Under the pieces are notes generated by a model, which worked only from the letters and a program-made list of their open reading frames with translations, did no database searches and was not told the origin of the DNA. A DNA stretch of 62,937 bases, filler included, from Octopus bimaculoides (taxonomy: Eukaryota), in the NCBI RefSeq assembly GCF_001194135.2. It is 6 parts of 6 records of this genome, joined end to end, with 100 filler letters (N's around TTAATTAATTAA, not from the genome) between each part and the next. Parts side by side here need not be neighbours in the genome. Positions count along the whole stretch, not along the records: positions 40,932 to 54,918 come from NC_068995.1; 5 more parts are not named here. The stretch is one strand, 5' to 3'. Made by a program: the position numbers and the translations under genes. Below, in pieces: positions 1-62,937 of this stretch; positions within the stretch are counted from its first letter, which is position 1; each line of letters starts with the position of its first letter.

Positions 1-119
1 TCATATGTACACCATTCAACTAAAGGGTTCTGTTTCCAATCCTGTAGACGCCTACAGCCAAATTTTGCAGGTATTATAAGGGAAAATACATACACTTTCT
101 CTGTTGTTCTTACCACTTA

Positions 120-508
120 TTGGGGGGTGCAATGGCCCAGTAGTTAGGGCAGCGGACTCGCGGTCATAGGATCGCGGTTTCGATTCCCAGACCGAGCGTT
201 TGAATGGTTATTGAGCGAAAACACCAAAAGATCCACATGGCTCTGGCAGGGGATGGTGGTGAACCCTGCTGTACTCTTCCACTACAACATTCTCTCACTC
301 TTACATCCTGTTTCTGTTGTGCCTGTAATTCAAAGGGTCAGCCTTCTCACACTGCGTCACGCTGAATATCCCCGAGAACTACGTTAAGGGTACACGTGTC
401 TGCGGAGCGCTTCGCCACTTTCACGTTAATTTCACGAGCAGGCTGTTCCGTTGATCGGTTCAACTGGAACCCTCAACGTCGTAAGCGACGGAGTGCCAAC
501 AACAACAA
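120..508 (+). mobile_element. tRNA-derived SINE, full length, with target-site duplication
   Basis: A-box-like TGGCCCAGTAG (133-143), B-box-like GGTTTCGATTCCC (176-188), (CAA)n tail, 11-bp direct repeat CTTACCACTTA at 109-119 and 509-519; second copy at 3881-4231. Confidence 0.85.
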
Positions 509-1677
509 CTTACCACTTAACTGCATTCGAAATTTACTTAAATAGAAACGTTTTCGACGCTTCCAAAGTTTGTTTATAAAATGTATATAAAGGAGACATT
601 TGCATTTCCTTTTCTCATAGTCTTAGACCGCTTTCAAACTAATAATTTATTCTAGAATTAAACTTTTGTTAGAGGTATTGCATTTGGATTTAGATTAGGT
701 GACAATGTTTTACTTGTATTTATAATTAATGTGATAAAAATGCATTAGGTGAAGAGATATTAAACTCTTCGTTGTTTTCTACTTTTACTCTAAAATTATG
801 GATATTTAAATTACGATGCAGTAGAAAATGTTTGCCGCATATATTAAATGGATAAAGATATAATTGAATTATAATAGCTATTATTTTTCCCTTCAAATAT
901 TCATACATTACTAAAAGGAACATTTTGAATAAAGAACAATATCCCGATTATTCTTAACAATGAAATTTCTTAGTTTGTTAAACATATACATTTACTCTCA
1001 TATGCAGAGGCACAAATTTAAACTAAAAAAACAAAAAAAAAAGACTTGCATATAATCTAAATTATGCAGGCAATTCAATTTTTTATTTTTTTTGGGCGGG
1101 GTGTTGGAAGAGTCATTTAAACTGTTGAAAAACATTCCAAATTCATTATATTCATTTCGGTTTAAGTGGGGATGTCCTTGGTGTACGTGGCTTAGTTATT
1201 AGAGGTGCTATAGCTGTGTAATTATACACTTGGAGTGTACTCCTGTATCAATTTACTCAAGTACGACGGATAACATCGCTATAGGTAATTTATTCTGTTT
1301 TGCTTGGAAATTATAGTGAACACTAGAACAAGAGTATCATTTATGTCATGATGCCAGCTACGTAGAAAGTATTTAAATATATATGTAGTCTGCTCGATGT
1401 CGAAAATTCAGATCATAACTAATATGATTTTATCGCAAAGCTATATACACCGTGTGCAATATCTTATAAGAATTATTAATGTTTCTTACAAATTTTCTAG
1501 TAGTGAGGAATTATTTCTTATGGAGCTGTTATTCCATCCGTTGTCACATGCAAGTGAATTTTTTTTTCCAGGGTAAATATATAATTTCTGAGCATGTGGG
1601 ATGAATTCAGTTAACAGGAGAGCTAACTATATGTATGCATGCATTTTAGCTTCTCGTTATACATTACTCCTGTCTTT

Positions 1678-1825
1678 GCGTTCTGAGCTCAAATTGCACC
1701 GAGGTCAACTTTGGCTTTTATCCTTTCGGGGTCGATTAATTAAGTATCAGTTGCGTACTGGGGTCGATCTAATCGACTGTCCCCCTCCCCCAAAATTTCG
1801 GGCCTTGTGCCTAGAGTAGAAAAGG
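1678..1825 (+). mobile_element. 5'-truncated SINE with Meta-domain-like core
   Basis: GAGGTCAACTTTGGCTTTTATCCTTTCGGGGTCGAT core shared with copies at 1843, 12086, 12333 and 14570; resemblance to the MetaSINE/Sauria core is from memory. Confidence 0.6.
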
Positions 1826-1842
1826 TTATACATTACTCATGT

Positions 1843-2050
1843 AAGGCGGAGAAGTGACAGAGTCGATAGCACGCCGAGCGAAATGCTTAGTGGTTTTTCG
1901 TCTGTTGCTATGTCTTGAGTTCAAATTCTGCCGAGGTCGATTTGGCCTTTCATCCATTCGGGTCTATTAAATAAGTCAACTGGAGTCGATGTGATTGACT
2001 TATCCCCACCCCCAAAATTACTGCCCTTTGTGGCACACTTTCAAACTATT
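1843..2050 (+). mobile_element. tRNA-headed SINE with Meta-domain-like core
   Basis: Head ...GAGTTCAAATTC B-box-like motif, then GAGGTCGATTTGGCCTTTCATCCATTCGGG; homologous to other copies in the window. Confidence 0.7.
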
Positions 2051-3457
2051 ATAGTTTAGTTCTGTGACGTTATTGCTTTAGTTCTAGATTTTCATCCGTT
2101 CGAAATCTCATTTACTTCACGTGTCTATTTTCCAAATTGTAGATCTAAACAAATTGTTATATTTTGTAACCTTCTTTATGGTCAGCACGCACATAGCTAG
2201 ATCTTTCTTATAGTAAACAGAAGCGATCTCCAAACCCTCGGTTGTCATATTAATTTATGTTTCCATCTACCTAATTTACTCGCGGTGTATTCGTTGGACC
2301 GTGGCTATAATAGAAGCCACCCCACTTAGTTGCTACACAGTGGAATCGAAGACACGTGATTACAGAGCGAATTTTTTTAAATCCAGACGTTCATATAATC
2401 TTAATGAAGGAACAATATTCGACGAATGTTACTGAAAGTGTATTTTGCTGTCCTATTGTAGTTTGTCTCATTCAGTCCATATATGATAGAAAGGCTTACG
2501 CTGATTAAACAGACAACACTGAATAATATAGATATCTTTGAGGCAAAAATGTAACCCTGTTCTAATTATCGTTTTCCTCAACTGACAAAAACCATATCCT
2601 TATTTACTACTATATTCTCTTGGGAATACCTATACAGATGCCAGTTTTCGTCTCAGTTAAACATCTACTCTTTTCAACCTGGACAAAAATCTATGCAACC
2701 TTCTGTTTAGCAGCTACAGATCTAGCATCTACCAAGTGCAATACGCGGCTTGTAAACTCCAAGAATAATCTCCATGTGTCAGACTTCATTATCATAGTTT
2801 GTACTAATTTCATTATAATTCTCCTAATCTAATTTACTGCATCACAATGGAATCTGGAAACTATTTGTTACATGGACGTGAGACCGGTCCGAGTCTGCAA
2901 TCCCGGTTGCAGTAAAATATATTTAATGCCTTTACTAACAACCCCGGTGATTCCCTATTAAAAACAAATGTTGAAAACCTATCTACCACGCAGTTCGACA
3001 ACAATCGGAACCAAATACAATTCAAAAGCTTAAGGACAATCTCCCTACAAATAATAGTTTTCTGTACTATAGGAAGTTTCGCCTTCCTTCTTTAGGGTTT
3101 CTACTTATGCGGTTCTGGGCTTATTTCTTCATCTATGATGCAATATAGTCTGTAAATATCATTGAGATCAGACGAAAATCAATTTTTCTTAAAAGATTCG
3201 TCCGATATATCAGGATGTGTTCATTGTAAAGAAGAAGGCAATATTGAAAATGATACCATTTATAATACATGCTACGTGCAGGTATAGTTGTCCGAGGATT
3301 TCAGTTGTGAAAGTAAATAAAGCTGCAGAGTACAACCTACTTGCTTCTCTTGCCTAAATCCCAAGAGACCTCCGCCATTAGAATCCTATGATTTGAGACT
3401 GAAATAAACATCTTGCTCTTTTAAAAATTATTCATAGTATGTATATACATGTGTGCA

Positions 3458-4417
3458 TTTCCATTGAGCAGATAAATAAGCGTTGACTTCCAAACGTTCA
3501 TACAGACTAATATACGTAGGGACACACATAGCTATGTGTACGCTCACACAGACGCGCGCGCACACACACATCTGTACATATGTACATATACGTATATACA
3601 TATNNNNNNNNNNNNNNNNNNNNNNNNNNNNNNNNNNNNNNNNNNNNNNNNNNNNNNNNNNNNNNNNNNNNNNNNNNNNNNNNNNNNNNNNNNNNNNNNN
3701 NNNNNNNNNNNNNNNNNNNNNNNNNNNNNNNNNNNNNNNNNNNNNNNNNNNNNNNNNNNNNNNNNNNNNNNNNNNNNNNNNNNNNNNNNNNNNNNNNNNN
3801 NNNNNNNNNNNNNNNNNNNNNNNNNNNNNNNNNNNNNNNNNNNNNNNNNNNNNNNCGATCCTAGTACCACGAGTTATATGAACTCGTGGTACTAGGATCG
3901 CGGTTTCGATTCCCAGACTGGGCGTCGTGAGTTTTTATTGAACAAAAGCACTTAAAGCTCCACGAGGCTCCGGCAGGGGGATGGGGGTGGAGAACCCTGC
4001 TGCACTCTTTCACCACAACTTTCTCTCACTCTTTCTTCCTGTTTCGGTTGTACTTGTATTTCAAAGGGCCAGCTTTGTCACAGTTTGTGTCGCGCTGAAT
4101 CTCCCCGAGAACTACGTTCAAGGATAGACATGTCTGTCGAATGCACAGCCACTTGCACGTTAATTTCACGTGCAGTCTGTTCCCTTGATTGGATCAACTA
4201 GAAACCTCGTCGTCGTAACCGACGGAGTGCCTTATTATACACACACACAGCACGCTCACACACACACATATATATGTATATACGTATATGTACATATGTA
4301 CAGATGTGTGTGTGCGCGCGCGTCTGTGTGAGCGTACACATAGCTATGTGTGTCCCTACGTATATTAGTCTGTATGAACGTTTGGAAGTCAACGCTTATT
4401 TATCTGCTCAATGGAAA
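3458..4417. repeat. Fold-back inverted duplication centred at about 3878
   Basis: 3458-3603 is the exact reverse complement of 4272-4417 (146 bp); 3856-3875 pairs perfectly with 3881-3900 around a 5-nt loop; the rest of the left arm is an N gap. Confidence 0.85.
3881..4231 (+). mobile_element. 5'-truncated copy of the SINE at 120-508
   Basis: Colinear similarity from GGATCGCGGTTTCGATTCCCAGAC to CGACGGAGTGCC. Confidence 0.8.
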
Positions 4418-5415
4418 GCTTTTTTCAGTGAGGATTAATTGGATTCAGTCAGCTTTAGGTGTCCTATGTATTTGTGGGACCGGCGCTAAGTTTTGTAAAA
4501 GATGAATTGTGAAGGGTGCGAGTTTATATAGCTTGGAGAAATGTGTAATCGTGAATTTCTAGAAAAAAAGTTTATTGAAAATATTATTAGTAATTCAATG
4601 CAGTCATCTCATTAATTATACCTGATTCATTCTACATTCAAATATTTTTTTTTTCCTTTCACGAACCTGTATGTAATTAAACACATGCTTTATGCTGTTT
4701 ACTGACAATGTCTCTCTGAAAAAGTGCTCATATTTCCCGCAGTTCACTATATTCCATAACAGAACGATTTTAGTTTCACGCTTCTGTCATCGAAGGAGCG
4801 AATAACTCAATAATTTAAATTCAACATTTGTTGCAAGAAATTAATAATTTACATGGAGCATGTAAGTGACGCCTCTTCACTTTTCAACAATATGACAGCC
4901 TCCAACAAGTGCTCGAATATTCAGTCATAATTACAACACCTAGTAGATTCGGTATTACAGGCTTCAATGTACCATTTAAAGTAAATATAGAGAACAATTT
5001 TTACACAGCTTGTGGGAATGTAAGCGATATTCAGAGTTTGTGTCTATGTCTTTTAGATAGCCAGTCGGACAGCTAGGAGTTGAGAACAAAAGCAAAATTA
5101 CAAACTGTTACTACAAGCATTTAAATACGACATATGTTCATTGGTACATTTGTCTTTTTCTTTTATTCGCACACAACGAAAACAAGAACACACACGCACA
5201 CACTCATATATATATATGTATATGAATGTATACATATAATTATATGTATACAGTTATGCATATTATATAAATATTGGAATATATGTATGCATATATATAT
5301 ATATATATATATATTTCCATGTATATGACTATATATATATAATTATACATATATATACATATATATATAATNNNNNNNNNNNNNNNNNNNNNNNNNNNNN
5401 NNNNNNNNNNNNNNN

Positions 5416-5427
5416 TTAATTAATTAA
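5416..5427. other. Artificial gap linker TTAATTAATTAA (assembly artefact)
   Basis: Flanked by 44 N on each side (100 bp total); stop codons in all six frames; identical at five sites. Confidence 0.95.
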
Positions 5428-6140
5428 NNNNNNNNNNNNNNNNNNNNNNNNNNNNNNNNNNNNNNNNNNNNAATATTAAAAGCAATATTTTTATTGTTTT
5501 TTTATGACCAATGGATGTAAGGTAGACAATCAATTTCTGAAAGTTACCTCGCAAAGAGTTACCTTCCTTCTCCACGTCACCCAGGAACAGGTGTTTTCTG
5601 CTCCCAGGTGCCCCGTTACTCATTATGTGAAAAATTTTAAGAGTCTAAAACCATCCCTGGAACATGAATAACGCATGTTCCCAATTTGGAGAAAATCAGT
5701 TGAAAAATACAGCCGTTATAATCTTTTACACACACACACACACACACACAGATTAGCGAACTTTAGGTTAGTTAAAATAGGTTTGTGTCATATTTCAACT
5801 TCTAAAAACAAACTCACTGCAGTTACCGTGAAGAAATAAATTCTCATTGTAAAAAAGTATAAAAACACCATATCTGTCCCATGCTGTCCCCTCTCGGATT
5901 TCCAGACGTGTTTCTAGCTCTTTAGCCATTATCAAGGGGGAAACCCAAGAGAGACAACTCTGGATAGACATAATTAAATCCATAGCTTTAACTAAAACAG
6001 TCCACAACATTGACCGAGTTGTGCCATTAGACTGCCAGTTCAGAAGAAATTACAGTATCAGCACCAAGCAATGCTTAGGCACATACCCTTTCGTCTATGC
6101 AGACAGTCAATTTAGCTTTGAGATCACTTAATCAAACATA

Positions 6141-6510
6141 TCAGGGGCTCCTCTTCTTGCAGCTTCTTTCATGGCTGATTCTTCCTATGATTGAAGTGCA
6201 GCTTCTGTCACAGTATTTGCATACCAAGAGGGTGGATCAGCGCTTTGCATTTCTGTTGTGCTCCTTTCACTGCTGACGCTTCTCAACTTGTTTGTTTCTG
6301 TAGCTGCTCTCTAGCGAAGCAGTTCCTTCTTTCACCACAGTCCTCCATGTGGTTCTGTCTTCAGCCCTCTCTTCCCAGGTGCTGACATCCACCTCACACT
6401 TGGACAAACTTGTTTTGCAAGTGTCCTTATACCTCAGTTTTGGTCTTCCTTTGATTCCACATCACCTACTAGTGATTCCACTGCACCTCATGTGTCCATA
6501 GTTTACACTG
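6141..6510 (-). mobile_element. RTE-clade LINE 3' fragment (C-terminus of the ORF, with in-frame stops)
   Basis: Minus strand reads GRPKLRYKDTCKTSLSKCEVDVSTWEERAEDRTTWRTVVKEG...CKYCDRSCTSIIGRISHERSC*, typical of RTE C-termini. Confidence 0.8.
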
Positions 6511-6867
6511 CTTTATATGATTAATATAAAGCACAATGACTAATGTTCAGTGAAGAAAACATATATTAACCCTTTAGTATTTAAACCAGCCAAATCCATC
6601 CAATATTCTGTTTTATGTTCAAACTGAACAGATATGGCATCTCATACCTACCCTACATGTCATTCTAAAAGTAAACAACATCATCGAAATCTCAAAGCTA
6701 TAAGATGCTTAATTCAAAACAATATGAATAAATAAGCTTTATATTTGACAGAATAATCTGAATGCTAAAGGGTTAGATAAAAATTTCATCACAAATCCCT
6801 CAAGATAAATGCATAAACATATAAAATAAATGGAAGTTAACACATTTTAAATGCATATTTTGGAGTT

Positions 6868-6990
6868 TTATTTATTTAAGATGTCTTTTAATGGCAATCC
6901 AGATGTTTCTGGCAGGAACAGAAGTACAACAGAAAATAGTATACATTCAATTCCAAAAATGATAAATGGAATTAATTTTCCTAATTCGTC
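6868..6990 (-). CDS. SLC22-like MFS transporter, terminal coding exon (TM12)
   Basis: Acceptor tttctattgtag; phase 0; DELGKLIPFIIFGIECILFSVVLLFLPETSGLPLKDILNK*; contains the LPET motif. Confidence 0.9.
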   Translation of the reverse strand, partial: DELGKLIPFIIFGIECILFSVVLLFLPETSGLPLKDILNK

Positions 6991-7753
6991 CTACAATAGA
7001 AATTAAGAAAGAAATAAAAGTAATTAATAGATTTTTCTAGAACATTTTTTGTGTTGTAATTTTTTTATACATTGTCATTACATTTGTCTGATCACTGACT
7101 GGCCTGAACACATGGCCAGTCATTCATTAAGTTAAAACCACATGTTGCCAACCATTCATAATACCAAAACTACCACTGAAATCAATCAATCACAGTACTA
7201 TAATCACATTTGGTTAATCACTCATTGAACTGTAAACACATCATATTACCTCAGTCATACATCATATTACACCATCTTATTGATCAGTCAGTCACAAATA
7301 TGTGAACAAACTTTTAACCATACAGAACACCACATCTGGCAAGATATTCCCAACTTCTGGTCAAATATTCATTTACATCCCTCTAAACATTCAAGATGTA
7401 TTTCAGTATCCATCAAAAAAGTATTGTTTGGTGGCTAAACATTTAGTCACTCTATATATCTAATATATCAAATATTAACTAAAAAGGATATTTCTATGGA
7501 GTAGCTTCACCTAAGAGGAACTTCATACAGTTCAGTGTTCCCCAGCAAAATACATATCATTTTTAAAATAATGAACATTTTTTTTTGTCTAAAATCTCAG
7601 TCAACCTGTCAACAAATAACAATCTGAAACAGCTGGAAAACAAATAATACAGTTGATTAGCTACCTTCATCTAACCAATCAGCTACACGAGACTACTAAA
7701 CAAAACAAAAACTACATAATAGATTATTATTCCTATCACACTATATATTCAGT

Positions 7754-8420
7754 CTAATTGAATTACCCAATGTTGGCCAGGTTACTGCTGTTATTATTCA
7801 GATTAGTAAACAATAAATATGAAGATATATTTTTTTTCTTATAATTATTTCAAAATATCTATATTTTATTAAAAAATATCCAAATTGTAATAATAGAATT
7901 TAGAACTGAAAATCTGTCGATCTTGAAGCACCTCAAGATAAACAATATTCATTGTGTAATTTTTTGTTGAGTATCCAAATGAATAAATTGTTGCTGTTTC
8001 CAACTCGCGAACAACCAACATAGAGTTAGCCATGGGAGAAGCATGTAGAAGAGAGATGAAGTCCAACTAACTTAAAGGATTGACCCTGAGATTTGTTAAT
8101 TGAAATATCAAAACCTAGTTTGACTGGAAACTGAAATGTCCACATCTGTAGACATCTGTAGGTATGAGAGAAAATTTTGGAATAAAGACATTTTCTTTTT
8201 TGTGACTACCTGTTATGATTGTTGCCTGTAGGACATGGGGCTTCATGGAAGTAATAATTAAGCGAGTTCCATTACACAAGCAAAGTGTTTCAAGATTCCT
8301 AAGTAATATAATGGAAGCATCCAGCTTTACTGTCAAGTTATGCGGTGGCATCCCAGTGGGTTTAGGTGTGTTCAGATATTCAACAGGGTATTGAACAGCC
8401 TGATCTAAAATGTCCTTTAC
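7754..8420 (-). mobile_element. Helitron 3' fragment (PIF1-type helicase C-terminus plus terminal hairpin)
   Basis: PTGMPPHNLTVKLDASIILLRNL..LCNGTRLII..VFIPK; then CFSHG*LYVGCSRVG and NIVYLEVL; 3' end ACCTGGCCAACATTGGGT..TCAATTAG resembles a decayed hairpin plus CTAG. Confidence 0.85.
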
Positions 8421-8730
8421 TATCTCGTACGTCTTGAACACACAACACACACACACTCACAAACACATACACACTCATATATAAAATGTGTTGCCATCAT
8501 GGTATAAAATGTCCTTTACTATGTTGTACATAATGAATATGCAGACACACACACTCACAGACACATATACATTCATATACAAAATGTGTCGTCATTGTTG
8601 TATAAAATGTCCTTTGCTATGTCGTACGTCACAAACGTGCAAACACACACACACTCACAGGCACATACACACTCATATACAAAATGTGGCGTCATTGTCA
8701 TTATCGTGGTATAAAATGTCCTTTACTATA
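8407..8730. repeat. About 100-bp tandem repeat with embedded CA tract, about 3.3 copies
   Basis: AAAATGTCCTTT recurs at about 8407, 8506, 8604 and 8713. Confidence 0.85.
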
Positions 8731-9304
8731 GTTCACTATAGAAAAATAGTTTGAGATAAAATGTTATATTGTTTTAATCCAAATGAAAATAAAAATTACA
8801 TGTTGACACTCACGGGGTCAAATACTATTAACTTGTAAAATTTGATTTGATTTGGCAGAGCCATTTGAGAATGCATAGGGAACAGATAGACAGACAGACA
8901 TAGAATTTTATATAGAGAGTTAAGTACATGGTCATGTGTTAAACGTTTGCATTACAATTTCAAGTTTCTGGGTTCAATCTCAATGCCCAGATCCTTGAAC
9001 AATCATTTTTTATCATAGCCTCAAGTTGACACAACACTTATCAGTGAAACTAGTTTGACAGAAACTGTGGAAGCCCATCAGAGGGACTGTCCATATAATT
9101 CAAAGGGTTAGACATGTTATATAAACATAGTAACAAGCTGAGTTTACTTGAGGATTACATTAAAGTAGTGAAATACTCAGCCACTTATTCTATAATCAAT
9201 AGGCAGTACTGTCAATCCAATAACAAAAGCACTTATGCATCAAAACTGACACAAAACCCATTCATACATCCAGACGATCTGAATACCACACTACATATAT
9301 GCAA

Positions 9305-10098
9305 TGACCAGACAGACCCACCCCCACACCATATATTCAGATAATCAAACATTCACACCATACACTCAGATGACCACACAAACCACAATGCCACATATTT
9401 ATATCCCCAGACCTCCACCCCAAACATTCACATGACCAGACTTCCTCACCATATATTCACATAACCAGAACTCCGCACCATATATTCACATGAACAGACC
9501 TCCACCCTATATATTCACATGACCAGACCTCCACACCATATATTCACATGACCAGACCTCCACACCATATATTCACATGACCAGACGTCCACCCTAGATA
9601 TTATATGACCAGACCTCCACCCTAGATATTCACATGACCAAACCTCCACACTATATATTCACACAACCAGACTTCCACCCCATATATTCACATGACCAGA
9701 CCACCTCACCATATATTCACATAACCAGACCTCCACATCATAATTTCACATGACCAGACCTCCACATTATAATTTCACATGACCAGACCTCCACCCCATA
9801 TATTATATAATCAAACTTCCACTCCATATGACTTCCACACGACCAAACCTCCTCACCATATTTTCACATGACCAGACTGCCCCATATATTCATATGACCA
9901 GAACTCCACCCCATATAATCACATAACCAGACCTCCACACCATATAGTCATATGACCACACCTCCACCCCATATATTCACATAACCAGATCCCCACACCA
10001 TATATATATACATATGACTAGATGTCCACACCATATATTCACATTACCAAACCTCCAGATCATATATTCAGATGATTAATGGACCAACATATATTCAC
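9305..10098. repeat. 29-bp minisatellite
   Basis: Unit ACCAGACCTCCACACCATATATTCACATG (period 29, e.g. 9551 and 9580), roughly 27 diverged copies, inside the SLC22-like intron. Confidence 0.95.
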
Positions 10099-10151
10099 CT
10101 ATCATATAACAAAAGACTAAAATATTCTGTCATCAACAGAAGGTATCTTAC

Positions 10152-10224
10152 CAATGTAAGTATCAACATGGCAATAATAGCACCAATACGAGCCATTGTT
10201 GAACAAGCAGCAATGCCAAGAGAC
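10152..10224 (-). CDS. SLC22-like transporter internal exon (TM11)
   Basis: ttttattttag / GTAAGA boundaries, 73 bp, phase 2 to 0; (R)SLGIAACSTMARIGAIIAMLILTL. Confidence 0.9.
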
Positions 10225-10909
10225 CTAAAATAAAATAGAATAGAATGGTTACAGTAAAGATGCATACATATTCTCACACACACACATATATACAGACATA
10301 CATAGGCACACAAATTAACACAAACACATGTACATACACACACACACGAAATTATAATAAACACAAAACACAAGTTTATATCATTTGTCCTTTAGTATGT
10401 TTCAGCACTGTGAGTGTTTGGAACAACAGCACTGGATGGTTCGAATGTAACTGGTTGCTTAACCACAACAGATCATTAGGAGAACACTTTATTGCATTAT
10501 AAATTCAACAGCAGAAATTGTACATCTTGCTGTACACACCAAATATGTATGTAAGTATGTGTGTATGTACGTTTGTGTGCATGTGTGTGCATACGTACAC
10601 ATATATGTATGCATGTGTATGTATGTATGTATGTATGTATGTATGTATGTCATTGTTCAGTTTTATTTCAATATTTCTTGCCAATAGAGAAAGAGCTGGT
10701 TTCTAACCAAGATCCAAGGCTCCTTCATTGGAATTTCAACATCAACAACAGGGTATTTTTGCTTGTATGTATGTATATGTGCAGGCTTGTATGTTTTGTT
10801 TTATGTATGTATTCTCATACATGTAGTTGCATATCTAGACATGCTCATATATATATTTAAATGATAAACTTCTAGATTTTTACGGTTCTAGTGTGTGTGT
10901 GTGTGTGTG

Positions 10910-10944
<35 letters not shown>

Positions 10945-10949
<5 letters not shown>

Positions 10950-11245
10950 CCTCAGGCCGACCAAAGCCTTGTGAGAGGATTTAGTACAAGGAAACTGAAA
11001 GAAGACTGTCGTATAATGTGTACATTTGTGTGTGTGTGTGTGTGTGTTTGTGTGTGTACCCCAAGCATTGCTTGATAACCAGTGTTGCTATGTTTACATT
11101 CCCATAACTTAGCAGTTCGGCAAAAGACATGGATAGAATAAGCACTAAGCTTACAAAGAATAAATCTTGTGATTGATTTGTTTGACCAATAGCAGTGCTC
11201 CAGCATGGCTGCAGTCACATGACTGAAACCAGTAAAACAATAAAA
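10945..11245 (+). mobile_element. SINE with internal (TG)n microsatellite, 5'-truncated
   Basis: GGCCGACCAAAGCCTTG...GAAACTGAAAGAAG, TG tract, then GTGCTCCAGCATGGCTGCAGTCACATGACTGAAAC; homologous to 17905-18130 and 58741-59158. Confidence 0.8.
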
Positions 11246-11303
11246 AAAAACTATGGCATTTTAATCCCGAGCAAGGCGAAGTGTCTTTGCTAGTGTGTGT
11301 GTA

Positions 11304-11359
<56 letters not shown>

Positions 11360-11426
11360 TACATATATATATATAAACATATATATATGCATTAAATGTT
11401 AATGATGATGATGATACACGCACATG

Positions 11427-11457
<31 letters not shown>

Positions 11458-11787
11458 CTATATATACATATATATATATATACATATATATTTGTTATGT
11501 GCAACAGAAGCAGCAGTATTATATCAAAATAGCCTTCTGTGAATCATTTAATGCTAACTGCAAATACACCAAAAAAAAGGCAAATTAACAGCAGCATTGA
11601 TCAGGGGATAATATCTATTATAAAATAAATATATAGGTAGCATTAGTGGCAATGACAATGCTAGATGCACATTTCTGCCTCATTGGGCTTTGTCAGTAGC
11701 ATGTACTCTCTGCATGATCTTCATCTGCTACTGACATATTTGTATTATATGTAAAAAAAAAAAAATCATTTCACAAACCACACTTAC

Positions 11788-11908
11788 CTGACAACTGTAG
11801 GAAACATCTCAGCTGTTAAAACTTGTAAAGCAGCCCAAGCACCTGTTCCTGTAGATTTAGCTAATGTGATGATAACTGTTATTACTGTCTCGTAATTGCT
11901 AGCAGTTT
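11788..11908 (-). CDS. SLC22-like transporter internal exon (TM10)
   Basis: ttatttacag / GTAAGT boundaries, 121 bp, phase 1 to 2; TASNYETVITVIITLAKSTGTGAWAALQVLTAEMFPTVV(R); matches the ExFPTxxR motif. Confidence 0.92.
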
Positions 11909-12085
11909 CTGTAAATAATAACAATTATATTCTGTAATACTACATTATCGCTGCAGATAGTCAGTGAAACAGAAGCAGTAGTAAATGCAAGTAATAAAAC
12001 TGGATGACAAGTATTTTTTGGTTTTACTGAGAGTAAGTGACATTACACCCCTACTGCTGTTACTCCTACAGTAAGAGTACGAGGC

Positions 12086-12300
12086 ATTAATGTTGTTTTC
12101 AAATTTTAACACAAGGCCAGTAATTTCAGGGAAGAGGGATAGTCGATTACCAGAGCACAACTGGTACTGATTTTATTGATCCAAAAAGGATGAAAGGCAA
12201 AGTTGACCACAACAGAACTTGAACTTATAACATGAGTACAGATGAAATGCTGCTAAGCATTTAGCCCAGCACAGTAGCAATTCTGCCAGCTTGCCACCTT
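12086..12300 (-). mobile_element. Meta-core SINE (left member of an inverted pair)
   Basis: Reverse complement reads GGTGGCAAGCTGGCAGAATTG...GGTCAACTTTGCCTTTCATCC. Confidence 0.8.
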
Positions 12301-12332
12301 CACTAGATATTAATATTAATAGCACAAGAAAC

Positions 12333-12555
12333 TGCAGCAAGCTGTCAGAATTGTTAGTACACCAGGCAAAATGCTTAGCAGTATTTCATCTATCTTTACA
12401 ATCTGAGCTCGAATTCTGCTGGGGTCAACTTTGTCTTTCATCTTCTCAGGGTTGATAAAATAAGGACCAGTTGAGCACTGGGATTGATCTGATTGACTTA
12501 GGCCCTCCTCTTGAAATTACTGACCTTGTGCAAAAATTTGAAACCAATATTAATA
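12333..12555 (+). mobile_element. Meta-core SINE (right member of an inverted pair)
   Basis: GCAAGCTGTCAGAATTG...GGTCAACTTTGTCTTTCATC...TTGAAACCAATATTAAT. Confidence 0.8.
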
Positions 12556-13680
12556 ACATGATACAAGTGATACTCAAGGATTATCATGTATACATTCAAG
12601 CAAAATGATAGCAGCTATTGTAAAACAAATTGAAACATATACGTTATGAACAAAGATTGCCTTGAAAGAGAGGTGGAAAAAAGTAGCCAAAGCAGTTTTC
12701 ATTTTGGTTATTAATGATGATGATGTTTAACTGCAGCAGAGCTCTAATCAAGTAGAAAAATGATCAAAGACATTTCAACAGTGTTCATCCCATATTTTAG
12801 AGATACCCAAGAATAAATTATCCAATTTGTCCTTTGCCTTTTCAGTGGGGTAGCAGATTGTGATTCAAAGGAGATTGTGATACTATTTCTAGCATGTTAA
12901 GTGATAGAAGGCTACTTTAGCTCAAATTCTTTTTCTTTTTATTAGTTATGTTTAAAGAAAAGGGCACTGTCCATGACCTTTGCAAGCCCTCCAAAACAAG
13001 TGGGACTGGTGTCATTAATATTCCACTTTAAGTGTTGTAGTCAACAACAGTATAAATGCCATATGTTGAATAGTATTTCCAGAGGAAAGATATTCTGGAG
13101 AAAAACATCTGGGCAAACTGGTTAGATGGATACAACACAGGTCATGGGAGAGGAAGAGACAGCTGAGCCATGAGAGTATGAGTGGATGAGAAACATGACT
13201 GCCAGTTCTAGTAACAATAGAGAGGGTAGTGAGAGGAGGCAACAGACCTGTAGGCTATGACTGTAACATACCTGTGATGGACTTCAGTCATAGCCTTTCT
13301 ATGGACATGATCAAGGCTGTTTTTAAGTGTAACATCACCATATCAGATGTGGAAGCAGTACTTACGGATTTCATCTAAATGTTGCAGAGGGTAAGTGGTT
13401 GTTGGAGGCTGAAGTATTTTTTGGCTCTGAAGAGGAAGGCTAATCTTTGCTATATTAAATGTCTTGCCAGGAGAAATCCTCAGTGACAGTAGAGGCCTAG
13501 CATTTGGAAAAATTGCAAGGGCTCTGTTAATATTTAGAGGAGAAACAAAATCATGTGCTTTGTGCCCAAGCACAACAGAAGAACTGTAGTATGATTTGAA
13601 CTCATAAATATGACATGAAGTCAAGTTATTAAGTCTGGCTTCAGCTACTAAAATATATATATCTGTAAGAACCTTTCAAC

Positions 13681-14000
13681 ATGACTCCTAATACTATGAT
13701 TGCCACTACCTTCAATAAAAACTACTATCAACTTCATCATCATTCTCACCACCACTACTACCACTGCAACCATCACCTATGTCACTTCATCATTATTAAT
13801 ATTGTCTCTATTACTACTTACATCCTCACCACCATCACCATTATTAACACATTCATTACCACAGTCAATATCCTCCTCATCTTAATCAATACCAATACCT
13901 TTAATACAAACACCACCATCATTTACAAGCACCACTTCAATCACTACCACAACCTTAACTACCATGATCATCACTCCTCACCATCTTACTATGACCATTT
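13681..14000. repeat. Degenerate CAT/CAC/TAC low-complexity region
   Basis: Triplet-rich sequence that produces the spurious H/T/I-rich ORFs in the track. Confidence 0.8.
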
Positions 14001-14422
14001 CTCTCTAACACCCCTTCACCAAGGAGGGCACCTCTGCATGGTTGTTTAGCTGCCTAGAAATAATAGTTAAATCTCCCTCAAATCACAACCTTTTATTTTA
14101 AATGACAACAAACCACACTAGATTACACAATCCTACATACTTCTAAAAAGATGTAACGGTCACAACTTGATTAAGGTTGACTTAGGGCTTAACAACAACC
14201 ATCAACAATATTTTTAACTAACATCATCATTCACAATCACATGAAACCCACCACTAATGTTGTCTACATAAAAATCTCTTTCATAATATACCAAATCACA
14301 TCTCCACAATTTTTGGCATCAACTCCTACATTCTACACAAGCAATTTACTAAAGACAAGAGACAGAGTAATTACAGTAATTTACCATTCCATAAAACAAT
14401 ATAAGTTCAATTGAGAACTTAC

Positions 14423-14505
14423 CAAATATGTAGAAAATCAGGACTGAAGTGGATAACACACCAGTGCTTGATACTAAAAGAAAAATTGTCCTCTTACGAC
14501 CAAAC
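14423..14505 (-). CDS. SLC22-like transporter internal exon (TM8-TM9 loop and TM9)
   Basis: atatttcacag / GTAAGT boundaries, 83 bp, phase 2 to 1; (R)FGRKRTIFLLVSSTGVLSTSVLIFYIF(E); MFS motif-A-like RFGRK. Confidence 0.92.
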
Positions 14506-14569
14506 CTGTGAAATATTAAACACCAAACTTTAGTTATGTGGATAACGGTTTCAAATAGATTAACAGGTT

Positions 14570-14770
14570 AATATTGGTTTCACAATTTGGCACAAGCCCA
14601 GCAATTTCGAGGGAGGGGGTAAGTTGATTACACTCACTCCAGTGCCCAACTGGTACTTATTTTATTGACCCAAAACAGAGGAAAGGCAAGGTCGACCTCA
14701 GTGGAATTAAAGCCCAGAATGTGAAGACAGACAAAATATTGCTAGGCATTTTGCCCAGCATGGTAACGAT
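14570..14770 (-). mobile_element. Meta-core SINE
   Basis: Plus strand ...GGAAAGGCAAGGTCGACCTC... is the reverse complement of the shared core. Confidence 0.75.
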
Positions 14771-14784
14771 TCTGTGTATGCATG

Positions 14785-14826
<42 letters not shown>

Positions 14827-15373
14827 ATATATATATATATATATATATANNNNNNNNNNNNNNNNNNNNNNNNNNNNNNNNNNNNNNNNNNNNNNNNNNN
14901 NNNNNNNNNNNNNNNNNNNNNNNNNNNNNNNNNNNNNNNNNNNNNNNNNNNNNNNNNNNNNNNNNNNNNNNNNNNNNNNNNNNNNNNNNNNNNNNNNNNN
15001 NNNNNNNNNNNNNNNNNNNNNNNNNNNNNNNNNNNNNNNNNNNNNNNNNNNNNNNNNNNNNNNNNNNNNNNNNNNNNNNNNNNNNNNNNNNNNNNNNNNN
15101 NNNNNNNNNNNNNNNNNNNNNNNNNNNNNNNNNNNNNNNNNNNNNNNNNNNNNNNNNNNNNNNNNNNNNNNNNNNNNNNNNNNNNNNNNNNNNNNNNNNN
15201 NNNNNNNNNNNNNNNNNNNNNNNNNNNNNNNNNNNNNNNNNNNNNNNNNNNNNNNNNNNNNNNNNNNNNNNNNNNNNNNNNNNNNNTTATACATTAATCC
15301 CTCTTTTTGTAAGCAGTTGTATCCGTAAAAATTTTATTAGCAGAGTAGAAATTGAACGAAGATATATGAAATG

Positions 15374-15411
<38 letters not shown>

Positions 15412-16221
15412 CGCGCGTGCGTGTGTGTGCGTGTGTGTGTGTGCACGTGCGCATGTGTATGTGTCTACAATAGTTGATTTATGGAAAAGATTGTTAAATT
15501 TTTGAAATGCAAATATGTGAATGAAAATTAAGTTCAGACCTCTACATGGTAGCTAGACCTGGTAGAAATAGCAACCAAATCTCCCTCAAAACACCCTACT
15601 GTCTTAATCCGACAATTCTGCCTATTATGTAGTTTGAATGAGAAACTGTAAGTGAAAGAAGAGAGACAGCATAGCGAAAGCTTTGGCTGACTGTCATCCC
15701 GTACTCCCCTTGTTGCAGCGAAATGGTATACGATCAATGGCCGGACAAGTGTAAAGGAAAGGCGATCTTTTGAAGTTCTTTTGAAGTTGTGGTGAGAGGA
15801 GAGAATTGATGTGCATGCGTATGTCTGTGTGTATATATGTATGAATGGCTTCAGTGACACACACTCACATACATGCACGCAGGTTGTTTTAATCGATTTT
15901 CTCTGTAAGTATGGGGGCTAGGAAAAAATAGAAAGCGTGTTCCAATCTATGCACCCGTCTCCTCATGTGTGCCATTTTTCATGCAAATCCACCCAGCCGT
16001 TTCGCCGTGAACCTCAAGACAAGAAAGAATACAACGCTCGACCAACTTCAATTTATATTATAGGTATATATATATACATACATATACAAATATATACATG
16101 TACATATATATGCACATACACACACACACACATATACATATATATATTATTACAAATATATAAATACATATATATACATACATATATATACATACATTTA
16201 TACATATATATATACATACAC

Positions 16222-16256
<35 letters not shown>

Positions 16257-17534
16257 CACATATATATACATACATATATAACTAATTTAGAGACAAACCA
16301 CCACTCTACAACTCAGTCAACTACGAACCCGTTGAAAACCATGCTGTGAGGCATATACCATATCAATATTTATCTAAGATTTTAATCTAAAATTTTAATA
16401 ATTTTAATAATATATAATATATCATACAAAGAAATATTCATCATAAAAATATTAATTTAAAAATCAAATAAATTATAAATAGGACAGTAAAAATTAATAC
16501 AATAATATAATGTGTGAAAGTATAAATGTATAAAAGTCTGTGCTAGTACATAGACTACGCGCGTTTCATGGCTGAAATGGGACTATATAAAATCATAAGC
16601 AAATTCTATACAAGTTCATTAGAACATGGAAATGATTTTACTCCCAAAATCAGTCACTTTTCAGGTCAAATTCCTTTAAAAAAATACCTAAAATCATTCA
16701 AGAATAAACATAAACATGAGAAATAAAAATATATATAAAGAGACAAAACCTGTAAACTAATCCCTACATTAACGGTATTAATATAATTATTAAGAGTTAC
16801 AATCTAAAAATATTGAAAAAGAGTATTATAGTGAACAAGGTTAAATCATTATGGAAGAAGTAAATAATAGTAGAAAAATGTGTTAGTGTATAAAGTTAAT
16901 AAGAAACGTATGTCAATATTATTTAGAAAATTAAAATTAGAAAACATGACTTATCTGCCGGTGAGTTACTGTAGATTAAACCAAAATGAGTGTACTATAG
17001 AATTTATACTGAAAGGTCATGTGATAAATATGGCGTCTATTACCCAGAGGTAAATGTGTATTATAATTACTAAAATAATAACGAAAATATCGAAAAAGAA
17101 AATTTACCTAAAATCAAAAGTTTATTGAAGATTAAAAATACTAAAATACTTAAAACTCTCAGATTTACGCAGAATAGTAACTATACCACATACGAAAATT
17201 ATATATTATGTAAATAATGCTATGAAACATTGTAAAAGACTGCTCATATTATCGTTGAATACTTTATAGTCAAAGGTAGTTATATGTTCTAATTTTGTAT
17301 AATATTGTGATGATTAAAGTGTATTCTAAAGCTAATTTGATGTATTTAGCACTACTGATCATAACTATAAGTTGGTGCTTTATCCTAGGTTTAAATAAAA
17401 CAATTAGTTATTTAAACTTATTATATAAGTAGTTTAATTTATGTCTGCATTTAATATTACGCTCATCGTGGGAGTTAATCAATTTTTTATTAGCTAATAA
17501 TATCTCTTTAAATTCGTTAGTACATAATAAGCAG

Positions 17535-17787
17535 AATTTATTCCCAGCTGGATGCCCTTCCTAACGCCAACCACTCAGAGAGTGTAGTGGGTGCTTTTAC
17601 GTGTCACCCGCACGAAAACGGCCACGCTCGAAATGGTGTCTTTTATGTGCCACCCGCACAAGAGCCAGTCCAGGGGCACTGGCAACGATCTCGCTCGAAA
17701 ACCCTACAAGGCCAGTCAGGTGGTACTGGCAATGGTCACGCTCAGGATGGTACATCTTATGTGCCACCCGCACAAGAGCCAGTCCAG
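17535..17787. repeat. GC-richer interspersed repeat fragment with an internal 114-bp-period duplication
   Basis: TTATGTGCCACCCGCACAAGAGCCAGTCCAG at 17643-17673 and 17757-17787; GGATGCCCTTCCTAACGCCAACC resembles a LINE/SINE 3' motif; truncated by a gap. Confidence 0.6.
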
Positions 17788-17831
17788 NNNNNNNNNNNNN
17801 NNNNNNNNNNNNNNNNNNNNNNNNNNNNNNN

Positions 17832-17843
17832 TTAATTAATTAA
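17832..17843. other. Artificial gap linker TTAATTAATTAA
   Basis: 44N-linker-44N. Confidence 0.95.
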
Positions 17844-17904
17844 NNNNNNNNNNNNNNNNNNNNNNNNNNNNNNNNNNNNNNNNNNNNTATATATATATAT
17901 ATAT

Positions 17905-18130
17905 GTATGTGTGTATATATTTGTGTGTCTGTGTTTTTCCCCCCTAACATTGCTTCACAACCGATGCTGGTGTGTTTACGTACCCGTAATATTAACGGTT
18001 CGGCAAAAGAGACCGATAGAATAAATACTAGGCTTACAAAGTATAAGTCCTGGGGTCGACTTGCTCGACTAAAGGCGGTGCTCCAGCATGGCCACAATCA
18101 AATAAGTGAAAGAAGTAAAAGAGTAAAAGA
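17905..18130 (+). mobile_element. 3' half of the microsatellite-bearing SINE
   Basis: CGGTTCGGCAAAAGAGACCGATAGAATA...GGCGGTGCTCCAGCATGGCC...(GTAAAAGA)n tail. Confidence 0.8.
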
Positions 18131-20642
18131 GTATATAAGTAACGCGCGCACAGGCACTTACGCGCGCACACTTATTAATAGGTACAAATACAATATTTTT
18201 AGGATTAATCAATACACGCTTCCATCGATTACACTATTAGGCAAATTAACAGACTAATTTAGTTCTCTACAATTTTGAGTATACTAAAATAACTAATATT
18301 CTTAGTATGGACAGGAAACGAGCAACTGGCCACAAATGAAGGGTTAATAAACGCTGAAACTTACCATCTCGTTCTCTCTTTATCTATATTTCTCTATTTT
18401 TCTTGCTATCTTTCTGTCTCCTTCTTTTAGGAACTGACAGAAAAACCTGAAATTTAGCTGTGATTTAACTTTTTATTGCTCGGTTAACCTCTGCGAATAT
18501 TAAAAGCGTACACTCGGGAGGACCTTACACACGCACACACACACGCGCGCGCGCTCACATATGTTGAAAATGTTCAATAAGTCTTACGTTTCTTTATTAT
18601 CAAATTAGAAATACATGGTAATGAAAAAAATCATGACGAGAAAATCACAAACAGGGACACCAATTATGTACAAATATATATGAATTCATGTACATACATA
18701 CATGCATTCATGCATGCATACATACATACATACATACATACATACATACATACATTTATATGAAGTTTTCCATTTTCGGTACTTTTGATAACAAAATAAC
18801 TAGCTTCGGTGTGCCAATAGTTTTAAAGAAATATTAACTAGAGAATGGTTTAGTGAATTTAAAACATGGACAACAAAATGTGATACAACGTTTTCGGGGG
18901 CCATAGATCAAGATTGGAACAAATAGAAAAAACATTCGAAAAATGTCAAAAAGTTATGTACAAGTAATTAGATGAATGGGTTGGGAATATAGTTGTTTCT
19001 TTTGACAGAGGTAATGAGAAGAAGATACTAAATAGACAACTCGTGCCTTTCGATTGAAGTAAAACAGAAAAAGAATTGACGGTGGATATATATGTAACAC
19101 AGAATGAAGAAAATTTGTAAGTTCTGGACTTCATAATTTAATGCTTCAACCCAATTTGTTGTCGAGGCTCAGGTCAAGAATGGTCTGGCAGAGACATAAC
19201 GAAAGATATTCTAGCCATAGCCAATCGCATCTATCTACGATTCGGATGTTTCTATAGTTGACAAGTAGATATATAAATTAATAGTGTGCGATGTGAGGAA
19301 GAAATGGCTGCTATTTCTGTAAAGTCGAACTACCATGTAGTGTTTTCCCTCGTTGGCTCATACACACTTGGGTGTGCTTTGAAGATACCTCTATCAACCC
19401 TAACAACCATACAGAGCTCTCTCTTGTACAAATATATATTAATAAGACTAGAGGGTCTGATTGAAAAAAAATTTAACCTATACTTAAAATATACACTAAT
19501 AGAACAGTTTTTATGATAGGAAGGAGATATGGGTGCTATTTCAAGCAGAGCGTGTAACAGAATAATCCTTCCTTGGTTGTCTGTCTTACTACGTAGAAGT
19601 ACCTCTTTAAAGAATCGAAATGATAATATAAACGTCACATCTCATATTTAGCCCTTCGTGTAAGTTAGAAATTATAATGACACATACTCTTAGATATCAC
19701 TAATAATAGTTTTCAGCAAAAACACAAAGTCAAAAATTTATGTGGGGTTAGGTGGGTTGATTAAATCTAATCAAGTACTTGATTGACATATTATTTTATC
19801 GAAAACTGGAAAGATGAAAGACAGAGTTGATGTCGGATGGATTTATAAATATGGAATCTGAACGCAAAGCCCCGGAAGAAATATTGTAAGGTATTATTTC
19901 CAACAATCGGACAAAATGAATGTTCCAATTTACTGTCCGGGGTATCATTAATTATCAATATCTATTTATAAATTAGACATTATTATAGTTGAGTTTAAAA
20001 TATATACGTATTATAAACACTATAGACACATGCATTCAAACAGACACAAACATACACATACATCTATGCATATATGTATTATACGTCTCATATCTTTAAA
20101 TTATTATTAATCTTCCACTGAGGAGGGAGCCGGCTTCCAACAAAGATACAAGACTCCATCTTCGGGATGTACTTAACACAGACAAATTCACATTTGGAGC
20201 TTGAGAAAAGTTTTGTATATTTTTACTGTTCCACTCACATATTGGAGTATGTATGCATGTATGTATGTATGTATGTATGTATGTATGTTTGCATACAAAA
20301 TTATGACACCTTAATATCATTTCTTCTGTGCTAAATAGTATCAACTGGTTATGAGTCCTCGCTGTGTGCTTTTTATTTCAGATATTTCCTCCTAAATGAA
20401 TTGTCTTCACTACATCTGGTGAGCACAATCTACCATTAACTACATATGGTAGCCGATGACTCTTCTGGATACATTTACCCTTCGACGAGTCTTGTTTTTC
20501 ATATTGCATGGTGTCCCCAAATCAACTTTCTCACCAAGCAAACTTGTGTAGTCGTCGGTTTAGTCACCGACGACCTCACCATGCAACAGGCTGAACTGGG
20601 GTAATGTTACTAGTAGGGCAAGAATGACCTGACATACATACA

Positions 20643-20676
<34 letters not shown>

Positions 20677-21608
20677 CATACATACATACATACATTTGTG
20701 TCTGTATTTATATACACACGCATATATAAAATTTTATTATTTTGCAGATGTTAGCCATTTAACTGCTGCCATTTTCTTCACTTAATTGATTGGTCTGTGA
20801 CCATTTTCTTTGCTACAAGTAAGATAGTAGTGACACTAGTGTTAACGATCTTCAACGGTTGCAAGTTGATTGAAAAAAAAATTTTCGTAAGATGATGGAG
20901 TGTGGGTCGGCAGAGTCTATGTAAACATAATGCGTAACGGACTGTCGCCAAGGAATGGGAACAACTATAGTAGAGATAGAAGAGGAAGAGAGAAGAGGCA
21001 GCATGACCGTGAGATCAAGGATGAAATATAGTGGCGAACGATTTCAGCCAATGAATCGTGTTACTCTTTTCTTTGGTTGCACTCTTAGATGCCAGTGCGA
21101 TTTAGCTGCTGCACCATTCCAAGTGTGAGAACAGTGTACCATTTATGAGTTTCAGCTAAGTTCTATAGAGAGCTTGCAGTTGATAAAGTTACTAAGTATT
21201 GTCTGGCATTAATAGTGCAGTCTTTGTAATGTAGTGTATGCTGCGTTAACGATGTGCGTTCGTCAGGAAAAACTCGCAGTGAATTTCTGACTATTTAATT
21301 ACATGTATAGTCAACCATGACTACATTTATACCACTGTTATTTTTATATAAGCTGATTATTGAATAAGCCTCATAATTTACTTAGTCATCATAAATAATA
21401 TGAAAATAGATAAAGTACGGGTATTAGATGTCAATATGTTATATATACAACAACCATCAATTTCTATTACATTCCAATATTTGATTCTTGATTTTCTGTC
21501 CATTTTCATGGGCTGAATTCCTCCCGGGGATTTTATAGAATGATTTCAGAAATATATTATTTTCATACTAAATATTAGCTTCCTCTTTTGTGTAGATATC
21601 TGAAAAGC

Positions 21609-21666
<58 letters not shown>

Positions 21667-22269
21667 CTCCTACACACATATAAATATATTTATATTTACG
21701 TACATACATATATGTGTGTGGAAGCATATGTGTATCCTTACAAATATATAAATATATTCAGTTGCGACTATATAAATTATATACAATTTATACACACAAA
21801 CACACATGTATACCTATACACATATATATTTACACGCACTCACAGACACACACACACATACACAAACACACACACAGACACACACATGTATATATTTATA
21901 TGCATGTGTTGTATATATATATAGATCTGTGAGTGTGTATATATACGCATATATATGCATATTTGTGTATGTGCACGTTGTATGTTCGCGTGTGCGTGTT
22001 TACAGGCATCTCTCTTTCTCTCTCGCACTGTGCGCTTATGTATGCATGTATGCATGTGTGTATGTATGTACACACACACACACATATATGTATATACACG
22101 CTATATACACACGTGAGCGCATACACATAAGGATTCACACACACAGCTATGTGACTCTGTGCGTATGTGTATTAAGAAGAGCCAGTGAAGTCTTTGAGAT
22201 ATCAATAAGCTGTTCCTTATCTCTAATCTGTCATTCAGTCTATTATTGCTTTTACTTTAAGTTTTTCCT

Positions 22270-22464
22270 TTATCGTTTTATTTTTTCATATTTTGTTTTG
22301 ATTTTCCTTGCTCTATCCATTATTTCTGTATTGCCAACGTCCTCATTTTTCAGACGATTTTGTTGTTGCTTTTGATTTCTAGCTACATTTCCTTGAAACT
22401 CTAAGAGACTAAGATGATATTCTAGTGAATACAAATACTTGAAGGCTTCGAAAACCGACCTCCA
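22270..22464 (-). CDS. Candidate terminal coding exon, unknown protein
   Basis: Acceptor tactttattatttag, then 64 open codons WRSVFEAFKYLYSLEYHL...KYEKIKR* in phase 0; the other two frames close early. Confidence 0.45.
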   Translation of the reverse strand, partial: WRSVFEAFKYLYSLEYHLSLLEFQGNVARNQKQQQNRLKNEDVGNTEIMDRARKIKTKYEKIKR

Positions 22465-22875
22465 CTAAATAATAAAGTAGACAGAGAGATATGACGGAGT
22501 AGGATAATAAAGTGAGAGAGAGAGAGAGAGAGGGGGGGGAGGAGAGACAAAGAGGGAGAAAGTAAGAGACAGTGAGGTATATATATATATCTATATGTGT
22601 GTGTGTCTCTCTATATATAATATACACATATATGTACAGATGCACACACACACATACAGATATATATGAATATATGCAAATATACATATATATGTATATA
22701 TTCATATCTATTCACATGCACACTCAAGAACACTCACACACACACGCACTCACACACACACATGCACTCACACACATATATACGTATATATATTTATACA
22801 TATATATATATAATATAGAACACATGTATGTCATATAATATGATATAATATAATATAATATATACATATATATAT

Positions 22876-22924
<49 letters not shown>

Positions 22925-23178
22925 NNNNNNNNNNNNNNNNNNNNNNNNNNNNNNNNNNNNNNNNNNNNNNNNNNNNNNNNNNNNNNNNNNNNNNNNNNNN
23001 NNNNNNNNNNNNNNNNNNNNNNNNNNNNNNNNNNNNNNNNNNNNNNNNNNNNNNNNNNNNNNNNNNNNNNNNNNNNNNNNNNNNNNNNNNNNNNNNNNNN
23101 NNNNNNNNNNNNATATATATATATATATATATACACATACAGACATATATACATACGTACATGCATACATACATTTAC

Positions 23179-23416
23179 CGTTTTTGAATTTCTTTTCGTT
23201 GCCCACGTTGCTTGGGACACCGTGAATGTTATCAAACTTCAGAATATTTTCATGGAAATCTATCACGAGTTTGATATGTTGAATATTCTTCACGTATTGA
23301 TGATTAATCATGTATGTATCAAGAATCTCAAGTATGTTTTCTTTGTGAAAAGCGGTGAGGATACTTAATCCAAAGGTGTCAAGTGATCTGAATTGAATCA
23401 ACCGCTGTGTTGAGCT
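23179..23416 (-). CDS. Candidate internal coding exon, unknown protein
   Basis: tgtgttttatag / GTAAAT boundaries, 238 bp, 79 codons SSTQRLIQFRSLDTFG...NEKKFKN(G); non-repetitive island between microsatellites. Confidence 0.55.
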
Positions 23417-23646
23417 CTATAAAACACAACGTCACCTTAATCATTGAGTCATCTTACAAATACACAACACAACGATTTTGAGTTCATTCCTTGCTATACT
23501 ACTGATGATACTAATTGACTACAATTGAGGTTCTTATACTTCACTTATAATTATATATAATACGATTCTCTCTCTACTTCTCTCATTATATGCTCTTCTT
23601 TCTTTCCCTTCCTTGTGTGTATCGCTCGTCTCTCTCTCTCTCTCTT

Positions 23647-23647
<1 letters not shown>

Positions 23648-23715
<68 letters not shown>
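23648..23715. repeat. (TAA)n microsatellite
   Basis: Direct reading. Confidence 0.95.
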
Positions 23716-23716
<1 letters not shown>

Positions 23717-23808
23717 TGACAACAAATGAATGAATGAATGAAACCTCGATATTATGTAAATAGAGGAATTTATCTATAATATAATACGTGACAATTAGTC
23801 GGTTGCCA

Positions 23809-23871
23809 TAATAAAACTCAGAGTTTCGGATGTCTGAGCGGAAGTCTGCTCCGGCATCTCGTCAGTTATTA
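23809..23871 (-). ncRNA. Type I hammerhead ribozyme motif (CUGACGA core)
   Basis: Mirror copy of 23917-23979; one of the two arm mismatches falls on the variable N7 of CUGANGA. Confidence 0.6.
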
Positions 23872-23916
23872 ACTTGTGTTAATAACAAATGAATAAAAAT
23901 GCATTTTTGTTTGTCT

Positions 23917-23979
23917 TAATAACTGATGAGATGCCGGAGCAGACTTCCGCTCAGACATCCGAAACTCTGAGTTTTATTA
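23917..23979 (+). ncRNA. Type I hammerhead ribozyme motif (CUGAUGA core, GUU site)
   Basis: Stem I TAATAA/TTATTA; CTGATGA 23923-23929; stem II GATG/CATC with an inner CGGA/TCCG hairpin; GAAA 23961-23964; palindromic stem III ACT-CTG-AGT; H17=U23973. Confidence 0.6.
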
Positions 23980-24684
23980 TGGCAACCGTCTAATTGTCAA
24001 ACAAACACGGTACATAGCTGCAAAACTAACACACACATACATAAGAACACATAAACACGGACACGCAAACACATGAATATGCAGAATACATACATACAAA
24101 TGTACACACATACATATATACATATGCACGCACACACATACATGCATACACACACATGCATACATACATAAATACATGCATGTGTATTCACACACACTAA
24201 CCCAGACACATGCGCAGAAATAAAAAAGAAGAACGCAGCGTGAATAACGGATAGACAAAATTATTGAAAAAGTTGCAGGATGCAACGAAAATTTTAGAAA
24301 AATAAAAGAGAAATGTAGAAATTTTTTCCGGTGAGTGTGTTAAATTATAAGGCACTAAATGAGAATGACTCTCCTCTGCCACAAGAGAATATATATACAT
24401 ATATATATATATATATATGCATATATATATATATATAATCATAAATATACAGGGATTAGCATGAGTTGCTTCTCCTACATACTGAAAATTTAGAAATAGC
24501 AGTCAAAGAACTACTGATTCCAAACTACAAATTTTTTTCTCTAACGGATGGCGATAGATTCTTTGGAGTGAAGTATTTGAACGTACTAGCCGATAAATTT
24601 TGTAAGTGCCTTCCTCATGTGTTTTTGATGTCGCATGGTCAAAATTCCCATGAGTTATATAGACACTTTCAGATTTGTTCGAAT

Positions 24685-24746
24685 ATTGGGCTGAAGATCG
24701 GAATAGAGTACCTTCATACTCTTAACCGTGAAACGTCGTACTCAAT
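24685..24746 (+). ncRNA. Minimal type I hammerhead ribozyme motif (CUGAAGA, GUA site)
   Basis: Stem I ATTGGG/CTCAAT (6 bp, one G-U); CTGAAGA 24691-24697; stem II CGG/CCG plus AGAGTA/TACTCT; GAAAC-GTC-GTA; predicted cut after 24740. Confidence 0.7.
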
Positions 24747-25399
24747 TAACTNNNNNNNNNNNNNNNNNNNNNNNNNNNNNNNNNNNNNNNNNNNNNNNNN
24801 NNNNNNNNNNNNNNNNNNNNNNNNNNNNNNNNNNNNNNNNNNNNNNNNNNNNNNNNNNNNNNNNNNNNNNNNNNNNNNNNNNNNNNNNNNNNNNNNNNNN
24901 NNNNNNNNNNNNNNNNNNNNNNNNNNNNNNNNNNNNNNNNNNNNNNNNNNNNNNNNNNNNNNNNNNNNNNNNNNNNNNNNNNNNNNNNNNNNNNNNNNNN
25001 NNNNNNNNNNNNNNNNNNNNNNNNNNNNNNNNNNNNNNNNNNNNNNNNNNNNNNNNNNNNNNNNNNNNNNNNNNNNNNNNNNNNNNNNNNNNNNNNNNNN
25101 NNNNNNNNNNNNNNNNNNNNNNNNNNNNNNNNNNNNNNNNNNNNNNNNNNNNNNNNNNNNNNNNNNNNNNNNNNNNNNNNNNNNNNNNNNNNNNNNNNNN
25201 NNNNNNNNNNNNNNNNNNNNNNNNNNNNNNNNNNNNNNNNNNNNNNNNNNNNNNNNNNNNNNNNNNNNNNNNNNNNNNNNNNNNNNNNNNNNNNNNNNNN
25301 NNNNNNNNNNNNNNNNNNNNNNNNNNNNNNNNNNNNNNNNNNNNNNNNNNNNNNNNNNNNNNNTATATATATATATATATCCACGCAGACATATATAAA

Positions 25400-25435
<36 letters not shown>

Positions 25436-26649
25436 CATACACACATACATACGTACATATAGGAGTTTCATAAATCAAAATGCATACTCAGTGCAGACTC
25501 AGTACATTCCTACAGATATACATGGATATTTGTATGCATGTCTGTTTATATAAGTGCATATATACGTTTACATATCTGTATATATATATATGTATATAAA
25601 AGGAGACCACTAGGTGGCCTCCTTTACATATACATATACAATAATTCTTTGAGATCTCAGATATTTTTTCTGAATCTCCTTCATTCTTGCAATGTGCTTG
25701 TTCCCTGGTATTAAATTTATATTAATTAATACCAAATTGTTTACCCTACTGTTTTAATTTTATATGCATATATATATGTATACGTATAAGCATATATATG
25801 TATATTTACATATGTACATATATTTATTTATTTGCATATCTATATACAACTTAAAACATTCGTACATTAAAATTCATGGAGTTTCATTCATCCTAAATCC
25901 ACAATTGAACTGTGAAAATATTGAGCATATAATAATTGTATAAATTGATAAATATTGGGTGAAAAGACTGAACATGAGGAGAAAAGAAATTAAAGAAAAA
26001 AGAGAAGCAGAACATTCTAATACATCACTAATTCTATAAAAAAAATATACTCATCAGAAACAGCAGTAGATCACAATAACGAAGTGGGTGTCATGCATAA
26101 TATATATACAAGCGTAGGGCGCCACTAGCTATAATATTTTATCTCTGAGAAATTTCTCTTTAGGGATTTCATGTGTGTTAAATATAATGCCGTTTGGAAT
26201 TAAATGAGCAAACCGCCAGATACGCTGTTTCAACTGTCTTTAGCCTCTTTAGTGATGGATATAAGCGGTCGCATTTGGCTACGTCACAGCTGTCGTACTA
26301 ACGTAGAAATCAACAAAGAAAATTCCTTTCATTTATACGGAATTCAAATTATGTGCTTGAAACAAAAACTAGATTGTAGCAGTAATGTGTATACAATTTA
26401 TAATGGAGAGAATATTCGAAAATCATTGGGCAAGAATCAACGTTAACACTTTTTTCGCAGTAACAGAGTAACCTAATATCAATTTAGTCAGTGATAAATC
26501 TGTTCTGTATCAGTGGATGCACGGAGAAAATTTGACTTGACCCTAATTCTCATAACCTCTCAGCGAATTCCCTCTTTACAAAATAAAAGGAAAATATAAT
26601 ACATAAAATAGAGAAAAAAGAAGGAAAGACTTGTTGTTACTTAGCAAAC

Positions 26650-28930
26650 TATGAAAGGAGAAAGGAGAGATCCAAGACGAAAAAGGGAAACGTACCCAAT
26701 TAAGAAACAAGTACACTAATAATAAAACAGATGAATCATTTGAAACAAAAGAAAATATTGCAACTAAAACGTGCAGAATAATAGGCTTTGAAAAATACGA
26801 AGAATTTAATCAAATTGCAAATGATTCTACAGGGACATTAACGACATTTAAAATGCTGGGAGGTACATCAACACCAATGTATTCTGGATGGAGATTATGG
26901 AACAAAAACGATTAGTGTACTGAAATTCTACAATGAATCAAAAGAAAAGAGATAAATACATTTTACGTAATGGCACCGCAAGCACTATTCATTATTAATG
27001 GCAAAGTACTCGCCAGCACATTGTAAACTAAAACTGTTGGAAAGCACCTGGGGTTAACAAGATTTCTAAGTTCTAGTTGACTCAACCAACTAGTACCCGT
27101 GCAGTAGCATTCAAAGAGAGGATAAGCAGACAAGAAGCAACGTCTAACTGGATACTGGAGGTGAAAAACATATTAATCAACCTCCTTCAATATATCTGAG
27201 ACACACAAGATTTAGTTCTATAAAATGATTGCCAGAAAATAAACACAACATGCTGGTTAGATATTTGATGAACAGTAATATATCACCAGAACAACATGAA
27301 AATAAACGGTGCCCAAAAGGTATGTATCGATGTATATAGCAGTTATACTATATCCAAATCGAACGATTGTAGAAGACACTAAAAACAAGAAGCAAAAGCT
27401 AGCATCAAATAGAAAGCCATGTGCTAGCATTCCACACTCTCGGATAAAGGTGATGCTCTACACAATGCAGTTCTAAACCCAACGAAAATAAATCAGTCAT
27501 ACCACGACAAAATTGTTAACAATAGCGTTGCAAGCATAAGGGAAACAATTAAGACCCTTTTTTTTTTACCCATAAGAAAGGGAATATTCCAAAGTAATTT
27601 ATTATCCCTAACACTGCCTGGCTCTGATTTCATTAACAGAACTGCTGGATGACGCCATCATGGAATACAGATCCTAGAAACAAGTTATCAACAATCTCCA
27701 CCATGTGGTTGACTTGAAACTACGAGAAACATCAAGCTGGAGAATCTTTTCAAAGGTTTTCATGAATTGAGATAAAACGTAAAAATTAGTATAGAATAAG
27801 ACATATGCCAAAGCTGCTATAATAACTAGCGTTGAGGGTGACCGAGAACAGAAATTAAACAGGACTGGGAATAATATATTATACGTAGGCAGCAAAAGCC
27901 GGGAATCTGTTCAGAATTACTTATACAAATACTTATGGGTAAACGGAAACGATAAAAGTCACACCGCAGAAATAAAGAAAACAATTAAGAAAGACTACTG
28001 TAGTAGTGCGAAGAAGAGTGAGAAGTAGGAGAACTATATGCATGTTAACCATTCCATTTAGAAATTATAGTTTAGCATAAAACGAACGCTGTAATCATTT
28101 TAGTTTCAACACATGATCTCAGATAAAAAACATTTGCTACGCGATATATATTTCCGTAAAGTTTTAGTATAATAAAGTGGGTGCTAAGAGAATAGAATAA
28201 CAGCTTTTCAAAGCCATCATCTAAAAGCCTGTTACAGATAGAAGATACATATTCTAAACTGAATAAGAGTGGGTCCCATACAAACAGAAAACTACTACAA
28301 AACAGCAACAGAAGGACTCGAAAAATGTTTAGAAAGACGGAAGCGGAATGTGTCGTGTTATACGGTAAAATAAATTATATAAATAAGGAAAGCAATGGTG
28401 TAACATATTGGTAAGTAATTGCATGAATAAAAAAATTTATTCAAAAACAAAACAACTGAAGAGTTTAAAATCAAAATGGGTTTTCAAAGCATATTCAAGT
28501 AAAAACTAGGAGAAAAAGACCATAGCCAATAACTTGCAAAGACCGATTGACGGGAAAAAAGCGAGAGTGAAAGCTAACATTGATTAAAAAGCTTCGGGAT
28601 AAAAACTGAACCTGAGCGTCTGATACTAGAGTAGAGCAATTCCTGCTTCAAGCATCTACAGAGATAAAATATCTCCCCAGCAATTTCTTGGTAATTCAGT
28701 CGAGCTGTTTGCTATGTCGAATGGTTCATTCACCAAGACTTTAATCTGAACACAGACACGATATTGTATCAAACACGGTACACAACAACATCTTGAGCAC
28801 AATCATCTGGCATATGCTTATTCAATGTTACAAAGAAATCAAGGTAAGCCTTTCAGCTATAATAATCAAGTACCAGAACAACGGTTCGGGCATGAGATTA
28901 GGCATCACGATCTTCTTTGATCAAAACATT
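26650..28930 (+). mobile_element. Heavily decayed R4/Dong-like non-LTR retrotransposon
   Basis: Frameshifted RT motifs read by eye: RTIVEDTKNKKQKLA, RKPCASIPHSRI, IRKGIFQS, LISLTELLD, QVINNLHHVVDLKL; boundaries approximate. Confidence 0.55.
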
Positions 28931-28944
28931 ACTCGAGAGAATGT

Positions 28945-28991
<47 letters not shown>

Positions 28992-29274
28992 GACGGGTAA
29001 TTGAATTAAGCAAAATGTGAGGTACGATGTTAAAAACAGTTCTTTTAATAAGTGAAGCAATGTGTATGATAAAAAAAAATGAACAAAAGCTTACAAACCA
29101 TACCTTGTTCACAAGACAGAACTAAGTACAGTTTACATCCTGCACCAGGCAGTTTTAATTCAATACAACTCAAGCAGCGCAGTGTTTGCCCAGAATACAC
29201 AAACAATGTTATAGCCCTCATTACAATTACACAAACTTCGCAACACATATTCTAAACGATTCATCCTCAAAATA

Positions 29275-29485
29275 CAGGGTATCCACAAAATCTGGATACA
29301 TGAACTAGATAAAGTCATAACATAAAGAATGAAATATAAGAAATAATAATTTCTTAAAGTATGTGTTAATCCCTATGTGGGTACATGGAGTAAATAAAAT
29401 CATAATATAAACAATTAAATATAAGAAATAATAATTTCTTAAAGTATGTGTTAATCCCATGTACCCAGACTTTGTGGACACCCTG
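29275..29485. mobile_element. Tc1/mariner-type MITE
   Basis: 28-bp TIRs (29275-29302 and 29458-29485, 3 mismatches), TA on both flanks, internal 42-bp direct repeat (29332-29373 and 29417-29458). Confidence 0.85.
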
Positions 29486-31101
29486 TATAACATGAAGCCT
29501 AAATAAATAATACTCGAAACCAACATTTCACACCACTCATATACCACTCACATTCGACATGGCTGCAACCTATTAATACTACGCAAATCACATTACACAC
29601 TCTACATAATTACAACCCGGCACGGCGCTATATTAACAACGGTTACTCAACACATTAGAAGCACAAATATCACCCAGCAAAAATATAACTAACGTTGCAC
29701 ACAATAGAAGAACTATTAAAATATCATCAGGAACAACAAGCTGAACTCCACAAAAAAAAGTCAAACAGATACACTACACAAAACACTGGCCTACATACTC
29801 CAAAGCCAATTTTGTATACTTCGCAGGAACACGGTGATGGGTGCACTTGATGATGCATCAGGAACTTGCATGAAACTATTGAAAACAACAATAATAATAA
29901 TGTTCAGAATTAAAATCTATTTGCTATAGTGATATTATCTACTTCAAGAAAACATAAAATTTATAAAGATAATATACGCTGCAACATGTGACACACAATA
30001 TCACTATGATTTCCTTTGTTGCCAACTATGATACAAAATTGATGGTCATTTATAGAATGGATAGATTAAAGGAATGGGAAATAAACTGCCACGTATCAGT
30101 CACTGAAGGCAAACCCTCACGAAATATAGAATATTGATCATATGAAAAAAAGGACATCGATGATGTAGAATTGGTTTCTGATCTGAGACTATTTACAGAA
30201 ATGACTTCTCTTGGCACACGAGAGGGAATTGAACTCGACACTTGGAATAATAAAAATATCTGCACAACACGATAATTATTATGATATAGAGTACCTCGGG
30301 TGTTAATACTGCTGTTAATGACATCATATATANNNNNNNNNNNNNNNNNNNNNNNNNNNNNNNNNNNNNNNNNNTATATATATATATATCAATCACGAAA
30401 TTTGAGACTTAAGAGACCTAAGTGCCTTAATAATTCACAAGTTCTGGTCAGTAACATCATATGAAAACGTTGACCTCTGTGTTGGATATCAGGAACCATA
30501 TCAGCTTGACCATCATCTCTTAATCTTTCTCTTTATCCCTACCTGTCAATTTATCAACAATCATACGCACACACACACTCACCCGCACTCTCATAATAAT
30601 ACATACCTATGATCAGGTGAATATTAGGTCTGTAAATGTTTACAAAAATATGACGAGGTCCACTAAAATCCATCTATTTATTTTGTTTAGGGAAATAACC
30701 GAGTACAGGATTTAAGATGTGTATTCTGCAAAACGCAATCTAGGTATCCAACAATTCACTCTTAAGGACATATTCTTCATAATATATAACTGTTATTTGA
30801 AACATCTCACTTACTCTAACAAAATACATTTCACAATCATACATTATAATTATGCTATCGGGCAATGGAACTACATGTTCATTTAGTTAACAATCATGCA
30901 AAAAACTATCGACACTTTCATGTAATTTAACTTCACTATCACATAATGTACATACATTATCTGAAAATGTAATTGAATGTGGTACGATGCTGTGACTCAA
31001 TAAGTTTTCCAATATAATACAACGAACTTTCATTACCGTAATGATACATTATCTTAACGTCATTATTACGACACACTATCTTACAAAATAACTATATGCT
31101 G

Positions 31102-31180
31102 TCATCATCATCATCATCACCATCATCATCACCATCATCATCACCATCATCATCACCATCATCATCACCATCACCATCAC

Positions 31181-31225
<45 letters not shown>

Positions 31226-31260
31226 AGTCATCATCTTCATCATAATCATCATTATGATTA
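31102..31260. repeat. (CAT/CAC)n microsatellite
   Basis: Direct reading; source of the poly-Met ORF. Confidence 0.95.
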
Positions 31261-32905
31261 CCATTCACCACTCGCCACCACCAGAAGGCACCAGCAGTTC
31301 CACCAGCACCACCAGCAGCTGTATCTCCAGTAGTAGCAGCAACAGCAATACCACCACCACCACCACCACCAGCAACTACAACAACAACAAAAACAACAAG
31401 AATGAGTAGTTTACATTGACGTGGTTTGTTCTGCTTCTGTCCCTACAAACATAGGCCTTGCCTTTTGGATCTAACCAACTGCACAAGGCCATGACTAGTA
31501 ATACCTATTCTCATCCTATCGTAACCCTACAATGTATCTCCCACAACTCCTGCACTAAACAACGTTTCCAATGATATCTTGCTAAAATTGCAACCCCATC
31601 GACCTCATCATCTAACGAAATACTGCTTTCGCTCCTCCAAAGTAATATAAAACGACCTTAAAAGTCTATATAGCTTACACGTCAAATTTAATGATAAATA
31701 TAATGAAAAACATAAAGATCCAGAATGCAACCTTACTCTCTGAAGTATCGTTGGCTCAATAATTTTCAAACAAAATAATTCATTTTGTTTGACATCAAAA
31801 ATTCATTTGGGATGACACTTGACTTAAAATATTACAGCTGTAATTTCTAGAGAAAAGGGCAATTCTAAGTTTATCTATATACTTCATTACTTATGTGTGT
31901 GTATATACGCATATGTATACACGCACACATATTTGTAAGTATATAAGCACGCATATAGAAATATATGCATAAGTGTAAATCATACATAATTCATATTTGT
32001 ATACATATAGGTATACACACACATACATATGCATATATATATATATATATATATATATNNNNNNNNNNNNNNNNNNNNNNNNNNNNNNNNNNNNNNNNNN
32101 NNNNNNNNNNNNNNNNNNNNNNNNNNNNNNNNNNNNNNNNNNNNNNNNNNNNNNNNNNNNNNNNNNNNNNNNNNNNNNNNNNNNNNNNNNNNNNNNNNNN
32201 NNNNNNNNNNNNNNNNNNNNNNNNNNNNNNNNNNNNNNNNNNNNNNNNNNNNNNNNNNNNNNNNNNNNNNNNNNNNNNNNNNNNNNNNNNNNNNNNNNNN
32301 NNNNNNNNNNNNNNNNNNNNNNNNNNNNNNNNNNNNNNNNNNNNNNNNNNNNNNNNNNNNNNNNNNNNNNNNNNNNNNNNNNNNNNNNNNNNNNNNNNNN
32401 NNNNNNNNNNNNNNNNNNNNNNNNNNNNNNNNNNNNNNNNNNNNNNNNNNNNNNNNNNNNNNNNNNNNNNNNNNNNNNNNNNNNNNNNNNNNNNNNNNNN
32501 NNNNNNNNNNNNNNNNNNNNNNNNNNNNNNNNNNNNNNNNNNNNNNNNNNNNNNNNNNNNNNNNNNNNNNNNNNNNNNNNNNNNNNNNNNNNNNNNNNNN
32601 NNNNNNNNNNNNNNNNNNNNNNNNNNNNNNNNNNNNNNNNNNNNNNNNNNNNNNNNNNNNNNNNNNNNNNNNNNNNNNNNNNNNNNNNNNNNNNNNNNNN
32701 NNNNNNNNNNNNNNNNNNNNNNNNNNNNNNNNNNNNNNNNNNNNNNNNNNNNNNNNNNNNNNNNNNNNNNNNNNNNNNNNNNNNNNNNNNNNNNNNNNNN
32801 NNNNNNNNNNNNNNNNNNNNNNNNNNNNNNNNNNNNNNNNNNNNNNNNNNNNNNNNNNNNNNNNNNNNNNNNNNNNNNNNNNNNNNNNNNNNNNNNNNNN
32901 NNNNN

Positions 32906-32967
<62 letters not shown>

Positions 32968-33255
32968 ATGTACATATGAGTAAGTGTGTTCTATACGTAT
33001 TTGTGTGAGCGTGAATGTATGTGTGTATATATTATATTATGCTAGCATTTACATTTATTCTACGTGAACAATCATAAAAAATATGTAGGCACTAATAAAT
33101 GAAGAAATAATTATATAAGCACAGAAATGTTTTTTTTTGGTAATCTGTTTAGTGTATGTGTCTGTAAGCATCTCTGCGTATCTGTGTATCTGTGCATTGT
33201 TACTGTTTGCATACATGCATATTCATACTCACAATATACATACATACATAGATAC

Positions 33256-33313
<58 letters not shown>

Positions 33314-33698
33314 GTACAAGTTTCAGAATATATCCGTTTAACATATCCTCTTAACACGCTGTCGTTCATAGATCTACATTACCACTATAAATCATAGACT
33401 TGGAAGCCATAGAAGATTCGGTATGATAAAAACAAACAAACCCCCAAAAAAACAAACAAAAAAACATTCGAAATTAGTTAAGTACGAAAATATTATTCTT
33501 CGTCTATGAAATACTTCAGAATTGAACAATAAATTAGTCAATAATGTATTCAAAATGGCCTTTTTGATATGATGTAGTTTTCGTGACTAATGTGCCGAGA
33601 ACTGGTCTCAGATAGATTTCATTTGTTTCGTTTTGTTTCTGAACAAGATATTAAGATATTTATCTCTGAATTGCCATAGATGTCGACAGAGAGAGGAA

Positions 33699-33747
<49 letters not shown>

Positions 33748-34318
33748 CCACAGACAGACAGACAGAGAGGGGGAGAGAAAGAGACAGAGAAAGCCCTTAC
33801 TTAGAAGAAATATTTGCTAAATCTTATTAAATTCACACACTACGACCCTTAGAAAGGAAGGACAAATAAAATAATGTATTTCTAATATACTCTGATTAAA
33901 GAAAATAAACAAATACAAAGAGACAAATGCTTCCTACTGGAACAATCTTGATTATACATCTACTTGAAGAGAGTTTATCTTGGTTCAAATACCAACAATA
34001 ATATCGACTATATATTCAAACTATTCATCAGTGACATTTAGCAAATATTCTCGTGGTCAGAATGTATATTTTCATGAGGGTAATTTAAAGAGTTTAATTT
34101 GAAAGATGTGTATTAAGTTAGTCAATTGTACTTTCCGATTTTTATCCAACTTTTCGATATTAATTGAATTTTACGAACTCGTGAAAAGACATGAATATCG
34201 CTGCATGGTTATTCGATCGACTAAATGAAGCAGGTAAATCTCCCTCAAATCGCATGTAAATCTCTCACAAAGAACTGACAAAGTAGTTAATATAGGCTTC
34301 GTAAAAAGATGGGGTGGT

Positions 34319-34417
<99 letters not shown>

Positions 34418-34629
34418 TACCTACAAGAAATTTAAAAATGGTATTATGCAGTTTTTCATATGCTGAGGGATTTATTGCACATAAGCTTTCATAAAATCTG
34501 CATTCTATTTCTATGTTGCATGACGTTAATATTGCAACCATTTCAGTTGTGCCTCCTATCATACCACAGCCTGTGGTCTAGGATGAGACGCATTTTGTCC
34601 ATTGTTCTATGAAGTGCTATTACCTTGAG

Positions 34630-35200
34630 TCGAAAACTTCCCGGACAATTCTTGTTGAACTAAGTAAGCAAATTTTCTGCACTGCATTCAAACCCAGATT
34701 AAGACCTAATTTTTGAAGGTTTAATCACATATTTTTCCTTATCATTCCTAACTCTTCAATAACACCAAGAATATAATTTTGTCAGTGTCTTTACTCCAGT
34801 GTGACGGAATGTCATATTTGAGACTCTTTTTCTCTTTCTATTTTTCTCGATTCTGACATCCAGTTAGCATGCCACGTTAATTACATACAAAAAAAAAAAA
34901 AAAAAAAAATTAATGCAGTTTCCGTCATTCAAAGTTTTTGACTGTTTTCCCTCATTTTCCTCTATTTTTTTTTTACGGAATTCTATAAACTCTGTAAATA
35001 GTCATTATCTATCTCTTCATTAAGTGGGAAGTTCTTTTTTTTTCTACTACATAGAATCCTTGACATATTTTCTCTAGTTTTGCTACATTGTTCTTTTTCA
35101 GTATAAACAATCCCATATAAACGTAATTGCAGGCCCTGATGCTTAGTGAGCTGCTGTATGTCTTCCTTTCAATAACTTTAACTCATATTTTTTTCTCCTC
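34630..35200 (-). mobile_element. Older R4/Dong-like 3' fragment (REL endonuclease region)
   Basis: VINVAC*LDVRIEK..., EELGMIRK, AVQKICLLSSTRIVREVFDSR*. Confidence 0.55.
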
Positions 35201-35313
35201 GTTTATACCTGTCATTCCTACATTCAAATTTGGATTTTAAAATATTCCTCATTTAAAAAAAAATATTTTTTCAATGAAGACATGCTTCATTTCTGTACTT
35301 CCGATTTTCCACG

Positions 35314-38300
35314 ATTATTATTATTGTTATTGCTTTTGCACAGCTTAAAACGCTGGAGATGTACTACAGTGTCAGCTGTTCACTACCAGTGCACTAAGGT
35401 AACACCTCTTATTTTTCGAACACCTTCCGGAGTATTCGAGCGGTTCCAAGCAGTACTGTTTTCAGCAAGTGTTCCAAACTTATTACAGCCCCTATTTGTT
35501 CCACGTACTTTTCGAGAATTTTCCACACTGTTTCAGAGCTCCGAAAACTATTAGTACTACTGCTACTTTATTCATCGACAACAACTGCTTAACTTCCCAA
35601 GCTAACCTTTGCAAAGTGTCCAATGGACAAGATTGGCGATATTGTCGAAGTGTCTCTTATATTCCTTCTGGGCTAGTGGCGTACATTGGCTGGTAATATG
35701 CCATACAGCTTCACCGCTTTGTTCACAGATTCTGCACTTATCACTTTTTGATGTGTTGTCTATTCTGTATTTTATGTAGTGTGTTCTTAGTGCTTGCTCT
35801 TGGGCAGTACAGATTAGAGCCTCCGTTTCCGGTTTTAAATCACTTTTAGTCATCTACAGCCATCTTTTTTCTCTGTCTGTCTTATCTTCAACATCCCTAT
35901 GAAATTGACCATGCATTCTTTTCTTTACCTACCTATTTTCATTTTCATTCGTTTTCAATTTCTTGTATGCTGCTTTAACTTTGCAATCTTTCATCCTACA
36001 TAAGCCTGGCCGTCTTAATTCTAATAATAGCGGTTCTGTGGCATTTTTACATACCATTCTATGTTGTTTTCGTCTGCTCTAATGCTGTGTTCGCATCCAA
36101 TAAGTCCTCTGCTCCTTCTTTTTCTTCGTACATACAGTCTGTCTGTATCACGTTTTGTGTGGAGTGTCCCATATCTAGTTAGCTACTTCCTTGTTTTTCT
36201 GTCTAAGCTGTTTAGTTCGTCTACTGTCCATGCGATTACCCATACTCCATATCTAAGGAGTGAAACCGCCCAAGTGTTGATAGCTTCAATCTTATTCCGT
36301 CCGTTTAATTTCGGCGTAAGGATCAGTCTCAGTCTGCGCAAGTACGCCACCTTAAATTTTTCTATCATTTCTTTCTCCATCAATTTATCCATTTCCAAAA
36401 TCCCCAAGTACTTATACCCTGTTTCTTCTGTCTGCTTCATAACCTCCCCCGACGGTATCGTTCGTCTGTCCATACATTTGATTTTGCCTCTCTTCAAGAC
36501 TAACACACCACACTTTCTTAGTCTGAACTCCATTCTGATTTCAGCACTGAAGGTATACACCGTATCAACACGGGAACTGACTTGGGCTTCATCTTTACCA
36601 TAACGTTTGAGGTCATTCATGAATAACAAATGGTTGACTTTTTGTTGGCGGCTTTTGAATACATACCCAGCTTTTGCATTCCTCAGAATCAGTGTTAGTG
36701 GTATCAAGCACAGTACAGAGATCAGTGGGGACAGGCAGTCCCTTTGGAAGATGCCTGTCCCTAAACTTCCGTATGCTGTCAGGTCTGTTCTCCAATTCTC
36801 CATACTTATTCCAACTAATCGCTCAACATTCGATGCAATACAAAATAAGTTCATGCACTCCATTATCTAAGAATGTGGGATCATATCGTACGCCTTACGA
36901 TAGTCGAGCCATGACATGGCTAAGTTACTTTTCCTCCTCTTGCAGTCTCTAAGTACAGTTTTGTCTATCAGGAATTGATCTTTGGTACCTCTTCACTTAT
37001 GCTTGCAACTCTTCTGCTCATGGGGCAGGACTCCATTTGTTCCAGATGTTCGTACAATGACTCGAGTATTCCAGTCAATAATCTCCACATAAGTGGCAAA
37101 CAGGGTATCGGCCTGTAATTGTCTACCGCACTGCCTTTCTCGATGTTTTTCAAGCACAACACTGTCCTACCCAATGTCGGCCACTCTGGTGTTACTTGGT
37201 CGGCATTTAACAAGGTGTTGAGTTGCGCAGGTATTCGTGCATGACATTCACCAAATCTTTTGATCCAGTAGCCTTGAGCCCCATCGCGTTCCAGGGCCTT
37301 CCAGTTGCTCAGTTTTTGGCTGATTTCCTTCACTTCCTTAACTGAAATGAATAGTTCTGCCTGTTTTGGACAGGCTACTGTTTGTTTCAGTTCTTGCAAC
37401 CATTCAGCGTCCTTCTTGTGCTCCGTGTCTTTGTTCCAGATGTCACTCCAAAACATTTGACTTTCAATGTTATCTGCTATGAACTTTTCATCTGTCCATT
37501 TATTTCTTTATTTCAATATAGAATCTCTTCTGATCTACTCTGAATAACCTATTCTGGTGGTAACCCTTCATTCTTTGGTCATATCTTACCATCTTTGCTT
37601 TCTTTGCAACAAGGCGCTGTTTCAGTTCCTCCATCACCCCTATCAGGCCCTTTCTTTCAATATCATACTTTCTTTTCAGCGTTCTGTATTTTTGTTCGCT
37701 TTAAAGTTCTCTTTTCGGTCTAACACGGAAATTTATTTCGAGAACACGTCTAACCCTGCCTGGATTCTTCTTTTCCACCATGGATCTTTTCTTTTGTCAC
37801 TCCCATTTTGTTTCTTTTCCTTGACATCAACACCCACATTTTCTGCTACAACAATACTTGCTGCCTTGAAAAATTATTTGTTCCTGTAATGTTGTTTGTT
37901 TTGATGTATTTCAGAATTTCAATGACGTTTTTCGTTTCTTGGTTCAATTTCCATCGATCAACCTTTTTAAGGTTGCAAATGATGTCGCTATCGTTCTCCT
38001 GTAGTCATACCTTTATTCTGTCGTAGATTGCCTTTTGTTCATGTCATGTCGCTATTAGTTTTACTGTCTTCTTTTAGATCATCTATATGTTTCACATCAA
38101 GTAAACTACCACTGTTCCTTTCCTGTTCTATGAGATTACTCTTATTAGTAAGAACTGTATTTTCATCGTTATCTCTACTGCTAGTTTCCATGACCCGTCT
38201 TTTGATAGCTTCGAGCTCTACTTCTGTGAACCATTTTTTTTTATTGCTCTAGCTTGATCACATAGTCTTTGTTCCGTGAGTTGAAACAATCCCTTTTCTC

Positions 38301-38680
38301 TCCAATGATCATACATACGTTGTTGGTAACCCCTAATTTGAGCACCATTTTCATCTACCGGGCTGATCAGGTAGTAACACTCCATGACCACAGCATTAAT
38401 TTGCTTGCTCCATCTACGCCATGTGTGGTAGTACCGTTCTGGAGATCGACAGGCTGGAGCTGGACCAGAATCTCTGAGCCTACCGGGTGTAACGCTATCA
38501 CCATCATTGGCTTCAGTTTCATTACCACCGTTATTCACAATACTTTGTTTTCCCATTGCCACTTATATGAGGTAGCGATTATCAGGTTGCGCATTTACCA
38601 GTGTTTTTATTGTGACACCATCACTAGATGTATTATTAATCAGCCCATGAGGAGGAGGCTCCACCCGTTTCCTTTCATTA
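35314..38680 (-). pseudogene. Near-full-length decayed R4/Dong-clade non-LTR retrotransposon
   Basis: N-terminal RRWSKQINAVVMECYY..RGYQQRMYDHW..TEQRLCDQAR; RT YDMIPHS, GIFQRDCLSP, NHLLFMNDLK; CCHC CRICEQSGEAVWHITSQC; end KTVLLGTARILRKVFEK* (stop 35409-35411); degenerate TAA repeats at both ends. Confidence 0.9.
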
Positions 38681-39129
38681 CTATTATTATTATCATTATC
38701 ATCACTGATATCACTGATATCATTTTTATGTGTAATAGCAGCAGTGGTTGCAGCAACAGCAACAGTAGCAGGGGTGAGGGTAGTGGTAAGGGTAGTAGTT
38801 GACCCTGATATTCCCGTGCTATCATAATAGTAGTAGTTGTAGTTTTATTGTGGTATTAGTAGTATTTAGTATTAGCAGCTGCAGCATAGTATTATTATTA
38901 TTTTTATCATCATCACCATCACAACCACTACCATTGTTGATGGAGGAAATAGTTGGGTAGCAGTTTGGTGAATAGATCATATATTCTACAGGTCTATAAA
39001 TAGATTCAGCAGATGGTAGGGAGGTCAGCCATAGAGACAAAATAATTTTCGCACCCTTTGGGTCAGCAGAGGTCATATGTGCTTACTACTATTAGTGGCC
39101 TCTAACAGCGCTGCATTGAAAAGAAGCAA

Positions 39130-39166
<37 letters not shown>

Positions 39167-39339
39167 GCACATACATATACGCACACATATTATTATTATG
39201 TTGTTTTTTTTCTTCTTTCTTCAAATTTTCTTCCATTTCTTACCGAGTGTTTTCCGTACACCTAGGGCAGAGAAACTCATTGTATGCATTCCCAGTTTAC
39301 ACATGCAAATTCACAGGTAAAATATGTATTTAAAAAAAT

Positions 39340-39530
39340 AAATAAATAAATTCATGAATGGATGTTGTTTTCACAGCGATAATGCTCTTCTCAGTACATG
39401 AGACGTTCTAGTTAACACGATTTTCTGCACTTCCTGTAGGGATGGTAAGCCTGGTATCATATTCAAATAGGTTTCAGTACCTTTTTTTATCATTCCTAGA
39501 GATCCTACAACCACTGGTACGGTATTCACC

Positions 39531-39531
<1 letters not shown>
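39340..39531 (-). mobile_element. 5'-truncated R4/Dong C-terminal fragment abutting (TAA)n
   Basis: VPVVVGSLGMIKK...QEVQKIVLTRTSHVLRRALSL*, directly preceded on the sense strand by the (AAT)n run 39531-39610. Confidence 0.8.
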
Positions 39532-39610
<79 letters not shown>

Positions 39611-39797
39611 TCGGATTATTACTATTGTTTCAGAAATGGTGAGTTGTCGGAGCAAATACGTTGCTAGTTTTTTAAGTACATTCTGCATTCAGAACTTGTA
39701 GTAGGAGAATTTGTCGTTGATTTCTCCAAGGCTGATCAAAGAAGTATCAGTAAATCCTCAACGTACTCCGCCTCCACAACCTCTCCTCCTCCTCCGC

Positions 39798-39851
<54 letters not shown>

Positions 39852-40624
39852 GTCATGGTCGTTAGCATAATCATCATCGCAGTAGTCACTTATGTATACC
39901 ATTTCCCTCTACAGTAACAAGAACTCCACATACATCTTAAAAAAATAATTCATTCATCAACGGAAATTAACACATTTTGTTTTGATGTGTTTTTGGCGTA
40001 GTTACTGTTGTTGATTTTAACGTAGATTCTCGTCTTGTTGTTTACTTAATCGATACTTGTTCAATCTATTTATTGTGTTGTTGATATTGTTGTCGTTGCT
40101 GTTGTCTTTGTTGTTGTGGTTGTTGTTGTTATCGATATTGTTGTTCATTAAGTATTTCTGATTGCGTTTAGTTCTTGTCAGTGTTATTGATTCCAATCTT
40201 ATTGTTAATTATGGTTTCATTTTGTTAAGGATGTTCATGTTACTGATTGTTATTGTTACTGTTGATGATGATGTTGTTGCTGCTGTTTTGTTGTTGTTGA
40301 TGATGCAGTTGATGGCGATAGCGTTGGGTAGTGAATATATTTCGTATGTATATTGTTGTTGTAACATTGCTTGATAACATTTTTCGTTGTTATTATTGTT
40401 GTTGTTGCAATTTTAGTTGTCCAAAGAAATAGGCGATACGGACCAATTAATATTTAATTTTCTCCCATAGCGGGAACATTCTGCCTTTAGAAAATTCCAG
40501 GTAATTAAATAAGAAATAATTGCGTTGAAAAATGCAATTAGGTATTTGATTACACTTAGGAAAACCAAACATTTTGTTCAATCAAACGCATACACCCACA
40601 GTCTCTCTCTTTCTCTCACACACT

Positions 40625-40671
<47 letters not shown>

Positions 40672-40875
40672 ATGACAGTAGAATGTAAGCACTCGCTAAT
40701 AAAAACATACTAACAAAATACACATACAATTATATATACATGCAAATATTAAAATGATAGCATAAACACATACTTCCCAAGTTATAGCAGTTAGGATTAA
40801 TATAAATAAATATACTGCTGTAGTATATATANNNNNNNNNNNNNNNNNNNNNNNNNNNNNNNNNNNNNNNNNNNN

Positions 40876-40887
40876 TTAATTAATTAA
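40876..40887. other. Artificial gap linker TTAATTAATTAA
   Basis: 44N-linker-44N. Confidence 0.95.
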
Positions 40888-41635
40888 NNNNNNNNNNNNN
40901 NNNNNNNNNNNNNNNNNNNNNNNNNNNNNNNATATATATATATATATAATTCAAAAGAGTTCCAACTCTGTTTTTTATGTTTTATTTATATTCTTATAAA
41001 ATTAATGTGGAATATAAAATATGGAATATATAATATATATAGTAAAATGAAAGGAAGTATTGAATGTCTTATTGAATAAATGAAATATTGACTATCAAAT
41101 ATAAAAAGACTAGTATACTTTCCTGCTTTCTAACAGTCATCAAAGTCCCATGTGACAGAAATGTTTCAACTGTAGTTGACTGGCCGTCTTTTTGTCCTAT
41201 ATGCACATTCCTTTGGATAGCAGCAGAAAGTGTTTGGCTATTTTTAGAGATGATGCCAAACCATTTTTCAATGTTTATTTTTAGGAATGATGACATTTGA
41301 GAGATTTTTTGTGCTTTAGTTATAGGGATAAGATTTTAAAACTCCAAGTAAGATTCATTTAATCATTGTTTGTTAAGATTGGGTTTGAATTTCTTAATAA
41401 TGTCCTTTTCTTTCCGTTTTCTCTCAATTACATTCAGGTTGTAAAGTTTATGAAATGGAAATATAATATACTGGTGAATCTATGAATCATTGTTGGTGTT
41501 CTTATAACACATTTGATATGTTTGGAACTACACTTGGCAGTATCATGTCTCATGTTAAGCAGCAGGCTTACAGATGCATTTGTACGCCGAGCGATATTAC
41601 GCAATCATGAAATCTATCATCTCATCATCTTACTA

Positions 41636-42258
41636 TCAGGTCATCCCATAAGTTCTGTCCGAATTTTGAATAAAGAAAACAAGTGATCAAATGTTATATT
41701 TAATTGAAATTTAATCACTAATATACTTTCCCTGATTATCTATGGCTTCCTTCCATCTATTTACAAGCTTTTTAATCCCATCAATGTAAAACTCTTTTGG
41801 TTTCAAAGCGAAGAACTCTGAAATGTCAGTTTCGACCTGCTCCTGGCTTGCGAAAGTTATGTCCCCCAAATGATTCTGTAAACTACGAAACAAATGGTAG
41901 TCTGAAGGAGCAAGGTCTGGAGAATTAAGTGGATGATGAATTTTTTCCCAACCAAGCTCTTCGATCTTCTGTGATCTGATCTTTGCAGTGTGGGGTCGCG
42001 CATTGTCCTTAATGAAACGTCACTCCTTTTCAATTTACTAAAGCGGGTCTTTTTTTCTTCAAAGCTTTGTTCAAACGCTCTAATTGCTGAGAGTAGACTT
42101 GAGCATTGATTCTTGCATTAGCTGGTAACAATTCAAAGTGAATCACTCCTTTGCAATCCCACGAGATAGAGAGAAGAACTTTTCCCATGAAGTTCCCTTC
42201 GCGGTTGTGGTTGAGCGTTTATCCTTTTAACAAGATTGCTATAGATTGTATTGAGACC
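41636..42258 (-). mobile_element. Mariner transposon 3' half
   Basis: WDCKGVIHFELLP..YSQQLERL; DNARPH; SPDLAPSDYHLFRSLQN..NRWKEAIDNQGKYISD*; TA followed by TIR-like TCAGGTCATCCCATAAG at 41636. Confidence 0.9.
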
Positions 42259-42263
42259 CTCAA

Positions 42264-43685
42264 TCGCCGCTGTTTTTTTTTTCCTTTTCCGTTTAATCAT
42301 TTTGAATCTCTGTTAGACGTGAGTCGCATTGTTAATAATATGTTGATGGTCTCCCGTAAGGTTGAACCTAACTGTTGAACCTCATTGTGAAATCGTTGCG
42401 TTTTTAGTTACATTTTTTACTTGTGAAATTATGTATGTTTTATTCCCCATTTATGGGTGAAGCAGTAAGAAAAGTAAGGATGGAAAGCGAACCAGTTCCA
42501 GTGGACAGCTATGCTTCAGCCACTGGAAGAAGTTTAACTGCAGACGTGTTACAGGTTCGAGAGGTGAAGATGGAGAAAATAAGCTAAAGGAGTTCAATAG
42601 ACTTATCGAAAATATGGAATCAGTTTGAGGTTGGTCTCACCGCAAGATTTGACAGCTAGTGTAATGAAGCGGATAGTGGTATATAGAACGCTGTCCACAG
42701 CATCAAAAGAAATTCAAATAGCTACTGTGGAAGCCATAGAGGAGTGTTTGAAAGAGGTAAACAACCTCACAACATTCTATACCAGTGGGAAAAATTACGG
42801 CACAGTGGAGGTAAGATTCGAGAGCGAACAAGAAACGATAAACCACTCCACTGTGGCGCTAAGGACACCAGAGTGGGTAATTCTGCCGACTTACTGTGGC
42901 AGATGAGTGGCCAGGGTAAGAATTGGCAGAGTACCCCGGATATTGAGGAGGTGCGGCTCGTGGCATCCATTCTGTATAATATGCAGGAGGAAGCGATAGT
43001 TTTAAAAGTAACAATAACGAAAGAGGTAAACTTGTGGCGACACGGCCTCGAGGTGGCAATCCAAATCAGTTTACAAGACTTACACAAGATAGCGGAGGAG
43101 GGGAAACTTCCGGAGGAAGTGAGATTTAAGAGTGGTGGGAGAGAGAAGACCTCCAGCCTGTTACCAGTGTGGAGTAAGGGGTTACATGAGAGCAAGATAT
43201 ATGAGTGGGAAGTGTCCGGAGAAGGTAGAGGAGGAATACACGTAGTCAATAGGAAAAAAGAAAAGGAAGGAAAGGGTGGACTTACTGCCAAAAAGTCCAC
43301 TAAAGAAAAGGAAAACAAAATATAGAGGAAGCGACGCAGCAGGGGATTCCAAGAATATCAAGAAAGGAAGCCAAATTGGAAAATCAAGAGGAAATGCAGG
43401 AACAAGGAAGAACAAAAGAGCAAAAAAGAAATGATATATGGTGACATATTCGAAAAATACGGAGTTGAAAAAAGAATAACCAAAATGCAGTCGGTTATAA
43501 AAGTGAAGCTTACAATGTAATATTTTCCAGAGAGCTCCAAGACTCTTGCCATTGACAAGGAGAGATGTGCAAGATTGAGAGAATTGTTTGGAGATAAAGT
43601 AAACCTAGAAGGAGTGCGCGTGTTGTTCGATGACTTCCCGCCAGTAATACATTATGAGGACCTAATACCTTACATAAAATGGTAA
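42264..43685 (+). pseudogene. Decayed gag/ORF1-like unit 1 with conserved leader
   Basis: ATG 42480; SYASATG; GTVEVRF; degenerate zinc knuckle C-YQ-C-GVRG-Y-MRAR-Y (43159-43200); K/E-rich tail; stops and frameshifts; no RT follows. Confidence 0.65.
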
Positions 43686-43889
43686 AAAGGTAAATAAATG
43701 TTTGGAATTTTAATGACTTTAAATCTGATGCAAAAGGGAAAAAAACAGAGTAAAGAAAAAGGATATAGAAACGTTTAACTAAAATATTTAAAATGATACT
43801 GCTTGTGAATGTGGATCATGCAGCAATTTCACTTCCATTAATATAATTCAATCTTCAATCGTTCGTTCTATATTTTTTGTCCCCGTTTT

Positions 43890-44750
43890 GTTGTTCTGTC
43901 TGTTCTTGTGCCGTCCCCCACTGCGTATTAGCCTGAGTGCTCAAATAAAGAAAGGTGTAGTCGCCGCTGTTTTTCTGTTCCGTTTCCTCATTTTTGATCT
44001 CTGTTAGAGGTAAGTTATATTGTTAATTGTTTATTGAAGGTCTCCCCTCGTGGGTCTACCTTCCATTGTTGAAATTGTTGTTACTGTTTTTTGCATACGA
44101 GTTGTTGATTTGTGTTTGGTTTCTTTCCATTTAAGGGAGAACCTGAAAAGAGAGGAAGGATGGAATTTGGACAATCAGAAGGCCACAGTTATGCGGTAGC
44201 AGGTGGAAGAGAAGTGGAGTCAGTTGCGTTGGAGGATCGCGAAGTAAACGTAGAACCGAAGAAGCTAAACAGTGAAAAATCGTTGAAAGGGAAAGGAAAT
44301 ATTTTAAAATTAACACCACCAGAAGACCTAACGAACAGTGTGACAAACAGAACTGTAATATTTAAAACATTGTAGATGTCATCGAGAAAAATTGAAATTG
44401 CAAATATCGAAGATAATGTAGAATGCTTAAATGAACGCTTAATTCACCACTTTTATCACGATTGAAGAAAGTGTGGCACAGTGGGGGTGCGAACGCGAAT
44501 GAAGACGAAGCTATAAAACACACCACTGTGGCCATAAAAGCAGAAGAATGGGTACTGATGCCAACACACTGCGGATTGCCAGAGTGAGAATGAGAAAAGT
44601 GTCAACGGTAATAAACGAGACTTGGTTGGTTGTTGCTGCCACTACTGGAATTAAGATAACCAGAACTATTCATAAGATATTAAAAAAAGTGAAATTGCTT
44701 TTAAAAAAAGAAGAGAACAAAAATGATGCTAATGGAGAAAATACAGAGAA
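43890..44750 (+). pseudogene. Decayed gag/ORF1-like unit 2 with conserved leader
   Basis: ATG 44160; LTPPEDLTNSVTNRTVIFKTL and HTTVAIKAEEWVLMPTHCG align with unit 1 LVSPQDLTASVMKRIVVYRTL and HSTVALRTPEWVILPTYCG. Confidence 0.65.
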
Positions 44751-44899
44751 GAAAATTATTTATAAACTATTAGTAAAAACGTTCAAATGCCACTGCTTGA
44801 GATTGGGGCTCATGAAGCCATTTCAATCTTTATTTTTCGTTTTTCTATAATGTTTTTCTCATTATTCATTCGTGTTATGGGTTTTTTTTCCCACTTTAG

Positions 44900-45064
44900 T
44901 GTTCGGTCTGTCCTTGTGCTGTCCGCTCTGTGTAAGAGCCTAAGTGCTTAATAAAAGAATTAGTAGTCGCCGCTGTTTATTCTGTTCCGTTCAATCGTTT
45001 TTGATCCCTGTTAGACGTAAGTTGCATTGTTAATTGTCTGATTAAGGTCTCCCATAAAGGTGAA
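44900..45064 (+). repeat. Third copy of the gag-unit leader/terminal repeat
   Basis: AATAAA..TAGTCGCCGCTG..CTGTTAGACGTAAGT..GGTCTCCC, shared with 43890-44060 and (lacking the AATAAA part) 42264-42390. Confidence 0.85.
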
Positions 45065-45243
45065 CCGTTAGATTCTCTTCAACATTTAAATTTAATTTGC
45101 CAAAATATTTTCGTCACTTTGAGACCGCGACATGATCACTGAAAAAAATGGAGAAGGAATTTTTTTCAGTGATCATATTGCGGTTAAAAGCGACGAACAT
45201 ATTTTTGGCAAATTAAATTTAACTGTTGAAGTCAATCTAACGG
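45065..45243. mobile_element. Fold-back (hairpin) element, 85-bp arms, 9-nt loop
   Basis: 45065-45149 versus 45159-45243, about 88% identity by eye. Confidence 0.8.
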
Positions 45244-46151
45244 CTTTTGTGTGTTGTTAAATATGGCTTATAAACACCTTCCACGCTGCAATTGTTTTGG
45301 TATATATATATATATATATTTCGTATGTGTATTTCGTGTGCAAGATTCTTGATGTGGATACGTGTGTTGAAAGAAATACAATTAAACCTTGGGAGAGGCA
45401 TTATGCCGGTAATAAACACACGCACTGGTTCAGTCCTTTATTAATTTAATTTATATAGTTTTTTGTTAAANNNNNNNNNNNNNNNNNNNNNNNNNNNNNN
45501 NNNNNNNNNNNNNNNNNNNNNNNNNNNNNNNNNNNNNNNNNNNNNNNNNNNNNNNNNNNNNNNNNNNNNNNNNNNNNNNNNNNNNNNNNNNNNNNNNNNN
45601 NNNNNNNNNNNNNNNNNNNNNNNNNNNNNNNNNNNNNNNNNNNNNNNNNNNNNNNNNNNNNNNNNNNNNNNNNNNNNNNNNNNNNNNNNNNNNNNNNNNN
45701 NNNNNNNNNNNNNNNNNNNNNNNNNNNNNNNNNNNNNNNNNNNNNNNNNNNNNNNNNNNNNNNNNNNNNNNNNNNNNNNNNNNNNNNNNNNNNNNNNNNN
45801 NNNNNNNNNNNNNNNNNNNNNNNNNNNNNNNNNNNNNNNNNNNNNNNNNNNNNNNNNNNNNNNNNNNNNNNNNNNNNNNNNNNNNNNNNNNNNNNNNNNN
45901 NNNNNNNNNNNNNNNNNNNNNNNNNNNNNNNNNNNNNNNNNNNNNNNNNNNNNNNNNNNNNNNNNNNNNNNNNNNNNNNNNNNNNNNNNNNNNNNNNNNN
46001 NNNNNNNNNNNNNNNNNNNNNNNNNNNNNNNNNNNNNNNNNNNNNNNNNNNNNNNNNNNNNNNNNNNNNNNNNNNNNATAAGTCAATACAATGCGTTCGC
46101 ATATCTGCCAGTAGATATGGTATACTACAGAAAGCGTACAGTATTATATAT

Positions 46152-46250
46152 CTATTACTGCCGATCTTATCAATCGGTTTCGCACAAAGGCTTCATCGGA
46201 ATGTTAGGTAACAATCCGATTATGTAACCTTGTGCTCTTCAGATGTAGCT
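46152..46250 (-). ncRNA. Degenerate full-size type I hammerhead ribozyme motif
   Basis: CTGAAGA (46242-46236); stem II GCACAA/TTGTGC with a branched interior; GAAA (46181-46178); stem III CCGAT/ATCGG; but GCA instead of GUA and a weak stem I. Confidence 0.5.
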
Positions 46251-46827
46251 GTTTTAGAATTAATTATGGCAACTGCTCTCTAATGTTGGAGAAAAGACAC
46301 ATGTTTTTTTTTTTTTTTTAAATTAACAGCTCTGAAGAAAACCACTTTTTAAAAATATTTTCACTGTATGAAGTGTCTTTTTTTTTTATCAGAAACATTT
46401 AAATATGCAAACAACTAATATAAGATCGGAAGGTCACTGACATAATCAAAATCTCCTGTATATATTAATGCAAGGGAAACTGAGGCAATATCGAAAAAAG
46501 AAAATGTCAATCTTCACAAACTCATTTTTACAGAGAAAAATTAGAAAAAAATTGGAAAAAGAATCACGTTACAAACATTACAAACGTTGAATATGCCAAT
46601 ACACAAGTAATGTTTAATGAATGGAATAAACAACATTTGTAAAATTAAATTTACAGGAAGATGCACTAGGTGTAAAAGATGAGCATTAAATTAAAAAAAA
46701 TCAAGCGTACTGGAAATCAATTAGAAAGAGAAAATTTTCCAAAAACATTCGAACGAACAGAAAAGTAGGTGAAAATTAATAAATCTATAGAACAAATTAG
46801 AGAGAGAGAGAGAGAGAGACAGAGAGG

Positions 46828-46883
<56 letters not shown>

Positions 46884-48707
46884 CTAAATCTAATAAAATA
46901 CTAGAATAAGATATTATGGTTACAAAAATACAAATAAAAGTAATGATTAGTGAAAAGGGAAAATAGAATACGTACAAAATTTCATAAAAATATCAAGAAT
47001 ACAATAACTAACTAATTGTACAAGTCAATTCAACAAATAATCCAAGGGCGATAAACGATAATTTTCCACATGAAAGCATGATTAAAAATCGAAAAGAATT
47101 ATAATTGATAGCCAGTAACTCATACCAAGACAACACAGCTACTACAAATGCAAAATAATCACGCCCAATATGTACCACCTGGAGGATGCATGTTGAAACT
47201 GACCTTTGTTATCAAGGGACTGCATAAATTGGCCTTGCTTTCACACGATTTTTCTGCTGGTACATTACACCTTTCTTAATTCATTAACTGCTTCATATAT
47301 GCTCTTAATTTCTCATGTCTAATTGCCAGGCTCGCTATAGATTTTCCTTCAAAAAATTCATCCACACATGCATACCCACGCTCGCGCATACAAACTACTG
47401 AGAAACAGACAGTTACGCATATGGATAAAAGTCAGAAAGAAGTTGGACACAATATTGGCCTCAATCACAGCAATAATATAGCGATGAATTCACTCGAATT
47501 GGTTCGCATCTATGGTTATAGGTATTTAGTTACATTCTTCAATTAAAATATCTGTTCCGTCAATAGAGAAGCTAAGTTGATTTTCAGTTGCCGATTCAAA
47601 ATGCACTATATAATTTCTTACTATATTGAGAACTAGTGATCGCTGGGGCCAACACACTTCGCCTACCTCATTTCTCCATTTGCTACCAGTTTTAAAAACA
47701 TTAGTCCCTTAGTATCCTAGGAGATGGCGCTATATATAAATGATCAACTTATCATAGATTTACCTCCCTGTTTCACGGCAGGGGCAAGGCATTCAGGATT
47801 GAATGCCTTTATGTTTCCAGCCATAAACAAACCCCGTAAAGGAAAATGCGCTAGTAATGATTTTTCAGAGATGTAGTTATTACGCGCGTCATCGGCGACT
47901 TGTAATAGTCTAGTCACCCGTTTTATTGCCTATCAGTTTTGCTAAGTGAGAAAAGATGTTTAGTAATTGTAGCCCTCTCAAAGTAACTAGCTCTAGGGAG
48001 AACATGACGAATGGTTTTGTTTGTAACTAGATTTCTGATGTGGTGCTTTATATCGGCTGTCACTTTTGGAGCCGTAGCGCGGGGTTTTAGATACAATAAG
48101 TTTCGCTATCCTGCCATCCCTCTGTGAGTTTTGCTTTACATGGAGGATTTACTTTTGCCAAGATTTTGGAAAGCCTCAATGATTTTAAAAACACTGTAGT
48201 TGCATCTTCAAATATACACACTTCAACAATTTATCTTCTGATATTTCATGCTTTTTCGTTTTTGTAAAAATAAAGAATAGCAAATAAAGAATATCAGAGG
48301 TTTATATAAGAGGTAAGAAGAATATATAGTGCATATGTACACACACATGCAGGCAACAGTTGTTTTGAATTTTCCCATCATCCAAATAACAACTGAAAAA
48401 TAAAAATGTTTTCATTAATTCACACATTGATTTACATACATTGTATACCAAAGTTATTTGTGCGTTAAAATCCATGCAAACGAAAAGAGAAAACGAATCA
48501 TCTTAGATTTATACATGATTTATTCCACGTGGACTATTTGCTAAGGCTAACCCCGCCCCAGTTTTAGTAGAATGTATTGTTATTAATCACATTATGGTTT
48601 TTACTTTATATTGCATCTTTAACACTTGAATCGGTTATATTTCCTATATTCCTGATATCCTTGTGAGAATATGGATACCTTACTGATAATGTTCAAAACA
48701 GAAGGTA

Positions 48708-49330
48708 CAAGGTTCATTCCAGAAATCTAGATATTTCTTTATCAGGACAGTCTTTTATTTATTTCAAAGTGTTATAAAACTCGAATACTCTTCAAAGTAG
48801 ACTTCACTGACTCTATTGCAATGGGTGCAGCGTTCCAGCTACGTCGTGAAAGTCCTCCAAATTGCAGCTATCCAGGATCCTTGAAACAGTCTCTGTCATC
48901 TTCACCGTGAGTTTGGCGAACAACCAGATATCATAGGAACCAAATGGTGTAGAGCGATAGGAAGGGACTATTTTCGTGCTCATCTCAGTTAACTAGTTGG
49001 TTACCAAATGGAATTTTATACTGGCGCATTGTTCTGGTGCAGTTTCTTTGACTGTTTCGATGAAATATCTCCCTGAACTTCCTCAAATCCCAAAAGTAAT
49101 TCCTTGTTGATTGCTTGGTTAGAGGGAATCAAGTGGATGTAGATGATGCATTTACGGACAAAAAAGCGGATCATCATAAGATTTCTGATGGACTTGCTTT
49201 TCAGGGCTTCTTGTGCCAGCGAAAAACAGTTTCTCGGTTCATGCAATTAATGCGTAAGCGGCCTGGAGCCTTCCATGTGTTTCTGTAAAGTGATTGCCAA
49301 GTTTAATAAAAAAAATCTTATTGCGTATCG
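48708..49330 (-). mobile_element. Decayed mariner transposase fragment
   Basis: LHQNNAPV; PYRSTPFGSYDIWLFAKL (degenerate PYSPDLAPxDFWLF); WLERCTHC..YFE; TA plus TIR-like CAAGGTTCATTCC at 48708. Confidence 0.7.
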
Positions 49331-49859
49331 GTCTTCTTAATTGTCTTCATGTCCCTATTGCATTCTGGAAACATGTCAGCTGTAACAATCAGTAACAGGG
49401 ATGTTCAAAGTACTGTCCAAATCTTCTCCTTCAAAATGGAATAAAAAATGTCTGTAGGTCAGATTATAAGATATATATTAATGCTATACGAAACTCACAA
49501 CAACGTAGGGCAATTGTGGATACCTCTCCTAACAATAAATAAAAGAAACTATAAATCTATTCTTAAATAAATTCATGGAAATTTAGAATCTTACTACTGA
49601 TCTATTTTCCACCATATCTATTGCAAATGAGACATGATTCATTGTCCTGTATCATTGTTTTCCTTGGTGTTTTGTTAATGTGTAAATGATAAACTTGAGT
49701 GCGAGGACACCAGAGACAATCAGATAAATTCCGGCATTTTCTCTATCAACAATTTTTGGCATTCAGCAAGCGTTAACAAGTGTTAATTGCAGCACTATAT
49801 TAAAATGTCCGCAACACCTAACGTATGTATGATCCTGAACATCTGAAAACGGCGTTTTT

Positions 49860-50365
49860 TCTTTTGCTATAAGGAAGCTGTCATACTATAGATTCTAGAG
49901 TTTTTATGAGGGGTGTTACTTTGACATTTAACATTGTGCAAGAATTTGCGCAGGTCATTTCTTTGAAAAATACAAATATCGGATCAGAATTATACGATAG
50001 CTTCACAAATTGGGTGATTCAATTTAACTTAGACTTAACGAATCTGGCTGTTTTGAGCACTGATGGAGCATCAAAAATGATTCGTGAGAAAGAAGGTGTA
50101 GTATCTTTAATTCAAGGACGGCTTGGTGAACAATAAATACTATTGAAGCTGCATTGCATTATACATCATGGTGCGTCGTGTGCGAAGACACTCCGATTCA
50201 AGAACATCATGAAATCAGTGCATTTCATCCTATCGAGATGACTCAATCAATGCCAGTTTGGGAGTTCCTTAACCAGAGAGGGCTTGAGTATGCTGACCTA
50301 ACTTATTTCAGCAATATTCGTTGGCTAAGTCGAGGCAAAATGTTTGCACATTTTTTTATTTTTTG
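49860..50365 (+). mobile_element. hAT (Charlie/Buster-like) transposase fragment
   Basis: STDGASKM..EGVV, LHCIIHH..CAK, DLTYFSNIRWLSRGKMF. Confidence 0.85.
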
Positions 50366-50559
50366 AGAGAAGAAAAGGTCAAATACGACTTGACCGGGAC
50401 AATAATTATACGCGCTAGTTCCTATAACAGTCTATCCCACCCTTTTCCGCTCTTTCAAATGATTTTATGTATTAGTCTCTGGATATTATGGAAATATATG
50501 GCACCACAAGACGCACCCAATTGGTACAATTGTTCTATCTAAATCAGCGGTCAATTATT

Positions 50560-51520
50560 AAGACACTGAAAACGTTTTGTCGGCACTTTCAAGTGACAGA
50601 TTCTCCAAGAGAAAACACAGATAGGAACTGAGTTAGTCGCTTTCAAAAACGAGCGGCAGTAAGTAATCTTCTACGATATGGAGGCCTCGTACTATCAGAA
50701 CAAATGAGGCAAGAGAACGATTGCGAAAGAGTGTTGTATAAAATCCGGGCAATCTAGACAGAAGGTTGCCTAGACAGCATGGGATTCAAGAACTTCGCTG
50801 CAAAGACTTCTCCACAAACGTAATATTTTTCCGATACAATATAGAATTTCTTCAACAGTTGAAGCCTCATGACAATAAAAGCAAGTACCGATAAGCTGTC
50901 ACAATCCAGGAATTGGCACGAAATGACCCAATTTTTATACAGAAACTGGTCATGTCCGATGAAACTTACTTTCCTTTAAATGGGCTCATAAACAGACAAG
51001 ATTGCCGGTTTTGGGTCACTGAGAATCCGAAAGCAGTACAATAAAGAGAATGCACCACAAAGTGGACATTATGGTATGCAATTACGCGAATGAGATAATT
51101 GGGACTTATTTCTACTCAGGACAGCGATGGGAATGCTGTCACTGTGACTGGTGAGTAGTACATGTCCACAACCGAGAGCTTTTGGCGCTCGGCCATTCAA
51201 AGTAGGCCCGATGTTTAGTTCTAGCAAGATGGAGCAACGACTCATACCACAAGAAACATAATACAGTTACTGAGCTAATGTTTTAGAGAAAGAATCATCT
51301 CGCGCTACTGCAATGTAAAGATTCCCCACACTTGTCTAGCGCAGACGACTTATTGTGGGGATACCTAAAAGAGTAGTTTTATGACAGAAAATAATGTCTG
51401 CAAGTAAAGGAGAATATCACTAGAGAAATCAGGAAAATGGAATCTGACATTCTTACAGCAGTAATGGAACATATTTTGGAAGGGCACGCATAAGTATAGT
51501 TGAAAATATACGCAAATATA
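50560..51520 (+). mobile_element. Tc1/mariner superfamily (maT-like) transposase remnant
   Basis: MSDETYFPLNGLINRQDCRFW..ENP; GNAVTVTGE; QDGATTHT; LLWGYLKE; multiple stops. Confidence 0.8.
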
Positions 51521-51698
51521 CGAAATTGCGTCATGTTGCTATTAATTTAACAGACCCTACCACACTAAGTAGTTGACAAAATAGTAAAAACAATGCGCAA
51601 GCACGACATTAAAATATAAGATCGTGACAATTTACTCATCGTAACATTTATGTATATATANNNNNNNNNNNNNNNNNNNNNNNNNNNNNNNNNNNNNN

Positions 51699-51732
<34 letters not shown>

Positions 51733-52076
51733 CTATCAAATGCGCTCAATGTACCAGTCAATTAGATACTGTAGTTGAAACGTCGAACATTGTAATATTA
51801 CAATAGGCGACATTTTCTATCAACAGTGTGAGCGATTAAAAAAGGGCAAGTTAAGATGTTAAGGATAAGACTCGTGATTACAACTAACGTTCAATATGAA
51901 TTGATTAACAGCCAGTGGTTAGCTACAAGTTTAATTATTGTTTTTTTTTTGTGTGTGTTTAGCCAAACAATACTAGATAATTTCGGCGTGTCCGATCACG
52001 TTTAATCTTTTGGGAAAAACTAACACTTAACTGTCTCAAACGACATACTATATATAAGAAAATGATAAAAGATTAT

Positions 52077-52225
<149 letters not shown>

Positions 52226-52749
52226 ACAGAAGAAAAACATGTAGATAGAAAGATCAATAGGAAGAAAAAGAAAGGTAGGTAGAGAGGAGGAGTCTCGAAA
52301 GAAATAGTATACTCTATTTAAAGGCGATTACGTACAGAAGTTAATACTTCGTACAACACTGCTAGGCACGTACGGAAATCATCAACATTGCTTCATACAT
52401 TTGAACAAAATCTTTACTGCTACACCGATCCGGAGGTCACGATATCTAAAAACATTCATGATATGGCATGCTTAAATATATGAACAATTTTCTGTTTCCA
52501 TTTCATAAACATAGACCGTCAGACGAAAGGCAAGCTAATTCAAACTATTTGAGTTATAGCGAAATTATATACACAACATTTTAATCTGATAAACAATCTG
52601 TATGACAATACTTTTATTTAAGGGCACCTGTGAAAAAATCCTCTAGTTTCAAATATATTAAGGAAATATTCAGAAGGACGCAATATACGTTGAAACGTTT
52701 AACATCGAAGGAAAGATTAAAACGGAATATTTCTATTCAATTATTCACC

Positions 52750-53898
52750 ATGAAATTGATAATTGCCTTAATTGTTATATCAATCGGAAGCGCTTCTACA
52801 GAAGAAAACGACCTTCAATATGAATTACTCAGATACTATGATAAAACAATGACACCTGTTGATGCAAATGAGACCACGTTAAGCCTATATGTGACACTTA
52901 GCATAAAGAATATTATTGAATTAGACATTAAGCAAGGTATTCTAACAAGTCATCTGATGCTCGGCATAAGATGGCAGGACAATAATCTGAAATGGAATGA
53001 TTCAATGTCTAGTCGAAACCATATAGATGTTACCTTATCTAAGATTTGGTATCCTAATATTCAAATATGTAATAGTGTATCAGGTGATTTCAGTTTCGAT
53101 GTGGACAAGGAAGTCACTGTCAAATACGATGGGTTCGTTCACTTACATATAGACAAAATATTTAAAACATACTGCAGGATTAACGTTGAAAATTATCCTT
53201 TTGATCAGCACGAATGTGATATAACTGTTTGCCTTGAACATCAGATGTATATGGAGGAAACAATAGAGGACTTTGTTATCGATGTAAAATTAAAAACTAA
53301 ATCAAATCAATGGAATTTCTCTTTTGAAGAGACTGAGATGGAAAAGGATGATGTTATAGCAGCTGGTCTTATAGTTTACGGCAAGAGAAAAGTTAGCAGT
53401 GCAACAATAACAAAAATTATACCCCCAATAATGTTAACATTATTGGTCCTTTCCGTTCATGTATTGCCAGCCTCATCTGGAGAGAAAGTTTGTGCTGCAA
53501 TAACTGTTTTTCTTACAAACATCGTTTTCCTTTCTGAAACTGAAAAGATATTGGGTAATAATTCTCAGGATCCCTCTTTATATCTAATCTATCTTTTAAT
53601 TCTGACATTTGTCAGTGGATGTTCCTCTATCGAATCAGTAATTGTGTGTAAACTTTATGCCCAACAGACTGGATCAGACATCAATTTAACTCCAGAAATT
53701 GCACGAGAATCAAAAGGATCCAGAAATAGTGTTGGTGTCATTGAAAACTCAGATGAACAGAATATTAAAGTAAGAGATATAAACCTTTCTAAAAGACATT
53801 TTATAAACTATCAGAAGCTAGACAAAATATTTTTGTCAATAGTTGTTATATTCCTAGTAGTACTTTATATAATTTTTGCTTTGTCGAGTTCTTACTAA
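52750..53898 (+). CDS. Intronless atypical nAChR-like Cys-loop channel subunit, chemotactile-receptor (CR)-like, 382 aa
   Basis: CACCATG start; signal peptide MKLIIALIVISIGSAS; IWYPNI; Cys-loop C-RINVENYPFDQHE-C (53173-53217); four TM segments; GEK before M2; no vicinal CC; uninterrupted ORF. The GTG-started 40-aa extension in the ORF track is probably untranslated. Confidence 0.93.
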   Translation: MKLIIALIVISIGSASTEENDLQYELLRYYDKTMTPVDANETTLSLYVTLSIKNIIELDIKQGILTSHLMLGIRWQDNNLKWNDSMSSRNHIDVTLSKIWYPNIQICNSVSGDFSFDVDKEVTVKYDGFVHLHIDKIFKTYCRINVENYPFDQHECDITVCLEHQMYMEETIEDFVIDVKLKTKSNQWNFSFEETEMEKDDVIAAGLIVYGKRKVSSATITKIIPPIMLTLLVLSVHVLPASSGEKVCAAITVFLTNIVFLSETEKILGNNSQDPSLYLIYLLILTFVSGCSSIESVIVCKLYAQQTGSDINLTPEIARESKGSRNSVGVIENSDEQNIKVRDINLSKRHFINYQKLDKIFLSIVVIFLVVLYIIFALSSSY

Positions 53899-53929
53899 GG
53901 CTTAGAAAAAAGTAGACTGAAACCATTCT

Positions 53930-53935
53930 AATAAA
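53930..53935 (+). terminator. Candidate polyadenylation signal
   Basis: AATAAA 32 nt after the stop codon, followed by an A-rich run at 53941-53957. Confidence 0.5.
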
Positions 53936-54875
53936 TAATGAAAAGAAAAAAAAAAACAAGCATCAGAAGGCAATGCAGAATCTGCGTACACACTAAGTTA
54001 AAACAAAATTTGATTAAAAATACACCTCTTCAGCCGAATTCATAATTCAACAAAATGGCATCAAAAGTTATTTGCCTTCCTTATCGTTTACGTGTATGTC
54101 CGCCAGTTTTGAAGATAAATCAACATTTAATGATTTCGAGACACTCACCTAATGGTATTTCTGTCGAATGTGGTGAAATTCCGTTCAGCCGCTTTCATAT
54201 AATTTTGCAAACACAAAAACAAACAGACTATGTCGAGCAACTACAACAACCTACGCGCGAAAGCGAAGCGAAGGTGACTAACAAATACCTAACTGAATGC
54301 GCATAAATTCTATATTTCATCTAAGAGCCATTTGAAGAGTTGACGCAGACAAGTGAATTTTGAATACACCGGCTTTCAGCACAATCTCCAGTACGCTTTT
54401 AAAATAATGTTGTTAGGCAACATGTCTTTCTTCACCTCAAGTTTGACATAATGTGCTATAGACACTTCAAAACGACTATCTCTTGAAAGAGACACAGTCG
54501 GGTTGTCTCCTAAATCCTAAACCCCCACTTACCACGTCACACCCGCACACATACCCACAAATGATAACAGTTCAAGTTTCTACTCACCTACCTCGGTAGG
54601 CTTTCTCGCTTGCACTGCGCGACACACATACACGCCCATAAAAAATACACAAAAATATAGAATTTTTACTTTTCAGACATGTTTCTTTTGTGATGAATAC
54701 TAACGTTTCGATACATTAAAATGCACTACATTTGGGTGTTGTGTTCTTGAAGCAATCATTTCTTTTCCTAATCCTCCAGTACACTCGACACTAAAGAAGG
54801 GACACTGAAGCACATTAGAATTCCATTCAAGTGGAGCGTTATGATCTCGGTCATTTATACATTTTGGAAACTGTG

Positions 54876-54918
<43 letters not shown>

Positions 54919-54962
54919 NNNNNNNNNNNNNNNNNNNNNNNNNNNNNNNNNNNNNNNNNNNN

Positions 54963-54974
54963 TTAATTAATTAA
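54963..54974. other. Artificial gap linker TTAATTAATTAA
   Basis: 44N-linker-44N. Confidence 0.95.
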
Positions 54975-55018
54975 NNNNNNNNNNNNNNNNNNNNNNNNNN
55001 NNNNNNNNNNNNNNNNNN

Positions 55019-55057
<39 letters not shown>

Positions 55058-57734
55058 TACGTACATACATATGCATATAAATATACATATATGTATACAC
55101 ATATAGGTATGTTGTTCATGTGTTTAAATTGTATATATTCTTCCGGTTGTTGTCCACAATACTCAGTAGGCCATTAATCATATATTACATAATTGTTGTC
55201 TATTGTATTGTTCTTATTGTTGCTCCTTCATTCGCTTATATCAATGTTGAAGGCTACAGCATTGCACAACTGATGCTACACGTTATGTAACATAACTGCC
55301 TTGAGTTCTGATATATAATGTGTAGTAATCGCTCCATATTTCAAATGCATCGTCATATCGTGAGGAAATGTCGTAGTCATGTATCCAAGGACACAGAATC
55401 ATGAGGTTTCAAATTTTGCTATTGCTATCTTATGCTTTCATACTATTATAAGTTGTTTCCTTTCAGGCAAAGTGTTGTATGGAAACAGAATGAGAACATA
55501 CTCTTTCATTTCCCTGTAGCTTGTCTCACTTGAGACAAAAAGGTATAAAACGCCACAGTCAGCTCAGAACATCCCCTATTGGATGATGGAAGAATGCATT
55601 CCGAACTCTTAATTCTCATCAGCACCAGATACCAAAGAGAAGTATCTCTGACCTGGCTGGGTAGCAAAGCTTCCCTTATAAGAGACTAGCAAAAACTACT
55701 GGGTGATGGAGTAGTCAAAGCTATGGACTGACTATGTGCCTTACACGTTTTTTTCTCAAACAAGAATTTTTTATCCATGGCAAACTGCAACGAAAAGCAA
55801 TTAACGGTTGAAATATTTCTCAAGCTTATTTGAACAAGTAACAAGCTTTGTTTACTCTCAGTCGCTGCTTCGCACATCTGCTCAGAACTTTGCTCCTTTA
55901 CACTACCACAAAAGCGATGTCAAAAACAGGTGGAGTTTGGGAGTAGTACAACCAAGTTATTATAAAACACGATGGAAGATCAGTGAACAAACATGGGAAA
56001 TGATTATAAAGCTTTCAGCTTCCAATATTTCACTCGACTTAAAGTAGAGGACACATTCTCTTTCTCCTTTGCATAAGAACTTCAGTGCTTCTACACTTAA
56101 GACAGTATCCAAATATACCACAGAATTTCCCCAAAACTAGACACCAATATCTAAACCTTATCTAAGCTTAATAAGATAATCTATGAACGAAAACAACCAA
56201 TATCAATGTAAGTAATCTCCCCAAACCATGAATCCACAAATACATTTCGCTTTACGTGAATAAAGGACAGCCCAGAATAATGAGACTAAGATAGAAAAAA
56301 TACAAAACGAAACATAACAAGTATGTATACCCACCGTCAGCTGCCAAACGGATATCACTATAGTTTCGACACCTGAGTAGTACCATTCAATCCGGAGGTG
56401 TCAAAAGTATTAAAAAAACATAAACGTTGCCTGAGAATCAATAGAATCAGCTGGAGCGAAACATTAGCATAGTACGTCCATTACGCCAACACCTGTTTGT
56501 TACCAAAAGAAAAGCATCAAAATAAAGAATTAGCATTAGCGTATTGTTGTCCCTGTACAACAAAGAACTTACTCTCAAAAAAGGACATTGTGGTCCTAAC
56601 AATTATGATACAAAGGAACAAGCAAACTGAACATCAAGGAAATATTTATTCAACCACCGATACACGACATGATATGATTAACCCAAGGAACAGCAAACCA
56701 AAGACTTAAAACATCTAGACCATAGTACGAGCATATCTAGTCCCAAACATGATACGACACCAAAACCAAGCCTAATAAAAAATAGTAGAAGAGTATATGA
56801 TATAACTAATGTCCTCGAAAGAGGAAAAAGACGAATATAGATAAATGTCTATAAAATGTATTCAATATTATAAAACAAAACAAACGAATAAATTGCTAAT
56901 TAAAATTAAAATGAAAAGATAAATAAATAAAATAAATGAATAAAAATGGAATTAGAATTAAATTAGTTAAAAAATTTAACATAAAACCCACTAAAAACGG
57001 GGCCAAAACTACCCAAAACAAATAACATGTCCTAGCTACAATGAGACTAAATAATCCAACCAATTAAACGGCTAAACCCTGCTGTTTACTCGAGAACAAC
57101 TCAAACTGCATTTAAATTATTGAGTAAACAAATATATAAGGTATTTTAAATCAACAAACATACCTGAGAACTATAAACATTGAAAGCTACTAAAACAAAT
57201 ATATCCTGAAAAAATGATTCTACATGTAACAAAACAACATGTGCTGCAGAGAAATTAACAGGAATCATATGTCATAACCTCATGCTGCGAAGAAACCAAA
57301 AGACCGTTATATATTTTCTTTAATATACAAGTTACCACTTTCCATTGGAATCAGATATTTCAGCCCACTTAGAGTTGCGGACACATTCTCTTTTGTTCTT
57401 ATCGTTAGCATTTCGGTGCTTCCATATTAAGTTTTGAAAACGTATATTTCTATCGTATTTAATCTAGAATGTCAGGTATACTTTTTTTTTAGCGTTTTTC
57501 TTCGTGGTGGATGTTTAAGTCACAGCTTCTAAAATATTTATAATTGTTTGTGAATTTTCATTGAGCTCTTTTGTGAAATGCAATTTTTGAGAACTACACA
57601 TATACGCGCGCACACACAAAAATATACACACAAATATAGAGAAATAAAGAGAGACGGAAAAAGATAAGATGATTAAGGCACGATCGCGATTATATATACA
57701 TAGAGAAAGGGAATGAGGGGGAGGAAGAAAGAGT

Positions 57735-57778
<44 letters not shown>

Positions 57779-58270
57779 AATGTAAGAATGTGAGATGAAT
57801 TTTGTGGCCAGTAGTAAAAAAAAAAACGAATAAAGGTATATCAATACTATATAAGACAAGTTCTAGATTTCTTAAATATTTTCTGTAATCAAGAGTAATC
57901 AAATGCTTCCTGGCAATTGTAGATAGCTCCGAATGAGAAGGGGAGATAATCCGAAGAATCAAGAATTCTCCGAAAACGTCCTGTCATTAAGGAAAAGACA
58001 GTTAGAGTATACGGAATCAAGGGATGATAATTTTGATACATACAAAGTTTAACTTCAATGGCAATTGATGTGCTCCTAATCGTCATTATCGTCCATATTT
58101 ACCCATATTCATATTATGTGGGATAAGTTCTATCTTTTAGCTTATTTGAAACTACACATATTAGCTTAAGCCATGAATATATTCTGCTATTTTGCATATT
58201 AAACCATGAATATATTCTGCTATTTTGCATATATTTAAGCATCTTGTCCACTGGAAGCAAAGGAGAATAA

Positions 58271-58315
58271 GAGCCGAGCTGATGAAGCCCATCTGCTTAG
58301 AAACACGTCTCAGGA
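58271..58315 (+). ncRNA. Degenerate minimal hammerhead-like motif
   Basis: CTGATGA (58279-58285), AGC/GCT mini-stem, GAAACACGTC (58300-58309); stem I is imperfect and offset. Confidence 0.4.
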
Positions 58316-58740
58316 GCTGTCCAATTTTCATTCGACAGTCAAACCGTTATTTAGTTAATGGTAAGTCACTTTCAGAGAATCATGATTTTAGAGTTGAGCA
58401 TAAATGCCACAATGCATTTGATTATATTTTTCTTGAAAAGGAAAGTTAATTTCAATAGACGAAGGATTTATCTTGAATGGATTTTATAAACTGTTAGTGA
58501 GGAATACACGTGCACACACATATGCACACAAATGCACACACACGCACACACACACACACACATTTATATATACATACATACATACATACATACATACATA
58601 CATACATAAAGACGTATATGTGACTGAAGAGAAAAATTTACATCAACGTTATCTCACGTACGCACTCGAAACGCACATACTAAATCTATTCAAAATATCA
58701 GCTTTTTGTTTTGTGATATACATACATGCATATATATTCT

Positions 58741-59158
58741 TTTATTCTTCTATTTGTTTCAGTCATTTGATTGCGGCCATGCTGGAGCACCGCCTTTAGT
58801 CGAACAAATCGACTCCAGGACTTATTCTTTGTGAGCCTAGTACTTATCCTATCGGTCTCTTTTGCTGAACCGGTTATTTACGGGGACGTAAACACACGAA
58901 CATTGGTTGTCAATCAATGATGGGGGGACAAACTTCAGACACAAACATATACACACACACACACACATACATACATACATACATACATACATATGACGGG
59001 CTTCTTTCAGTTTCCATCTACCAAATCCACTCAAGGCTTTGGTCGGCCCGAGGCTATAGAAGAAGACAGTTGCCGAAGGTGCCATGCAGTGGGTCTGAAC
59101 CCGGAACAATGTAGTTCATAAGCAAGCTACTTACCACACAGACATGCCTGCGCCTATA
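58741..59158 (-). mobile_element. Full-length tRNA-headed SINE with internal microsatellite
   Basis: Minus strand: TATAGGCGCAGG..GGGTTCAGACCC head, GGCCGACCAAAGCCTTG, (TATG/TG)n, GGCGGTGCTCCAGCATGGCCGC tail. Confidence 0.85.
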
Positions 59159-59226
59159 NNNNNNNNNNNNNNNNNNNNNNNNNNNNNNNNNNNNNNNNNN
59201 NNNNNNNNNNNNNNNNNNNNNNNNNN

Positions 59227-59270
<44 letters not shown>

Positions 59271-59644
59271 GTTTGCGCATTTGTGTGTATGTATGCATGT
59301 ATTTGTATTTGCATGTGCGTGTATATTTATTTGTAGACAACTGTCAATCACTTCGTAGCTCTGTATTTTCTGTTAATTTTTTTTTGTTTTGTCTTTTTAT
59401 CTCTTATTAACACCATTCTATAAATAGGCACTGCCTTCACATTTCCACCTGGGATATTTTGCGCATATATCTTTCCAATCTCCTCCTGCGCCTGCCCCTA
59501 CTCCTCCTCCTTTTCTTCCCCTTCTCACACGTACACACATTCATGCGTACATACATATCACACACAAATATGTACACATATACAAACACATATAAATAAG
59601 TGCATATATATGTATACACGCACACATATAATACATAAATCTAA

Positions 59645-59685
<41 letters not shown>

Positions 59686-59728
59686 TATATATACACACGC
59701 ACATATATATATAGATATATATATATAT

Positions 59729-59778
<50 letters not shown>

Positions 59779-59884
59779 AGCATCACCTCTTTCCTTTTGT
59801 GTTCCTCATACCGTGTTCCTCAATCTACAGTCAGTCACACNNNNNNNNNNNNNNNNNNNNNNNNNNNNNNNNNNNNNNNNNNNN

Positions 59885-59896
59885 TTAATTAATTAA
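59885..59896. other. Artificial gap linker TTAATTAATTAA
   Basis: 44N-linker-44N. Confidence 0.95.
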
Positions 59897-59972
59897 NNNN
59901 NNNNNNNNNNNNNNNNNNNNNNNNNNNNNNNNNNNNNNNNTATATATATATATATATATATAGATATATATA

Positions 59973-60007
<35 letters not shown>

Positions 60008-60313
60008 GCTATTGAAAACAAAGAGGAGAGTGGAGATTTATTCACATCCAAAACATTTTATTGAAAATGTTTTCTACAACATATATAACAATGACCAACA
60101 TATGTTTCATTTGCAGTAACTACACATTGTTCCGTATGCAATTATGCATCCTAGTCACTGCAATTTCATCAAGAGTCCATCCCAACGCTTTCAGTTAATT
60201 GATACGGAAGCCAGAGTGTACTGGAAACTTATTTATCATAGCGGTCGTTTCGGCATACTTCTGCATCGCTCCCTAGTGGGAGGGGAACGGCATTATGAAA
60301 TCGAATGCCCCCT

Positions 60314-60501
60314 GCAGTAAGAAGAAACCTCATTAGGGGACATAATAGATTTCTAAGTTATAGAATTTACTTTTCGATTATATGTGTACCTATCAATGAA
60401 TTGTAAATTTTATAACTTAAAATCATATTATGTCCCCTGTATCGAAATGTAAATTTTATAACTTAGAAGCTTATTATGTCCCCTGATGAGGCTTCCTCTG
60501 C
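60314..60501. mobile_element. MITE-like element with about 50-bp imperfect TIRs
   Basis: 60314-60370 is inverted relative to 60449-60501; internal direct duplication of TGTAAATTTTATAACTTA..TATTATGTCCCCTG. Confidence 0.7.
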
Positions 60502-60529
60502 GCTGTGAGGTGCATGCCATTTCATTATA

Positions 60530-60574
<45 letters not shown>

Positions 60575-61043
60575 GACAGTTGTCCTGCGATAAATATAAA
60601 TGTTGTGTATAACATATTGCAAATTCACTTGTGCTCCAGAATTACAACGTTGCCTATGACAGACCGCTGCATAGGCCTAATGGTTTCTGCCATCGCGTGA
60701 TACGAATTTACGACTAGATTACATTGGCCTTATAAATAAATTCCTAGTAGTCTCCCTTGATTTTCTTGCATCGAATTACTCATTTAGATAATGATTTTTT
60801 CTGAGCCCTAATTAACTAAAATTTCTTGCTCAGGTGTGTTAACATCCATTATATCATTTAATTTTCTGAGCAGCAGATATCCTAGAATATTTCTCCCCAC
60901 GTCTATATTTTGCAGAGATATATCATAGTCGGTGATAGAATGTAACTTATCAATCACTCGACAGTTAGTCCGATACGCTCAGGAGACTTATAAACGTTAG
61001 AAAAATAACATGTAGCATATATGCAACATATGGATATACTCAC

Positions 61044-61159
61044 AGTCTTGAGAAATTGTGGCACTTCCCCTCGGGGTCCATAAAAGGCCATGTTGACGAC
61101 AAGGACGTTTAAGAAAGAAGACAAAGTGATAATCACCATGTTGAAGCAGTAGTAAATAC
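61044..61159 (-). CDS. Internal exon of a spliced nAChR-like Cys-loop subunit (M3 plus start of the intracellular loop)
   Basis: ctttcttttcag / GTGAGT boundaries, 116 bp, phase 1 to 0; (G)IYYCFNMVIITLSSFLNVLVVNMAFYGPRGEVPQFLKT; the phase-1 intron just before M3 matches the alpha7-type exon boundary. Confidence 0.82.
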
Positions 61160-61740
61160 CTGAAAAGAAAGCGAGAATATAAACCTACATGAAGAGACAA
61201 AGGAAAATTTATCAGTGTAACTAGTATATACAGTTTAAATTTATTCTTTACATTCACTGCTGATAATTTTTCTCGTATTATTTATGCAAGCAAGTGGCAA
61301 TAATGAATAATTTCAGGATTAATTATTTTTGCTGGCTGACTGTACTAGAGCAACGTGAAATGAAGTATTTTTCTAAAGAAAACAACGCATTGTTCTCTCC
61401 AGGAAACGAAAACCACAAATTTACGGTCATGAATGCAACTTCCTTACCACGAAACCACAGGCCTCACACCTATTACAAGAACGCTGTATAAATTGTCACA
61501 ATTATTCACAGGTTCAATTACTCATTGCTGTTAATTAAGACATTCGAGAAAATATCAATGCTTAGCCTGACAAAGTAATTTTCCAAAACATCAGTCGTTT
61601 TCATTTCGCACGCGTACCAAACGTATTCGCAGCTATAAAAGCTCTCGCCTGCTATTTAATATTTAGTTACGTAATTTTAGATTCTGATTTAAAATCCTGT
61701 TTGGATTTCTATTCTGCTATTAATCCTTGCGAAATATATG

Positions 61741-61788
<48 letters not shown>

Positions 61789-62937
61789 ATATATATATGT
61801 TAGAGTGCTACAATATGCAGTCTGTTTAATGCGATGTATCTTTATAGTGATGCATGTAACTGTAGTGTTGCAGATAAAGTACTGCTTGACTGAATGCTTT
61901 GAAGTATTTAATAATTTTCTTTTATGCCCAATTTCAAAAATTTCAAATCCCTTCTGGATCGTAATTTGCCTTTAGGCATATGGAATCTAAAATAATTACT
62001 CATCATGCATTGTGGATAATACAAGAGAGGCGAAATTGGGACCTTACAATGTAAGAAATCAGTATTACATCAAGGGATCTATTTTCTAAATTTTCATGTT
62101 ATCTTTCGGCATATTAGCTTGCAGTATACAAACATTTCGCTAAGTAAATCTACTAAAGTGTTTTCATAAAGTGATACTTATCACTTAGTAACAATCATAG
62201 CTATCTGTTGATATATCAACTTGGTTTATGTTGATAAATTATCTTGTCGTCTATTGGCAAATGAATATATTATTTATTGGCAGAGTGTACAGGTTTTTAA
62301 CTTAAGGAAGATTTTAATGGTAAATTGAAATGTGACAGACATATGTGGTGTAATTATCAAATGGGTAGAAACATTAACACAATCTGTTCGTTAGCTGACA
62401 TTTGATCTAAACGTCCAATGAAATAGGATCTACAAATGTTGAATAGTCGTATTAATAACCATGGAGAATTTTAATATGCTGTGACAAGCCGAGCAGATTA
62501 AATCATTGATTTGTTTTTGACAAATTTAAGCTATCTCGATATTTCTCATTTGGAAAAAACCTTTATATGTTAACAACAGAAAAATATATAAAATAATATC
62601 GAAAGAGCCAGTTTTCTAACACATTAGGTGCTTTTAGGCAGTCTATTAATAAGAAATAAATTAGAATGGTAATTTGCTCTCAATGAATCGCAGTAATGTT
62701 TGTTGAGGAGAAATTTCAACCGGGAATAGGTAAGCCGAGAGAAAATATGAATTTAAGCAAATGTCAATAAAAAAGAAGTATAAATAACAAAACGTACAAA
62801 TTTAAAAGCTTTTGATTTTCGACAGAATTCAGAATTTTAGATTCAATTAAACGGTTAAGGACATTACTTAGAAAATGAATGTATTGAATGTGACATCTGG
62901 ACATTTTTATGGGGTGTTGTTTGTTGAAACAACAACA

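What the first reader, a model, noticed from the sequence alone, without database searches (positions are those of the whole stretch)
52750..53898. Intact intronless chemotactile-receptor-like Cys-loop channel
Seen: a single-exon 382-aa pentameric ligand-gated channel subunit with signal peptide, 13-residue Cys-loop, four TMs and a short (about 55 aa) M3-M4 loop, intact amid decayed transposons. Known: canonical nAChR genes are multi-exon, whereas octopus carries an expanded family of intronless, acetylcholine-insensitive nAChR-derived chemotactile receptors expressed in sucker sensory epithelium that detect poorly soluble surface molecules. Inference: this is a member of that touch-taste system, possibly an uncharacterised paralogue with its own ligand.
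Basis: partly seen in the sequence, partly recalled or inferred. Interest (0 to 1): 0.92.

Follow-up and report, generated by a model that had tools for sequence, protein, structure and literature searches.

The report
Octopus chemotactile receptor gene, known family

Summary
Window 52750-53898 (+) is one uninterrupted 382-codon frame. It encodes a Cys-loop channel subunit with a signal-like N-terminus, a 13-residue Cys-loop (C142-C156), four TM helices and a roughly 50-aa M3-M4 loop.

The piece is Octopus bimaculoides chromosome CM046615.1, 38,387,352-38,388,500. The gene lies in a same-strand array of single-exon paralogues about 430 kb long, which includes CRT1-like genes.

Evidence for chemotactile receptor (CR) membership:
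- The best solved-structure match is octopus CRT1 (E 1e-50, against about 1e-24 for nAChRs).
- An NJ tree puts it in a 29-sequence clade with CRT1 and squid CRB1 (bootstrap 99/100).
- Every ACh-box residue is gone (M70, C107, E163, loop C shortened by 8 residues with no Cys-Cys).
- It carries a cysteine pair found only in the CR clade (C107/C161).

Pore motifs are intact (GEK, 9' Leu). Against the O. vulgaris orthologue, M1-M3 has dN/dS 0.2-0.3 and the ligand-binding domain about 1.0-1.3.

It is only about 29% identical to CRT1. At positions matching CRT1's ligand contacts it has S51, M70, H133, D135, E163 and H164, so a different ligand is plausible.

Expression and ligand were not testable. 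"Decayed transposons" was not confirmed.

The parts
52750..53898 (+). Complete single-exon coding sequence (382 codons plus TAA) of a chemotactile-receptor-family subunit
52750..52797 (+). Signal-peptide-like N-terminus (aa 1-16, MKLIIALIVISIGSAS)
   Evidence: Sequence shown. The mature N-terminus of CRT1 aligns at residue 13. No predictor was run.
52798..53391 (+). Extracellular ligand-binding domain (aa 17-214). The ACh-box positions are M70, C107 and E163, and loop C is shortened by 8 residues. Positions aligned to the CRT1 pocket are S51, M70, H133, D135, E163 and H164.
   Evidence: dN/dS 1.0-1.3 against O. vulgaris
53173..53217 (+). Cys-loop C142-C156 (CRINVENYPFDQHEC, 13 residues between the cysteines, YPFD motif)
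53398..53463 (+). M1 helix (aa 217-238), preceded by the pre-M1 motif KRK
53470..53562 (+). M2 pore helix (aa 241-271), with the GEK motif (-1' Glu E245) and 9' Leu L255
53578..53670 (+). M3 helix (aa 277-307)
53671..53820 (+). Short intracellular M3-M4 segment (aa 308-357; disordered in the model up to about 344, then helical)
53821..53895 (+). M4 helix and C-terminus (aa 358-382)
52630..52749 (+). 5' flank conserved with both O. vulgaris copies. The last 30 nt or so before the ATG are also recognisable in paralogues. Probable 5' UTR or proximal promoter (inferred).
53930..53935 (+). AATAAA 32 nt after the stop, followed by an A-rich run (53940-53959). Possible poly(A) signal. Not conserved in O. 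vulgaris or in paralogues.

Best explanation
The gene encodes a subunit of a pentameric, cation-selective ligand-gated channel of the cephalopod chemotactile receptor (CR) family, which derives from nicotinic receptors. It belongs to an octopus-specific subclade of that family, sister to the group holding CRT1 and squid CRB1.

Proposed mechanism:
1. Five subunits, alike or mixed with other CRs, form a pore lined by M2.
2. An agonist that is not acetylcholine binds at a subunit interface in the extracellular beta-sandwich.
3. The Cys-loop (YPFD) and the M2-M3 linker pass the change to the 9' Leu gate.
4. Cations enter and depolarise the sensory cell.

Shown here: the architecture, clade membership, loss of the ACh site, intact pore and coupling motifs, the single-exon structure, the position in the CR array, and purifying selection on the pore domain with fast evolution of the ligand-binding domain.

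Inferred: expression in sucker or arm sensory epithelium, the nature of the ligand, and whether the channel is a homomer or a heteromer.

The residues aligned to CRT1's hydrophobic ligand contacts are S51, M70, H133, D135, E163 and H164. Its agonist is therefore probably not CRT1's.
For: Source and integrity
- Intact 382-aa ORF, far longer than chance gives.
- The source is O. bimaculoides GCA_001194135.2, CM046615.1:38,387,352-38,388,500.

Similarity and phylogeny
- In the PDB sequence search, CRT1 scores E 1.3e-50 over residues 13-377 and squid CRB1 8e-27. The best nAChR scores 2e-24.
- In an NJ tree of 136 sequences the CR clade of 29 has bootstrap 99/100 and the window's subclade 100/100.

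Ligand site
- ACh-box columns: TrpD is M70, TyrA is C107, TrpB is E163. Loop C is 8 residues shorter and has neither the Cys-Cys nor the tyrosines.
- The cysteine pair C107/C161 occurs in 25 of 29 CR-clade sequences and in none of the 107 outside it.

Pore and fold
- Pore motifs SGEK (E245), L255 (9') and the YPFD Cys-loop are conserved.
- The fold is the nAChR type.

Genomic setting
- Array, all on the + strand. The five full-length genes are single exons; P0015 is a truncated 296-aa model spanning 2.5 kb. Starts: P0025 37,956,802; P0020 38,047,762 (the CRT1-like genes, 50% and 60% identical to CRT1); P0015 38,153,401; P0008 38,171,304; P0005 38,362,058; this gene 38,387,352.

Selection, against the O. 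vulgaris copies
- M1-M3 has dN/dS 0.20 and 0.30 (Fisher p = 0.002 and 0.04).
- The ligand-binding domain has dN/dS 1.0 and 1.3.
- Non-synonymous change per site differs between the two domains at p = 1e-7.
- A sister copy 6.8 kb downstream, 91% identical in DNA, carries 5 indels (4 of them frameshifting) and 3 stops. It shows what unconstrained decay looks like at this locus.

Literature
- CRs are intronless, tandemly clustered, non-selective cation channels with positively selected pockets, and number up to 26 in this species (PMC11526382).
Against: - There is no expression evidence. The exact protein occurs on only one contig in the collection, the genome itself.
- Whole-gene dN/dS is 0.83-1.05, and the ligand-binding domain cannot be told apart from neutral evolution (Fisher p = 0.46-1.0).
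- Identity to CRT1 is only about 29%, similar to its identity to an alpha-type nAChR (28.6%). Membership therefore rests on the tree, shared indels and shared cysteines, not on raw identity.
- The tree is distance-based only. The window's subclade falls outside the smallest group that holds both CRT1 and CRB1.
- The aligned pocket is much more polar than the hydrophobic pocket described for CRs (bioRxiv 10.1101/2025.10.28.685082).
- I could not match the gene to the published list of 26 CRs, because the primary papers are not held.
Confidence: 0.8

Rival explanations
1. The gene is under relaxed constraint and on its way to becoming a pseudogene. It is still open but no longer expressed or needed, as in the birth-and-death turnover typical of chemoreceptor arrays.
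For: Whole-gene dN/dS is 0.83-1.05 and ligand-binding-domain dN/dS is about 1.0-1.3. The adjacent copy in L001 is already a pseudogene, and more pseudogene fragments lie in L003 and L004. No transcript-derived contig carries the exact protein.
Against: M1-M3 has dN/dS 0.2-0.3, significantly below 1. All coupling and pore motifs and the structural cysteines are intact. The ORF has no lesion, whereas the sister copy at 9% DNA divergence has eight. The neighbouring orthologue pair P0005/P0004 shows the same pattern, with the ligand-binding domain evolving faster than the pore. This fits the published diversifying selection on CR pockets (PMC11526382).
Confidence: 0.1
2. It is a CR-family subunit that does not form a receptor on its own. 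It serves as a structural or modulatory partner in heteromeric CR channels, or works in a tissue other than the sucker epithelium.
For: CR subunits are reported to combine into many multimeric complexes, and only some express as homomers (bioRxiv 10.1101/2025.03.03.641191). The pocket positions differ strongly from those of CRT1. D135 and H164 are nearly fixed or fixed across the subclade, which suggests a shared structural role.
Against: Nothing in the sequence separates homomer-forming from heteromer-only subunits. Several pocket-aligned positions (70, 133, 163) vary among paralogues and between orthologues, as expected of specificity determinants.
Confidence: 0.08
3. It is an ordinary acetylcholine-gated nicotinic receptor subunit, as public annotation names its relatives ('unc-29-like', 'delta-like').
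For: The Pfam domains and the fold are those of nAChRs. Relatives are named as AChR subunits in RefSeq.
Against: All aromatic-box residues and the loop-C Cys-Cys are absent, on both the principal and the complementary face. It groups with CRT1 and CRB1 at 99% bootstrap, away from the alpha-type sequences. It is a single exon with a roughly 50-aa M3-M4 segment. The RefSeq names are automatic similarity labels.
Confidence: 0.02

Closest known systems
Octopus bimaculoides CRT1 (formerly CR518; PDB 8EIS, 9E6B-D, 9YI4)
   Same: It shares the chromosome and the gene array with CRT1-like genes. Both are single-exon genes. The length is similar, and the alignment runs collinearly over residues 13-377. 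Both have the shortened loop C, lack the ACh box, carry the C107/C161-type cysteine pair, have the SGEK / 9' Leu / 11' Asn pore, and have a short M3-M4 segment.
   Different: Identity is only about 29%, and the gene belongs to a separate subclade. CRT1 positions Y39, Y58, E104, W122, F124, A152 and L153 align to S51, M70, S115, H133, D135, E163 and H164; L191 falls in a gap. The vestibule Glu tied to CRT1's Ca2+ permeation is Ser here. No ligand is known.
O. vulgaris 'acetylcholine receptor subunit beta-type unc-29-like' (P0002; OX597828.1), the positional orthologue
   Same: It is 78% identical and 382 aa long. Gene order is conserved: the P0005/P0004 orthologue, then this gene, then a second copy.
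   Different: O. vulgaris keeps two intact copies that are 95% identical in DNA. In O. bimaculoides the second copy is a pseudogene. The ligand-binding domains differ a good deal (dN 0.18), including pocket-aligned positions 51, 70 and 163.
Squid CRB1 (PDB 8EIZ)
   Same: It lies in the same 99%-supported clade, and both have the shortened loop C and lack the ACh box.
   Different: Identity is 24%. CRB1 lacks the C/C pair and has Y/Y instead. It groups with CRT1 rather than with this subclade in the NJ tree.
Canonical nicotinic acetylcholine receptor subunits (for example alpha7, beta2, muscle gamma/delta)
   Same: The fold, the Cys-loop, the four-TM topology, the GEK cation-selectivity motif and the 9' Leu gate are shared.
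   Different: There are no ACh-binding residues. Loop C is 8 residues shorter. The gene is intronless. The M3-M4 loop is about 50 aa. An extra cysteine pair is present.

Membership tests
Cephalopod chemotactile receptors (CRs) | nAChR-type Cys-loop pentameric channel subunit architecture | tested here: met
   Pfam LBD 5e-32 plus the TM domain; Cys-loop x13; beta-sandwich plus four helices; Foldseek hits to nAChRs and CRT1 at about 1e-21.
Cephalopod chemotactile receptors (CRs) | Falls in the clade containing functionally defined CRs (CRT1, CRB1), apart from ACh-gated subunits | tested here: met
   NJ tree with 100 bootstraps: the 29-sequence clade containing CRT1, CRB1 and this gene has 99/100. 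Caveats: distance method only, and the subclade is sister to the CRT1+CRB1 group.
Cephalopod chemotactile receptors (CRs) | Loss of the acetylcholine-binding residues | tested here: met
   M70, C107 and E163 stand at the TrpD, TyrA and TrpB columns. Loop C has an 8-residue deletion and no Cys-Cys or Tyr.
Cephalopod chemotactile receptors (CRs) | Intronless coding sequence | tested here: met
   One ORF collinear with the CRT1 protein over residues 13-377 and with 381-383-aa homologues. The called gene range equals 3 x 383 nt. Introns in the UTRs cannot be excluded.
Cephalopod chemotactile receptors (CRs) | Located in a tandem cluster of CR genes | tested here: met
   Six same-strand CR-clade genes, including CRT1-like P0020 and P0025, lie within about 430 kb of CM046615.1; five are single exons and P0015 is a truncated 2.5-kb model.
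Cephalopod chemotactile receptors (CRs) | Hydrophobic orthosteric pocket like that described for CRT1 and the CR consensus | tested here: inconclusive
   The aligned positions are S51, M70, H133, D135, E163 and H164, which are more polar. The mapping rests on a 29%-identity alignment, and no pentamer model was available to show which side chains line the pocket.
Cephalopod chemotactile receptors (CRs) | Expression in sucker or arm sensory epithelium | not testable with these tools
   No RNA-seq mapping was possible. The exact protein is seen only on the genome contig.
Cephalopod chemotactile receptors (CRs) | Gated by poorly soluble non-ACh agonists and insensitive to ACh | not testable with these tools
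   This needs electrophysiology.
Cephalopod chemotactile receptors (CRs) | Is one of the up to 26 CRs already listed for O. bimaculoides | not testable with these tools
   The primary papers and their gene tables are not held. The source names for the window's own protein are masked.
Canonical ACh-gated nicotinic receptor subunits | Aromatic box (TyrA, TrpB, TyrC1, TyrC2, TrpD), with the loop-C Cys-Cys in alpha subunits | tested here: not met
   none of these residues is present, on either the principal or the complementary face.
Canonical ACh-gated nicotinic receptor subunits | Multi-exon gene with a long M3-M4 cytoplasmic loop | tested here: not met
   Single-exon coding sequence and a roughly 50-aa M3-M4 segment. 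That canonical genes are multi-exon is established knowledge and was not re-tested here.

The most novel reading that the evidence does not exclude
The octopus-specific subclade that holds this gene may be a functionally distinct branch of the chemotactile receptors. It comprises at least 8 O. bimaculoides genes or gene models. H164 and C161 are invariant in it and D135 is nearly fixed, while positions 70, 133 and 163 vary. Its pocket would be partly polar or ionisable (His/Asp/Glu). It could detect polar, charged, metal-ion or pH-dependent cues rather than the hydrophobic terpenoids, steroids and beta-carbolines known for CRT1. The very fast ligand-binding-domain divergence between O. bimaculoides and O. 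vulgaris (dN/dS 1.0-1.3, twice the dN of the neighbouring orthologue pair) would then reflect species-specific retuning.
Probability: 0.2. Interest if true: 0.45.

Novelty: already known. Interest (0 to 1): 0.2.

Why it matters
This locus adds little as a discovery. The CR family is published for this species, together with its origin from nicotinic receptors, its intronless genes, its tandem clusters and its positively selected pockets. The gene is already called in the public assembly.

Its residual value is as a candidate for de-orphanisation. It represents a CRT1-distant subclade whose pocket-aligned residues are polar. It also has an unusually clean natural control: an intact gene beside a decayed twin, with two intact twins in O. 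vulgaris. That pair could be used to study birth-and-death and ligand retuning in a young chemoreceptor family.

Tried and rejected
- **Published CR list.** I tried to match the gene to the 26 published CRs. van Giesen 2020, Allard 2023, Kang 2023 and the Current Biology primer are not held. The supplements of MolluscaGenes and of the hectocotylus preprint are not held either. A text search for CR518/CR840 gave only the 2025 preprint, which has no sequences.
- **Profile search.** A search meant to list all O. bimaculoides CRs scored only 8000 word-sharing candidates and missed even P0020 and P0025. It is useless as a census.
- **Foldseek.** It confirms the fold but cannot separate CRs from nAChRs; alpha7 and CRT1 are tied at about 1e-21.
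- **Retrogene poly(A) relic.** An AATAAA followed by an A-rich run lies just past the stop. It is absent from both O. vulgaris copies and from the paralogues, so I do not count it as evidence of retroposition.
- **Transposons around the gene.** Neighbouring ORFs have no significant Pfam match and no transposon domain, so 'decayed transposons' stays unverified.
- **Canonical nAChR reading.** Rejected on residue and tree evidence.

Full report
**Observation**

Window 52750-53898 (+) is a single open frame of 382 codons ending in TAA. The mechanical ORF begins at an upstream GTG (52630). All homologues begin MKLI, so the start is the ATG at 52750. In 200 shuffles of the 14-kb piece the longest Met-initiated ORF was 175 aa, with a mean of 91.

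The product matches Pfam Neur_chan_LBD (5e-32). It matches Neur_chan_memb more weakly (1e-5, just under the gathering score). It has a C142-x13-C156 Cys-loop containing YPFD.

An AlphaFold2 model built on 16 homologues has moderate confidence (mean pLDDT 65.6). It shows an N-terminal helix, a ten-strand beta-sandwich and helices at 217-238, 241-271, 277-307 and 345-381. Residues 301-353 have low confidence.

**Source and setting**

The exact protein is called on Octopus bimaculoides assembly GCA_001194135.2, chromosome CM046615.1, 38,387,352-38,388,500.

Six CR-type genes lie on the same strand. Five are single exons; the P0015 model is truncated (296 aa over 2.5 kb). Their start coordinates are:

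| Gene | Start on CM046615.1 |
|---|---|
| P0025 | 37,956,802 |
| P0020 | 38,047,762 |
| P0015 | 38,153,401 |
| P0008 | 38,171,304 |
| P0005 | 38,362,058 |
| window gene | 38,387,352 |

P0020 and P0025 are 60% and 50% identical to the solved receptor CRT1. The gene therefore sits inside one array, about 430 kb long, that also holds CRT1-like genes.

Gene order is conserved in O. vulgaris: the P0004 orthologue of P0005, then two 382-aa copies 9.7 kb apart.

**What it is**

- **Sequence similarity.** Against all PDB sequences the best matches are octopus CRT1 (E 1.3e-50, aligned 13-377) and squid CRB1 (8e-27). Nicotinic subunits start at 2e-24.
- **Phylogeny.** I transcribed the CRT1 and CRB1 sequences from that alignment printout. 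I aligned them with the 16 close homologues and the single-domain-length representatives from an exhaustive HMMER search. In an NJ tree of these 136 sequences, rooted on five alpha-type sequences with a loop-C Cys-Cys, this gene, CRT1 and CRB1 fall in one clade of 29 (bootstrap 99/100). The window's subclade of 17 has 100/100 and is sister to the CRT1+CRB1 group. Every named member of that subclade comes from Octopus.
- **Loss of the ACh site.** The alignment shows this column by column. The loop-D Trp is M70, the loop-A Tyr is C107 and the loop-B Trp is E163. Loop C is eight residues shorter, with no vicinal cysteines or tyrosines.
- **A shared derived character.** The cysteine pair at C107/C161 is present in 25 of 29 CR-clade sequences, jointly absent in the other four, and absent in all 107 sequences outside the clade. 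I infer a CR-specific disulfide, but this is not shown.
- **Intact channel machinery.** Pre-M1 KRK, the M1 Pro, SGEK with -1' Glu (E245), 9' Leu (L255) and 11' Asn as in CRT1 are all present.
- **Fold.** Foldseek confirms the nAChR/CR fold but cannot rank CRT1 above alpha7.

**Is it alive?**

Whole-gene dN/dS against the two O. vulgaris copies is 0.83 and 1.05, which looks neutral. The rate is strongly uneven across the protein, however:

| Region | dN/dS (copy A / copy B) | Fisher test against its own synonymous rate |
|---|---|---|
| M1-M3 (aa 215-305) | 0.20 / 0.30 | p = 0.002 / 0.04 |
| Ligand-binding domain (aa 17-214) | 1.0 / 1.3 | p = 1.0 / 0.46 |

Non-synonymous change per site differs between the two regions at p = 1e-7.

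The neighbouring orthologue pair P0005/P0004 shows the same pattern in milder form, with the ligand-binding domain at 0.70 and M1-M3 at 0.36.

A sister copy lies 6.8 kb downstream, outside the piece, at L001:17967-19054. It is 91% identical in DNA and carries five indels, four of them frameshifting, plus three in-frame stops. Unconstrained copies at this locus therefore break quickly, and this one has not.

I conclude that the pore has been maintained by selection while the ligand-binding domain diverged fast. This agrees with the published positive selection on CR pockets (PMC11526382). A very recent loss of function cannot be excluded.

**How it differs from the characterised receptor**

Identity to CRT1 is about 29%. 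The paper numbering of CRT1 was recovered exactly from the PDB chain, with all 8 test residues matching. The CRT1 ligand-contact and vestibule residues align as follows (the mapping for positions 39, 58, 122, 124, 152 and 153 was hand-checked against the HMMER alignment):

| CRT1 residue | Window residue |
|---|---|
| Y39 | S51 |
| Y58 | M70 |
| E104 | S115 |
| W122 | H133 |
| F124 | D135 |
| A152 | E163 |
| L153 | H164 |
| L191 | gap |

Within the 16-sequence subclade, C161 and H164 are invariant and D135 is almost so. Positions 70, 133 and 163 vary among paralogues, and positions 51, 70 and 163 differ even from O. vulgaris. This makes a ligand different from CRT1's plausible. Without a pentamer model it is not proven that these side chains line the pocket.

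**Comparison with what is known**

The literature held in the library describes CRs as:
- nAChR-derived homo- or heteropentameric non-selective cation channels;
- activated by poorly soluble molecules rather than ACh;
- intronless and in tandem clusters;
- with positively selected pockets;
- numbering up to 26 in O. bimaculoides, of which CRT1 and CR840 were the first cloned.

Every sequence-testable item on this list is met here. Expression and pharmacology could not be tested. Whether this gene is one of the 26 listed could not be checked, because the primary papers and tables are not held.

**Verdict**

The finding is a member of an already described family, in the species where that family was catalogued. 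I rate the novelty 'already known' and the interest 0.2.

The most novel reading still open is that this CRT1-distant subclade, with His, Asp and Glu at pocket-aligned positions, senses a different chemical class. I give that a probability of about 0.2.

**Methodological caveats**

- The tree is distance-based.
- The representative sequences carry no labels apart from the ten I looked up.
- CRT1 and CRB1 were used as partial sequences.
- dN/dS values are pairwise Nei-Gojobori estimates. They may be affected by gene conversion between the two O. vulgaris copies, which are 95% identical.

Noticed in passing
L001:17967-19054 (CM046615.1, about 6.8 kb downstream of the gene; beyond the end of the window piece): A decayed twin of the window gene. 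It is 91% identical in DNA and has five indels (+23, +5, -1, -35, -5) and three in-frame stops. By position it corresponds to the second intact copy in O. vulgaris.
   Followed up: yes
L002:10001-11149 and L002:19682-20830 (O. vulgaris OX597828.1): O. vulgaris has two intact 382-aa copies that are 95% identical in DNA (dS 0.048). That is closer than either is to the O. bimaculoides gene (dS 0.11-0.15). It suggests gene conversion or a lineage-specific re-duplication.
   Followed up: partly
L003:13010-14104; L004:3504-4362 and 1729-2043: Further frame-broken CR fragments lie next to the intact paralogues P0005 and P0008. The array is a mix of live genes and pseudogenes.
   Followed up: no
window residues C107 and C161 (nt 53068-53070 and 53230-53232): A cysteine pair occupies the loop-A Tyr column and a loop-B column. 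It is present in 25 of 29 CR-clade sequences, jointly absent in the other 4, and absent in all 107 non-CR sequences. It is probably a clade-specific disulfide beside the binding pocket.
   Followed up: partly
window 52078-52223 and 46799-46881: Long (AG)n microsatellites. The nearer one ends about 530 bp upstream of the start codon. They produce the spurious 'SLSLSL' ORFs on the minus strand.
   Followed up: no
window 42264-42368, 43726-44046, 44724-45066; palindrome 45065-45243: A diverged dispersed or tandem repeat (72-78% identity; 2-3 copies, 77 to about 330 nt) and a 179-nt self-complementary element that looks like a MITE. The overlapping ORFs (42625-43325, 44112-44375) share a short peptide motif but have no significant Pfam match.
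   Followed up: partly
window 45471-46077 and 51661-51698: Runs of N (assembly gaps) inside the piece. The long 'X' ORFs there are artefacts.
   Followed up: yes
window 52720-52749 (and the equivalent positions in L002, L003, L004): A short motif just upstream of the ATG (GGAATATTTC...ATT.ATCA(C/T)CATG) is recognisable in both O. vulgaris copies and, in degraded form, in paralogues P0005 and P0008. It may be a shared 5' UTR or core-promoter element of the array.
   Followed up: no
L005:10001-12552 (P0015): The public model for this array member is a 296-aa product spread over 2.5 kb with an aberrant C-terminus. It is probably a mis-modelled or truncated CR gene, not a true spliced one.
   Followed up: no

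What the first reader, a model, noticed from the sequence alone, without database searches (positions are those of the whole stretch)
52900..53391. ACh aromatic box absent and loop C about 7 residues shorter
By-eye alignment to alpha7 (numbering from ATG 52750): loop A Tyr becomes Cys107 (IQICN), loop B Trp becomes Glu (VCLE), loop D Trp becomes Met (SHLMLG). From the beta9 Trp to the pre-M1 basic cluster is 27 residues (WNFSFEETEMEKDDVIAAGLIVYGKRK) versus 34 in alpha7, with no CC and no YxCC/PY tyrosines. The remaining loop is strongly acidic (EETEMEKDD), which hints at an open pocket and perhaps cationic ligands or pH sensitivity.
Basis: partly seen in the sequence, partly recalled or inferred. 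Interest (0 to 1): 0.7.

Follow-up and report, generated by a model that had tools for sequence, protein, structure and literature searches.

The report
An uncharacterised octopus chemotactile receptor gene
This is one of the Octopus bimaculoides "taste-by-touch" chemotactile receptor genes, whose loss of the acetylcholine-binding residues and short loop C are already published for the family, although this copy has an unusually polar, histidine- and acid-rich pocket that nobody has tested.

Summary
The intronless ORF 52750-53898 (+) encodes a 382-aa Cys-loop receptor subunit. A MAFFT alignment to a verified human alpha7 sequence puts Met70, Cys107 and Glu163 at the loop D Trp, loop A Tyr and loop B Trp positions. 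Loop C is 7 residues shorter and has no vicinal Cys or Tyr.

These are family traits, not features of this gene alone. The window is Octopus bimaculoides chromosome CM046615.1. The best solved relative by sequence (E 1e-50) and by fold (TM 0.85) is the octopus chemotactile receptor CRT1. The gene sits in a same-strand tandem array of paralogs. Held papers already describe CRs as ACh-insensitive, intronless nAChR derivatives with a remodelled pocket and a short loop C.

Three things are specific to this copy:
- At 13 pocket positions it has 6 ionisable and 0 aromatic residues, against 0 and 5 in CRT1.
- Its loop C tip is acidic (EETEMEKDD), but paralogs range from -6 to +4 in net charge.
- Cys107 covaries perfectly with Cys161, which suggests a loop A-loop B disulfide.

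dN/dS against the O. vulgaris copy is 0.20 in M1-M3 and about 1.0 in the ectodomain. The suggestions of cationic ligands or pH sensitivity remain untested.

The parts
52750..53898 (+). Complete intronless coding sequence (382 aa plus stop) of a chemotactile receptor (CR) subunit. It is identical to the gene at CM046615.1:38,387,352-38,388,500 of Octopus bimaculoides.
   Evidence: ORF list and translation. Pfam Neur_chan_LBD 5e-32. Exact-match gene call on GCA_001194135.2. The window is identical to that locus over 10 kb upstream and 1 kb downstream.
52750..52797 (+). Predicted signal peptide, aa 1-16 (MKLIIALIVISIGSAS).
   Evidence: Hydrophobic N-terminus shared with the paralogs (MKLI...), alignment. 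The cleavage site is inferred. The upstream in-frame GTG at 52630 is an artefact of bacterial-style ORF calling.
52798..53391 (+). Extracellular ligand-binding domain, aa 17-214.
   Evidence: Pfam LBD match over aa 21-189. AF2 model shows an N-terminal helix plus a beta-sandwich. Foldseek top hit is 8EIS.
52957..52959 (+). Loop D position: Met70. This is Trp55 in alpha7 and ligand-contacting Tyr58 in CRT1.
53068..53070 (+). Loop A position: Cys107. This is Tyr93 in alpha7 and Cys96 in CRT1. It is the predicted disulfide partner of Cys161.
   Evidence: Covariation with Cys161 is 31 (C,C), 171 (neither) and 0 mixed.
53140..53154 (+). Loop E strand HLHID, aa 131-135. His131, His133 and Asp135 align with alpha7 Gln117, Leu119 and Pro121, and with CRT1 Asn120, Trp122 and Phe124.
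   Evidence: CRT1 W122 and F124 are ligand contacts confirmed by mutagenesis.
53173..53217 (+). Signature Cys-loop, Cys142-x13-Cys156, with the YPFD motif.
   Evidence: C142, P150, D152 and C156 are invariant in alignments A1 and A3.
53230..53241 (+). Loop B, CLEH, aa 161-164. Cys161 is the partner of Cys107. Glu163 is at the alpha7 Trp149 position. His164 is at the position of CRT1 Leu153, the 'back wall' of the CRT1 pocket, and is invariant in 21 of 23 members of this clade.
53311..53391 (+). Beta9-loop C-beta10 hairpin and pre-M1 basic cluster, aa 188-214. It is 7 residues shorter than in alpha7, has no Cys-Cys and no Tyr-x-Cys-Cys or Pro-Tyr, and has an acidic tip EETEMEKDD.
   Evidence: In the AF2 model the strands are 188-199 and 202-213, with a two-residue turn at Asp200-Asp201.
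53392..53670 (+). Transmembrane helices M1-M3, aa 215-307. M2 is aa 243-268, with -1' Glu245 (GEK), 2' Cys248, 6' Thr, 9' Leu and 13' Val.
   Evidence: AF2 helices 217-236, 245-268 and 277-307. Alignment to alpha7 and CRT1 M2. dN/dS 0.20.
53671..53808 (+). Short M3-M4 intracellular loop, about 46 aa. It is predicted to be disordered.
   Evidence: pLDDT below 50 for aa 310-349. Alpha7 has a loop about 100 residues longer in alignment A1.
53809..53889 (+). M4 helix, aa 354-380.
   Evidence: AF2 helix 354-380.

Best explanation
The ORF is an intact member of the octopus chemotactile receptor (CR) family. CRs are intronless, tandemly duplicated descendants of nicotinic acetylcholine receptors that form pentameric cation channels in sucker sensory cells.

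Shown here:
- It has the Cys-loop receptor fold, with four transmembrane helices.
- It is closest to CRT1 in both sequence and predicted fold.
- All five aromatic-box positions and the vicinal Cys pair are replaced.
- Loop C is a tight hairpin 7 residues shorter than in alpha7.
- The channel core evolves under purifying selection while the ectodomain evolves at a rate close to neutral.

Inferred:
- Without the box and a capping loop C it cannot bind acetylcholine through cation-pi contacts.
- A ligand instead occupies the remodelled interface pocket, as in CRT1.
- Binding is coupled through the conserved Cys-loop YPFD motif and pre-M1 Arg213 to an M2 pore with a 9' Leu gate and a -1' Glu ring, which admits cations.
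- Cys107 (at the loop A Tyr position) probably forms a disulfide with Cys161 in loop B.

This copy and its clade carry His, Asp and Glu where CRT1 has the aromatic and aliphatic residues that hold terpenoids, beta-carbolines and steroids. Its ligand range is therefore probably different from CRT1's and more polar. The ligand is unknown.
For: - Source and gene structure: the sequence is an exact match to O. bimaculoides CM046615.1, as a single-exon 382-aa gene call.
- Pfam: Neur_chan_LBD at 5e-32.
- PDB sequence search: CRT1 (8EIS, 9E6B) at E 1e-50 over aa 13-377, squid CRB1 at 8e-27, nAChR subunits at 1e-24 or weaker.
- Structure: AF2 model with pLDDT 74. The Foldseek top hit is 8EIS_A, with target-normalised TM 0.85 and rmsd 3.1 A.
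- Tree: a neighbour-joining tree places the protein inside a cephalopod clade made of the CRB1-like group, its own clade and the CRT1 clade. This tree has no bootstrap support values.
- Box residues: the replacements and the loop C deletion appear in two independent alignments.
- Genomic context: same-strand paralogs lie at 38.153, 38.171 and 38.362 Mb, with this gene at 38.387 Mb. CRT1-clade genes are on the same chromosome.
- Selection: dN/dS is 0.20 in M1-M3 and 1.01 in the ectodomain. ORFs are intact in O. vulgaris and O. sinensis.
- Pore: the GEK motif, 9' Leu, Arg213 and the Cys-loop are invariant.
- Literature: held papers describe CRs as ACh-insensitive, lacking the signature ligand motifs, intronless, with a short loop C and a pocket under diversifying selection.
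Against: - No expression or functional data for this paralog were available here.
- I could not confirm that it is one of the 26 published CRs by name, because the primary papers are not in the library.
- An ectodomain dN/dS of about 1 fits relaxed constraint as well as diversifying selection.
- The pocket is not hydrophobic like the published CR consensus: 6 of 13 positions are ionisable and none is aromatic. The 'works like CRT1' part is therefore the weakest link.
Pocket geometry, loop C capping and the Cys107-Cys161 bond were not measured.
Confidence: 0.85

Rival explanations
1. It is a CR tuned to cationic or polar ligands, metal ions or protons. The acidic loop C tip, together with His131, His133 and Asp135 on the complementary face and Glu163 and His164 on the principal face, would form a titratable or metal- or amine-binding site. 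This would be functionally convergent with the zinc- and proton-activated channel ZAC.
For: - Six of 13 pocket-homologous positions are ionisable and none is aromatic. This is the highest ionisable count among 35 sampled CRs, tied with three of its four O. vulgaris/O. sinensis relatives and one paralog.
- His164 is invariant in the clade, at the position where CRT1 has the hydrophobic Leu153. Hydrophilic substitutions there lower CRT1's affinity for its ligands.
- The ionisable residues are retained in the O. vulgaris and O. sinensis copies.
- ZAC also has a very short loop C, and acidic residues in its loop C and Cys-loop were examined as zinc-site candidates.
- The ectodomain has net charge -14.
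Against: - Loop C charge ranges from -6 to +4 among close paralogs, and the segment evolves fastest.
- Side-chain orientation was not verified in three dimensions.
- Every CR ligand known so far is poorly soluble and hydrophobic.
- ZAC is a more distant relative (E 1.6e-19) than the nAChRs, so any similarity would be convergence.
- Seawater is buffered near pH 8 with high divalent cation levels, which limits the usefulness of a simple proton or divalent sensor. This last point is my own inference.
Confidence: 0.15
2. It is an accessory or structural CR subunit that does not bind ligand at its own interfaces. It would work only in heteropentamers, tuning permeation or trafficking.
For: - CR subunits are reported to combine into diverse multimeric complexes, and only some could be probed in expression systems.
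- The pocket lacks every aromatic that CRT1 uses.
- The vestibule residue that gives CRT1 its high Ca2+ permeability (Glu104) is Ser115 here, and the pore has an unusual 2' Cys. Both suggest distinct permeation.
Against: - The pocket residues His164, Asp135, Cys107 and Cys161 are conserved across the clade. That argues for a constrained site rather than a dead one.
- There is no direct evidence either way.
Confidence: 0.15
3. It is a decaying retrocopy or pseudogene in a fast-turnover tandem array, and the missing box residues reflect loss of function.
For: - Overall pairwise dN/dS is 0.80 and ectodomain dN/dS is 1.0.
- Neighbouring array members include truncated or odd gene models: P0014, P0015 and P0016 at 272-296 aa.
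Against: - The 382-aa ORF is intact with all domains, and full-length copies are intact in O. vulgaris (2) and O. sinensis (2).
- M1-M3 dN/dS is 0.20, against a synonymous divergence of 0.15.
- The structural residues are invariant: the Cys-loop, Arg213 and GEK.
- The same 'missing' residues occur in CRT1, which is a working channel.
Confidence: 0.05
4. It is a genuine cholinergic receptor subunit, as the database names imply ('acetylcholine receptor subunit beta-type unc-29-like', 'alpha-7-like'). It would act as a non-alpha partner.
For: - Automatic names given to the orthologues and paralogs.
- Significant similarity to nAChR beta and gamma subunits, at about 1e-24.
Against: - It lacks both the principal-face residues (Tyr93, Trp149, Tyr188, Cys190, Cys191, Tyr195) and the complementary-face loop D Trp that non-alpha subunits keep.
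- The Asp of the WxPD motif is Asn103.
- It is much closer to CRT1 than to any nAChR.
- CRs are reported not to respond to ACh.
Confidence: 0.03

Closest known systems
Octopus bimaculoides CRT1 (chemotactile receptor for terpenes 1; PDB 8EIS, 9E6B, 9YI4; UniProt A0A0L8FVQ9)
   Same: - Same species and same chromosome.
- Intronless, about 380 aa, with a short intracellular loop.
- Best hit by sequence (E 1e-50) and by fold (TM 0.85).
- Cys at the loop A Tyr position, paired with a Cys in loop B.
- No Trp at the loop B position and no vicinal Cys.
- Loop C of 26-27 residues from the beta9 Trp to the pre-M1 Arg, against 33 in alpha7.
- GEK and 9' Leu in the pore.

   Different: - Only 29% identical, and in a sister clade.
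- CRT1's ligand contacts Y39, Y58, W122, F124, V151, L153, S169, L191 and F192 are S51, M70, H133, D135, L162, H164, K180, V202 and I203 here. Over the 13 pocket positions CRT1 has 0 ionisable and 5 aromatic residues; this protein has 6 and 0.
- Vestibule Glu104 is Ser115 here.
- Loop C is one residue shorter and much more acidic (-5 against -2).
Squid CRB1 (bitter-tastant chemotactile receptor; PDB 8EIZ)
   Same: - Same cephalopod CR clade.
- Same 7-residue loop C deletion, with no CC.

   Different: - 24% identity.
- CRB1 keeps Tyr at the loop A position and lacks both Cys107 and Cys161 equivalents.
- It retains several pocket aromatics.

Human alpha7 nicotinic acetylcholine receptor (PDB 7EKI, 7KOO and others)
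   Same: - Same superfamily fold, with the Cys-loop, pre-M1 Arg, cationic GEK -1' ring, 9' Leu and 13' Val.
- The ancestral type from which CRs derive.

   Different: - 22% identity.
- All five aromatic-box residues and the Cys190-Cys191 pair are absent.
- Loop C is 7 residues shorter.
- The Asp of WxPD is Asn.
- The intracellular loop is about 100 residues shorter.
- No introns.

Zinc-activated channel ZAC (PDB 8WGE, 8YX6, 9LET)
   Same: - A Cys-loop cation channel with a very short loop C and no aromatic box.
- Acidic residues in loop C and the Cys-loop are implicated as candidates for cation sensing.

   Different: - It is a more distant relative (E about 1e-19) than the nAChRs.
- It is a vertebrate lineage, and any functional likeness would be convergent and is untested.
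Expanded intronless nAChR-like genes of lophotrochozoans (for example Alvinella Alpo4 and the bivalve expansions)
   Same: - Intronless and arranged in tandem arrays.
- Loss of the signature ligand motifs.
- Many have loop C of 26-28 residues without CC.

   Different: - Different clades.
- Ligands are mostly unknown.
- The Cys107/Cys161 pair occurred only in the 31 sequences that I assign to the cephalopod CR clades, on the strength of a subset tree and a few names.

Membership tests
Cephalopod chemotactile receptors (CRs) | Pentameric ligand-gated channel subunit fold: Cys-loop C-x13-C, beta-sandwich ectodomain and four transmembrane helices | tested here: met
   Pfam LBD at 5e-32. Cys142-Cys156 are invariant. 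The AF2 model shows M1-M4. Foldseek gives more than 1000 pLGIC hits.
Cephalopod chemotactile receptors (CRs) | Closer to characterised CRs than to canonical nAChRs | tested here: met
   CRT1 at E 1e-50, against 2e-24 for the best nAChR. The Foldseek top hit is 8EIS. The neighbour-joining tree places it in the CR clade, but without bootstrap support.
Cephalopod chemotactile receptors (CRs) | Canonical ACh-coordinating residues replaced (aromatic box and vicinal Cys) | tested here: met
   W55M, Y93C and W149E, with no Tyr or CC in loop C.
Cephalopod chemotactile receptors (CRs) | Intronless coding sequence in a tandem cluster in the octopus genome | tested here: met
   Single 1149-nt ORF and a single-exon gene call. 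There are three paralogs within 235 kb on the same strand. The family trait is cited.
Cephalopod chemotactile receptors (CRs) | Hydrophobic orthosteric pocket suited to poorly soluble ligands | tested here: inconclusive
   At positions homologous to CRT1's ligand contacts this protein has 6 of 13 ionisable and 0 aromatic residues, against 0 and 5 in CRT1. This is sequence-level evidence only. No pentamer geometry was available.
Cephalopod chemotactile receptors (CRs) | Expressed in sucker chemosensory cells; insensitive to ACh; gated by contact chemicals | not testable with these tools
   This needs RNA-seq or in situ data and electrophysiology. Only CRT1, CR840 and a few other CRs have been probed.
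Nicotinic acetylcholine receptors (functional cholinergic subunits) | Principal face: loop A Tyr, loop B Trp, loop C Tyr-x-Cys-Cys and Tyr | tested here: not met
   The corresponding residues are Cys107, Glu163, and Thr195, Met197, Glu198 and Val202.
Nicotinic acetylcholine receptors (functional cholinergic subunits) | Complementary face: loop D Trp, which is kept by non-alpha subunits | tested here: not met
   Met70 is at the alpha7 Trp55 position.
Nicotinic acetylcholine receptors (functional cholinergic subunits) | Cation-selective M2: -1' Glu with no Pro insertion, and a 9' Leu gate | tested here: met
   SGEK with Glu245, and 9' Leu, aligned to alpha7 M2. This feature is shared with CRs, so it does not discriminate between the two families.
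Zinc-activated channel (ZAC) type | Orthology or closest similarity to ZAC; activation by Zn2+, Cu2+ or H+ | tested here: not met
   ZAC chains score E 1.6e-19 to 1e-17, weaker than nAChRs and far weaker than CRT1. Activation is not testable here.

The most novel reading that the evidence does not exclude
This paralog, and perhaps its whole clade with invariant His164 and near-invariant Asp135, is not a sensor of greasy molecules like CRT1. Instead it would detect polar or cationic compounds, metal ions or protons through a His/Asp/Glu-lined interface pocket under an acidic, truncated loop C. That would extend octopus 'taste by touch' to a second chemical class and give a ZAC-like solution evolved independently within the nAChR lineage.
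Probability: 0.12. Interest if true: 0.6.

Novelty: already known. Interest (0 to 1): 0.22.

Why it matters
The absent aromatic box and the short loop C are the textbook signature of how octopus chemotactile receptors diverged from acetylcholine receptors. Finding them here mainly confirms that the scan can recognise a CR gene.

The residual value lies in this particular copy. Only a handful of the roughly 26 O. bimaculoides CRs have been de-orphanised, and all known ligands are hydrophobic. A clade whose pocket swaps CRT1's aromatics for His, Asp and Glu is a sensible place to look for a different ligand class. It is also a good test of how far pocket diversification has widened the octopus's chemical range. 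The perfectly covarying Cys107/Cys161 pair is a simple sequence marker for part of the cephalopod CR clade: every sampled member of this gene's clade and most of the CRT1 clade have it, and the CRB1-like group mostly lacks it.

Tried and rejected
- The three primary CR papers (van Giesen 2020, Allard 2023, Kang 2023) and the Current Biology primer are not held, whether looked up by DOI or by PMC id. Family-level statements therefore rest on held papers that cite them. I could not match this gene to a published CR number. A search for CR names in the mating preprint found none.
- The word-indexed homology search reached only 16 and then 22 relatives. The exhaustive representative search was needed for family breadth.
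- Model coordinates are not exposed to scripts. I therefore could not measure the Cys107-Cys161 distance, pocket volume or side-chain orientation. A pentamer (1910 aa) exceeds the predictor's size limit.
- Pseudogene reading: rejected as the main explanation, because of the intact ORFs and the M1-M3 dN/dS of 0.20.
- True nAChR subunit: rejected, because the residues of both binding faces are missing.
- A second CR gene or fragment in the piece: none found by tblastn.
- Other ORFs in the piece: no credible Pfam hit. No tRNA and no Rfam family were found.
- Pocket conservation between species: 10 of the 13 pocket positions are identical between P0001 and P0002. I did not compute the ectodomain-wide identity, so I make no claim of special constraint on the pocket.
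Full report
**What is there.** The piece (40932-54918) contains one substantial gene, an uninterrupted ORF on the + strand. Bacterial-style ORF calling starts it at GTG 52630. The ATG at 52750, in the context caccATGa, gives a 382-aa protein that begins with a hydrophobic signal sequence, as all its paralogs do. Pfam finds the neurotransmitter-gated channel ligand-binding domain (5e-32) and a weaker match to the transmembrane region.

An exact-sequence look-up places the protein on Octopus bimaculoides chromosome CM046615.1 (GCA_001194135.2) at 38,387,352-38,388,500, as a single-exon gene call. The window is identical to that record over 10 kb upstream and 1 kb downstream. The protein is already present in NCBI, UniRef and EukProt.

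**Checking the observation.** I then aligned it with the window protein, CRT1, squid CRB1 and 13 paralogs using MAFFT. I repeated the mapping with an HMM alignment of 217 domains. Both give the same answer:

| alpha7 residue | Loop | Window protein |
|---|---|---|
| Trp55 | D | Met70 |
| Tyr93 | A | Cys107 |
| Trp149 | B | Glu163 |
| Tyr188, Cys190, Cys191, Tyr195 | C | Thr195, Met197, Glu198, Val202 |

Loop C carries a 7-column deletion. The Asp of the WxPD motif is also lost (Asn103).

The tip EETEMEKDD is the densest acidic 9-mer in an already acidic ectodomain (34 acidic of 198 residues). A cluster that dense appears somewhere in 9% of shuffles, and at that fixed position with P = 0.001. 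The acidity is real but only moderately remarkable.

**What it is.** Against all solved structures, the best sequence matches are the octopus chemotactile receptor CRT1 (9E6B and 8EIS, E 1e-50, aligned over aa 13-377) and then squid CRB1 (8e-27). nAChR subunits start at 2e-24 and ZAC at about 1e-19.

An AlphaFold2 model built on 22 relatives has mean pLDDT 74 and pTM 0.62. It shows the N-terminal helix, the beta-sandwich, M1-M4 and a disordered 46-residue intracellular loop. Beta9 (188-199) and beta10 (202-213) form a tight hairpin with a two-residue turn at Asp200-Asp201. Its best structural match in the PDB is 8EIS chain A, with TM 0.85 on the target and rmsd 3.1 A.

A neighbour-joining tree puts the protein in a cephalopod clade made of the CRB1-like group, its own clade and the CRT1 clade, nested among lophotrochozoan nAChR-like sequences. 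The tree has no bootstrap support values.

Paralogs at 52-61% identity lie on the same strand at 38.153, 38.171 and 38.362 Mb of the same chromosome. CRT1-clade genes are also on that chromosome. This is the published picture of the CR family:
- about 26 intronless, tandemly arrayed genes in O. bimaculoides, derived from nAChRs;
- no response to ACh and no signature ligand motifs;
- a remodelled pocket under diversifying selection;
- a loop C that has been noted as short.

Intronless tandem nAChR expansions in molluscs generally are described.

**Is it a working gene?** I compared it with the 78%-identical O. vulgaris copy, whose DNA was fetched, using Nei-Gojobori dN/dS:

| Region | dN/dS |
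|---|---|
| Whole gene | 0.80 |
| M1-M3 | 0.20 |
| Ectodomain | 1.01 |
| 27 loop C codons | 1.75 (13 nonsynonymous, 2 synonymous differences) |

Flanking DNA is 78-84% identical and the coding sequence 88% identical. O. vulgaris and O. sinensis each carry two intact copies in the same 90% cluster, so one-to-one orthology is not certain. A constrained channel core combined with a free-running ectodomain fits a functional, diversifying receptor better than a pseudogene. Relaxed constraint on the ectodomain cannot be excluded from a pairwise comparison.

**What is specific to this copy.** Two preprints define CRT1's ligand contacts by cryo-EM and mutagenesis: Y39, Y58, W122, F124, C150, V151, L153, S169, L191 and F192, plus vestibule E104. 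The numbering matches the 8EIS chain index.

The homologous residues here are S51, M70, H133, D135, C161, L162, H164, K180, V202 and I203, with S115 at the vestibule position. Adding the positions of alpha7 Y93, Q117 and W149 makes 13 pocket positions. Over these 13:

| Protein | Pocket string | Ionisable | Aromatic |
|---|---|---|---|
| Window protein | SMCHHDCLEHKVI | 6 | 0 |
| CRT1 | YYCNWFCVALSLF | 0 | 5 |

Six ionisable residues is the highest count among 35 sampled CRs. It is tied with three of its four O. vulgaris/O. sinensis relatives and one paralog.

His164 is invariant in 21 of 23 members of the clade. In CRT1 that position is Leu153, described as the conserved back wall of the pocket, where Gln or Asn substitutions lower affinity. 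This clade's pocket is therefore clearly not CRT1-like at the sequence level.

Loop C charge, in contrast, is not a clade property. It runs from -6 to +4 among close paralogs and from -2 to -5 in the O. vulgaris and O. sinensis copies.

**A refinement of 'Tyr becomes Cys107'.** Across 202 aligned domains, Cys at the loop A position and Cys at the loop B position (161) are present together in 31 and absent together in 171. They are never present singly. The 31 appear to fall in the cephalopod CR clades, judged from the subset tree and the few named sequences. This covariation strongly suggests a loop A-loop B disulfide. I could not measure it, because no coordinates were available.

**Mechanism.**

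Shown:
- the fold;
- the absence of every cation-pi and vicinal-Cys element on both binding faces;
- a truncated hairpin loop C;
- a conserved Cys-loop YPFD motif, pre-M1 Arg213, a GEK -1' Glu ring, and 6' Thr, 9' Leu and 13' Val in M2.

Inferred, by analogy with CRT1:
- subunits assemble into homo- or heteropentamers;
- a ligand binds the open interface pocket;
- the signal passes through the Cys-loop and pre-M1 region to open a cation pore.

Ser115 in place of CRT1 Glu104, which tunes Ca2+ permeability, and an unusual 2' Cys suggest different permeation. The ligand is unknown. The polar, titratable pocket argues for a range different from CRT1's hydrophobic agonists. ZAC, which is activated by Zn2+ and has an even shorter loop C with acidic candidate residues, is a functional analogy worth testing. 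It is not a relative.

**Comparison and verdict.** The gene meets every testable CR criterion: fold, closest relatives, lost ACh residues, and an intronless tandem gene. It fails the nAChR binding-site criteria on both faces.

The only new material is descriptive: the His- and acid-rich pocket of this clade, the covarying Cys pair and the rate contrast between domains. I rate novelty as 'already known' and interest as low. There is a modest chance (about 0.12) that the polar pocket marks a truly different ligand class.

**Limits.**
- No expression data were available.
- The model is a monomer without accessible coordinates.
- The neighbour-joining tree has no support values.
- The loop F and loop C alignments between clades are uncertain.

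Noticed in passing
window 53491-53493 (Cys248, M2 2' position): The pore-lining 2' residue is Cys in this protein and in its O. vulgaris and O. sinensis counterparts. It is Ser in all other aligned paralogs, in CRT1 and in alpha7. It could affect permeation or redox and metal sensitivity of the pore.
   Followed up: no
window 53092-53094 (Ser115): The position of CRT1 Glu104, the vestibule ring that confers high Ca2+ permeability, and of alpha7 Asp101 is Ser here. Asp113 and Asp117 lie nearby. This hints at lower Ca2+ permeability than in CRT1.
   Followed up: partly
window 53068-53070 and 53230-53232 (Cys107, Cys161): The two Cys residues co-occur perfectly across 202 aligned pLGIC domains: 31 have both, 171 have neither and none has only one. 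This points to a loop A-loop B disulfide, apparently restricted to cephalopod CR clades. Squid CRB1-like proteins mostly lack both.
   Followed up: partly
window 45471-46077 and 51661-51698: Runs of N, which are assembly gaps, lie inside the piece. The long 'ORFs' of X residues in the ORF list are artefacts of the first gap.
   Followed up: yes
window 46732-46913 and 52015-52238: There are two (AG)n/(CT)n microsatellite tracts, the second about 500 bp upstream of the CR start codon. They create spurious minus-strand ORFs made of Ser-Leu repeats.
   Followed up: yes
window 42279-42355, 43970-44046, 44977-45053: Three direct copies (79-100% identity) of a 77-nt element, spaced 1.0-1.7 kb apart. 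The neighbouring ORFs share a motif (LTASVMKRIVVYRTL and LTNSVTNRTVIFKTL). This is probably a repeated mobile-element remnant. It has no Pfam match.
   Followed up: partly
L005 (CM046615.1:38,152,401-38,156,952), protein P0015: The array member at 38.153 Mb is annotated as a 296-aa product over a 2.5-kb gene range. It does not translate colinearly, and its C-terminus diverges after M2-M3. It is either a spliced or mis-modelled gene or a degenerating CR copy.
   Followed up: no
proteins P0027, P0028, P0040, P0046, P0080 and others: Many top representatives are 600-1500 aa with two to five consecutive ligand-binding domains. These are probably neighbouring tandem-array genes fused by gene predictors, in unnamed source genomes, rather than real multi-domain receptors.
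   Followed up: no
protein cluster of P0002 (O. vulgaris CAI9734024.1 and CAI9734023.1; O. sinensis XP_029646605.2 and XP_036366080.1): The closest relatives occur as two copies more than 90% identical in each of O. vulgaris and O. sinensis, against one copy found in O. bimaculoides. This points to a recent lineage-specific duplication of this CR.
   Followed up: no
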